Assembly (NCBI GenBank): GCA_964106915.2
Contig: OZ066916.1
Length of the DNA: 64,000 bases
Reading direction: 5' to 3' (one strand)
From: Podarcis gaigeae
Taxonomy: Eukaryota
Shown: positions 1 through 64,000 of the stretch, piece by piece
Numbering within the stretch: the stretch's first letter is position 1
How the letters are laid out: the number at the start of each line of letters is the position of its first letter
Notes under the pieces: model-generated
Databases searched by the model: none
Told to the model about the DNA's origin: nothing
Seen by the model: only the letters and a program-made list of their open reading frames with translations
Made by a program: the position numbers and the translations under genes

Positions 1-3000
1 TGCAAAACTCTTTCCTTATTTTGATCATTTCCTAAAGCATCGTTTCTGTCCGCTCTTGTCATGTTGCACAGCCAGACTCCTGAGTGCTGCAAGCAAAGTG
101 CAGAAGAGATGCTCTTGAAGCCTGGACATGCTAATCCGTTTGCTCCAGTCCCCTTTGTTCATCCTTAAACCACAAGCTGCTAATTTGCTGCCATCTCGCT
201 TCTCAGTGTGCCTGCTCTGCTGAAGACACTTCTTTCAGTTCTGTGATGTTCTGCTCCCAGAAACTGCTGAAGCACAACTGCTGCCAATTTAATATTATGT
301 TGCACTGACAGGAAATTTAAACCAATTGTTTGCATAGTTGTTGCTGAGTCGGGAAGTCCTTGGAGCCAACCTTGGCTCCTTCTCCTGCACAGAGTGCTTT
401 TGAATATTCCATGCTGCATAAACAAATGTTTAAGAGCCATCTGTCCTTCATTTATACAGGGTGTGCCCATATGGATCAGTCTGATATCAGCAGCGTGCTG
501 GTGAATAGCTGCCCCCACCTAGCCATCCATACTGTTGTGCAATTGGTTATCCACTATCCCTGGTCTTCTAGGGAATGGGTAGAGAATCTGTAGCCCTCCA
601 GATGTTGTTGGACTCCAGCACCCATCAGCTTTGGCCATCACAACCAATTATTGGGAATGATGGGATTTGTAGTCCAACAACTTCTAGAGCAGCCTTTCTT
701 AGCTTTGGTTCCCCAGATGTTATTGGACTACAACACCCATCATCCCTAGATAGCAGGACCAGTGATAATAGATAATGGGGGTTCTAATCTAACAACATAT
801 GGCTGAGAAAGACTGTTTTCTACAGGGTCACAGGTTTGCCACTCCTGTTCTAGGGGGCATAGCTGAAGGGGGCATGCGGATCCCATATAGCTTTGATTCA
901 CATTGCACAAAAGGCCTATCATGTGCTACTATTATGAATCAAAATTCTTGTTTAGAAAGGCCCAGAGAAAATATAACTTCTGGGAAGAAAAGAATCAGGA
1001 GGCTCACTTCCAGTCCAGTGCTGCTGTGGATTACCCTGTTGGGTTATACTAAGGGCAGGGGTACTGCCCTCTCTTCTTCTTTTTTGTGAGGGGGAAGAAT
1101 TATTGTGGGTGCTCCTGGGTGATAGCAGGAAACTCCAGGAGTAGGGAGCATGTCATTTTGTTCCACCTTTATTGGGAATCTCAGATGAGATACTCACACA
1201 ATGGAAGTTGCTCCCAGTACAGTCACAACATGGAAGCAGAGAAAGGTTCAGATAGTTTACTGCTGCAGAAGATAAGGCTCAGTAAAACAGTTCTGGACAT
1301 AGATATTTACAGCTTGTAGACTTTTGCAGATACAGCTACATACAAGTACAAAGTACCACTGTTGCTCTAAATAAGTTTAGCAACTCAAGACATAGCACTG
1401 GGCAAGTAACACTGACACTACTGAGATGACATGCATTAATCACAGATACAGTCAGGTCACTGGGCTGTTACCATAGCAACTGGCTTGGCTGATGATGCAC
1501 CTGTGATTAGCTCATCCATGGGGTGATTTACGCTCATGAAGGAAGTTATCCCCTTATCAGGCCCAGTTATTCCAACAACCTTTTACTGCTATCTCAAATT
1601 GGGGGAGGGGGGCAACAGCAGAAGTGAAAGTGCTGCTTTTACCTAGAAATACAGAGAACATGACCGTCTTTGCTGTATTTCTGTATTTTGGATCTGCTAG
1701 GAGTTATTATGGTTCCCATATGCTACTTGTTTCATTTATATTATCTAATTGTTTTCTGCTGCTTTAAAATGTTCATTTTTTATGTGTGTGTGTTTATATT
1801 ACAAACTGCTCAGATATTTCTTATAAATATGGAGCAGTTTATAAGTTACTTAAATAAAGAAAATCATTTAAAAAAGGGTGGTGTTATTATTATTTAAAAT
1901 GTTGTTGTTTAAAATTTTCTGTCCTGTCCTTCCTTCTAAAAACAGTGACAGATAACAAAATGGTAAAAATGCAATTAAAATAAAATAAAAGGGTGGCATT
2001 CAACTAAGTTTTGCTTAGAGTAGACCATTGACATGAATGGCATGTTCATTAATTTCAGTGCATCCGTTCTGAGTAAAATGTAGTTGAATACCACCCAAAA
2101 TGTCTAAACAGAGTCCCACACCCTGTCAGTTAATAACGTCAAGGCTGAAGTAGAGCCCATATTAAAACTGAGCTAAAGGTTCAGTCAATACACATTTAAG
2201 CCTTTGTCATGGGAGGAGTTACAGCTCATAGCTCCGGCTGGCAATTAGTTTTGATAGCAAGTCAGCTTGAGTAGGATGCTGCAAAGCTCTCCCCAAATTG
2301 CATTCTGGCAAATTCAGCCAGTATTCTCATGCCCCCCATCCTCATTTTCCTCTCTGCCTTCTGCATTGCTTGGAGTGCTTTCGGGGGGGAGCGAGAGACA
2401 GGAAGATGCAAGCAGGTGATGGAGGAAGCCTGACCCACCTCATGACTTGAAAGGTTAAACTTGACAGTCATTAACCGAGCCTTAATTCCCCTGACAACTC
2501 TTAATGAACATGAAAATTTCAATCCCTTGTCACAGATATATGACCAAGCAGATCATCCACCCTTGATTGGGAATTAATTATCTCCTTCAAGCACTCCCTG
2601 TTGCCTCTAGGTGGTGCTTGTGCATCAATTTTCGCTTTTAATTGTTACTATTAGCAACAGTCCTTGAGAATACAGGTCAGAAGCAGTGAAGCTAAGGATC
2701 ACGTCACATATGAACATTGGGCTTGCACACAGATAAAACTCCATGTACGGGAAATTGTGTACACCGCCACTTGTGAATAGAATTTTAAGTATATAACTTG
2801 CTACAAATAATGGCTAGGAGGCCGCTGTGTGCATTTGAGAAGCATTGTGCCTTTAGAGGCCTTCCAAATAACAGCTTTCTTTCTCAAAATGAAATAACAC
2901 AAAGAGAAAATTCAGTTAAAGACTCTTTTCTGAATGTATTGATCTAGGCAGGATGTTCTGACCTGTGTCTTTGGAAGGCAGGGGCAAATGAAAGCAAGGA

Positions 3001-6000
3001 CTTAAACGAGAGCCTAGAGGAAAGTAAACACTGAGTGCTGGACTATGACTTGGATTCAAATCCCCACTCAGACATAAAGCTTTCTGGGTAATCTTGGATG
3101 ATTCACTCTCTCAAGATGGGCCAGCCCAAGACATTTTGGCACCTGAGGTAAACCGCAAAGCGGTATCTCCACACACTATGGAAGAAGGAATGAGTGAAGA
3201 TCAACACTAGGAACAAGCGTGGAATAAAGATCTACATCAGGAACAAGCATGGGTGGGTTGAAGTGGGAATTAAAGACTGTTGTCGGGCAGAAAGGGGCCT
3301 GCTCTGAATCCTGCTTAGAAGGTGAAGAGCCCAGGAGACCCCACCTGCCATTTCCTCCTTAGGACTGGGAGGAGACCAGCAGTGCCTCCTATTTGCCAAG
3401 AGGCCACTAGAGGCAGCATTGTGGGTGCTGCTTGAAGCAGCAGCTTCTGGCCTCCAAGGAGCTCACCACAGCTGTTGTAGCCCTGTGAATTCTGCTGCCT
3501 GAGGTGGTTGCCTCACCTTGCCTCACAGGTGGGACAGCCCTGCTCTCAAACTAACACCACAGGGTGGTTGTAAGGAGAAGGATGGATGACCTTTGGCCCT
3601 CCAGATGTTGTGGTTGGACTACAGTTCCCATCCTCTGGAGCGGATAGAAGTTGATGTCCAACAATGTACGGAGGGCCACAGTTTCCTCATCTCTGCTGCA
3701 AGGTTAATCTTGGGTGGAGGGTATAGAGAGAAATCTTGCACAATGCCTCAAGTTCCTTGGAAGACAGGCAGGATAGATGTGGACAGGGAAGGAGAGTAGG
3801 GGCATATAGGATGTAAACTGGGTGTGCTTTTGTAGAGAAGATTCTATCCACTTCATCTGAAGCCTGAAACAAACTGAAAAGACAGCTGGTTAAGACACAG
3901 AGGTACCCTGGCTGATAAAGTATGTTGAAAAGATAAGATCTCTGTCATTCCAACCCACATGGAGGTGAAAAATTCACCTCTTTCAGAAGCCCTTTTCCTT
4001 GGAAGCAGTGCCTTGGTGCAGTATTTACACTTCTTTACAGCCTACGTTCTTACAGCCTGCTTAAACTTCATTGGAAATGACAAATCTCCCTGCTTTCGAC
4101 CAGTAACAGGCCTGTGATTTGCAGAGGATTTGATCACTGTGCTCATGTTTTGAGCCTGTAGGTTTGGGGAGAGAAAATGAGCTTTTAATGGTGGGAAACT
4201 TCCCCATGAGATAAGGAAACACGACAAAATCCAATAAAGCTCACAGAGACTATAAAAGCAATATAAACAGCTAGGAGTGGGCGTATGGTTTGGAGTGGGT
4301 AGTCCGCTTAGGCAGTGCTCAGAGTAATAATGTCTTTGTGCTCATAATGACAGAAACCATAACAAATTGGGATTATTAGGATCCCTTCAGAGGTTATGGA
4401 AAACACATGGGGGAGGGGAACCATGAACTCAGTGCTCCTGGTTGCTGGTCAAGTAGGAGGAAAATAAGCTCTGAGGAAACCTCTAATGCTGCAGTCCTAC
4501 ACCTCATGGTGTAAGGTTGTTGAACTCCAGCTTCTGTTATCTTCAACCATTGGCCATGCTGCCTGGAGCTTATGGGAGCTAGGTTTCCTCCAAAGTGGTG
4601 TTTCATTTTTGCAGGTGCATTTAGTGGTGGTTTTATACTGGACTGTCCATTCATCACCATTTTATTAGTTGTTCTGCAATGCTTTCCCCAATTACGAGGT
4701 GGAGGGGCATGTTTGTGTTAGAGTGCATCAAAAGCATGATGAGTGTGTGTTTGTGTGTGTGTGCACGCACACACACACACACATTTGTATTATGGAAAGT
4801 TAGAGGATTTAAGTAGCAAACTACAGGTTATGCACTGATTGAAAATGAAGCAGCCTGTCTGCCCTGAATCTTTTACAGGCACAAACAGCATTGCAAGCTG
4901 GATTGTGTATACCACCGTGAGCACAAATCAGTATGCATGCACAACACAAAGGATATATGGAGGGGTCCTTGTTGTCCAACATTGGGTGGGTCACAGGTGC
5001 CCCATCTCTGCTGAGTAAGTCCCATTGAACTCAATGTACAGGATGGCACTGTATGAAATTAAGTAACTAAGATCCTTCCCCCAACCACCACCATCAACAA
5101 GGCCACCACAACATCTTCTTGCAACTGCCACTTTCATCAGTCTCTGGGCTGCTCAAAGGCAGATTTTCCCCAGAAGGCTGCTCTGTCTACTGAAGGCCCC
5201 ATGCATGCTTTTAAAGAAATCAGGACTTTCTTTTCTTTTCTTTTTTTAAAGGTAAAGGTCCATTTGCAATTGAGTGCCCATACCAAAGACCTTGTTTTGA
5301 GAGCACTTCCTTCGAAAACTGAGGTTTGGGGCTTTGATAGTTCTATTGTTCTGTATGTTGTATAACTGGCAACGGTAGCAATTCAACAAATTGCAGGGAA
5401 AAGCTAATTGTGTGAATCATTTCTCAAGAGCATTATAGGATCATAATGCCAAGGTTGACTGTCTGAGAATTCAATTTCACAGACTTATTTCCTGCTTTTA
5501 ACTTCAATCGTTAAGTGTGTTTTCCTCACAATACAGGATTTAGTTGAAGGTGAGTCTGAACAAGGTACATTTGGGTGTTTCAACAAGAGACTCAACCTTT
5601 GCAGCTTATTTGCTTCTCTCTGAGATGCAGTCCTGGAGATAAATATCCCAAGTCTTTGGGAGTGGGAGAGATTGTTTCTGTGCCCATAAGGGCTGGGTGG
5701 AAAACTTAGACCAGGGTAGCCAACGTGGTGTCCTCCAGATGCAGCTAGTCTTCAACTCCCAGCAGCTGTAGCCAGCTTGGCTAGGGGTCACAGATCTGAA
5801 AGGTGCTATGTTGACTATCCCTTAGATCTTCTCCTTTAGACAATGATCATCTAAAACCCTTAATGATTTAGGTTATCCAAAGGACAGCCTTTATCCATGC
5901 CAGCCTACCAATATTTTGAGTTCAGCTCTGGTTGTGTGCTGCTCACTGATGTGATCAATTAGGTTGGCAAGTATGAATGACAGGGCCTTCTTAGCACTGA

Positions 6001-7034
6001 TTCCACGCTTGTAGAATTCTGTTCCAACTGAGGTATATGCAGCCTCATCACTACAGGCCTTCAGACAGACTCTAAATGCACATCTGTTTATAACCATTTT
6101 TTTAAAAAAAGAAGTTATTGTGTTGCTGATCTGAATTGGTGCTAAAATAGTTCAAACTATCTGATTTAATCCTACTATTTCAGATTCCCTGAATGGGTGG
6201 ACAAACTACCCCAAAGGAGCATGACATGTCCCCCACCAGAGGTACTACCTCTCCCTTAACACCCCTAACGCCCCAAGGTTGTGTCTGACATGACTAAACC
6301 AGGTGAGGGTAGCCTATGGGTCTCAAAGTCTTGGAGGGTTAGGGACTTCCCCTGCATGCAAAGACAGGCTCTGGCAGATGAAGCCAGTAGTAGGCTGAAT
6401 GGTAAAGAAGGCGGTTTCTGCATGTGCTGTAGAGGGAAGTGAGGGGCAGGTGGGGCTCATCAGCCTGGGAAGGTAGCCCATGATCTAGGAGAAGGAAAAC
6501 TCTGATCCTAAACCTCTGCTGCTTTGCAGGATATCTTTGGGAGAATAGAAGGCTAAGGAGTAAACCCTACACAAATCCAGCATGGAGTCCCTAAGATGGT
6601 TGAATGGTGTCTTGTGTGCCTCCTTCTGGCAACTCCTGCAGCTAAACTGGTGCGAAACATATTGCTCTGCTTTCCTTTGGACCACATCAGCAAGGCAGTC
6701 TTGTCATTTGGGCAGCCCATACACACTGCCCAGGCTTGCACCTTATTCTCCATGAATTGGTCTGATCTTCTTCTAAAGCCACCCAGGTTTGCCACCGCAA
6801 CTCCTTCTTTGAGTGAGAACATTCCACAGTTTAACTATGTGCTTTGTGAAGGAGCACTTTCTATGGGCTGTCCTGAATCGTCCAGCAAGCTTTACTCCCC
6901 TTCACCTTGTCTGGCTTGTTTCCCTACCTGCAAAAGTCTCAGTTCTCCTATACACATCTTAAAATTCAACAGTTGACTAGAAAGCTAGTATCTGCTCCTC
7001 GTACAAAGGGAGGATACTGAATAAATGCTACAGC

Positions 7035-7234
7035 CACTGGAATATTCCCTTTCTCTGCCTTTCGCTTCCATCGTCGTGACCCTTTCCCTCTTGTGTACAT
7101 ATTTACCTTTGAATGTTTCCTCCTTCTTTGAGGGTGTTGCACTGCGTAATGTGCTTGCTCATTCCACCCTCACCTGGCCACACTTCCCACCTTGCATTTA
7201 GGCTTTAAGACCTGCTGTGTCCTTCTGCCTCGCT
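7035..7234 (+). promoter_or_regulatory. Putative CAPN8 proximal promoter / 5' UTR
   Basis: Repeat-free, non-CpG-island sequence upstream of the ATG. It carries GGAATATTCCC (NF-kB-like), TATTTAC (FOXA-like), CTTTGAA (TCF-like), TGCGTAAT (C/EBP-like), CCACCC/CCACAC (KLF-like) and a weak TTTAAG. The TSS cannot be determined. Confidence 0.45.
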
Positions 7235-7471
7235 ATGGCAAACGTGGCGATTAAATTGGCCAGGGAGAAGGAAGCCCTGAAAGGCCTGGGCTCCAACCAG
7301 AATGCCGTGAAATACTTAAAACAGGATTTTGAAGCTCTGAAGAGGCAGTGCTTGCAGTCTGGCACTCTCTTCAAAGACGAGGAATTCCCCGCCTGCCCTT
7401 CTGTTCTTGGCTACAGGGATCTGGGGCCTTATTCACCCAAAACTCAGGGCATTATCTGGAAACGACCTCCG
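7235..7471 (+). CDS. CAPN8: CAPN8 coding exon 1 (anchor helix, start of protease core)
   Basis: ATG at 7235, [13 protein letters not shown]...IIWKRPP, donor CCG|GTAAGA; 237 nt. Confidence 0.95.
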
Positions 7472-10400
7472 GTAAGATTTTTACATTGTGTTCATAATCA
7501 GTCAGGTTCAGATAACATTTCATTCATCCAAGTGTCATCTTCAGACTCACAAGGATTGTAATAGTATGCAAAAAAGCAAAGAAGAAATCCAAATTATTAT
7601 ATAGTCATTTTACTTTGAACCCTAGATAGAGTTTCTTTTAATGTTTCTCTAGTGGCCATCACCTTGATCTTGCAGATGTAAACAAGAATAGAAATGCTGA
7701 AGTTTCTTCTCCAATGGTTTGTCCTTTCAGGACTGATAAGGTTGTCAACCAGAGCATCTAAAATCAGGGATGCTTTTGAGGTGGCAATATCTGGATTAAG
7801 GGACATTTAACATATTGCATGGAAATATAGTGGGTGAAAATTAGAGCCATTTATTATGTTCTTGAGATTGTGGTGGTCTGGAATAAGGGACATCTGGCAA
7901 CATTCAGTGTTGAGAATGCCTGGAAACATATTCTTTGGCGATTTCCTTCTGCTAATTTCTGAGGTTTTAATAAGCTTAAACTTCGCTGTGCTATTAGAGA
8001 TACTGTTTCAAAGGCACATTGATGGCACATTAACTGTCAAAACGGGGAGGGAAAACCTTTCTGTGTGTGTATCATTTTTGCAGGTTTTTAGATGTAATTC
8101 CATTCTGCTCTGTTTCTACATTAGTCTTCAAATCCTCTGAAAATACTGTTTAAATATGTATTTAATGCATTTCCCTCTTGTTAAATTAGTATTTTCTCTC
8201 AAAATATTTATCCCCTTTTTCTTTCAAAGCATGTATTTAGACTGCAATCCTTTACCTATTTTATTGAGAGTAAGTTCCATTGAACTCAGTGAGGCATCTT
8301 TCTGAGTGGGCTTATCATCTTGTCCCACTGATTTCTCCCACCCCCAAGGAAAGCCATACATTAGCACTCAGAGCACATGACAATCGGGTTTTTTTGTGGA
8401 TTGCCATTTGTTAAAGAGCTGGTTTTCCCCGGGAAAGGAGTGGCGCAAGGGGGCAACAGCTCAGACCCGAACTTTCTAGGCACGGGGCAAGCTTAAGTGT
8501 GGACAAGCCCTGTATCACAACTACTGAGAACTGCACCCCAACCTTGGGAGGAATGCAAAATCTGGTGGACAGCAAAGTTCTGATCCCATTAGTCCACGAG
8601 CTGCAGATCAGGCCATTTTGTTTGCGCATTTGCAAGACCGCATACTATTCCTATTTCAAAGCCAGATTGCAAAAGAAATGAAAGTAGCTTAAAAAACCAA
8701 ACTCTCTTTAATAATACAGTGGTACCTTGGGTTACATACGCTTCAGGTTACATACGCTTCAGGTTACATATGCTTCAGGTTACAGACTCCGCTAACCCAG
8801 AAATAGTGCTTCAGGTTAAGAACTTTGCTTCAGGATGAGAACAGAAGTCACAGCAGCAGCAGGAGGCCCCATTAGCTAAAGTGGTGATTTGGTTAAGAAC
8901 AGTTTCAGGTTAAGTATGGACCTCCGGAACGAATTAAGTACTTAACCTGAGGTACCACTGTATTTACCTTTTTTTTTTTTGCCAAGTACATTCCCCCCCC
9001 AATGTTCTTTTCAATCGCTTTCCTTTGACTTCAATTTCATTGTCTTTTCCTTCTCTTGATTCTCTCGCACAGTTTCGTAGATCACATAAACATAGGAAGC
9101 TGCCTTTTACTGAGTCAGACCATCGATCCATCTTGCTCAGTATATACTAACTGGCAGTACTACATTTCAGATGAAGGAGAGTCACTGTTCTTCCTGGACC
9201 AATGCTGAGAATTGGGCCTGGGAACTTTTGCATGCAAAGCCACTGAGCCCTTCTTCTAAGTTTCTTTATGTGTGCACGGCAATGTGAAATGTCATGAGGT
9301 CTGGCTGAAAGCCATTCCTAATCTTCTCTTTCGTTTTGGAAGCATTTTCAGATAGTGCAGAGGTCTCTTGTCAACAGCAGGGTGGATGGAATGGGGTGTG
9401 TGTGTCTTCAGTTGCCTTCATAAAGTTTACTGTTCAGTGAAATTGCATATGCAGTTTTTACTACATTTTTTAATGAAACAATCAAGGAACAAACACCTCC
9501 TTAGAAAGGCTTTTACTCTCCAGGCACTTAAGAAAGATTTGAATGCAATGTGAATGAAGAACAGAACAATAAAAAACATGCGACTGTTTCTCAGGAAAGC
9601 AGTTGCAGCTTATTTTCTGTATTGTTGTGTGCCTCCCCAATCTCTGAGCTGTATGGGGTTCCAAGCATTTATCCAGGCTTCGGAATTCCTTCTGGAAATG
9701 AGGCACAGTGGAAATGGGGGTGTCTTTGTGATACATAGGTTATTTACACATATATACAACCTGAGCCTACGATGGAGGGGGTCATGGCATGAACACCCCA
9801 AGACGGCCTTGTTTTTCTCACAGCTGCAGCCCTGCAGATGACCCTGACCACTGGGCTGTTATCAGCGTAATCAGTATTCTAATGCTGGTTCTTACTGTGT
9901 TATGTTGTATTTTAACTACAGCGGTACCTTGGGTTACATACGCTTCAGGTTACAGACGCTTCAGGTTACAGACTCTGCTAATCCAGAAATATTGCTTCAG
10001 GTTAAGAACTTTGCTTCAGGATAAGAACAGAATTTGGGCTCCAGCAGCGTGGCAGCAGCAGGAGGCCCCATTAGCTAAAGTGGTGCTTCAGGTACTCTTT
10101 CTGGTTTAGTGGAGTCTGTAACCTGAAGCGTATGCAACCCGAGGTACTACTGTAGTGGTGGTGACAGTCCTGGGAGCGAGGACCTTCAGAATTGTAGTGC
10201 AGAGAAATAGTCATTATTTTGCAACACTGCTGAGGATTCCAAATTTCAGTTTCGATATCATTTTTTAGAATAAGACAGAATGTCACATCAAAAGAAATAT
10301 TTTCATGAGCCCTTTGTTTCTTAGAAAGTAAAATAATGAGAACTTACGCACCTGCCTACAATTATGTGAACCATTATGCTGAATAGACAAAGAATGCAAG

Positions 10401-13400
10401 CTTATGCATGTTTCCTCAAATGTAATACCCACTGTGTACAGTGGAGCTGACTCCTAGGTAAGTATGCATAGAATTGCAATTTTAAGAATGTGTGCTGATC
10501 ATTATTTTTAACCTCAACAAATCAACCAGAGCTTAATTTTTCAATTATCTTGATGTTTTAAGCGGTGTCATCAATGATGCTCTGGTCTTTTTGTTAGAGT
10601 GGCTCAGCTGAATTCCTGATCTGGAACTTATGTAGAAATAATTGAGCTTTCCACCCCAATAATGAATCTGAAAGCATTACTGCAGAACAGTCTTAAAACT
10701 AGTTACAATTAAATATTACAAAGTAACAAAGTAACACATTGCACTCAAGTAGCAAGCAATCAGTTCAGTCCAAGAACTTCTGTCTTTGATACCAGATTCC
10801 ATTAGGTTGGAAGCTCCTTCTCCCAACCAACATGCTATAGAAGCCAACTTCTAGGGGTTGTGGGGACTTCAGCCCCCACAATAAAATATTTGAGGGGGCC
10901 AGGCCCCCACAAAGTTGATGTGCATTGCCATTCAAATAGTGTGTGTGTCATGTGATCGCTTATGCAGAGCGGGGCTTACCTGGGCCCCCACAATATTTTA
11001 TTCCAGTTGGTACCCCTGCAACATGCTGATTAGGTAGGTTCACATTTAAATGCAAAACCAGAATGGAATTTCTCTCCCAATCTTAGCAGAGGTAATTGTG
11101 ATAACCATTTAGTGCATTTGAGCAGCACTGAATTTGTAGGAAGAGCTCAGTTTCAGTGGAAATCTGCAGGTGACGAAGATGCTAAAGCATCACAAGTTAG
11201 GTACAGGATTTTGAGAAATGGTGTGCATGCAAATGTAATATTTAATTCATTTTTGTTTTCAGGAGCTAGTCCCCAACCCTCAGTTCATTGTGGGAGGAGC
11301 CACTCGTACAGATATTTGTCAAGGGGAACTGGGTAAGTAACTGAATAGCACTCCCCCTTGCTGTCTTCTGTGGTGTTAGGGGAAGGAGGGAACCATCACA
11401 AACACCAAACCATACATGTTTTAATTAGATGTACAAAGGTGAGTGCAAAGCTCCAGATAAGTCGAGCAAATAAATATCAAAGAAACAATATGAATCTAGG
11501 ACGTAAAACATGTCACTTGAACCCGAACTTTATTGCTTCTTTTGCACATGCCCCCCAATGACTAGTCTAGGAAGCTGAGGCAGGTTTCACCCTCATTTTC
11601 ATCTTCTGTCAGGCTTTTTCTTTTTTCATTCATTCAAAATTAGACGCCCTGTCTAATTTAGAGGAATAAGAGACAGGCTGTCTCTAAGGGTTTCTTTCAT
11701 TAAACTTTGTCTCTTTGTCAATAACAAAAATTAGTGGAAATATCAGCCTGGCAACTCTCAAGAGAACTTGAAAGACTCAGGATGCTTTCCATATATTGTA
11801 CAAACAACCTGCTTTTTATTATTATTATTATTATAAAAAAAAACAACAGAACACACCAGCAAAAGAAAAGCTTAGCCTTAAAAGCTTTGCCTTAAATGCA
11901 GAATCACATCCATAATCTTTCAGAATAACATGGTTTAAAGTGGATCTTCAAAGGCTGTTTGCCTCTGTACACATAGGTTAATACTCCTGCTAAAGCTTTC
12001 AAATGCCAAGGGCCCTTTTAAAAAACATTATTTTACAGCGCATGCCATTTAAAATAAGTTTAAATTTCTGTATCCTTGCCACATGTACTTGTTGAATGCC
12101 TTAAAGTGTAACAAATCAGCAAGCCCATTTGAAACACAGGGCAAGTTCCTTATGGCGGTGACAGAAATGAGACGTTTCCATAATTTGACAGCAACAAAAG
12201 CATTAATAGGTTCATATGCTACAATGTCCAATTCTCCCATTGAATCTGATTCTTCCAGGAGACTGCTGGCTTTTGGCAGCTATCGCATCTCTCACATTGG
12301 ATCAAGAAATTTTAAGCCGAGTTGTTCCCAAAGATCAGAGCTTCCAGAAGAACTACGCTGGGATTTTTCACTTCCAGGTATCTCTTCCATATTATTTATA
12401 GAGTAGGAGACACTTAAGCAAAAGTAGTCAACAATGTAAAACCAGAATCATGTCCTGGAAAAGGCAGAAGGACTTTGCCCATCATGTGTTTGCATACTTT
12501 TCTGTGTGTATAGTATAGGCAAGATATAAACCAAGCAGAAACTGTTTCTTCTCTCCAACCTCAGCCAGATATTCCAGCTCTCTATATGACTTCACTCAGC
12601 AAACTTAAACATTATTTGTACAAGAAAAGATAAAGCATTGTGTAAAAAGTGGTTAGCTATGCCTCATGATTTTATATGTTGAATCCAGCTTGAAGCGCCT
12701 TTGATGGCCTGATATTCAATACGTGAGCTTTCCATCTCCCCCCTTTTTTTGGTCAGTTCTGGCAGTACGGAGAGTGGGTGGACGTTGTTGTGGATGACCG
12801 GCTCCCCACCAAAAATGGGCAGCTCCTTTTCCTGCACTCTGAAGAAGGCAGTGAGTTCTGGAGTGCCCTGTTGGAGAAGGCCTATGCCAAGTAAGCAAAT
12901 GATTCTTAGATTTTGCTCAATGGAGGCAGCTGTCATGAGGCCTATCAGTCACAGTCTACCTTCTGCACAGTGCCTAATGCTACCAGTGAATTTTTCACTG
13001 GGTGAAATATAGGGCTGTAGTCAACAGTGTTGCTCAGCTGATGGTAAGGTTTTCATCACTTGAATGTCAGTTTTCATTTCTTAATGCAGAAAGTATTGAT
13101 TTGATGTGTAGAGGTCTTTCCTGTTCTAATTAATTCAAGAAGTTTCCAGAAGCTTCTCTGTGTGAAAGCAACTAGCAGAAAGGTTCATGATGTTTGGGTT
13201 ATACCTTCAGAGAAGCTGTCTTAAACTGGTTCTGTTATCTCTTCTGTCAAGGTCATGCTGACTATAATAAGAGGCCAGAGGAGCCTGGGTTTCACTTTCA
13301 CTTTCTATCTCTCTTCCTTCTGGTGTGGTGTTCTGCACATAGCATTAAGGTTTAGTCTTATTATAAGTTATTGTAAGTTTAAGTTAAGACTGCTGGAACT

Positions 13401-16400
13401 GGATTTCTTATGGACAGTGCCAATCATGAACGTATTGGATTTGTAACCATTATGCTCATTTGCCTTCAGTAGCTCTGGATGAAATACAACTGCCTCTGGT
13501 CTATTTTTGGGGGGTCTTGCAAAATGTTTAAGTTTTTACTCTGCTAACTATACATTGGAACCTGCTCTGGATCAATATTGAGTAGAATTCCATGACATTG
13601 TATAGGTAGGGAAGCGATTTCTATTCCCCATCCCTCTGCAATCCCTGTGTCTCCTCTAAATCTGCCCTGAGGGGTCCCTTCACCCCCTGCGGCAGATTTA
13701 GGGAATGTGGTGGGAGGCAGAGAAATTGTCTTATTTAATCTGTATGATGTGTGCATGTGTGGAGATTGCCCTCATGCTTTTTTCTGCACCGTAGGTTAGT
13801 AATTGGCAAGGCTGTTAGTTTTGGCTTGTTTTAGGTTCTCATTTTTCCAGTCCTAAATGCAGTTTGCTCCATTTCCACATACTGTACATTGCAAGTTCGT
13901 TGTTGTTGTTTTTGACCCAGTTTGCGTTAATATTTCCAAACATATTTCTCCTAATATACACAAAATTTGCCTAGGATATGGGTTTTTGCAATGAATGTTC
14001 ATCTAATAGAATTCATTTTTGCGTGTTATCTCCTTTCATGTACACTTTTTTTTTGCACATTTCCCCCCACTAATGTGCACATTCTTGTACACATATTTTG
14101 ATTGGAGAGCCGCATTTCAAAATTTAGAGAAGTGCAAAGTTTCAAAAACAGAGAAGTGTGGATAGACAAATTTCTTCACCATCCATACTGCAGGCTGAAT
14201 GGCTCATATGAGGCTCTCGCTGGAGGATCTACTGTAGAAGGTTTTGAAGATTTCACTGGTGGCATCTCTGAATCATATGATCTGAGAAAAGCTCCATCCG
14301 ACCTATATCAAATCATCCAGAAGGCCCTGCAAGCCGGTTCGCTGCTGGGTTGCTCCATTGATGTGAGTTACTGGCATCATCATCATCGTTTTTCTGTGTT
14401 CCAACCTATGTTGTGGTGAAGTGACAGAACGCTAGCAGCAGATATTTGTGTTAGGAACTTGGAACAGCAATTGTCCCACTTTAGGGAAGCAGCATCGAGT
14501 CCCACAGCTAGAAAAATGCACTTGGTGTTTTGAGAAAAGTTGCATCCACAGTTGGTCTTTAGTCAAGGGTTTGGAAAACAAGTCCCATGAGGAGAGAATG
14601 TTTAGCATGGAGATGACTGATGGGCTTACATAGAAGAGGACAAAGACTTGTTCTCTCTGTTCCTGGGTTGGTGAGGGGGCAGCAGTCAGGACTAGAGCTA
14701 AAGAGTTTAAGTTATAGGATGGTAGAGCCTGGCTGAATATGAGAAGAAATCTATCGATGGAAATAGAAGTTTGATAATGGAGCCAATTATCTAAAGGGGC
14801 AGTGGGTTTTCCCTCGTTGGAGGCATTCAAGCAAAGGCCAGACAGACATCTGTTGTAGATGTTCCAGCATGTACATTTGATTTCCTGCACTGAGCAGGAA
14901 GTGGGACTAGATACAACTATATGATTCAGAAGGAGCTCACCAGGTGGAGTCAGTGTGCTAGCTTCCTGGCTGGTGGGCTGGTGTTGCTTACTGGGAAAGG
15001 CAAATGCACTAGTGGGGCAGGTGTGTTTGCACTGTGCAAACCTCCACAGCTCCTGACCCCTCCTGGTAAGCAGCAGAGACCCACCTCCTGGTAAGTTAGC
15101 AAAGTAGCTCTGCCCCACCCCAGCGAATCACTTCTAGGATTTTAAAGCACTGTGTTGTGTTTTTACAATAATTTTATACACCCTAGATAACCAGTGCAGC
15201 TGAAACAGAAGCAATCACAAGTCTGAAGCTGGTCAAAGGTCATGCTTACTCTCTTACTGGAGCGGAAGAGGTAAAAATATAGTGTGTGTGTGTGTGTGTG
15301 TGTGTCTGGCTCTGTGTGTGAGCTTTAACAAACTGAACTGTCATGAAATTAATTCTGTTGCACAGCACCCCAAGTGTCTGAGCAGTGCAAGGTTCCAGGG
15401 TATTTGTTTTCTTTTGGAAAATGAGGCACAGTGGAGACTGAGGCATCTTTATGATATATGGTTTATTTACCTTTACCTTTACAACCTGAGTCTATGATGG
15501 AGGAGTTCACTCCAAGAGGTCTTGCTCCTTCCATAGATCCAAACAGACACCAGCTATGGCTCTCTGCCTGCCTGCAGCTTTTCTCCAGCTTCTGGCTCAT
15601 ATAACTCCTCACTCTAACCTATCTAAGCTCTGGGCTTATCTTCTAACTAACTCTGAGCGGAGTCTTAATTGCTCATCCCCCAGGCTATAACCTCATGAGG
15701 AATTTAGCTTTGCTTAATTAGCTTTCAACACTTGTTGATTCCAGGGGATTAGAATTGTCTAGCACACAGTTGAAGCCACACACAGATTGGGCTTAATCTG
15801 GCACCCAAATCTTAACATGCCAATAACTGATTAATTCTAACCTTTGGTTGATCTGGAGGTTATAGTGGTCTGGCACTCACAAACTCCTAACAATACTAAA
15901 TGGCAGAAGTAGTTTGTGAAAGTGCACTCCTTTTAACCCCCCCTCTAAAAAACTTACAGCACACTTTAAGACTGAAGGTTGCAAAGCGGTTTCAAAAACA
16001 GAACATAACAATAAAACCCATAACTTATCAGTAGAAATGCAATGAAGGAGGAAAACCAGCATTTTAGGGCAGATCTTTTGGACAAAAGTTCCATCTACCC
16101 AATGGATGAGCTGGCTACATTTAAAAAGAGCTGGTTAATGGAACAGGTTTCTGGGGACTGTGTGGAAGTCCCTGGAGGTTTTTCAGAAAATTTGTGTCCG
16201 GGGAAAACTTGCTGTTTCAGGGATTGTATAGCGTGTCCCATAAAATCCAATTCATGAGTTCTTGAGTTTTGTGGTAGCATTAAGAAACTTGCCATAGGCC
16301 GCGGCTTTTGCACCTATTGCATTGCTTTTGTTCTTAATGAAATTATTTGTTTATTTATTATATTTATATACCACCTTTTCCTCCAAGTCACTTAAGCTGG

Positions 16401-19400
16401 GGCACACATGGATCTCCTCCCTCTCTCGATTTTATCCTCACAACAACCCTGTGAGGTAGGTGGGGCTGAGAGGTGATGACTGTGAGCTTCAGGGCCTGAG
16501 GGGGGATTTTAACCTCTGTCTCTAAGGTTCCACACTCTAACCATTACACCACACTGGCTCTCACAGGATGTTTTCTAAACAGGACTGTCATCTAACAGGA
16601 TGGCAACACTGAGGGGGATTATAAAGTCCTGATGTTCTGTTTGTGGTGCTTCCCACAGGTTAACTACCGCGGCCGTCCAGAGAAATTAGTCAGGTTGAGA
16701 AATCCATGGGGCGAAGTGGAATGGACTGGGGCCTGGAGTGATAAGTACGGTATATTATTATCAGTATATATCAGTATTCACTGTTGCTATCAGTATGATA
16801 TGCAGTTTGATTCTGTTTCCCCCATTTCCATTATGCATCCTTTGCACTGAATGGGGTAGAATAATGTAAATGCAATGTTACTTGTCTGGTTTTGCCACAG
16901 CAGACAGTGAGATGAATAATGTATTTTGGGGCAGAAGATGAACTGCAGCAGAATGGAAACAGCGCTGGTTGAGACAAACACAGGATGGGATGGAAAGCAA
17001 TGCTTTCTTACATCCTTAGTTCCGGGTCATCTTCAGATTGTCACACCCCCACCCCACCCCCAATGCTTGTATAGTAACTCCTGAAATGCCATTTATTCAT
17101 CTACATCAGTTATGGGGAATCTGTGGTTGTCCAGATCTTGCTGGATTCAAACCCCCATCAGTCCCAGACATCATGGCTAGTTCTGCTGGATGATAGGAGT
17201 TTTGGTCTGGAGGGCCACACGTTCCCTGTCCTTGATTTATTTATTTTTTTTGAATATGTAGCCCACCCTTCTCCAAGGAGTTCAGGAGATAATCCCATGT
17301 TAGTTCCATAGCAGCTCCATGAGGTAAATTAGAATGAGATATGGTGGTTGATCCAAAGTCACTCAGAGGGCTTCAAGGCAGGGAATTAAAACCCAAGTCT
17401 CCTTAGCACAATCACCACACACTAGCTGAATTCTGTCCTCCACCTGTAAGATTCACACATTCTATAAGCATTTGTAGTGTGGGCATCTGACTGGGAAGAT
17501 GTTCGTGCTGATTCTTTGAACGTTGCCCTGGAAATGAGTTGAAAAAAAAGGAGCCATCAATCTCTTTTACATTGTCACTGGCTCTGCTGTATAACATATG
17601 AAGTTCCTCTAAAATTACATCTGGCAAAGTTAATATATCAAATGACAGCCGAAAGGAAGAAAGTAATATTAATAAGTTAGGAGGGCTATCTATTAACTCA
17701 CACCCATGGCTTTTCATGCCTGGATAGTAGAGCAGAAACATATAGGAAAAAGAGTACTTCTAAGAGGATTCTTGAGTTCGGCTGAACATGGGGCCGAGCT
17801 AGACACAACGGCTAGCTGCACCTTTGCATTTTACGCGCATACTGAAATAATGGCTGTCAACTTTTACCTTTTCTTGTGAGGAATCCTATTCGGAATAAGG
17901 GCATTTCCCTTAAAAAAAGGGAAAAGTTGACAGCTATGACTGAAATAAATGTAAGCACCAGGTAAATGGTGGGGGGTGGGGGCTGATAATTATCAGGATT
18001 ATTGGAAGAGTTTAACCCTTGCAGTGATCCCAATGAAAATTGTTCCCCTGGAGCCACTTATGTTGAGATGTCCCCCTATTTTGTATTCTAAAAAAAATCT
18101 GCACATTAAATGCAGTTCTATACATGTGCAATTCTATATATGTATATTCAGAAGTTCAATAGGGCTTTCTTCCTGGTAGGCATGTACAGTATAGGATTGC
18201 ACTCTTAACACCATATGCTTATTTATTTGAATGACTGATTGATTGATTTGTATACTGCTCTTGCTCCCATCATTCATCGTTACAAAATATTTCATACCAC
18301 CATTAAAAATCTAAACACAAACTTCCAGAGCTGCAGTCTTCGCATTTCCATCTGTTGGGTCCCTGGGGACTAAACTCCCAAAGGCCTGGGCAGATCAATA
18401 GGTCTTTAACTGGCATCTAAAGGCCAGCAGTGAGCAGGAGGAGACTTATTTCCCCAGGGAGAGACTTCTAGAGGTCAGCTCACCTGGCAAAGAAACAGTT
18501 CCTACTCTGAAACAGAATTAACTGTACGTTAAACCATCTCTGGAAGTTTATTTTCATTATTTACAGAAATGTAAAATGTTTTCCTTTGAGAGGCATGTGA
18601 TCAGGATCTCCCTGGAGCAGTGGAGATTCCAAGAATATTTCTTTTCTTTTCAGCAGAGCGTTCCTTCTATCCCCAGAGTAAATAAGGAATTGTTTCTGCT
18701 TTATCCCCAACTCCAGATTTAATTTACTACTGTATCTCATGAATAATGCCATATCAGTAGATAAATAATCGTATAAAAAACAGCCAAACAGCAGGCACAT
18801 AAACAAGGATTAGATTTCAGGTATTAAACTCACATCAAAAAAGGCTCGGTTTTAAAAATAAATCGTACAATAAAAATGATTTGAGTCAGAAATTATAAAA
18901 CGTTTAACACTTCTTTTCTATCACTTTATGTGACTTTTAATCCAGCAGCGTGGAACCTGTGGTTCCCTAGATGTTGTGAGATTCTAACTCCCATCAGCTC
19001 CAGCCAGCATGGTCGATGGCGAGGACCGATGGGAGTTGTAGCCAGTGCTTTTTTCCTGTTAGGTGATCACTCGTAGCCGAGTAAGATTGTCTTCCATGAA
19101 CATGGTCTTAATACTGTAGTGAGTCCATAAGAGACTGTGGAGGCCATTTCTGGGCACGTCCTTCCACAATGGGGACACAGGTTTCTGGGTGGGAGCTGTT
19201 GATGGTGAGGGTTTGCCAAACGTGCCTTCCTCTTAGCAGGTTTCTCCCTTTCGCCCTGAGTTTGAGTGTCTTCAAAGCCCATGACACCTTTGGTAAAAGC
19301 TGTTCTCTAGTTGGAGCGCTCTCAGGCCAGTGTTTCCCAGTTGTCAGTATTTATACTACAATTTATTTAGATTTGCCTTGAGAGAGTCTTTAAACCTCTT

Positions 19401-22400
19401 TTGTTGACCACCAGCATTACGCTTTCCATTTTCCATTTTCTGGCAGTACTCACTGGTATGCAGTACTGGCATCCCCCCCTCCCACGGCTAAATCGGGCCC
19501 TGTCTGGCCTTCTCACAGCCGTGGCAGCCCTCCCAGCCTCCTCTGGTTGCGTGACGTCATGCATTCGCACCCCCACCTCTGAGTTGGGCAGAACCCAGCA
19601 CCTGTAGTGGTAGCACCCTTGAGGTCCCTCAGGGCTCAGAGATAGGACTGCGTTCGTACACATATGCAACTATTTCATGCTTAATTTGTAGTGGCAAAAT
19701 GTTTGGTTTGTAATGCTCTCCTATCCCTGCAGTGCTCCACAGTGGAATTATATTGACCCCAAGCAGAAAGCAGCTCTGGATAAGCAGGCAGATGATGGTG
19801 AATTTTGGTAAGAACCTTTGAATCAATAGCAGAATGTAGATAAACATGCTGCAGTGCATGGGTGACGCTAGATGTGGTGTTAAATGCATCACTTGTGCTG
19901 TGTCATTTGCCTTCTAAATGCTAACAGCGGATGAAGGAAGGCCAGATTTTTGTCAGGACTTTGGCACATAAGGAGAGAGGTTTTCATGTTTTCCCTCCTT
20001 GCATAGTCCTGATGAAAATCTCCCCCTTGCAATAATAATTTATAATAATAATAATTTATTATTTATCCCCTGCCCATCTGGCTGGGCTTCCCCAGCCACT
20101 CTGGGCGGCTTCCAACAAAATATGTAAATACCGTAATGCATCAATGATGCCTTGCGGCTACAATTGGCTAATAGCAGTTGTGGTGGTGAAGATTTTTGTT
20201 GGACTTGCATCGGGGGGAGAAAGGGATGAACACCCACAACACACTCCTGGCAAAAAACCTCATAGGAGCATAAGAAGCTGAGTCAGACAACTGCAGCTTA
20301 GCGGTAAAATAAAAACACTCTGCATGTGTTCAGAGACTGCTATGCAGCATCTTCCTTCACTGGCAGCAGAAATATATGTGTGGAGTAGACCAGGCTATTA
20401 GGCTGCTGTTCTTTACAGTCATTTGGCAGTGCAGTTGGCTCTTCTCTGTCATGACAACTGTTGGTAAGAGAGGGACTTTTATCATTTATTGCCCTGGGAT
20501 CCCCAGCAACTTGGACCTGCCCCTTGAAATGTAATATGGGAATGGCAAGTCCTAGACTCTAATTTGGTATGAGCTAAGGATAGCATGGCTGACTGGACTC
20601 AAGAAGACTAATCACTGAGAATTTGTAGGCCTTCCATTATTGATGGGGATTCCTAGAAGTTTCAGAGCTTTGTAACGCCAAATAATTCCCTCGTGCTATT
20701 GCTGCCTGCTGTCTCGGTAGAAGATAAATCAATGGCAAGTGGATAATGGCTTTCTTCCAGACTCACTAAGCACTCTCGTCTGCTCTGCTCCTATGGCAGG
20801 ATGTCCTTCTCAGATTTTCAAAGGAACTTCACAAGGCTTGAGATCTGCAACTTGACTCCTGACACCCTGACAAGCAACCATTTCCACAAATGGGGTATGA
20901 CTTTGTTCAACGGAAACTGGAGACGGGGCTCCACAGCCGGTGGGTGCCAAAATTACCCAGGTAATGTCACCGTGGAGAAACCAATCACTAGCCATAGCTA
21001 TTGTTGATAGGGGAAGTTTTTGTACTGTAGGACTGCCTGCAGATTATTTCAGTGGTCTCACTATTTGAGCCAATGGGGGCAATTGTAGATCAGGCTCTTT
21101 CCCAAGTGCCTGTTGGAAGTGCAACAGCAGGGATCGTTCAGTTTGCAACTTAAGAGTTATTTCTGTTGTTGGTGAGTCAGCTAACCGAGGTGGTGGTGGT
21201 GGAGGAGGTGTCGCGTAGCAACCAGGCAGATTGGCATGATCTCTAGTGAGGTAGCACCTGCTGTGTAGTTCTGAGGGAGTTTTCCTCTGTATGTTTAGTT
21301 GTATGTCTCCCTGCTATGTACAAGGCCTGATGGGAGAAAGACAAAAGCTCTCTGATCTTGTCATCTCAAATTATACACTGTTTTCGTTCAGTTTCCCTCA
21401 GCAAAATGCTGTCAGGGTTTCTTGCATTGTGGTGGATATAGGTTAGATTCAAACCGAGCTGTGATGCATGATGCGCACATTTCCATCTGGTCAAAGTACA
21501 AGAGGTGGGACATTGCTGCTGTGCCGTCCTACATTCTGTGGCAGTGCGGCTGTTTGCGAAGATTGGGATGGAGCATGGCAGAGCATCTGCAAGGGTGGGG
21601 GTTGCACCCAGGTGGCGGCAGGCACACCTCTACCTGCCACTGCTGACTTCCTGCTCCCCACTGCTCACTGCCGCTCTGCTCCACTCCATCCTACTCCTGC
21701 TGAGATCCAATATTGCTGCTGCTGGGAAAACAGCATGGCAGGCACATCAAAATTCAAGTGTTAAACTCTGCTTTGCAGTGTTCATGTTATTATTTTCATT
21801 GCTTTTCATTTTTGTTTTCATACATTACTGTTGTGTGTGTGTGTGTGTTTTAAGTTCTAGTTATACATCTCATTCATTTTTCAGTATGGCACTGAAACTG
21901 TGATAAAAAGGACCAAACTGCAATATTTACCATAAAATTGCATATATTAATAGTCTAGAAATAACTGTTTTGTTTTTATGTGTCGAATGCTAAATTAATT
22001 CCTAAACCCATTGCTGTTTGGGGCTCCAGCCTGAATATGTAATTAAAACGAATAGCAGTATGGCGTGCGTTAATTAAGCATTTAAAAAAATGTCTTCAAG
22101 TGGGAAAACATTTTTCTGCAGAATTAAAAAAACATGTGATTTTACTTGTAAGAGCCATTCCTTGGTAGGTTCAGTGCTGTAATCTGGGTATAATAATGAA
22201 AGCATTCAAACTCAAACATTACAGATCACGAACAGTTGTTTGAATAGAAGCGATGCCACATTTCACTGTGGGCTGGTGTCAGTGGAATGCCGCTTTGAAA
22301 TGGTTTGGGAAAGAGCTGAAGAGAAGAGAAAAATATCAGCATGTTATAAAATCTCTCTTAACTGGGAAATTAATGGCTTCAGACATACTCAGACACCAAC

Positions 22401-25400
22401 CATAACACAAACATGCCATAGTGGGCCTTAGGATCACCACTCCCCCACTTCACATTATTTTGAAGCTGCTTTTTCTCCTTTCATTTTTGGAAACAAAACA
22501 TCTTTTTCTGTTTTGTCTAAATGCAGGAAATGATTTGTGCAGACCATAGTTAAGAAACTGGGATACCCTGGTTTGATACCCTGTTTCGTTACCTAACAAT
22601 GGTTTGCACAAACCACAATCTTCTCCATGTGGACAAGACAGGAAACAGGTTTGTTTTAAACTGTGAGTGAAGGTTTCACCTTTCTTCCCCTCATATGTGA
22701 AGAAGGGAAGGCTGCACAATCCCAAGTCCCACCACGGTGTGTTTTCTTATCACAACAAGGTTGTGGTTTGCTGTTATGTCTGAATGCAGTCTGTTCTCAT
22801 TATATCACAGGGTATGTGTCATTCCGAGTTTTTGGGTCACCAATCAAACCCAGTCATTTCTCAGTCTCAGTTATTTCTAGAGACGCTGAGGTTTTAGAGA
22901 AGAAAGTGAGAAAGAAAGGTGGCCACCTTAAAAAGTGGGAGTGAAAGAGACCCAGGATGCAATTTTGGGATAATTTTATTGATAGGATACATCTTCCTTA
23001 ACATTTTGGTCTAAGATACGGGGAAGGGCCATAACTCATTAGAATTAAGCTTAGTACCTTTTAAATCATTGTGTACTTAAAAGTAGTATGGGAACATGCA
23101 GAAGCATCAATGTAATGGCCTGAATATACTTGCAACTGAATAACTCATACCTGTTTTTTTTAATTTTAAAATATTCATTTTCAAGCCAAACCTGAGAGTT
23201 GTATCTTATATCAAATGGCCCAGTAACAGTCTCCTGAGGATAAATAATGGGTTTGTGTTAATGACTGCAGTCTCTTTGAGCTGGTCACCGCTCCCCCGAG
23301 GGAATGTCTCTTAGTAGCTTGATTCATTATAACTGCAATAAATATATAGCATACTTGGGCAGGGGTGGCGAAGGAAGCATAGAATATATAAACATAATGG
23401 GAAAGCCAGGCTGGAAGCCAAAGTACAGTTCATTCTTAAGGACAATTCCCTGCAGCTCAACTTGGTTGCATTAGCAGCAAAGAAACCCCTCTCTCGTTTC
23501 TCTGGTGATTCTTACATATATTTCTACCTTTGCCTTTACAGCAACATACTGGACCAACCCCCAGTTTAAAATTAGGCTGGATGAGCCAGATGACGACCAC
23601 ACAGGAAGTGGGAGTGAACCATGTTGCAGCATCCTGGTGGGCTTGATGCAGAAGAACCGTAGGAGGCAGAAGAGGATGGGGGAAGGGCTGCTCAGTATTG
23701 GCTACTCCCTTTATCAGGTATATTACTCATTGCTCCTTGATACTTTCTGCCCTGCTCCACTTTCCATCAACCTCAGACAGCATGGCCTGTGACTAGGTGA
23801 ATGGGAGATGGAGTCCATCAACAGCTGGTGTTCCATCAGTTCTCCACACCTGCCTGAGTGCCGATCAATAACAGCATTGCTTCTCTCTGTGCATTTATTC
23901 TGTGGCGCCACAAAATAGCGGTGGAACACATGCTGTGCTCAAACAAGGTTCCAGATTCAACCCATAGTAGCTGGTTGGAAATACTGCTCCTGGTCTGAAT
24001 AAATAGCATTCAGCTACCTGGATAGATGCCTTGCCATAAAGCAGCTTTCTGCATTCAGCAAGATTCTTCAGAGTTCCGTCCTGAAAGCTCAGCTGTGAAA
24101 TACCTTGAAAAGGCTCAAATCTTGTGAATGCAAAGCCAAAGCAGGCTGATGTACATGAATCCATCCCTGGTGGGGGAGACTAGTGCAGTGCACAACCAGA
24201 TTGTATAACAAAAAATCTCTTAAGATGCTCTGAAATTGGCATTGGCCTCAGATTACCAAACCAGGCAAAAATGACGGAATGTTTAAGTTGGAGCAGAGAT
24301 ATTGCTGAGAAAGGTTCATCTTTGGCTGAGTGTGCAGGAAAGAGTGGTCACCAGGCATAACAGACCAGCTGTTGGTTGACTTTTCATCCAGCTGCTTGTG
24401 AAAAATATAGAGCCACCATCTTTCACCAGGCCTTTATGTCTCTTCCCCTTTATATGTCTCTTGCAGGTGCCAAAAGAGGTACATAAACTGTTCTGGAAAT
24501 ATGCATCCTCCAAAATAAAAAGATCATCTACTGCTTCTTGAAGGCTGATGTGCCCCAAACTGACAATTGCCCTGCTGACATATGAGGGACATTTGGTTTC
24601 TAAGGGTGTATGCTGACTATTTTTGGAAGGAAGGAAAGAAAACTTTTAACTTAAGGGCTTATTTGCGGGGAAAGTGGTCCTAAGATGGCAGTTCAGAGGT
24701 GTTTAATGTGCTTTTCATCTCCCATTACATTGCTTCTTTGAAAGGAGGCTTTTCTGAATGTCAGATTTGTTGGTTCAGCACACCACACCTCAAGCATATG
24801 TGGACTGACCACGGGGGAGGGTTATATGTAACCCAAACAATTGCTCATAAAGGATTTATTTATTTAAGTTTGCTGGGTGTGGGGCAGGGGGAGAAAAGAA
24901 CACTAAAGTTTAAAAACAAATAAATCGTGTGATACAGAAATAGGGATTGGGAGAGAATTTCCACATTTTATCAGAATATTAGAAGTCAAGGTCACCCAAT
25001 TAAATTGGCTTGTCCTAGATCCAGGATGGATAAAAGAAGTACTTCCCACAACACACTTATGATGCTTAACTGCTGCAAGTGATGGCTATGAGTTTAGACC
25101 AGCCATAGGCAAACTTGACCCTCTGGATGTTTTTGGACTACAGATCCCATCATTTCTGACCACTGGTCCTGTTAGCTAGGGATGATGGGAGTTGTAGTCC
25201 CAAAACATCTGGAGGGCTGAGTTTGCCTATGCCTGGTTTAGACAAAGAAAATAAAAATGGAGAAGGCCTATCAGTGGCTATTAGCCATGGTGGTTGAATA
25301 GAACCTCCCCCCGCCATTTTCCCTAAGCCAGTATACCTCCAGATACTAACCCCCCCCCCCCCCCGCAGAGGGCTATTGCTTTTATTTTCTGTGCTTGTGG

Positions 25401-28400
25401 GCTTCTTGAAGGCACCTGGTTGGCCATTGTCAGAAACAGGATGGTAGGCTAGGTAGACATTTGGTCTGGTCCAGCAAGGAACTTCTTTCGGAGTGGTGGT
25501 TGTATAAAACCATGCATGCCACGCTGCTGCTGCTGCTGCTGCTGCTACTGCTACTACTGCTACTGCTACTACTGTGTGTGTGTGTGTGTGTGTGTGTTTA
25601 GAAGTAGTAGTGCTTCGCCACACTTCCAGTTTGCTACTGTATTGCACAAACCACATCGCAGGAAGAGAAGCTTAGAGCTAAGTGAGCAAGTTAAGGGAAA
25701 GGTGACAGCCTCCTGTTGGAACCCAGATGCTCTAAACAAATTAAGCTGTTGCTTTCCACAACAATGCCTAAGAATGCATATGCATATTGTAAAGATATTC
25801 TAGGCTATAATTCTGCATCAGACCAGCATGGGAAGTTGCACCTGATTCCAGTTGCTAATGTATGTTTGCTGTTTGACATTTCTAGTTAAGAGATATATGC
25901 TATCAGTAGACAATGGAGTACACCCTGTTTCAAACAAACTCCACCTTGCCTTAATGAGTCACATTTTGAAATGCAAGCTCACGCTGCAAAGGCACTGTTT
26001 AAACATTTATTGTTTTGCTTTTGTGCTTTTGTTCAATTTAAGGCACCCAATTTCCTCTTATAACTCATGCAGAGCTTTGGAACAGATTTGTATTATCAGT
26101 TATAATATAAAGATGCTTGTGTGTTGCAAGCTCGGATAGTAGATTAGCATTTGGTGGAAGGTGCAGAAGAAAATGAGCTGTGGAAAAGCTGCTTTCTTGA
26201 GATTTATACAGGCTGAAGGTACGTCTACACTCTGTGGAAAGCACCTCATGTTTTTGATAAACTTAATATGCCAACTCATCAGTTTGTAGGGAAAACGTTG
26301 TAGGAAGAAGATTATGGAGATGGCAGGGGGATGGCAAGAGACTGGTGAAGCAAAGATTAAATCTCATTTAGAGAGCAAATGTGTGCCACATGCTAGTTAT
26401 GGCTGTCTCAAAACAGCAGACCCAGTTATTTGAAACACTTAACTTAGGCTGTGTGCACACCATAAATGAAAAGTGTATTTAAAGCACATAGCTTCCTTCA
26501 AAGAATCCTGGGTGTAGTTTAACCCTCATAGAGCTACAGTTTCCAGCACCCTCAACAAAAAACAGTTCCCAGGATTATTTGGGGGAAGCCACATGCTGTA
26601 AAGGGACGCAGGTGGCGCTGTGGGTTAAACCACAGAGCCTAGGACTTGCCAATTGGAAGGTCGGCGGTTCGAATCCCCACAAAGGGGTGAGCTCCTGTTG
26701 CTCGGTCCCAGCTCCTGCCAACCTAGCAGTTTGAAAGCACGTCAAAGTGCAAGTAGATAAATAGGTACCGCTCCAGCTGGAAGGTAAACGGCATTTCCGT
26801 GTGCTGCTCTGGTTCACCAGAAGCGGCTTAGTCACATGACCCGGAAGCTGTATGCTGGCTCCCTCGGCAATAAAGTGAGATAAGCGCGCAACCCCAGAGT
26901 CGATCACGGCGGGACCTAATGGTCAGGGGTCCCTTTACCTTTGCCTTTACATGCTGTAAATGCTCTGCTGGATCACATCAGAGACTTATCTAGTTCAGTA
27001 TCCTGTTCTCACAATGGCCATCCAGATGCCCATGGAAAGCCCATAAGCAGGACATGAACACAGCAGCAGCATCTTCCTTGTGTTCCCTGGTAACTGACAT
27101 TCTGAGCTCTAAATGCCTCTAGAACTGGAGGCAATATATAGTCATCCTAGTTAGTGGCCATTGATATACTTCTCCACTAATTTGTCTAATTTATTGGTTT
27201 GTTTTAGTGTTTGTTTTATGCGTTTTGTGTTCTCATTTAGTATTTTTATGTTGTAAACCACCCTGTGATTTTCAGATGAAGGGCGGTTGTCAGGGGTTCA
27301 GGAGCAGAGGCACAGGGAAGAGAGGAGATGGAGAGCGAGGGGGAGGAATCCGAGGGGAGCGTAGGAGATGACAGTGGTCCGAGGGATTCCATGAGCCTCT
27401 CCAGCGAATCGGAAGATTCACAGAAGGGGGCGCCAGTGGCCAAGGGTAGGGGGTTCCCAAGGGGAACGCCCCAGGAGCAAGGGGGCAGCAGGGACTCCCA
27501 GAGCAGTAGTTGGAAATCAGGACCAGCTTCCCCACCAGAGCGGAGTGGGGGGGAAGAGTCCCAAGCATCGGGGCCAGTGCATTCCCCACCAGGGAGAGAA
27601 GACGAGACAGGGCTGACCACGCCTCCATCGGAGAGTCTGACAACGGGGGGGAGGTCAGATCCGGCCAGTGTCCCGGAAGGGGGAAGCAGTGACACAAGTA
27701 GTGTGATGGTTAGGAGAAAGGTCACTGGGTTGGCGCGAGAGGCAAGTTCAAATGTACAGGAGCGCGGGACAGCAGAGAATGAGGATTGGGAACCGGGTCC
27801 TAAGGCCCGCCGGAGGCAGGGGGAGTTGCTAAGCGACTCAGCGTTGGAAGAGTCCAGAAAGGGCAATGCCCCAGCGGGCAGGAGGACCCAGAGGAGGAGA
27901 GAGCAGCGCAAGAGGTGGAGCAGGGCTAGGATCTTAAACTGGTGTCAGAGGGGAGGAGACTCAGACGGGACTTCGCCGATCTAGAGTTCAAGACGTAGTG
28001 CTGCACGCTGTGGCTTTGAAATGGAAATTGGACTTTAATAAAGACTTTTGTACATTACCACAGCCTAGCGTTGGTCCTCTGTGAGCTGGGACCTAGCGGC
28101 AGCTCTGACAGCGGTATATAAAATTTAATGATAACATAAACAAATAACAAATGAATAATCCTGTTTTGCTGTTGGCGGCCATCACAACATCCTAGCAGGT
28201 GAACCTTGGTGTCCAGCAAGGAATATGTGCAGGACAAAGGTTGAGAGGAGACCCAGTATGTTGACTGGGGAAAGGTTACCTGGTTTATGCTCCCACTTGG
28301 ATGGGAATTGTTTCTTGTATCCTATGTCTTGCAAGCTGTTTTATCCTGATTTTTCATTCTCACTGTTCTCACTAGCTGGGAAATCAAACTGATGTTCATC

Positions 28401-31400
28401 TAAGCAGAGATTTCTTCTTGACGAACCGACCTGTTGCTCGCACCGACACATACGTCAACCTGCGTGAAGTCTCAAACCGCTTCCACCTAGCTCAGGGAGA
28501 ATACCTCATTGTACCTTCTACATTTGAGCCTTTCAAAGATGGAGACTTCTGCCTTAGAGTCTTCACAGAGAAACAGGCTAAAGCTCAGTATGTATCTTGT
28601 ACCCCAATGTGCCAAAAGGCATTGTCCCTTTGCACTCAGTGCATCAAAGCTGTGGCTTGATCAGGTGTCTAATCAGGCTTATAGCTCATGACCCCCCCTT
28701 TTTTTTGCTCTCTAAGTTCTCATTAGGGAGTAATGACTATTCAACCATGTTCCATTATACCTCTGCTAGCATAGTGACTGAAGTGATATAATAAAAGACG
28801 AATGAAAAGATAGTTGGGATGGATCTTGGAGTTTGGTGAAGAAAACTTTCAACTTATATGCATAGACATTTTGTTTGTTTGTTTGTTTGCTACCCTTGAT
28901 CATAAAGTCCAGGGTGGATTACAGCATTAAACACCACATTAAAAACAGTTTAAAACAACTTGCAATCATAGCAACAAACAGGTTACAAGAAAAGTGGTGT
29001 TGGTGAGAACACCTCCACTCACCGATTTCCCCATTCCTTTTCAAATCCCCTTTCCTTCACCAGAACCTATTTAGCATGTTTTTCTTTGGACGACAATCAA
29101 ATCTTCAATTAGTTTGAAAATATTCCTTTTATGGACCAGGGTAGAAGTTAAGTCCATGTCAGATGAAAACAGCAAAAGCAAGTGTACACAATTTGGTTCT
29201 GGAGTATTAAGGTGAATGAACCATTTTGTCCCTAGTAGATAAAGGATCTTGCATGGTTACCTTAAGGCTGAGATAGCCAATGCTGTCCCCTTCAGATATT
29301 ACTAGAATTCCATGAGTTTGTGTCTAATGATAATGGGTGGTGGGAGTTGTAGTCCAGCGATGTCTGGAGGGTGCTACATGGGCTAGCCCTCATCTGCTCC
29401 CAATCTCAGGCTTTAAGGTCTGCCTCAGGCCCGCCACTCTCTATACCTTCATCTTGGATCATCAGGCAAGTAAGCATGAGTATCAGGGCCTTCTCAGTGG
29501 TGGTACTGCACCTCTGGAGTAACCTTCCACTAGAGATGCATCAGAATATCTCTTTACTGTCTTTTTAGAGAGACACCAAAAACATTTCTGTTTCAACAGG
29601 GATTTAATGTTTGATCGTGTTACTGTTTTAAACAGTTCTTAAAACAAACAAAACTATTGTAAGATTGTTATCATTTTAAGTTGCGGCATTTTTAAGCTTT
29701 TATCTTAGTAGTTTGATTTTACTTAATTGTATTGGGTTGCAATTTATTTTAATGGGCCTATTCTAAGCATGACTAAACCAAGATTCAGCACACTGAATTT
29801 TTTGGTGTAAGCTATTTCTGAGTGTTTCTATGATAAGAAGAACAGGATATTTAATTATATTCTTCTTCTTATTTTTTCCTCACAGGGAAATGGGTGATAC
29901 TGTGGCTGCAAATCCATATGAGGTAAGCAAATCAAGTGGGGTCAAATTCACAGATTCAGCTTTGGGATACAGAGCCTTATTACTGCAAAAGCTGAGGACC
30001 TCTTTGTTGCAGCCCAGAAAGTGTTGTACGCTAAAGAAAATAGTTCTTTCTTTGCATCCATAAGGCTTAATTCACTGACTTCTTTGCACAACTCATTTCT
30101 GGAGAAGCAAAATTCTGCACCATAAAGCTGTAAGATCAATCACAATGTTTGACAAACGTAGCAGAGATGACAGACTTCCGCTTAGCAAAAGCAACCTTTT
30201 AAGTTTCTGCGCTTCCTGAGCCAGCTTCTCAGGTTTCTGTTCCCTTCAGAGCTTATTTTGACTCAGGAGCCCTTTGGAGGAAGCCTCAGACCTCGGTGTA
30301 AAATGTAACATTATTCATGATTTCTTTTAGCCTCATGTTGCAGGCAAGGACATAGACAGCGAGTTCAAGAGCCTGTTTCAAAAACTTTCTGGGGAGGTAA
30401 GAGGGTTTCTGTGCTATGATAAATGTTCAGAATTAGGCAAATGCTTCAAAGATTTCCCAGTGCATTGGCTGCTTCTTTTTACTAACACAGTTGGCAGTAG
30501 ACTCCTGGAGAGCCGCTTTTCTTGTTCTCAGTCTTTTTATTCCTGCACCATGTTCACCATCACTTGATGGGGGAACTGACAGAGAGGAAACTGGTCCTTT
30601 AAGCATACCCCTCCCCAGGAAAGAGGAAGGACCTGAGAGAGGTGTTCTGGGCTGAGAAGCACAAAAGGCCTTATTTGAACTTTAGACGTCATTGGACCAA
30701 ATTGGCCACGTGGAGCTCTCTCAGGTCCTGAAGTCTGATCTTATCTGTCCCCTGGCAACTTAATATGCCCCTGCTCAAGAACAGGACAATGAGGAAACAG
30801 CGCCTTGTAGACCCCAATTGCCTTCTTTTTAACCTATTCTACATATCAATGTGCCACAGAGGAAAATCGGGATGCGGGTCTTTTGGGGCCGCGCTCCTAC
30901 ACGAGTCACGTGATTCACGGAAGAATGTGGCCCTGCCCAAAAACCCCACATATCTTTCAGAGCCGTGCTCTTGTGGCACCCAGGTGACTTCCGCGATAGA
31001 ACGGTTCCCCCCAAAAGGCATATTTTGGGGCTGCGCTCTTTCAGGAGCCAAAACAGGACATCTTAGAATCCAGGCAAAAGGCAGAGGGCCTTTTTGGTAG
31101 TGGCACCTGCCCTGTCAAGGAAATAAACAACTATTTGACTTTTAGAAGACATCTGAAGGCAGCCCTGATTATGGAAGTTTTTAATGTTTAATGTTTTATT
31201 CTGTTTTTAATATCCTGTTGAAAGCCACCCCGAGTGGCTGGGGATGCCCAGGGTATACGTATGATTATGATTATGATTATTCCAGGATGTCCCACTTAAA
31301 GTAGGACAGTTGATAGACATGATTCTAAACACTGCCCTCCAAATCCAGTAGCTGCAACGTGCATATAGGACATCACTGTGGATACCAATCTACAGTAAGC

Positions 31401-34400
31401 CAGGGCCTTGTCCCATTTACTTCTATGGGAGAGAGAGCCCTTCCCTGGAATGGGAGTGTGCTTATGGAGCTATTCTGACATTTGAAGAGAATAGGGTTAC
31501 CAGCCCTATATACAAGGGATGCGGAACTTGTGGTCCTTCAGATTTTGCTAGATTCTGACCCCCATCAACTCCAGACAGCATGGTCACTGGCCAAAGATGA
31601 TGGGATTTATAGTCCAGCAACATTTGGAGTGCCACAAGTTCATCATCTCTACTATATACTATGCACCAGCTTCATTTTGTAGTTACATTCCTTATCAACA
31701 GTGTGAGCATCCCTTTGTCTTCTTAGAGCTCTGTTTACTTCTTGTGGAAGCCTTTGTCCCTGGCCTTTTATCATTAACTAACACACCCAACAGCTATCAT
31801 CCACTAAAAATAAATTTAAATTGAATTTGGAGAGCTGGGGCAGAGAAGTCTCTCTTGGTTTTTGTTTGACATTAGATCTAGGATAGAGGCTAGGTTTAGC
31901 CAGAAGGGAAGGGTTTGGTTGCCACGGTTGTTAAATCTTGGATTTGACTCCTTTTCTGCAGAACAGTGAAATGACTGCTGATGAACTTCAGACTGTTCTG
32001 AACAGAGTTGTGTCAAAGAGTAAGTTGCAGTCACTGCTTCATAATTGTGGGGGGAGACTCAAATACACACTCAAATACGTATATCCAGAATCATAGAATC
32101 ATAGAGTTGGAAGAGACCACAAGGGCCATTGAGTCCAACTCCCTGCCAAGCAGGAAACACCATCAGAGCACTCCTGACATATGGTTGTCAAGCCTCTGCT
32201 TAAAGACCTCCAAAGAAGGAGACTCCACCACACTCCTTGGCAGCAAATTCCACTGTCGAACAGCTCTTACTGTCAGGAAGTTCTTCCTAATGTTTAGGTG
32301 GAATCTTCTTTCTTGTAGTTTGGAACCATTGCTCCATGTCCGCTTCTCTGGAGCAGCAGAAAACAACCTTTCTCCCTCCTCTATGTGACATCCTTTTATA
32401 TATTTGAACATGGCTATCATATCACCCCTTAACCTCCTCTTCTCCACGCTAAACATGCCCAGCTCCCTTAGCCGTTCCTCATAAGGCATCGTTTCCAGGC
32501 CTTTGACCATTTTGGTTGCCCTCCTCTGGACACGTTCCAGATTTTCAGTGTCCTTCTTGAACTGTGATGCCCAGAACTGGACACAGTACTCCAGGTGAGG
32601 TCTGACCAGAGCAGAATACAGTGGCACTATTACTTCCCTTGATCTAGATGCTATACTCCTATTGATGCAGCCCAGAATTGCATAGGCTTTTTTAGCTGCC
32701 GCATCACACTGTTGGCTCATGTCAAGTTTGTGGTCAACCAAGACTCCTAGATCCTTTTCACATGTAAGATCCTTTTCACATGTTTCACAGAATTATATTC
32801 AAAACCAGTCTGAATAATTCCAAACCGTAGCTGCCATTATGCTTTTCTTAAATTGCCTGTTATAGTTGCAACTGATTGCTATACAACTTTCAGAATGATA
32901 GCTATATTATTTTGCGTAATAAAGCCAGAAATACAAAATAATAATAATGCATATTTCTGCAGTTCCTCAGAGTATGCATGAGAATTTTGCATTTATTTAA
33001 GTTCATTTCTACTACGAATTCCAGGGTTGTAGTGTGGGTTTAGGTGAAGCATTGATCCAGCTTAGATTAGTTTGTGCATGTTTATATTTTCTTTTTGAAA
33101 ATGTTTTAAATAAAGTTGTTGTTTTTTTGGGGGGGCACCACAAAGAGAACTGATTTGCCACAGAATCAGCTCTTGCCTTGTAATCACATCTTTCTGCTGA
33201 TGTTCTTGTGAAATAGCACTAGAATCTTCCCTCTGTGAGATGTTCAGCTGTCTTCAAAATGATCTAGCATATTTTTCCTTAACTGCAAAGGCTAACCATG
33301 CACAAAGATAACTCCCTAGTGTTTCCAGGGAATGCAGATAAATATTTGTCTAACATATTTTTTGCCTTTTTCATTGTATAGGAAGAGACATTAACAGTGA
33401 TGGATTCAGCATAAACACCTGCAGGGAGATGATCAGCCTCTTAGATGTATCCTTTAAATGTCACTCTTCTCTACTGGATTTCCCTTGCGAACCTTTTGAC
33501 TAGATAAGGCAGGGCTTAACGTGTCTCATTTTCCTGGCACATCTGTCTTCACTTGCTGTAGGCATAAAGTGCAGAGTGTCGATCTAAACAGCTTAGTATA
33601 GCAAGGTTATTAACCCTTTGTTTCTGGTTGCGTGCTTGGTTTCCCATTGTATTGTGTTCAAGTTCTCCTGGGATGTATGAGAATTTGTCAACGATCCCTG
33701 CCTGGATTTAGCCGTGGTTGTGTTGTTATGAACCACCTGGCTGCGATTCTAGTCCAATCATCAGATCATAGGTTGCTCTCCTTTTATACACAAGGAAGGT
33801 GTACAATGAGATTTGGAGAGCTGTGGGGAGAGTGGGCCAAATGGTTGAACCGGCCCCTCCTATCCACATGGCTCGGCAAATATGGAGGAAATAAAAGCTG
33901 GAGAAACTGCCAATCTTCACAGCATGCCCTTTTCTCATAGGAGAGTAATTAACAATGCAAATGATTTAACATGCAAGAATGAATTTAATATAGCTGTGTA
34001 GCCAGGTGGCTGGCAGAGAGCCACAGGGAGGGCTGGTAGAGAAGACAAGCTGTAATCTAGAGGGATGAGCTGTGCTGCTTCAGCAGAAAGTCTGCATAGG
34101 GAAAATAATGGTCGAACTGGACTCAGGTGCACCTAGGGCCTTCAGAACCGTGCACTTAGAAAGAAGCCTTTGGTATCTCAGTCTCCACACCTACATGATG
34201 GCTGAAGTCCTCTGTTCTATTTTATTTGTCTTCTTCTGTGCTGGTCTACACTTGCAGCTGAATGTGGGGAAAGGGAGTAAAGACAGGAGAATAGACTCAG
34301 CCCACTTCAAGATGCAGATGGGAGAAAAGCAGTGCTCCTTTCCTTCCTCAAAACAAACAAACAAATGCCACAGAAACCTCCAAAGTAGGAAACTGGCACG

Positions 34401-37400
34401 GCAGAGAGAGGGGCCTGTTCTATTCCATGTGGCAGCCTCTGCAATGCAGGGGTTCTGACCCCAGACAAAAGTTAAGGTTTCAGCAACAGAACAAGGTAAG
34501 CCAAAGTCGGATAAGGTCTAGGTCAGGCAGTGCAGTGAAATTTTTTGTAGGGGAGTAGTTAGGGCCAGATGTTCCAGCTTGCGAGGGCATGCGGGGGTGA
34601 AGGCTTCCACCGGGATTTCCTGATGTTGCATGTGTGAGCATCGCGCTTCCTTCCCTAAGCTGTACAGAAGCTTCCTGGGCTTTGGGAAGAAGGCACTAGG
34701 GTTTAATACTTTAATACTCTTAATTTACTTAATTTAGGGGACTAGCCTAGTTCCTCAAGTCCACTGACTGCACACCACTGAGGTCAGGTGTGGTGAACCA
34801 CTAGTCTTCCAGATGTTTCTGAACCACAAAGTTTCCCACACCTGGTTTAGATTTCGGTGAGGCAAGATGAGGCCAGAATTTAGTGGTGCCATATCTAGTT
34901 CAGGCTGGAGAGTCCATAAGATCAGAACTTGAATGTTGTTGCCTATTTCAGGCTCAAAATGAGGTTTAAAGAGGAGCTGTTGCTCTAGCTCCACCTTCAG
35001 TGAAAGGAGCCTCCTCACTCAAGGGGCCCAGCCTATTTTAGAGTCATCACTCTCATACAGTGAGGAGCAAATGGAGCTTCTGAGTGTGAGTTCTCAGAGT
35101 CAGAGGTGGGCAGTGTGACCTTCTTCAGCCAGAGAGCCAGTGTGGTGTAGTGGTTAAGAGCGGTGGGCTTGTAATCTGGGGAACCGGGTTCGTGTCTCCG
35201 CTTCTCCACATGCAGCTGCTGGGTGACCTTGGGGTAGTCACACTTCTCTGAAGTCGCTCAGCCCCACTCACCTCACAGAGTGTTTGTTGTGGTGGAGGAA
35301 GGGAAAGGAGAATGTTAGCTGCTTTGAGACTCCTTCGGATAGTGATAAGGCGGGATATCAAATCCAAACTCTTCTTCTCTTCTACCATGGAATCCTCTTG
35401 TGTTAGGGCTTCCAGGTTGGTATAAGCATCAGGCTCTGACTCTGAAGGCAGTTCCCTCTCCTACTCTGAATCCCTAGCCTGACCCTCCAAAGATGAGGAT
35501 TCTTGCATTAGCATCATGATAGGGTCAACCAGGGAGTTTTCTCATTCAGAAATAGGTAACCTCCACCTACAGCCTCACGTGGTATGGTTTATTCTGCACT
35601 AGGGAGTCTACTACATCAGTCAATGCCTGTGGAGACCAAGCCTCAGTCTCTCCTTTTGTCAAGCCCTTCCCCTCCTCAATCCCTTCTCACTCCTTACACT
35701 CTGCACAAACAGCCTATTGTCTTCTCCTTCATATTTTTCTCTGGCCTTCATTTCATTCTGTTCTGCCTGCATATCTCCCATTATCTGTTCATCTAGCCAT
35801 GAACTCTCTCCACTTTCAAATCTCTCTTTAAATTTATTTCATGCCAGAGACAGAGAGTGGATTTTAATAACTACTGAAAGTGGTTAAGATGGTGGGGGAC
35901 CTTTTGCCCTCTGGTTTGAAAACACATTTCTTTGTCGCTCGTGGTCTTCTCTGGAACAACACAAGTACCTCTCACTAGACCAAATAATGGGGTGACTACA
36001 CACCAAAGTCAAACATGCTTTTCTTGTACATTTTCTCTACATTTGGAAACAGTAATTCACGAAGCAAATAAAATCTTTCCTCAGGCACCTTGGCCTCACT
36101 TTACCTGCTCTTCCACTGTCTCTGACCCCCCCCCCCATCTCTGTTTGATGTACATTATAACCCTCTGGCCACAGATCAGATCATGCCCCTAGCAGAACTG
36201 CCTTGTGGGTAAGAAGGACCATGGGCAGTTGTATGGATAAAGGTAAAGGTAAAGGGACCCCTGACCATTAGGTCCAGTCGTGACCAACTCTGGGGTTGTG
36301 GCGCTCATCTCGCTTTATTGGCCGAGGGAGCCGGCGTACAGCTTCCGGGTCATGTGGCCAGCATGACTAAGCCACTTCTAGGGAACGAGAGCAGCGCACG
36401 GAAACGCCGTTTACCTTCCCGCCACAGCAGTACCTATTTATCTACTTGCACTTTGATGTGCTTTCGAACTGCTAGGTTGGCAGGAGCAGGGACCAAGCAA
36501 CAGGAGCTCACCCTGTTGCAAGGATTCGAACCGCCGACCTTCTGATTGGCAAGTCCTAGGTTCTGTGGTTTAACCCACGGCGCCACCTACGTCCTGTTGT
36601 ATGGATACCTCATCTCTAAACAGAGAAAACTAGCTTCATGGCTAGGTTGTGAGAATAAGCACGGGGACCACAAAGTTCTTTGCGCAATTAAAGAGTTGTA
36701 GACTTAAGAAACATTTCTCTGGAGTAATGGAGTGCTTCATCACTTACCTCTGCTGCCAGCTCCCCTTTGCTCATTGTGAAGTGAGGCAAAAGCCTGCTTT
36801 TAGCAAGATGGCTGTGAGGTCAGTTCTTTGCTCTAATGATGGTTCTAAGAGGCAATGGGTCATTTGCTGGCTTTTGTGATGCCAGAACTGGACACAATGT
36901 TTTGCTTATTATGCCAGATCGTTCAACGCAATTTCTTTCAGCAAAAAGGGAAAAGAGAGATGAGGTGCTTGGGACAGACCTGCCACTTCTGTCTAGAAGG
37001 TCACGGGTACCAGATGCAACTCAGCTTTGCTGCAATCACTGGGGTCTGGATTGTACCTATGTAGCCTGCTCCTGTGCAAGCTGACTCATAAATAAGCATA
37101 CATGCAGAACTGGCACCTTTTTACAAGTGCCATATCATGTTCATTTTGTACTTGCAAGGAATTGATCTCTCAGTGTGACAGCACAAAAGCTCTAGAACTC
37201 CCTGCAGGTCGCTATCTTGTTTTCAGCACCTGCAAAACTTTTTTTTATTTAAGCAAGTCTGAGTAGATGTACAATTTTGACAGGCATTTTAATGTGCAGG
37301 TTTATTTTATTATGTGTTTTGGGGTGGAGAAAGTCTGGCCCATCGGATATAGTTAGTCTCCAACTCCCATCAGCCCCAGCAAACATAATTAAGCAGAAAG

Positions 37401-40400
37401 AGAGTTGGGAGTTGAACAGCATCTGAAGGGCCACAGCTTCCTCATCTCTGGTTTTACTTACATTTTGATTTATTTATTTTTTTGGATGTTGATTTAATCA
37501 GTATTTTAAATGTCTATTTTATACAAACCACTTGGAGGTCTTGACGATTAAGTGGCATATAAATATCTTGTTAAATATAAATATAAATAAATAAATGTCT
37601 TACTCACAGGTAAGTGTGCATATAATCACAGCCTAACAGTGGAGGACTTGGACTTTAAAATTTCAGCGGTGCCTTGTGTGGTGCCAAAATTTGGTGTCCA
37701 ACCCCACCTTCAGTTGTTCATCACTGTTGTGGTACCCCCTGCGGTGCCCTCTCAGCTGAACCGGTCACACTCCCTATAATCCGCCTCTGAGCCCAATTTG
37801 TATTTCAGCAGTAAATATTCTGGGAGCACCTGATATTGTGGCAATGTTAAAGTTAAGAAGGTGTGGTCCTTATCTGTGCTTTGATGAGATAACAGGAGGA
37901 GTTGCAGAGGAGTTGCTGATAAGTCATTGTGTTCTTTCTAAAGGAAGAATGCAGCAGAATTGTAGCAAATGGAACTTAGGCTGCTTGAAATGTGTGCAGG
38001 TTTTTAAAACAAAAGTATTTCCTAAAAAGGACTTCAAGCAGGTGTCTAATTCTTGTAGTCCAAAGCATGTTCTATGTGGCCCTATGAAAATATAATAAAT
38101 CACTCTGTAAAAGAGAGCGCAGGAATCTTCATCATACCCTTATCTAAGCAAACCGAAAACAGCAGGTGTGCCTCCTCTGGGTGGGTTGAAAGTGCAGGTT
38201 CATGCATCAGGTAAAGTGGCACATTTTAATGAGTCATTCATTTTTATCTAGGCCTTACTGGCTAAGGGGGGGGGGGGAGAATTATTTGCTTCCACAGATT
38301 AGACCTTAACTTTCTGCAGAACCATGGAACTGGTACGTTGGATCTTTTGGAATTCAAGATACTTTGGATGAAGATTCAGAAATATCTGGTAAAACAGCTC
38401 TTTTCTAAATGTATTCTTTCTCTTTGATCCATAAATGGATGAGAAATGGAGCCCTGAATGCCAAAAATACAGTTGTTGGGTGGTTTTTTTTGGGGGGGGG
38501 GGAAGTATGGAATGTACATGTAATGGTCCCAAGGGTAGGAAATAGTCTTGTATCCCATGGACAGCTAAGGATGTGGGTGGTGCTGTGGGTTAAACCACAG
38601 AGCCTAGGGCTTGCCGATCAGAAGGTCGGCGGTTCAAATCCCCGCAACGGGGTGAGCTCCCGTTGTTCGGTCCCAGCTCCTGCCCACCCACCTAGCAGTT
38701 CGAAAGCATGCCAGTGCAAGTAGATAAATAGGTACCGCTCTGGCGGGAAGGTAAATTGTGTTTCCGTGCGCTGCTCTGGTTCGCCAGAAGCGGCTTAGTC
38801 ATGCTGGCCACATGACCCGGAAGCTGTACGCCGGCTCCCTTGGCCAATAAAGTGAGATGAGCGCCGCAACCCCAGAGTTGGTCACGACTGGACCTAATGG
38901 TCAGGGGTCCCTTTACCTTTTACCCATGGACAGCTACCCATATTTTTAAATGCCTCCTCCCTAATTAAGCATGGGCATCCACTGGCATTTTTATGGGTGT
39001 TTTTATGTGAAAAATGAAAAACACTAAAAGCATAGAGCAGGCTAGTTTTTCGTAAAGAGTGAGAAGAATCGGCTCTGTACATTTTGCCTTGTATCTCAGG
39101 TTCTACAAATGCTAAAAAGCTAAAGGTCACATCTGCACTATACATTTAAAACATGACTAAGGATTCATGGGGTATCTTGGGAATTGTAGTTTGTTAAAGA
39201 TGCTGGGAATTGTAGCTGTGTGAGTTTAGCACCCTTAATGAACTACAGTCATGTGACCCGATTTCTTTTTTTTAATGGAAGCTGGGAGTCATGGGAATAA
39301 CAACAATATTAATAATTTTATTTGTACCCTGCCCATCTGACTGACTTGCCCCAGCCACTTTGAGCGGCTTCCAACATATATAAAACATAACAAAAACCTC
39401 CCTATACAGGGCTGCCTTCAAGTGTCTTCTAAAGACTGTATAGTTACATATCTCCTTGATGGGAAGGCATTCCACAGGACGGGTGCCACTACCGAGAAGG
39501 CCCCCTGCCTGGTTCTCTGTGTCTGCAGGCTACCTCACTTGTCAGAGGCAGATTGCTTCTGAAAACCAGTTGCTGGCCAACAAAAGTAGGAGAAATGCTG
39601 TTGCCTCTGGGTTCGAAATGCACACTTCCTTCCCCTAGGCCTCTGATTGGTCACTCTGAGAAGAGGATACTGGACTCAATTAGGCCTTGGGCCTAATTCC
39701 TCACATCCTTAATAATTGAGAGTAGGATGGGAGAATGCTAAATGTCTTCCGACTGTTAGTTTGGCACCTGCCACACACATGAAAATGACATGAAAATTAT
39801 GCTACTTATATGCAACTATATTTCCTATCGGGCCCTCGGTACTCAACATTTTGATTACTTTTGCAGTAGTGGATGAAAGTGTGAAAGAACAACTGTGGCA
39901 GAACTTCCTACTGAGTTACAGGCCAGAATAGCTTCTAATTACACAGCTAGAGCTGGATAAGAAGCCATTTGGCACCGAGAACTGTCTGTTGTTCTTTTAA
40001 AGTATTAATCTCAATAGAGTTTTATATTACAGCCTTTGCCAGAGGAAGGGGGTTATTTCTCAAAGGCCCGTTTGCCATGTGGGTGGGCAAGTTGCCAGCC
40101 CTGTGGGAGCCATTTCCCAGGGCACACAGCTTGCCATTAGTTAATTGAATTCCTCCCTCTCCTTCAGTCATTAACGCTTTCAGAGAGAGGAGGCTCCCTT
40201 GCCAGGCATGAGCAGCAGCGAATATCCTAGCCAAACTGATAGGTCTTCTAAAATTAGCCTAAAATGACAACCAACAGCCTTCCCTATTTCTTTGGCTTAG
40301 GAAATCTATAAGAAAGTGGATACTGACTTTTCCGGGACCATAGATGCACATGAAATGAGAAATGCTCTCACGGAAGCAGGTCAGTATCCAAAATGTAGAG

Positions 40401-43400
40401 ATGTGGGAGAAATCCAACTTTTTTTTGAATTGGAACAAGAAGCCACCTAATGTGCATTTCTTGAATCAATATATGGTGCAGAAAACAGTTCTCCTGTGAA
40501 CTTTGCACTTCTCTGAATTTTGCAATGCAGTCGTCGAACCAATCACTGGGTACAAAATGCATATTTTCAGGGAAAATGTGCATAAATATGCATACCTTAA
40601 TGAAAACAACATAGAAAGGTGTATTATATTAGGGGAAATTGCTTGCAAAAATGTGTATACAATCATACCTTGGGTTACAGATGCTTCAGGTGGCGTTTTT
40701 TTGGGTTATGGACCGCCGAAACCTGGAAGTACCGGAACGGTCACACATGCACAGAAGCGCCAAATCGCAACCTGCGCGTGCGCAGACACACCGCTGCGGA
40801 TTGCGAACATGCATCCCGCATGGATCACGTTCGCAACCCAAGTGTCCACTGTATTAGTTAAAACTATATACAAGAATGCAGTAGCACCCAGGGTGGGGCA
40901 AGTTTTCCACCCCCTGGTGGGCTGGGCAGCTGAGGTGTGGGTGCACCTCAGCCTCCTTGCCCATTGCCCCCATCTACCTGTCCACTAGTCCAACCCACCT
41001 GCCACTGTTCCTCAGCTGCCAGGGCACAGTGCGTGTCGTGGGCCCCCCTGATTGCTCTCCCTCAAAAATGTGTGCCTGGGGCCACCCCCCTGCCTCGCAT
41101 ACTACGACTCTGCAAGTAGGTGTATATGCGGAGAAATTTGCATTAACATGCATTTCCATGATTTTGTTTTTTTAAAGACTCAAATAGGGGAATTTGGATA
41201 AATAAATTTAAGATGGGAAACACAAAAATTGAAACTGACTGATTTGTCCATCCCTACTGTGTGTCAGTGGTCTTTTGTGTGACCTCTAAGGTACCCAATC
41301 CTCCATGTCAAGGAATCTTTTACATCTGCCATAGAGCTCAAGTGTATTGCAAATGATTCTGGGACATGTTCTTAGATGCCCATTCATATGAGGCACAGAC
41401 TGGGCTTGTTGGGCCTCATAATTATCCTGCTTGAATTGAGAATATGACTCAGAACATCCCCAGCAGCAGACTCATGCAGCTGTGCTTCGACAGAGATGGC
41501 GGACAGCGTGCTGGTGATGGCGAGTCTATATTCCAGGGAAACTTTCAGGAATTAGGGCCTTGCAACAAAATGTTGCCACATGGAATGCTTCTGTTTGGCA
41601 CTCCTGACACTCTATTCCACCCCCATTCTTTTCCTTGATTCTCTCTCCAGCCATTGGTCACCTTTCTATGCACCCTGCGCATGCTCAGCCCTCATTGGAC
41701 CCCACTTGGGATATTTACCCTCCATTTCTGGGTTTTTGGAAGGGGGAGAAGACATGCAGGTGCCAATCCCAGCTACGTTAAAAATTTTCTCTATTGATCT
41801 CTATGGGCATCTCTCATTTAAGTCCCTGAGGACATATGAAAATGTGAACCATTGCGTGGCCTATCTAAACAGTGGCATAGCTGTCTCTAACTTTTTTATG
41901 TCCAGCTGTTTCTTCCTCCATCCTCTTTTCCCAGCCACGACATTGCCAGCACAAAGACTGCAGTGGTTTCTGCAGGGGGTGAGAAGGAGGCATCAGATCA
42001 CCCTCTCCAAGCTTGTACTTCTCCCTGTGCCCTTGGAGAGGAAAATTCCATGTTTCATGTGACAGCTGGGCATCCTCCCAGGGCCCATAGTGGGACCAGT
42101 GTCTCTTCTCATGCAGGTCATATGCATCAGCTTCACTTGGCTCCAATCCTCCCTTCTCACCTCACAATACCCTCTGCAAACTGAGGATAATATTTCAAGC
42201 ATTTGATGAAGTGGACTGTAGTCTACAAAAGCTTATGCTACAAAGCATCTATTAATCTTTAAAGTGCCGCAAGGATCTTTGTTGTTTCTATAGGGGGTGG
42301 ATGGGGATCATCTGGTCTTTGGGGGGGAGGGCAGATTATCGCCACAATATGGGAAATTGCTGACTTTCCAGCAAATGTGTTCCTCCATTCTGGCCAGCAA
42401 ACTGTGACTTCAGCCTCGGCTTAAATGAAGCTTTAGGAAATGGATAGGAAGTATATCCTGTGCACGAAACTGACTCCCTGCAATGGATTTCGTTTGGCTG
42501 GAACCCCAGGAGTGCATTAAGGCTTCACTAATTAGGTGCTTCTCTTCTGAATATAGGTCAAGGGAATTCCCGTGAATTGGCATTAAAATGAGTCATTTTA
42601 GAAAACATTATGAGGGAGTGTTAGGTCTTGAGAACAATGGGGACTGGAAAGGAAAACATAATAATAGACCAACAAACCTGCCAGGATGGAATAGCTAATA
42701 ATACTTCATCACTGCCTGTCTGCAGCTGTTTTGTTGTTGTTGTTGTTGCTATTGTTGTTGTTATTCATTTCATTTCTATACTGCTTTATATTTTAAAGAA
42801 AAAGATCTCAAAGCGGTTTACAACACATCTAAACATTGTATAAAACAATCCAGAATGAAACAAATGCAAGCTTCAGGAAAATATTTCAATTCCTTCTCCA
42901 AGTGAAATTTTGCTTCTGCCACATTTATTTACCTACTTAATTTATATAGCTGCCCCATAGCAGAAGTACTATAAACTGCACAAAACAGGTGCAATGAAAC
43001 AGCGGTGTAGATCAACACCAAACATTGTGTTACTCATGCCTGGCTTTCCTTTCCACATAGGCTTCACTCTTAACAACAAAATCCAGCACAGTATAGCTCT
43101 CCGTTATGCTGGCAGCAAGATGACCATTGACTTTGATGGCTTCGTGGCCTGCATGATTCGCCTAGAGACTCTCTTCAGTAAGTCTTCCTGAAGTAAAAGG
43201 AGGTAGAGTGATAGAAAATACTCTGGAGTGTCTCCCTTACCACCACCCCGGCTTTTCTCTAACAAGCAAAAGAGCTATCCCTATTTTTAACCTGAGCACA
43301 AACAACTGTGTGTCAAGGAAAAAGGGACCAAAATGTCTGTAATTTGCCAAATTAGATAAGTAACCAACTACTCCCAAGCTAGTGTAAGATCCCAAAGCTT

Positions 43401-46400
43401 GTCAGACTCTGCTTTTGACAAAACAAATACAGGGACTCAGATGCAGAAGACATTCTATCCCCCACAAGGTCTAATAGGATCTGCCAAAGGGAATGATTTG
43501 CAAACCTCACCCAGTGTGTGACTGCCATCTTGCTATACAGAGAATGGTGTAGCTGCCCAAATATGCCAGTTTAGATGCTTTCCAGACAAGGATTGCACAA
43601 GAATATACAATGACCAGATCATCTTAATTGCATTCCTCCCCATGCCCCATCTAGTGTCTCTGCTACAGGGAAACCACTTTTCCAATCTCATTTTCATTCA
43701 AGATAGTGCAGGTGCTCCATTGTGAATGGAATAGGCAATGTGACTGTGAGACTCTATAGGCATCTGCTGGATGCTATCTGTGACATCCCCAGTGACCAGC
43801 AGCTCAATTCTTCCAACTTTCATGCCTTTGCTGTTTTGCCATTTTATAAGTATTTAAAATACTTTTTAAAAAACACAAAAAACCAGTCTTTGGAAGCTGA
43901 GCAGTCGCTTATATACCACCACAGCTGGAAGTACTAAGTCAACCCTTTAAAGTCACCAACACCATAGGAAGATGTCTGATACCAGACCACTGGCCCATCT
44001 AGCTTAGTGTTGTCTACACTGACTGGCAGTGGACCTCCAGGGTTTCAGGTGGGACATTTTCTCTACTACCTGAGGACAGTAGAGATTCAGTCTGAGATCT
44101 GGGACAAAGCAAACCCTTTGCACTGAAGTAACCTGATTTGAAGAAGCCAGGTTTTCGGAATTATGCCCCCTCCTCAGGTTTTGTATTTCTCATGTACCAA
44201 ATGCTACTGTTTAACTATAACACCTGCTCTTTTTTTGCCACTCAGAAATGTTTCAGATGCTAGACAAGGATAAGCACGGAGTTGTCCAGCTCTCTCTGGC
44301 TGAGGTAATGATGACTGAATTAAGCTTCTGCACAGTTGCATTATGACAGATTGGTGGTAATAAGATGCCCAAATAAAAGCACCACTGCTTTTAAATCACA
44401 CCTATTTATTATTATTTCTAGTAGTACTGATGCAGCTAGGATACCTGTTAAAACCACAGCTCAGCATGTTAAGATGGAGAGCACATCTTAGTGGATAAGC
44501 TCACACATTATAATTCACTGACTGGAATATATTTGGATGCATGAGGTAGAATCCTGGGTAGTCTTTAGCCCCAGTAGATAGTAAGATCAAGGTGGCAATA
44601 AAGAGCCAAGTTCTAGCCCTTTTAACCATGCATTCATCTGCTTTCTGCTTTGGGAGCAATGTGTGCTCTCATTGCCACTCAACTGGCAGGCGCTAGCAGC
44701 ACACATTCATATACTTTGTACTAATGAAGCAAGCCTCATCGAAGGGACACTTCCACCACCAGCCAGCTGATTGGAGCTGGGAGTGCATCTTCAGTGGAGA
44801 TTATTGTAACAACCCACCAGCTGATTGGCAGTCACACCAATCCCTTTGAAATTTGATGGGTTACATGACGTCAGGTGATTGACAGGGGGGTCTGTCCCAC
44901 CCACCTGGCAAAGTTGGGCTGTACTGGTCGGCTCCATCTGCTGGCTCAAAGATAGGGAATCTTCTTCTGCATTCCCTTGGGGATAATTTGCCTGGGCTTC
45001 ATGTAACTGGTGGGCAGGCCCCAAACCATAAATGGACAGAACAACTATTTTCTTCCATTTTTTTGTCTCTCCCTTTTCCTTTCCACCCAACGGGCTGCCA
45101 GAGTTGGGACATCCTTGCCAGAGCCCAGAACTGATTGTTTGCAAGAGTTTTCTCCTCTTAGCCTTCCATTGCTTGATCTGTTCCAGCTTCTCCATCTCCT
45201 GCCCTCCTTTCTCTCTCCATTTCCCCCTTTCCTGGCTTGAAATGAGGTCAAAGGCTGCAGGTTGCCCACACCTGTACTGGCCTAGGACCCTCGTACCTAC
45301 GGGACCGCCTCTCCCAGTATGCCCCACGGAAGACCTTAAGGTCCATAAATAGCAACACCCTAGATGTCCCGGGCCCTAAGGAAGTTAGATTAGCTTCAAC
45401 CAGAGCCAGGGCCTTTTCAATACTGGCTCCGGCCTGGTGGAATGCTCTGCCTCATGAGACCAGGGCCCTGTGGGATCTGATTTCTTTCTGCAGGGCCTGT
45501 AAGACAGAGTTGTTCTGCCTGGCCTTTGGCTTAGAATCAATTTGATTCCCCCCCTTTCTTTTTTCCTTTCTCTTCCTGTGAAGAAGCTGCATTTTAATGC
45601 TTTAATGTTGTAATTTAATCTTGTTTTTATTATTGGTTGTTAGCCCCCCTGCGCCTGGTCTTGGCTGGGGAGGGCGGGGTATAAATAAATAAATTATTAT
45701 TATTATTATTATTATACAAGCCAGGTGCTGTAAACAAGGATGAGTAGGTGAGCAATGGTCGCAGCAACAGCAATGAGAGTCTGGAATGGGATTCTCTGGC
45801 TTCAGCAGCTGACAAAACCCAAAACTGGAGGTCTTCATAACCTTCAGCATGAATTTCTGCTTTCTTCTGAGCAAAAATGGCTAGATTTGGGCACCGAGTT
45901 TTTAAAGCCAAAAACAATAATGCTGTCAGAGCTAGTATTGTCAAATTCATCAGGAAAACGTAGGCTATATATGGACAGCAATCCATTTTGTCACATAGGG
46001 AGCAGGATATAAATATATTTCTGTTATGATCACTCTGTGTTCATCTTTGTTATCCACCTTCAAAGGGAATGAGACAAAACAACTGAAAACGTGCATGAGG
46101 GAAGCAGTTCTTGCCCAGAATGAGGTGAAAATAAGTGACCTGATAGGTCTTAGCAATGATCTAGATGTTATGAGTGATGATTCTTTTTTTCTCTCCTTAT
46201 TTTGGCTAGAATACAAAAGATGTCAGGGCCTGCTGTAGTCAGAGAAAGGAACCTTGCTGTGAAACTATAATGAAAGCCACATCCATCAGAGATGTTAGGA
46301 GCATTCAGTTTTATTTAATGGCATTTGGGAAGCAGACTCTGACCTACCTTTTCTTCTGTCAGCCAGCAAGAAATTTGATGTGTTTTCATGCGACATGTCT

Positions 46401-47879
46401 CCTACCCAGCTCCCAATCTAGTGGGATTATTCACCCTAGGTGAAATGCCAACAACTGTCACTGTTCTGTAGCTCAGAAATTTCCAGGCTTGCTAATCTAT
46501 TTTGGACCCTCACTGCCACTGCCACCCCGTTCCTGTAATTTCCTGGGTCTGCGGGTGTGCAGAAGGTTGATTCTGGCCAGAAAAATGTAGAATGAGGCTT
46601 TGGGTGATCCTTCCAAGTGCCGTGCATCTGGTGTGGCAGGGCATGCGCACCATGCACTTCAAGTGAGTAACATGAAGCTTGGGGGAATTGTGGAAAAGAT
46701 CTAAGCTACACTGGCAGGAGGCTGAATCACATGGGTCTCTAGGTACCAATGAGGCCTCTTACATGCCTCCCAATATGGACTCAACTGCTCAGATGATCAT
46801 AGGAACATAAGAAGTTCCCATATATCAAACCAGACCTGTTCCATCTAGCTCAATATTGTCTCCATTGACTGGTAGCAGTTTCCCCAGAGTTTTGGACAGA
46901 GGGATTTACCTGCCCTACCTGGAGATCCTAGGGATTGAACTTGGGCCCTTCTGTATGCAAAGCATTGTGTTCTAATGGAGGCTGATTCATCGGGGCAAAT
47001 GGGGAAATGCCCCCCCGCACCTCAGTTTGCCTGTAGCCAGCCCACTCCTGCCTGCCTTCTTACTTAAAACCAGTCTAGGGCAGGGCTGGATTAAGGTTTG
47101 ATGAGGCCCTAAGCTACCGAAGGTAATGGGGCCCTTTATATGTCTAGCTGTCCTTTGTCAACAACAAATTGTCGTTGTTTTTTGTGTTGAATATATGCTA
47201 TATGGTAATTTTAGGGAGCAGGCTAGCAGGCAGGGTCCATTACTTACATCATAGGAGCCTACACAACACAAAACACTGTTGTTTTATGTAGGTTTTATTT
47301 TATTTGTTTTTTATCTTATATTTTGAAAATCTACATCCAGGTTTTTTCCTTTAATTTTTTTGGGGCCCCCCAAGAGAGTGGGGCCCTAAGCTATAGCTTG
47401 TCTAGCTTATACGTAAATCTGGCACTGGTCTAGGGGCTGGCACTGGATGCCAGCTTCTTCTTCCTTAGTCTGAGTTTTGCCATTGCAGAACTCAGTAGGG
47501 AGGAAGACGGGGTAAAAACCAGAATTAGTTGGCTGTACTTGTCCTTGGCTCTTACTCCACCTGCTGTTGTCTCCCTGCCTTACACATCACCACCAGTCCA
47601 GATGGCCACCAGTGAGTATTCATCTGCTTTGTTCCTGAGCGATGACCTTTCCACAGATTAAGTGGTAAAGCCAAAATGGTTCCCTTCAGAATCAGGACTA
47701 CTGACTCTTGCTTGCAGACTCTTAGATCCCATGATGCAGCAGCAGCAGCAGCTCTACCAAGATGGAAACAAAGAAAACTTTGGGGAAACTTTGAACATGT
47801 CCAAACAGATTCCCTAAGTAGGTTCTAACAGTTATGTTCTCTCTTTCTCTCCCAGTGGCTGTGTTGCACATTGGTTTAA
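7235..47879 (+). CDS. CAPN8: Calpain-8 (nCL-2) large catalytic subunit, whole gene span, 21 coding exons, 2109 nt / 702 aa
   Basis: All 21 exons have GT-AG boundaries and join in frame (237,70,119,134,169,84,86,75,161,176,12,212,37,66,58,65,69,79,117,59,24 nt), the classical calpain exon layout. The catalytic motifs QGELGDCW, GHAYS and RNPWG fall at codons 105, 262 and 286. The N-terminal [30 protein letters not shown] and the C-terminal QLSLAEWLCC.LV match CAPN8 rather than CAPN1/2/9 as I recall them. Confidence 0.93.
8717..8960 (+). mobile_element. Tc1/mariner(pogo)-type MITE
   Basis: CAGTGGTACCT...AGGTACCACTG TIRs, TA TSD and internal 16-bp repeats GGTTACATACGCTTCA. Confidence 0.88.
9919..10152 (+). 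mobile_element. Same MITE family, rearranged copy with two left ends
   Basis: TA-flanked. The right ~60 bp is the reverse complement of the left arm rather than the normal right arm. Confidence 0.8.
10836..11018. mobile_element. hAT MITE
   Basis: ..GCCAACT / AGTTGGT.. inverted ends, 8-bp TSD CAACATGC. Confidence 0.7.
11263..11332 (+). CDS. CAPN8: CAPN8 exon 2
   Basis: ttttcag|[28 protein letters not shown]|GTAAGT; 70 nt. Confidence 0.95.
12259..12377 (+). CDS. CAPN8: CAPN8 exon 3 (catalytic Cys105, TGC at 12264-12266)
   Basis: cttccag|[18 protein letters not shown]...GIFHFQ, |GTATCT; 119 nt. Confidence 0.96.
12757..12890 (+). CDS. CAPN8: CAPN8 exon 4
   Basis: ggtcag|[48 protein letters not shown], |GTAAGC; 134 nt. 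Confidence 0.96.
13797..14187. mobile_element. Inverted copy of the same hAT-like element, abutting the exon 5 acceptor
   Basis: Reverse-complement similarity to 40396-40660 and 41120-41256. It ends in CATCCATA, 6 nt before exon 5. Confidence 0.6.
14194..14362 (+). CDS. CAPN8: CAPN8 exon 5
   Basis: ctgcag|[24 protein letters not shown]...LLGCSID, |GTGAGT; 169 nt. Confidence 0.95.
14450..14925 (+). mobile_element. Degraded CR1 3' fragment
   Basis: Remnant [13 protein letters not shown] motif and a CR1-like 3' UTR. Similar old fragments lie at about 53000-53280 and 24960-25480. Confidence 0.65.
15187..15270 (+). CDS. CAPN8: CAPN8 exon 6 (catalytic His262, CAT at 15241-15243)
   Basis: ccctag|[31 protein letters not shown], |GTAAAA; 84 nt. 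Confidence 0.95.
15282..15305. repeat. (TG)n 11 nt downstream of the exon 6 donor
   Basis: Seen directly. Confidence 0.9.
15356..15817 (-). mobile_element. Old LTR-like element; a partial second copy lies at about 9622-9850
   Basis: Both sites share TGTTG...ctgagc...gaaatgaggcacagtgga...tttgtgata...ttatttac...acaacctgag..tatgatggagg. The ends are TGTT...AACA, and no clear TSD is visible. Confidence 0.45.
16659..16744 (+). CDS. CAPN8: CAPN8 exon 7 (catalytic Asn286, AAT at 16701-16703)
   Basis: ccacag|[31 protein letters not shown], |GTACGG; 86 nt. Confidence 0.95.
17849..17938. mobile_element. 90-bp hAT MITE
   Basis: ATGGCTGTCAACTTT / AAAGTTGACAGCTAT TIRs, 8-bp TSD ACTGAAAT. Confidence 0.8.
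19063..19440 (-). mobile_element. RTE-clade LINE 3' fragment
   Basis: The minus strand encodes [39 protein letters not shown], the RTE ORF C-terminus with a zinc knuckle, disrupted by stops. Confidence 0.8.
19733..19807 (+). CDS. CAPN8: CAPN8 exon 8
   Basis: cctgcag|[26 protein letters not shown], |GTAAGA; 75 nt. Confidence 0.94.
20800..20960 (+). CDS. CAPN8: CAPN8 exon 9
   Basis: ggcag|[22 protein letters not shown]...[14 protein letters not shown], |GTAATG; 161 nt. Confidence 0.95.
23542..23717 (+). CDS. CAPN8: CAPN8 exon 10 (C2-like/CBSW domain)
   Basis: ttacag|[20 protein letters not shown]...[25 protein letters not shown], |GTATAT; 176 nt. Confidence 0.95.
24467..24478 (+). CDS. CAPN8: CAPN8 exon 11 (12-nt microexon, VPKE)
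   Basis: Long pyrimidine tract, then ttgcag|GTGCCAAAAGAG|gtacat. It supplies the expected V/IP.E between YQ and L..Q.DVHL. Confidence 0.88.
25100..25235. mobile_element. Palindromic hAT MITE (GGACTACAACTCCCATC / GATGGGAGTTGTAGTCC family)
   Basis: Hairpin structure with 8-bp TSD GTTTAGAC. Degraded copies lie at about 570-850, 3580-3690, 5710-5822, 17110-17230, 18945-19045, 29270-29390, 31515-31650, 37330-37450 and 62230-62345. Confidence 0.85.
25523..25597. repeat. Compound microsatellite (GCT)n-(ACT/GCT)n-(TG)n
   Basis: Seen directly. Confidence 0.95.
26603..26948 (+). mobile_element. Sauria SINE, full length
   Basis: tRNA-derived head GGGACGCAGGTGGCGCTGTGGGTTAAACC with B box GGTTCGAATCC, (ACCTTT)n tail, 12-bp TSD ACATGCTGTAAA. 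Confidence 0.92.
27288..28110 (+). mobile_element. Solo LTR (823 bp, Gypsy- or ERV-type) in CAPN8 intron 11, sense orientation
   Basis: TGTCAG...CTGACA inverted termini, exact 5-bp TSD GCGGT (27283-27287, 28111-28115), AATAAA at 28037 and TATA-like CTTAAA near 27933. CpG is retained, suggesting a young copy. It interrupts an older LINE tail. Confidence 0.85.
27328..27984 (+). CDS. LTR-internal ORF, 218 aa, acidic/Ser-rich with an Arg-rich C-terminal motif; function unknown
   Basis: The frame is open from LTR base 2 (27289) to TAG 27984. The ATG context GAGATGG is a good Kozak match. Translation is unproven. Confidence 0.35.
   Translation: MESEGEESEGSVGDDSGPRDSMSLSSESEDSQKGAPVAKGRGFPRGTPQEQGGSRDSQSSSWKSGPASPPERSGGEESQASGPVHSPPGREDETGLTTPPSESLTTGGRSDPASVPEGGSSDTSSVMVRRKVTGLAREASSNVQERGTAENEDWEPGPKARRRQGELLSDSALEESRKGNAPAGRRTQRRREQRKRWSRARILNWCQRGGDSDGTSPI
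28376..28587 (+). CDS. CAPN8: CAPN8 exon 12
   Basis: cactag|[36 protein letters not shown]...[23 protein letters not shown], |GTATGT; 212 nt. Confidence 0.95.
29886..29922 (+). CDS. CAPN8: CAPN8 exon 13
   Basis: cacag|[13 protein letters not shown], |GTAAGC; 37 nt. Confidence 0.9.
30331..30396 (+). CDS. CAPN8: CAPN8 exon 14
   Basis: cttttag|[25 protein letters not shown], |GTAAGA; 66 nt. Confidence 0.9.
31962..32019 (+). CDS. CAPN8: CAPN8 exon 15 (penta-EF-hand, EF1)
   Basis: ctgcag|[22 protein letters not shown], |GTAAGT; 58 nt. Confidence 0.92.
32087..32783 (-). mobile_element. CR1 LINE 3' fragment (5'-truncated), young
   Basis: (ATTCTATG)n tail and an uninterrupted 192-aa ORF2 C-terminus ([17 protein letters not shown]...[24 protein letters not shown]) at 32163-32741. 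Confidence 0.95.
33382..33446 (+). CDS. CAPN8: CAPN8 exon 16
   Basis: gtatag|[23 protein letters not shown], followed by the U12 donor |GTATCCTTT; 65 nt. Confidence 0.94.
35132..35383 (+). mobile_element. tRNA-derived SINE (Squam3-like) with L2-like 3' end and (CTT)n tail
   Basis: A box TGGTGTAGTGG, B box GGTTCGTGTC, core GGGTGACCTTGGG..AGTCAC. Older degraded relatives lie at about 3030-3110, 16350-16560, 17250-17420 and 62710-62910. Confidence 0.75.
36240..36595 (-). mobile_element. Sauria SINE, full length, antisense, inside the U12 intron
   Basis: Reverse complement of the same family, 12-bp TSD GTTGTATGGATA. Confidence 0.92.
38320..38388 (+). CDS. CAPN8: CAPN8 exon 17 (EF2)
   Basis: ctgcag|[26 protein letters not shown], |GTAAAA; 69 nt. 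Confidence 0.93.
38568..38922 (+). mobile_element. Sauria SINE, full length, intron 17
   Basis: Same family, 14-bp TSD CCCATGGACAGCTA. Confidence 0.92.
40301..40379 (+). CDS. CAPN8: CAPN8 exon 18 (EF3)
   Basis: cttag|[30 protein letters not shown]|GTCAGT; 79 nt. Confidence 0.94.
40396..41256. mobile_element. Old hAT-like non-autonomous element (TAGGGATG-type ends) with two nested insertions
   Basis: Ends TAGAGATG / CATCCCTA. The body (CTTTGCACTTCTCTGAATTTTGCAATGCAG..) recurs inverted at about 13797-14187 and again at about 50000-50250. Confidence 0.6.
40660..40851 (+). mobile_element. Related mariner-type MITE subfamily nested in an older element
   Basis: TA-flanked, with ..TACCTTGGGTTACAGATGCTTCAGG and GCAACCCAAGTGTCCACTG ends. 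Confidence 0.7.
42203..42288 (+). mobile_element. Penelope-like 3' end fragment
   Basis: GATGAAGTGGACTGTAGTCTACAAAAGCTTATGC...TCTTTAAAGTGCCGCAAG resembles the reptile Penelope terminus. Confidence 0.55.
43061..43177 (+). CDS. CAPN8: CAPN8 exon 19 (EF4)
   Basis: acatag|[40 protein letters not shown], |GTAAGT; 117 nt. Confidence 0.95.
44246..44304 (+). CDS. CAPN8: CAPN8 exon 20 (EF5)
   Basis: ctcag|[21 protein letters not shown], |GTAATG; 59 nt. Confidence 0.93.
45265..45715 (+). mobile_element. L2-like LINE 3' fragment with (TTA)n tail
   Basis: AGGGCCTTTTCA..CTGGCTCC..CCTGGTGGAATGCTCTGCC and GGGCGGGGTATAAATAAA(TTA)n. Other L2-like remnants lie at about 5880-6090, 18280-18500, 20040-20130, 29400-29620, 31050-31280 and 39300-39520. 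Confidence 0.7.
47081..47427. mobile_element. Non-autonomous hAT element
   Basis: CAGGGCTGGATT...AATCTGGCACTG imperfect TIRs, 8-bp TSD GTCTAGGG. Confidence 0.85.
47856..47879 (+). CDS. CAPN8: CAPN8 terminal coding exon 21 (WLCCTLV-stop)
   Basis: Strong pyrimidine tract, cccag|TGG CTG TGT TGC ACA TTG GTT TAA. Confidence 0.92.
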   Translation, partial: WLCCTLV

Positions 47880-48021
47880 GACGGCGTTTTGCAAGTCATT
47901 TGAGAGCTCCACAACTAGCACTTCTGCAGATAAGCTCCTACAAAGCAGTTGAAAGATATGAAGAAGGAAATCAATTTCTGCGCCCGCCAATACGTTTTAA
48001 CGTAAACAGGTCATTCAGAAA

Positions 48022-48027
48022 AATAAA
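48022..48027 (+). terminator. Probable proximal poly(A) signal of CAPN8
   Basis: First AATAAA, 143 nt after the stop, with a T/GT-rich element near 48060-48085. More AATAAA copies at about 49326, 49367 and 49544 could give longer 3' UTRs. Confidence 0.55.
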
Positions 48028-50754
48028 CACATCTATTTGGAAACAATGACTTGCTATCATTCCCTCTGTTTCTGATGTTCAGATTGTGGGTACCGTTGCT
48101 TAGGTAGCCAAAATGGCAGCACCCTCACACAAGAGGGAGTTAGCCTAATGAACAGAAGGGCTGACTTACGATAAGTAACTGAATACATGCACATGACCCA
48201 TTTAAGGAACCCCTATCATAAGACCTGAGTCTGAAATTACCTTACTTCTCCACAGCTTGGGAAAGTTTGTAGAAGTAAAAAGAATCTTTTGGGGATAAGC
48301 TCTAATTCCGCCCCCCCAAACCCCCCACACATCTCAATGAGGATTGAGTATATGCAACACATCAGGCTCTAACTTTTGGGCTGCAGGTCCCATTTGAAAC
48401 GAAAGTATCATCATATTGTAGCATTCTCAAGCTTCAAAACAGTGATTTGATTCCAAATACATAGCATGGAAGGAAGTAAACAAATGTGAGTTCAGTCAGG
48501 ATCCTTTCTTTCTGTCAGAACAGTCAGAAACATGCGTCTTGCAAGGCTCTTCTTTACAGTTCATGCATTTCATACTTTTGTTTGTAGGTTCTGATATTAC
48601 AACTGACCCCTTTTTGAGACATGACTCTACATGTTTTCAAAAGGTGAAAAAACGCAGCATCTATATCAAGCAGCTCTGAGACACGCCATAAAGCAAAATG
48701 GGCCAAAAGCAAAATGGGGCAGTGAGAGATGAACTTGCAGTTCATGCAAGGCAGGAGATGGCTGGAGAAAAACTTTGCAGAAAAAAACCCCAAGACATTC
48801 AGGAGGGATTGACAGACAATGGCCAGATGGTGGTCTGCTTCTTGGCACCAGCACCCTCAGAAGCAACAGACACCAAGTCTTGGAGCTTTGAACAGCCAAC
48901 AAACCCTGGACAAGTGTGTGGTCTCCAGCTCCATACAGCAAAATCATTTTGCTTCCTAGAGTGCCCTCTAGCCTGTTAGTCCAGTAGAAAGACTGGGATG
49001 GACCAGCTCAACCTCATACTGTATTGGGGTCTTCTGCAATCCTGACCAGAATCAAGGAACGGATCCATCCTATGCACCACATATGGATAGCTCCTTTTAG
49101 AACAGGAAATTAAAAGTTATATATGGAAGTGTTGCACTGTAGGAAGGATGCATGACTTGACTGTCCCAGCTTCACTTCTCCTTCTCGGTTGATTAAAAAA
49201 ATGCTGCAAGTTCACATTGTTTGTTTCCTTCATTTGTTGAGGAATGAGGACATTGTCATGCCTCCTTTCATCATAAATATTTCAGGGCACTATGCACATC
49301 AAATTTCCTTAACAACATAAAGTGCAATAAAATACAATCAGCACAAAAGCATCAATCACAGGGAAATAATAAAACTGATACACCATTTGGATCAGATTCT
49401 CAAGCTTTCGTTTAGTTCTTGGACTTTGGTTCAACGTTATTGCTAACCCATTAAACAGCCTGGTGCGCTCTGTTTTACTTACATATTCACAATCTTACAT
49501 TCTCAATCATCCCTTTGCACCCTTGTCACCTTCCATCTTAAAAATAAATATGACTGAAAAACCCAATCAGGATGCGGTGGATCTTCCTCAAAGGGGCTGT
49601 GCAATCAGCTTGTTTGATTTGTGGCTGTTGTATTTGGGTAAGGATGACGTAACGGGAAAGATGATAAAATGTGACAGCAATCTGCAAGCAAATATGGACT
49701 GGTGCAATCTAATCAAAAGAAACAAGAACTTGTTCAATGCGAATCTGTTAATTAAATGCTGAGGAGGCGGTGCAAGAACAAGCACAGGGAGTTTAATCAT
49801 ACATCAACATTGCTGACAGGTCAGGACAGTGCTCCTCCAGCACACCTGAGAGTGGCAAATCTAGCTTAGGAGGCCAAGCTATGCAGCACAAACAACTCTG
49901 TCCTCCACACCTTACCAACACCCCCAGCACCTGCCTCCTGGTGCAGCTGCCTCACTTTGCCTAATGCACACATGCACACAGGGTACGCTGTAAACGGTGA
50001 TATCAGAAGGAAATGAGACAGAATCTACCTGATTTGTGCTTCCCCAAACAATAAGTGACCCAAAACATAGCTAGCCTTCAAAATTTCCTCTTCTCTAAAT
50101 TTGCAATGCAGTTTTCCAACCAAATAATGCTTACAAAAATGAATATATCAGGGGAAAGTGTGCATAAAGGCATTTTTGGTGAAAATAAGATACAGAAATA
50201 CACTGTATTGCATATGAAATTTGGGCAAGATTGCATACAAATATTTGTAGAGACTAGGGTGATGTCTGTTCTTTCTAGGAACTCTTCTCATTGGGAGACT
50301 TTTATGGGTGTGCTGAGAGTTTGTTTGGACGCTGGGTAAGAACCTAGAGGCTGGGAGGGAGGGTGTGTCAGAAGGAAAATGAATTGATACTGATTTTTAT
50401 ATATTAGTAATTGTGTTTTAATGTAACATATTTATATGCTGTGTATTTTTGTAATATTTTAGGTTGTTGCTTCCTTTTCGTACACTGCTTAGAGATGTTT
50501 TTTAACATATTAAGAGGTATAGAAATTAAATAATCCACAATCAATCCATCCAATCTGCAGCCTGACGCTGACTGACTCAAGCTATTGACCTTCAGGTTAC
50601 TCCCTGCCTGTCTGGCTTTGTGTGCCTTGGATAAACAGTTTTGCCTGATTAAGAGAGGACACTGGCATACGGCTGAGTTGGATTTCATGATGACTGGGTG
50701 ATAATCGCACTGCCCCAAGCACCTTATCATTGTTACCTCCACAAAGCAGGTATA

Positions 50755-51419
50755 CAGTAGTACCTTGGGTTACAGATGCTTCAGGTTACAGACGCTTCAG
50801 GTTACAGACTCTGCTAACCCAGAAATAGTATCTTGGGTTAAGAATTTTGCTTCAGGATAAGAACAGAAATCGTGCTCCGGCAGCGCAGCGGCAGCAGGAG
50901 GCCCCATTAGCTAAAGTGGTACCTCAGGTCAGTGGCGTAGCGTGGGTTGTCAGCACCCGGGGCAAGGCAAGTAATTTGCGCCCCCTAACCCGGGGCAAGG
51001 CAAGTAATTTGCGCCCCCTAACCCCTAACCTGCCGCCGCTGCCAGCTTCTTCTTGCTGCTTCCTGGTCAGGTCTGGTGTGGTTCTCTCCCACGCTCAGCG
51101 CTGCGCTGGGCGGCCGCTGCACTGTCCCTCCCCCAGATAGTCCCTCGCTCTCTCTCTGCACCGCATGCCTGGCACCCCCCCCTCCACAGTGGGCGGCGAC
51201 CTGGCGGCTCGGATCGGATTCGCACAGCCAGCACTGCAGTGAGAGAGAGTGAGTGAGCCAGGTAGGGGCAGAGAGCTGTGAGTGCGAGCGCGCCCCCCCA
51301 GATGTTGCGCCCGGTGCGGCCGGCCCCCCCATGCTACGCCACTGCCTCAGGTTAAAAATAGTTTCAGGTTACGAACGGACCTCCAGAGCGAATTAAGTTC
51401 TTAACCCGAGGCACCACTG
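50755..51419 (+). mobile_element. Same mariner-type MITE, interrupted by a hAT insertion
   Basis: TA-flanked TIRs; the sequence resumes after 51352. Confidence 0.88.
50930..51344. mobile_element. Non-autonomous hAT element, GC/CpG-rich
   Basis: CAGTGGCGTAGC...GCTACGCCACTG TIRs, exact 8-bp TSD CCTCAGGT, internal 33-bp tandem duplication. Confidence 0.9.
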
Positions 51420-52387
51420 TACAAGGTTAATGGGACTAAGTGTCTGTTTTAGGCTGAGAAAACCGCAACGCCTTCACAACTTAAATCCAGGAATGTGTCA
51501 TCGGCGGATGAGAGGAGCTCAACTCCAAAGGGGCCTGCAATTCCCCCATCAAGCCCTGTTTACCCCAGGAGTCTAATGATCTCCTTCCAGCTTTGCGCCA
51601 GCTCCAGGAATTTCCTTGCCTCCCTCCCCCAACTCTGTAGCATAGTGAGCCACCAGCAGGCAGTTCCACATTCTTTTTCTCCCTACACCTGCTGTTTGTA
51701 AAAGCTTATTCTCAGTCATGAAGGCAGCTCATAGCAGGTGTGAGAAGAGTCAAGCACATGCAAAATGGATGTTCCTATTCCTTTTCTCTTCATCAGGCAA
51801 GATATCCTAATTGCATTATTGCTTACACCCATCTCAGTAGCATCCTCTCCCCCACCTATTCCGGCAGAGCATCATGTTGTACTCCATTGTCCTTTATCTT
51901 TGGAGGACAGGCCCTTCTGGAGGAAGCACGGCTCCCTTTGTTTGTGCTTTGAGCACAGAACTCAGGTAGCTTGTGTCAGACAGCCTCTGAAAAGCAAGGA
52001 CTCTTCATGGCATCTGCTTTCCCTTTCCTCTCGAGGCTGCATCTGCGAGAAGCTGATTGAGGCTGTCGTGCGTCTCTTCATCACACTACGAACTGAACAA
52101 GTCGGTGCTCATCAATCCCTCTTCTCTTTATAGTATTAATAACTTGCTTCCCCAAATGCCCTGCAAGCCACTTCAACACGACACCCAACAGAATGGGACA
52201 AGCTTGGGTGAAGGAGCCAAGGATCTCCTAGGCCAGAGGTGGGGAATTTAAGCCTGAGGGCCAAATGTGGTTGTAGAAAACTCTGCTGTTTGCATATCTG
52301 AAACGTGGCCTACTGTACAAAGGTAAGAAGCGCATCCATTGCCCAACTCACTTTTGCCTCTGGCGACGCCCACCACTCCAGCCTCCA

Positions 52388-52802
52388 GTGAGAGCTGGAC
52401 CATAAAGAAGGCTGATCGCTGAAGAATTGATGCTTTTGAATTATGGTGCTGGAGGAGACTCTTGAGAGTCCCCTGGACTGCAAGAAGATCAAACCTCTCC
52501 ATTCTTAAGGAAATCAGCCCTGAGTGCTCACTGGAAGGACAGATCGTGAAGCTGAGGCTCCAGTAGTTTGGCCACCTCATGAGAAGAGAAGACTCCCTGG
52601 AAAAGAACCTGATGTTGGGAAGATGGAGGGCACAAGGAGAAGGGGACGACAAAGGACGAGATGGTTGGACAGTGTTCTCGAAGCTACGAACATGAGTTTG
52701 ACCAAACTGCGGGAGGCAGTGGGAGACAGGAGTGCCTGGCGTGCTCTGATCCATGGGGTCACGAAGAGTCAGACACGACTAAATGACTAAACAACAACAA
52801 CA
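52388..52802 (+). mobile_element. BovB (RTE) LINE 3' fragment
   Basis: ESWTIKKAD..RIDAFELWCWRRLLRVPWTA..SN.SILKEI and RRRGRQRTRWLD motifs, a GGGGTCACGAAGAGTC...(CAA)n tail, and 9-bp TSD CCCACCACT. It is nested in a hAT-like MITE at about 52233-52883. Confidence 0.9.
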
Positions 52803-54137
52803 CCCACCACTGGCATGTGGCTCCCAGAAGGTTGCCTTTGAGGCTTTAAAGCCCTCAGGCTTTAAAAAGGACTCCACCTCTTGATTCTTCTTCTATCATT
52901 GGGCAGGGAACTACCAGCCGGGGGATTCAGCTGGGCCCCCAAGATCTTCCTACAGCCCATACTCTACTCATTATTATGCCACTTATGGCAACTTAGCCAA
53001 TCCAAGATGGTCTCTGTTTTCTGTTGCTCCAGAGGGTAGGACTGAACCTGTTGGTTCAAATTACAAGACGGGATTTCGACTAAACCATTGTAGGAACTTC
53101 CTGGTGGTACAACCATTGATAGTAAAACCAAACTGCTTTGGAAGAGAGTGGACTCTCCTTCCCTAGAGGTTTAAAAGCAGAGGTTGGCTGGCCACCAGCC
53201 TGGGATGCTATAGCAGCCGATTTCCTGCAGTGGCAGCAAGTTGGACTAGACCTTTGAGGTACCTCCCAACCGTATGATTGTAAGGTAAACAGCATGATCA
53301 ACAAAGGCTTTAGCATTAAGTTCTCCCTTGGTGACCTCAATTGCTCTCCTTTGGTGGTAGTGTTAACTCTCTGATGTTATTTCCTTAGTGGGATTTTAAG
53401 AGCCCTGGGTCTCCATGTTGCTGCATCACAAAGGAGTGAGTCAGAAGGCAGAACCAATGCGGCAGGCCTTCCTTTCAGCCTTACTTCACTCAAAATAATG
53501 GTTAGTAGTGGCTCACCAAGTACTTGAGAATTTGGCCTAATTTTTAAGGATACATAATAGCTAGGTATTCCTTTGAATTTCTATTTGATTCTTCTCTCCA
53601 GTATCTCTTTGCTAGCTTCTCATTGGTTCAGTCCAACATAATACAGGATTATCTGCTTGAGTGAGGTCTTCTGGCTGTTGCATGCCTCACTAAAGCACAT
53701 AATTATACATTGTCAAAAACTAAGGCATGATTCTGGGATTGCACAAATGTTGCACTGGCATTACAAGCAGAAAAACCAGCATGACTGTTTAGGATAAGGG
53801 ATTATCCTAGGGATAAAAGAGTTGCTGATGAGACACAAGGTTAACTCGCCATGCTGTGGTAAGGCCTTAAAACGCGCGCACACACACCTTTAGATTCCAC
53901 TGTTTTGGTTTATTATTGTGTAGTCCATATGCCAGCAGTACTCTTAAACTGCTAATCTGATTCTTCAATGTGTATGTAGCCCTGTCCAAAAATTTACCCA
54001 CTGAGGAATCAGGTTAGCAGTTTGAGAGCACTTCTGAGTAGCTATAGCCCAGAGTATTCTTGCTCATCTTAGACTGATGCTACCTGTGCCCTTTCCTGGA
54101 GAAAGCGAATCTGGCCACTGTCACTCATACCTTAGAT

Positions 54138-54446
54138 CAGGGGTCAGCAACCTTTTCCAGCCACTGTCCCTCAGACCATGTGGTGGGCTGGACTATATTT
54201 TTTTGGGGGGGATGAACAAATTCCTGTGCCCCACAAATAGCCCAGAGATGCATTTTAAATAAAAGCACACATTCTACTCATGTAAAAACACCAGGCAGGC
54301 CCCACAAATAACCCAGAGATGCATTTTAAATCAAAGGATACATTCTACTCATGTAAAAACATGCTGATTCTGGGACCATCTGCAGGCTGGATTGAGAAGG
54401 CGGCTGGGCTGGATCCAGCCCCCAGGCCTTAGGTTGCCTACGCCTG
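54138..54446. mobile_element. Non-autonomous hAT (Charlie-like) element with an internal ~70-bp tandem duplication
   Basis: CAGGGGTCAGCAACCT...AGGTTGCCTACGCCTG TIRs, 8-bp TSD CCTTAGAT. Confidence 0.85.
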
Positions 54447-56820
54447 CCTTAGATACACCCAGAACGAATTACTGCAATGCACTCTTCATGGGCCTCCATT
54501 TCAGATGTTTTGAAAATGCTTGAAAATTCAGCTGGGGCAAAATGAAGCTATGAGATTTCTAACCAGATTAAGTCTTTTAGATTACTTGACCACTGCTGCA
54601 CCAGCTTAGTTGGTTTATGTTCATTTCTAAGTCCATATCAAAGTGTTGGTTATTACCTTCAAAGCCATAAATTAGCCACCTCCAACCTGGTGTCCTCCTG
54701 ATGTTTTGAAGTTCAACTTTGGTAAACAAGTCCCCATCCCTTGTGCAGAGGAAGCTGCAGCCCATTGTGGCTTCCTGTAGTATGTTTCTGTAGCGCACAT
54801 TGGGTGGATAAATGCTTCAACCTCCCACAGTATGGCACATGAATGGGTATCTGTTCTGTGTTTGATGTATACCTGCTAAATCTGTAATGTGTGAAGCATC
54901 TCTGCCCCATCTTGATGTCCTTTGAAATTGTAGTTATGACACAACAACTAGAGGGCAAATCAGCCAGAGAGAGATCTCTCTCTCTACTCTGCTTGCTTTA
55001 CTTATTCCATTTTCAAGAATTAATTCCTTATCTGCAGCAATTGGAGAGAATAGGGTGGTACACTGGCAACAGAGCTGTTCGTGGGGGATTAAAGATATGG
55101 CAACAAGCTGTGCACAGTGTTGCTCACAGCACATTCCCTTTTGGTTATTATTTAATTACACATAATACTTGCATTCTACTTCTTTGCAGCTCTTAATTTT
55201 CAGGGGAGCCAAGCAAGAGTGATTAGAATTAAAGCTTGGGGATTATTCAGGCGAGAGTGTTATGCTGTGCTTTTATTTAGCTTTACATAATTGTGCACCA
55301 GCCCTGAAGCCACTCATTGAATTTTTACACATGCCCTCACTAGAGGGCAGTGATAACAATTCAGTTCAACCAAGTGGACCAGCTGTTACGCTCTATGTCT
55401 TGTAGGGTGAATACTAGCACAGGGCCCTTCAGATATTGCACTGTTCATGAGGTGACACATTTTGGCTGCTCAGAGAGAATCAAAGTGTCAATGCAAATGG
55501 AGGAGATTGATGGGGAAATGTCTCTTTTAGAAGGAACCGGACTAGAGTAGATTAAGCCAAGAAAAGGAGATGAAAAGAGAAGAACTTGAGGAAATGATAA
55601 AGTACCAGCTTTCACTTTAATTTGTAAACACCATCCATCAAAGTATCTTTGAGCAGGTGTCCCAGGGAGATGTGCCCAAGAAACAGAACATGGGCACACC
55701 ATTTAAATTAATAGCGTGAATTCAGGAAGCCTGAATATTTAATTAAGCAGTTGCTTTCCTAAAATGCAGTTTTCAAAAGCAGCTGGTTTCCTTGGGCATT
55801 AACTCTTGCCTTCCTTGCTGAATTGTTAGAATTCGGCTGAAATTCTAGCCATGCTTATGCCAAAAAATGTCCCAGGTAAGTGGGGATAGGTAAATTGGGA
55901 TATGCATGCATGATAACTCACCTCGGGGATAAAAAAGTAAAACAACAACAACAGCATCTTAGCTTGCTTTCCTCATTTTTCATCAGTGGCACCAGTGCTA
56001 TTTTTCTACAAAAAAGGTGCCGAAACTCACCACGAACACCTCCCTTGTTCTCTTATAATGGCAATGGCGCACACCTGAGAGGTGCCAGAACTGAAGTCCA
56101 GTGACTTTCTGATGAAAAAATGCCCTGAGTAGAACTAATTTTATTTGGAGCTTGCTCCTGAGCAGAACAGAAGCCCAAACACAGAGGTTTAGTGCTTGCC
56201 ACATGCACCTCATATAGGCACAGCTTAACCCTCATATACTTGTTTTTACATTTTGCTTATTTTTATTTGTATATTCTTGGTAAATTTTCTGTTTTGTTTA
56301 CACTACTTAGAGATTTTTGGATCAACTGAGTTATACACCTTCTCCAATAAAATAAAATAAATGCCTGTCACTCTGAATTCCAGGTGTACCTGCTGTAACA
56401 GTTTTTATTCAACTCCTTACTGCCCTAGACACCCAGGTGCATCTTGCATTGGAGTAAAACACTCAGTTCAAGCCAATTTAAGAATGCATTTCTTTGCACA
56501 AAAGCTAATTTTGCACCACTAGATTCAATGGGTGATATCCAACATTGGTCATACTCAGACCTACTGCATCAGTAGGCACATGTGCTTGGAAAACCCGCAC
56601 CCTTGTTTATCATAGTGGTAATTGCTCCTGTGTACAACACAGAGAGGACTGTGCTGGCATTCAGTTGGTATGGGCTATTATTTTAAGTCCATAGCAGCAG
56701 TCGCTATTGGCACTCTGGGCATCAAAATAAACACAAACTGTAGGGGGGAAACAGCTGTGAAGATGAAGACATTCCTGTGTGTCCTAACCAAGATTCCTGT
56801 CTGGATTAACTACATAAGAC

Positions 56821-57140
56821 TGAACTGTAGGTGGGTTCCCACAAGGCAAGACACAGTGATGACAGCACGAACCTTTATTGAACTAAGAGAACTGGACAAC
56901 AGAGGCAAAGCAACTGCTTATATACATATCTGAAGGCCTAGGCCACTCCCACTCCCAATGTGATTGGTTGTTTAAACTTCCAAGCTGCAAATCATGTCTC
57001 AGAGTTTAAGGGCCAATGGCAGAGGCCCAAATCCTGAAATGTTTTGTGATTGGATATCATGTATCGAATCAGAACACAGGGGCTCAGAATCCTTAGTCTC
57101 AGACTCAAGCTCAGGCAAGCAGACCACTGAATACATAACA
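56821..57140 (-). mobile_element. Solo LTR (320 bp)
   Basis: TG...CA ends with 5-bp TSD AAGAC (56816-56820, 57141-57145). On the minus strand CCAAT boxes, TATATAAG and AATAAA occur in U3-R-U5 order. It splits a CR1-like tail. Confidence 0.75.
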
Positions 57141-57579
57141 AAGACCTTGCAGGATCAGGCCAAATGCCCATCTAGTCCAGCATCCTCGTCTCACAGAGGC
57201 TAAGCAGATGCCTATGGGAAATCCACAAGCAGGAAAACATTCTCCTCTCTTGGGACCCCAAGCAACTGGTACTCAGAGGCATGCTGCCTTTGATACTTAA
57301 GGTAAACTAGCCATTAATGGCTAGCAGCCAGTGCAATGGACCTGTCCTCCTGGCAGCAGCACTGCTACCGTATACTGGGACAGTGTGGGGCAGGGACAGG
57401 AAAGTGCTGCCACAACAGCAGAGTCCATCTGATATTCTTGCCAGTATGCCCACACTGCTCCAACCTCTTTGCTGCCCTGCCTCAACCCCACACCATCCCG
57501 GTGAATGGTATCAACACTGCTGCCAGGAGGCCAGCTCTGTGGCGCCCCCACCTCTGTTGGCCGCTCTTTGATGTCTAGC

Positions 57580-58076
57580 TGTCAGGCTTCAGGGAATCCG
57601 CCCCCATTCCCTCATGGCTGGCAATCAGAAATGGGAAAACAAGACGTTCTTACCGTGGTCTTTTATTAAATATTCACAGAGAGAGACGCATGATGCCGTC
57701 TCTCTTAGATAATGGCATTGCTCCAAGTAAAGTCGCACCCCCTCCATCGCACCCCCTCCTACTCTATGTCATCCCTGTGCTGACTGATCTGAGCTTTCTG
57801 CCTCTGAGCTTTCACTTCTACTACTCTCAATGCACGCCTGGTCCCAGGAGAAGGGGTGGTGGTCGGGAATGCTTTCCAAGGGCACTGAGTCTGTTAGTGC
57901 TTCTTCTTCCTGCTGCTCCTCTCCCAATATATCCCAGCTTCTCCCCTCTGCAGCCTCTGAACTATGACCTTCTGCAAACCGCTGTTGTAAATCTATACTG
58001 TCCTCCTCTTCTCGGGAAGGTTCAGGATGAGGGGGTACGCAGCCCCCACCATTCCCCCTCGGTCCAGTCCCCGACA
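57580..58076 (-). mobile_element. Solo LTR (~497 bp), purine-rich U3 on the minus strand
   Basis: TGTC...GACA termini and a minus-strand AATAAA near 57662. The TSD is degenerate (CTAGC/CAAGT). Confidence 0.6.
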
Positions 58077-58150
58077 CAAGTAGACATTCGTAGAGCTATC
58101 CTCAATGAATTTATCCAACCCCCCTTTAAAGAGATTCTAGTTGGTGACCA

Positions 58151-58501
58151 GGGACACAGGTGGCGCTGTGGGTTAAACCACAGAACCTAGGACTTACCGA
58201 TCAAAAGCTCGGCAGTTCGAATCCCCGCGACGGGGTGAGCTCCCGTTGCTCGGTCCCAGCTCCTGCCAACCTAGCAGTTTGAAAGCACATCAAAGTGCAA
58301 GTAAATAAATAGGTACCACTCCAGCGGGAAGGTAAACGGAGTTTCCGTGCGCTGCTCTGGTTTGCCAGAAGCGGCTTAGTCATGCTGGCCACATGACCCA
58401 GAAGCTGTATGCCAGCTCCCTCGGCCAATAAAGCGAATTGAGCACTGCAACCCCAGAGTCGTTCGTGACTGGACTTAACTATCAGGGGTGCTTTACCTGT
58501 T
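58151..58501 (+). mobile_element. Sauria SINE, full length
   Basis: Same family, 13-bp TSD TAGTTGGTGACCA. Confidence 0.92.
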
Positions 58502-61289
58502 TAGTTGGTGACCACTGCTACATTGAAGGCACCAATCCTCTACACACATTCCGGGAAACAAGCTCCATTTTACAGAGGAACATATGAACCTAAGAGGAGC
58601 ATGCTGGATCAGTAAAATGGCCCATCTAGTCCAGCATCCTAGTCTCGCAGCAGCTAACCAGATGCCTGCAAGCTGGGCATGAGCACAACAGCATCCTGCT
58701 CACCTGTGCTTCTCAGCAATTGGGATTCAGAAGCAGGATGTCTCTGACAGTGGCAGCAATACACAGCCATGATGGATACAGCCATTGATAGTTTTGTCCT
58801 TCACGAATTCGTCTAATCCTCTTTTAAAGCAACTCAAGCTGGTTCATCACTGCCTTCTGTGGGAGTGAGTTCCATACTTGAATGATAGGCAGCGTGAGGA
58901 AGTGCTTTCTTTTACCTGCCCTGAATGTTCCAACAGCAATTATACTAAATAAACTGCACAGATCTTTTCTTCTGAATATACCTTACATAGCATAGGATTG
59001 GGTTTCTCATTTAGTTAAACATTGACAAACCATTTCTTAACAAAAGTTTCTGAAGGAATACACAAGAAAATTACAAGAAAACAAAATCTGTGGTAGAAAT
59101 GAACGTATGCAGAGCAATTTAAAAATATGCCTTTAGAAAACATTAAATTACACCAATTCAGTATATTTTACAATATACTGAATTGGTGTAATTTAATGTT
59201 TTCAAGGCATGCTTTTAAATTGCTCTGTATTTATACCATAGATTTTGTTTTCTGGTATTTTACAGCCGAGTCTTACTTCAGGGAAGGCCCACTTGAAAAT
59301 GCAAGCTTTCAGTAGCATCCTAAAAGCAAGAATGATAGGCATGTGCCCTTTTTCAATCAGAAAATGATTCCAGAGAGCTGATTCTACTGACTATAAAGGC
59401 ATAGGATTGGGGTTTAGCAGTGCAATCCTATATGTGCATAGTGAGAAGTTAGTCCCATCGTAAGTCCCAGTTAAGTGAGGATAGGCCTTGAATTACTAAT
59501 CCTATTGATGAAGGCTATTTTTATTTTCCAAGAAGAGCTGCATCTTGGCTATATACCTTCTCAGGAATTCATAGGTCTGGTCCAAACTCACATGCATTCC
59601 TGCTGCTTTGAGTCCAACCGATGCTGCCAAGAATAGATTGTGAGGTTGGAAAGCAATTCTCAGTTGAGTGCATGTCTTGCATTCTTGGATATCTGCTGCA
59701 TCAAAGTGCAAAATGAGAAGTGGTAACTGATGGCGGGGGTGGGGGGAGGGAGTGAAGGAGATGGCAGACAAGATTGCATTGTAGTATGACTTTAGCATCT
59801 ACTCCCTAAATGTTCTATTAACTGATTTCCTTAATTATACCACAATGCCCTTGCTAATTACAAGGAAAATCACTCTAGTCTATTAAAAGGTCTTTATCTG
59901 CGATATGTATTACCACATACCTTTTAGTAGTAGATATTGCTGGCTCTATCCTAATACCATCCACACTGTGGTTTTTCAAAATTCTATCTGTAAAGATATG
60001 TGGATGGAAAACTTGATTCAAGCAGTGCTGCTATGAATAGCAACAGAGACGCAGACACCTTCCTCCATATGCCTAGAACTGGCCCAAGCCAGCCCAAGCT
60101 AAAGTCCAGTCCGATATTAATTTTAATGTGTATTATGTATACTTCCATGAACTTTCCTAGGCAAGAGCCTACTGAGTGGATGGTTCATCCCAGGGTGATT
60201 CCTCGCAGTCAATCCCAACTTTTGCCCACGTGTTTATAGAATGCACAAAGCACTACCCTTAGGCGTGTCCTGTTGGGTTACCCTGGAATAAATTTTGATG
60301 TTTCAAAGTTTCCTCTGTCTGATCACTTGTTTTTCATAAGCACATTTTTTCAATCAAGCTCCCTTTCAAAATGGTTGACTCCATGATTCTCCTTTAGCAT
60401 CCATCACAATGTAGCTGCTGCCCATTTAGAGATGCCTGGATGGTCTAATCCAATGCTTATTTTTCTGGGAGTACTTAAGGGTATGCAGTACCGGCATCTT
60501 TTTTTCCTAGAAGAAAAGCACTGGTCTCATTTGAGTTTTTGATTTCCTGGTTTTCTTTGGCATTCATCTGTGTACTGCATGGTTAGTTAATCAGCAATTT
60601 TAAATCGTGCATATTTAAATGAATGAACATATACAAATGAGGAACACTCTGGGGCAATTGGAGAGGAGGCCATTCATTTTTCCATTTTGGAAATTTCAAG
60701 CCACTTAAATTCATCTCTGCTTTGATAATATCAAGGTAAGATAATGGAATTGCCATGCAGCACTGGGTGCTACTTACTATGGCAAGCGGAACTAATTTTA
60801 TTGAATCCCAATATTCAAAGCAGCCCAGTTACAGCTCAGTTAATATTAAATCATCCAGATCTTGCTGTCTGGAGAAAAAAGCCTAATTGGTGTTGAGAAG
60901 AGTAAATATAGAATGAAAGATACAGAGGGTCAGTTCAGACATTTGCCCTAACTACACTTTAGAACTGAGAACTGAAATGTACAAACCATAGTTTAGAACT
61001 TCTAGTCTACTTCCATTTTCATCTGCTTGGCACTCTAGCTGCTAGAGACACAGCAACAGCCTTATGTTTATAATAATAACTATAATAGTAGTAATAATTT
61101 ATCGCAATACAGATATGATGCCAAATCAGTCACCACAAACTGGTTTGCAGGCCTGGTTCAAAGCTGTTGTTTGTGATTCCAGTTTGGTGACCAATCATGA
61201 AACATGGCCTGGCAATACAGGCATCACACTGAACCATACGTAAGATTCCTTAACCATTGTTTGGTATGAAACTATGGTCTTTTAGCTGC

Positions 61290-61765
61290 TTTAGACATCA
61301 CAGTAAACCATAGTTCATCATGACAAACATGAACCACATTGAACCTCAAGCTCAATGAGTTTCCCCCTCTCTATGCTACATCCAGACCTTTAATCTTAAC
61401 TGGTTTGTTGAAACAATACAGCTTCATAGCCCATGGTTTGAAGTTGGCAGGTTCCAGTAAATCATAGTTAGGTTTAATCACAGTTTAGTGCCATGCATAA
61501 ACCAAGACAACTTAAACATGGTTTACTGGAACACCAGCCTCAAACCATAGGTTATGAAGTTGACTCATTTCAACAAACCATAGTTAAGATAAATTGCAAC
61601 TTGACTGGTTTCAAACATACTGTAATGCTAAACTGCTGCAGTTAGTTAAAAACAGAAGCCAAAGCTTCCAATCATCTCATTGTGGCTGTGCCAGAAGGTC
61701 TGTGTGTGGCGGTAAGTGGGGGAGCACATGAACTCAAGGCTCATTCACACAATAATAAACCAATA
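61290..61765. repeat. Long imperfect inverted repeat, probably an old foldback DNA transposon
   Basis: TCTTAACTGGTTTGTTGAAA..CTTCATAGCCCATGGTTTGA..GTTCCAGTAAATCAT pairs with ATGGTTTACTGGAAC..TCAAACCATAGGTTATGAAG..TTTCAACAAACCATAGTTAAGA; centre near 61495. Confidence 0.7.
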
Positions 61766-62457
61766 TCATTGCATCAGAGTGCAGTTTGTTACTTGCCTTG
61801 GGCATCTTTCTGCACAGGAAAGGGAGAATATAGAACAATATTAACAGTCACCCAGTGAAATTTCCAGCCCCCTCCCCTGCATAGTATTCCTATATTAGCA
61901 TAATATATTAGCATAATATTCCTATATTAGCAAGGCTAATTTGTCTCTGTTCTGATTATCCAAACACCTCGACTATCTCCAAGCCGTTTGTATAAAGGAT
62001 ATTGCACTAGAGGATCATTACAGATTACACATCTGTTGCTGTCTAAAATCTCCTCCTCTGGCATGACGTTTTCTGCAATAAAATTTAATTGTTTGGGAAA
62101 TGGTCTAAATTTGAAGAGCTAATGCCAAGTCCTGATGTATGCTTGCATGCAGTTGGGATCGCTAAAATACATTTTCTGATATCATCAAGGGATCAGTCAT
62201 AGCCAATATAGCAAGCACCCTTTCTTAATCTAGTGCCCTCCAGACGTTGTTGAACTACATCTTCCATCAGCCCCAGGCAGCATGGCTGGTGGTCGGGGAT
62301 GATGAGAATTGTAGTCCAACAGCACCACATTGGCTACCCCTTTCCTAGAGGCTCTACAGCAAAAGAGCAATACCTGAATCACATAGCTAAGTGACTAGGA
62401 GGGAGCTCAGTGCTGCTGAAGCTTAACTGGCTGAGTTGTTAACATGTTATTTGTGTA

Positions 62458-62699
62458 CAGTGGTACCTCGGGTTACATACGCTTCAGGTTACATACACTT
62501 CAGGTTACAGACTCTGCTAACCCAGAAATACTACCTCAGGTTAAGAACTTTGCTTCAGGATGAGAACAGAAATCGTGCAGCGGCGGCGCAGTGGCAGTAG
62601 GAAACCCCATTAGCTAAAGTGGTGCTTCAGGTTAAGAACAGTTTCAGGTTAAGAACAGACCTCCAGAACGAATTAAGTTCTTAACCCGAGGTACCACTT
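62458..62699 (+). mobile_element. Same mariner-type MITE
   Basis: CAGTGGTACCTCGGGTT...AACCCGAGGTACCACT, TA-flanked. Confidence 0.88.
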
Positions 62700-63309
62700 T
62701 AGTTACATATATATTCCATCCCTCCTTGAAGGAACACAGGGTGGACAAACAATTCTCTTCACCTTCTTTAGTCCTCACAACTACCCTGTGAGGTTGGCTG
62801 AGGAAGACTGATTGGCCCAGGTTTATCCACTGAGCTTCATAACTGAGACGGGATTTAAACCCTAGCCTCCCTGGTCTTAGTCTGGCGCAGTAGCCATTGT
62901 ACCACACTGGTTTTAATGTTAGGTAGTTTGTTGTGTCTCCATTTAGTAATCCTCTTGTCTCCACCACTGCTGCCTGATCTAAAGGAAAGACCATAGCATC
63001 AAAAAAGGGGGGAAGTATATAAGTATTCCAAACTGAAATAGATTTCCAGGGCAAAGCTTGGGAGCAGGAAAGGACGCTAGCAATGTGATGATATGGCTCA
63101 CATTATTTCTACCTCTTCAAGTGGTGAAGAGTCTTTCTTGAGGGCTTTTCTTCCGACATGCCCTCAGAGTGTCCGGCTCAGCAAGGTTCCTTCTATTTAA
63201 GCACAAAGCCTCCTGATGATAATGATGCCTAAAGCCTTTGGCTTGTTCAAACACTACCAGAGTAATTTTTCTTCTGCTAGAGAGAAATGCCTTAAAACTT
63301 CTGAGGTGA

Positions 63310-63324
63310 ATAGATAGATAGATG

Positions 63325-63394
<70 letters not shown>

Positions 63395-63400
63395 ATGAAT
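63310..63400. repeat. Compound microsatellite (ATAG)n-(TG)n-(AG)n
   Basis: Seen directly. Confidence 0.95.
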
Positions 63401-64000
63401 GAGTGTGCTGTGTTTAACAAAAAGGTCCTCTGGGATTTCATCGTATGCTGCAGTCTTAGTGCAGAAGACTGAAATGTGTGCTTGAGCCAGGCTTGAGGGA
63501 GCACTTGCCAAAAGTACCAACTGGTGCCCTCGGTCCTTGGAATGAGGTAGCTCAGTTGAACCAAACTCACGGAACTAGTTCAGAAATCCCAGGACTACAC
63601 ATGGAATCTGTTCCTGTAACTGCCCTTCCCACAGCTTCAAAATCTGCTCCAGAGGGTGGAATGGGAACTTCCATTGTATAAACTGCTGTCTGTTTCATGA
63701 ATGGAACTGCAGCATTAGCCACAACCCACTGTGGCTCATCTGTTGCATTATAGTGTTGTTGTTGTTTTTATATTATAGCGATGTCCTCCCATTTTCCAGA
63801 TATGACTTCTTTATTTTTACCAGTTCTTTAAAAACAGAAATTGCAGTGAAAGCTTTCCCAGTGTGGACTCACAAGCACTACTGTGCCTGTAATTAGGAGC
63901 TTATGTCTCTAATTTCTTCCTCCTCATTAAGAGCCCTCAGCTGGTCAGCTTCTAGTTTCTTCCATTTTTCTTTTCTTTTGAATTTGTGAAATAATGCTAA

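Follow-up and report, generated by a model that had tools for sequence, protein, structure and literature searches.

The 231-codon open frame in the U3 of a solo long terminal repeat (LTR) of Podarcis gaigeae is the C-terminal tail of a retrotransposon Pol. In full-length copies, one continuous frame runs through protease (PR), reverse transcriptase (RT), RNase H (RH), integrase (IN), SH3, a chromo-like domain, an acidic linker, the polypurine tract (PPT) and U3, and it ends at the same stop codon. These last 231 codons of Pol, read through the PPT into the 3' LTR, probably encode a disordered integrase tail that aids nuclear entry and the choice of insertion site. The window analysed was a stretch of 64,000 nucleotides (contig OZ066916.1, assembly GCA_964106915.2), in which the following features were located:

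27283..27287, plus strand: left target-site duplication GCGGT, read from the sequence
27288..28110, plus strand: solo LTR of subfamily A, 823 bp, with ends TGTCA...TGACA, supported by genome-wide copies
27289..27984, plus strand: U3 reading frame of 231 codons and stop codon TAG (27982-27984), corresponding to the last 231 Pol residues in the 3' LTR of full-length copies
27328..27330, plus strand: in-frame ATG, giving 218 aa; conserved only within subfamilies A, B and C
27880..27945, plus strand: Arg-rich segment followed by an I/L-L/A-N/C-W motif, with counterparts in families E, F, G, H and T in different codons
27933..27938, plus strand: putative TATA-like CTTAAA, ~30 nt 5' of the predicted start and overlapping the ILNW codons
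27963..27973, plus strand: self-primer of 11 nt, complementary to the primer-binding site (PBS); predicted transcription start and U3/R boundary, covarying in A, B and C
28037..28042, plus strand: AATAAA polyadenylation signal, read from the sequence
28111..28115, plus strand: right target-site duplication GCGGT, read from the sequence

An earlier note on this DNA had described an 823-bp TG..CA element with a 5-bp target-site duplication, 231 open codons from 27289 (218 aa from the ATG) and three basic patches (VRRK, PKARRRQ and a third Arg-rich patch), and all of these were confirmed. The charge polarity that it reported is real, although modest (net -8 at residues 1-30 and +6 at residues 181-210). 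Its caveat that a T-poor strand by itself depletes stop codons was correct as to composition, the 823-bp element being G-rich and T-poor (G312 A216 C175 T120); however, composition rarely suffices, as a plus-strand frame of at least 231 codons was found in 4/3000 mononucleotide shuffles and 9/3000 dinucleotide shuffles. The Pfam search of the 231-aa frame matched no family. The ESM Atlas search of the tail gave no usable match, which proves neither novelty nor absence. AlphaFold2 prediction of the tail from a 14-row alignment had a mean pLDDT of 37.5, which is too low for use; the only feature of the model was a helix, itself of low confidence, across the Arg-rich segment.

A genome search identified subfamily A copies with 96-100% identity across the 40 scored of 3092 candidates. 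Among the 30 best genomic copies, 27 were solo LTRs with a 5-bp target-site duplication, and the full-length frame was kept in 24; the three copies lacking the duplication were attached to internal gag-pol sequence. On the minus strand, a 232-codon frame (window 27246-27944) mirrors the U3 frame and carries one to two stops in other subfamilies; it is probably a by-product of the U3 frame. On the LTR's own strand and 265 bp downstream, the segment at window 28376-28587 matched Pfam Calpain_III, with m-calpain as its best PDB match, and is probably a calpain domain III exon. The solo LTR seems to lie within a calpain intron, in sense orientation and carrying its AATAAA signal.

The Gag of the parent element contains Retrotrans_gag, DUF4939, Ty3_capsid and a zinc knuckle, and its Pol contains, in order, protease, RT, RNase H, integrase and SH3_Tf2-1 (Pfam). 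Gag followed by pol as PR-RT-RH-IN, TG..CA LTRs, a short target-site duplication, a PPT 5' of the 3' LTR and no env place it in Ty3/Gypsy (Metaviridae); as pol enters the LTR, env has no room. The gag/pol overlap is in the -1 frame and includes GGGAAAC in A2 and B copies, and a variant of this string, which the search pattern did not match, in the C copy. The PBS is an 11-nt sequence two bases past the 5' LTR, and its complement lies 148 nt from the LTR end. The PBS sequence varies among subfamilies A, B and C, with corresponding changes in the LTR complement, a covariation that identifies the element as self-priming; some older copies match over 6-10 nt. Tf1/sushi (V-clade) elements have a PBS complementary to the 5' end of their mRNA (PMC4600332, PMC6317226). 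On these sequence characters, the element is classed as an env-less Tf1/sushi-type Ty3/Gypsy element. The position of the self-primer sets the predicted transcription start at 27963, so that the frame is essentially U3, the ATG lies ~635 nt upstream of the start and the stop codon 19 nt into R. Pfam Chromo did not match A or C Pol. Over 59 aa, the stretch after SH3 shows 34% identity to a chromodomain that Pfam does recognise, in another family of the genome (family D); by inspection, the stretch is without the aromatic cage residues. An acidic linker of 150 residues separates this chromo-like domain from U3.

The continuity of pol with the U3 frame was seen in several subfamilies. In one copy (L035), 969 codons extend from RNase H via the PPT to the stop codon of the window's frame, with Pfam integrase domains upstream. 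A search with protein P0002 gave 150 scored matches, all 100% identical and belonging to the very young subfamily C; the 1566-codon frame of this subfamily contains 66 of these 150 matches, a count made by hand that pools 5', 3' and solo LTRs. The 1566-codon frame was present in 4/4 fetched C elements, whose LTR pairs were 99.6-100% identical, and a B copy (L128) has a frame of 1528 codons. One A2 copy (L129) and one further B copy (L134) each contain a single upstream internal stop or shift, with the junction intact. The UniRef proteins P0007 and P0009 of Podarcis muralis likewise show pol-U3 continuity. In older A/B elements (30 loci), the 3' junction was in frame in 8 of 27 scorable cases, and the other 19 had lost bases in G-runs. 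We tentatively read these losses as slippage after insertion, because they hit three different G-runs and are absent from the young C copies. The possibility raised in the earlier note, that the frame is the tail of an internal ORF entering the 3' LTR, is therefore what natural full-length copies contain.

The U3 frame is under purifying selection between lineages and evolves neutrally after insertion. Pairwise omega among natural A, B and C copies was 0.26-0.32 for U3 (kappa 1) or 0.35-0.41 (kappa 3). Integrase was below this (0.05-0.11) and the acidic linker was similar to U3; in the last third of the U3 frame, the confidence intervals reached 1 in some pairs. A maximum likelihood codon model of six subfamily representatives gave an omega of 0.343 (LRT 82.8 against omega = 1, p = 9 × 10−20). 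Synonymous variation was present at 46 of 69 invariant U3 residues. In a nucleotide-only alignment, differences were in excess at third positions relative to B (25/31/56, p = 2 × 10−4) and C (33/45/76, p = 3 × 10−5), also without CpG sites, while no such excess was found between the LTR in the window and a close A2 copy (7/21/18, p = 0.25) or 3' of the stop codon (6/8/9 and 10/7/10). A single U3 indel, of 63 nt, separates A from B/C, and the stop codon is conserved. The frame preservation and dN/dS analysis proposed in the earlier note thus gave a positive result. Given purifying selection on the frame, neither random decay between lineages, nor a dN/dS near 1, nor composition describes it.

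The 5' and 3' LTRs of four elements differed by 15 nonsynonymous and 5 synonymous changes (neutral expectation 28% synonymous), and this neutral change places the selection on transposing lineages and not on inserted LTRs. Singleton changes in 21 gap-free A copies (49 nonsynonymous and 37 synonymous) gave an omega of ~0.5 (p = 0.004). This signal was lost once CpG sites were separated (p = 0.30 and 0.08), and the result is ambiguous because singletons mix lineage changes with post-insertion changes. In a neutral simulation, the frame remained stop-free in 5-8% of trials, so the lack of stops alone is weak evidence. A role of the U3 frame in avoiding nonsense-mediated decay was considered and rejected, as it would not require amino-acid conservation.

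The proposed expression of the tail is as follows. Genomic RNA would start at the self-primer (27963), in R, and Gag-Pol would be made by a -1 frameshift, with translation crossing the PPT and U3 at the 3' end of the RNA. With this RNA start, the 3' LTR of genomic RNA would be the sole source of translated U3. Reverse transcription would then copy U3 to the 5' LTR, and solo LTRs would carry a silent ORF. The solo copy at 27288-28110 is probably silent, since its ATG lies upstream of the predicted start and is not conserved: it is found in A, B and C and is missing in family T and in proteins P0003, P0005, P0007, P0008 and P0009, the position being a Thr, Leu or Ile codon in Podarcis relatives.

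The same observations bear on the other ways in which the frame could be explained. LTR-overlapping accessory genes are known from complex retroviruses (MMTV sag, HIV nef and foamy bet), and Rev and Rex use Arg-rich motifs. The lizard frame resembles these in having coding sequence in U3 and an Arg-rich patch, and the earlier note had proposed a stand-alone Rev/Rex-like accessory protein. However, sag, nef, bet, Rev and Rex are separate genes of env-bearing retroviruses, expressed from spliced or separately started RNAs, whereas the lizard frame is continuous with pol, in a Ty3/Gypsy element that has no env; neither separateness from pol in an env-bearing retrovirus nor a conserved start codon of its own was found. 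A variant in which U3 also, or mainly, encodes a Rev/Rex/Tat-like protein whose RNA is spliced or starts internally could draw on the good-context ATG at 27328 in A, B and C, on the Arg-rich motif and on a donor-like GTAAG at the 5' LTR/PBS (GTAAGT after the 5' LTR of A, C and T, and GTAAGC after that of B). The AAG of this string, however, is accounted for by the self-priming complementarity, the junction instead reads GCAAT or GCTT in families E, F and G, which bear the tail too, and the ATG is replaced in Podarcis relatives and absent in T. With the frame fused to pol in every intact copy examined, we regard this variant as quite improbable. A role-free origin, in which the frame is open only through the T-poor strand (T = 15%) and the conserved promoter and PPT, and in which the peptide is tolerated read-through, would fit the stop-poor antisense mirror frame, the simulated stop-free trials and the overlap of ILNW with the TATA-like box. 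This explanation is largely refuted already, and we consider it highly improbable in view of the omega of 0.34 (p = 1 × 10−19), the third-position excess that persists without CpG sites and does not continue past the stop codon, and an L-x-C-W motif that is maintained in E, F, G and H although its codons differ. The tail might also be translated with Pol and then released by the protease as a separate particle protein, such as an RNA chaperone or chromatin tether. The 150-residue acidic linker between the chromo-like domain and U3, and a basic C-terminus that could bind nucleic acid, are in keeping with this, but the targeting segment of Ty1 and CRM remains on the integrase (PMC8487063, PMC3059260), and we think release unlikely.

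A tail that stays on the integrase is the reading we prefer, and related families have the same layout. A Pfam SH3_Tf2-1 genome search, in which 150 of 3022 candidates were scored and 30 of them fetched, and its follow-up identified four such families (E, F, G and H). They share a GGxxD|VRE junction, with U3 frames of 96, 109, 70-83 and 95 codons, respectively, and their tails end in a basic cluster followed by L-[LA]-C-W, written in different codons. In families D and T, pol enters U3 as well. A self-primer near the end of the frame is also present in E, F and G. In family D, which has an unrelated LTR and a canonical chromodomain (L149:1481-1832, L155 and L164), pol extends 117 codons into U3; this tail is acidic and then reads RRELVAPRRSARLK, and no similarity to the A tail was found. 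Its RRSARL may resemble the HMGN nucleosome-binding core, a likeness that the papers found under that term did not contain. In a sushi-type copy (L165) the frame ends right behind a canonical chromodomain, so not every such element of the genome has the tail. When the family E tail was compared with 1.84 billion representatives, the long tail with LLCW was present in 2 of 111 matches (P0013 and P0094), the others matching in the chromodomain only. Fish-type chromodomain proteins (P0058, P0063, P0073, P0099, P0108 and P0112) have short tails with GEGG-TV...SPE[YF]-like strings, and these tails may, judged from the protein sequences, cross the PPT into the LTR. Contig C32 (29.5 Mb) has a concentration of old full-length and nested LTR elements and could be a W chromosome.

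The sister lineages differ in where they are found. A 20-nt junction pattern for subfamily C had 722 matches genome-wide; on C1, 26 of 61 5'-LTR junctions fell within the last 0.70 of 138.85 Mb, after removal of 2 of 63 rows that were T LTR ends, as the pattern also hits some T. The density of C junctions in this terminal array is ~147x that of the arms. The region (C1:138.15-138.85 Mb) is a satellite array ending in telomere repeats, with a 511-bp unit of 38% GC and a 1010-bp higher-order repeat. The satellite was present at one end of 12/12 sampled chromosomes (C1, C2, C3, C8, C9, C15, C16, C19, C24, C26, C30 and C33) and was absent from the point sampled at the opposite end. Lacertid chromosomes are acrocentric, and the satellite is probably centromeric, judged by chromosome position only, which is the position expected for acrocentric centromeres.

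Across 49 tiled 10-kb stretches of the C1 and C2 arrays, there were 34 C LTRs, 9 A/A2/B LTRs (most of them at degenerate array margins, and 6 of A type), and one LTR each of T and E. The window's own subfamily A is only modestly associated with the satellite (2/30 loci). Family T had 3/71 in the C1 array, and family E, which is equally young as C, had 0/13 on the C1 array and 0/44 near the array-bearing ends of C1, C2, C3, C8 and C9. Some C copies may have spread together with the array: the 14 C junctions in the tiled arrays reduce to 9 distinct sites, one of which recurs on several chromosomes. Several sites hold insertions of either orientation or of more than one subfamily, a sign of separate events. 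Loci L067-L073, which share one satellite site because part of the query P0003 is translated satellite, were excluded from the count of independent sites. Residues 1-46 of P0003, a Logan protein, are translated satellite (78% identity over 46 aa); its LTR frame is ~70% identical to the genome copies and clusters with a Podarcis lilfordi protein. This is a hint, from a protein sequence, that relatives elsewhere may also sit in homologous satellite.

Retention and array amplification could produce the enrichment of C without targeted integration, and both the reduction to 9 sites, with one on several chromosomes, and the gene-free nature of the arrays are compatible with this. We nevertheless find this explanation rather unlikely, as the equally young E is missing near the array ends, the same sites have taken up insertions of either orientation and of more than one subfamily, and C is so much denser in the array than in the arms. 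As E and T have tails and yet are dispersed, the tail alone does not give centromere preference, and any targeting role must rest on sequence detail. The preference for the satellite could come from the chromo-like region or the linker, which are equally open candidates.

Family T has 961 LTR ends, mostly dispersed. We also noted 33 LTR starts that adjoin telomere repeats at one phase; among the 30 fetched (L227-L256, e.g. C8:108.65 Mb and C31:14.15-14.21 Mb), 28 were T and 2 were C. Site-specific cutting of telomere repeats by T was rejected as an explanation, since the fixed phase agrees with the 5-bp target preference that the family shows in general. At three loci (L208, L213 and L215), telomere repeats are joined straight to the middle of an element, as if chromosome ends had been healed inside retrotransposons.

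An extension of pol into the LTR has been described in plants, namely into the 3' LTR in group A of the CRM elements (PMC3059260) and in the Beetle and Bingo elements of beet (PMC3605345), and the lizard element shares this layout (PMC3059260, PMC3605345, PMC6317226). It is not a CRM element by PBS and host, and is CRM-like in layout: the PBS of CRM group A is complementary to tRNA-Met whereas the lizard element is self-priming, and the hosts are plants and a vertebrate, respectively. In CRM group A the CR motif replaces the chromodomain, whereas the lizard element keeps what looks like a degenerate chromodomain upstream of the PPT. The lizard tails are 70-231 low-complexity residues in which no Pfam similarity was found. 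CRM elements are concentrated at centromeres; lizard subfamily C is enriched in a terminal satellite that occurs once per chromosome in those sampled and is a candidate centromeric sequence. Bingo1-4 and Bingo7, of the Reina clade, are similar in having a chromodomain 5' of the PPT and an ORF extension into the LTR (PMC3605345), and differ in having a plant host.

The V-clade elements Sushi-ichi and Amn-san share with the lizard element the self-priming PBS, TGTYANR-type LTR ends, the -1 gag/pol overlap (GGGAAAC in A2 and B), SH3_Tf2-1 and a chromo-like domain, while entry of pol into the LTR is not mentioned for Tf1/sushi elements in the available text of the same papers (PMC6317226, PMC4600332, PMC4131045, PMC3601003). 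Fish relatives have short post-chromodomain tails (~30-100 aa, at the protein level only). The C-terminal half of Ty1 integrase is disordered and dispensable in vitro (PMC8487063), and in Arabidopsis the C-terminal region of Tal1/EVD integrase (IN2) sets the preference for centromere or arm (PMC11735389). The likeness to the lizard tail is a poorly conserved or disordered integrase C-terminus with a role as nuclear localisation signal (NLS) or in integration preference (PMC8487063, PMC11735389); however, these are Copia elements in which the segment is internal and not encoded by the LTR, and their function has been established by experiment, whereas that of the lizard tail is proposed. Centrophilic transposons are reported to be widespread in a preprint whose main text contains no lizard terms (bioRxiv 10.64898/2026.09.17.752431). 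No description of the pol-into-U3 layout in vertebrates was found in a search that excluded subscription papers and Repbase sushi reports, and no centromere- or telomere-enriched chromovirus of lizards was found outside subscription papers.

By analogy with the C-terminal module of Ty1 integrase and the CR motif of CRM, the low-complexity tail, with its NLS-like basic clusters and its short conserved motifs, may act as an NLS and/or a chromatin tether, which we rate slightly above even. It is likely to help steer insertion because sister lineage C accumulates in probable centromere repeats, as do plant elements of the same layout; that it contributes to the satellite preference of the lineage itself is possible, and we suggest it tentatively. 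More tentative still is the wider proposal that lizards hold a vertebrate counterpart of the plant centromeric retrotransposons, in the form of a self-priming chromovirus in which nearly all of U3 was turned into a targeting tail, the chromodomain cage was lost, and variants of the tail led to different niches (satellite for C, in part telomere for T, and arms for E).

The Pol-tail reading explains why thousands of solo LTRs in this genome resemble genes for proteins; in Podarcis, such frames have been annotated as hypothetical proteins. It also means that, in a vertebrate retrotransposon, a promoter region has largely been converted to coding sequence under selection. The sister elements form a natural series that shares one layout but occupies different niches on the chromosomes, with strong enrichment of one member in arrays that are probably centromeric, and this series makes the way in which retroelements find centromeres testable in a vertebrate using tail peptides alone.
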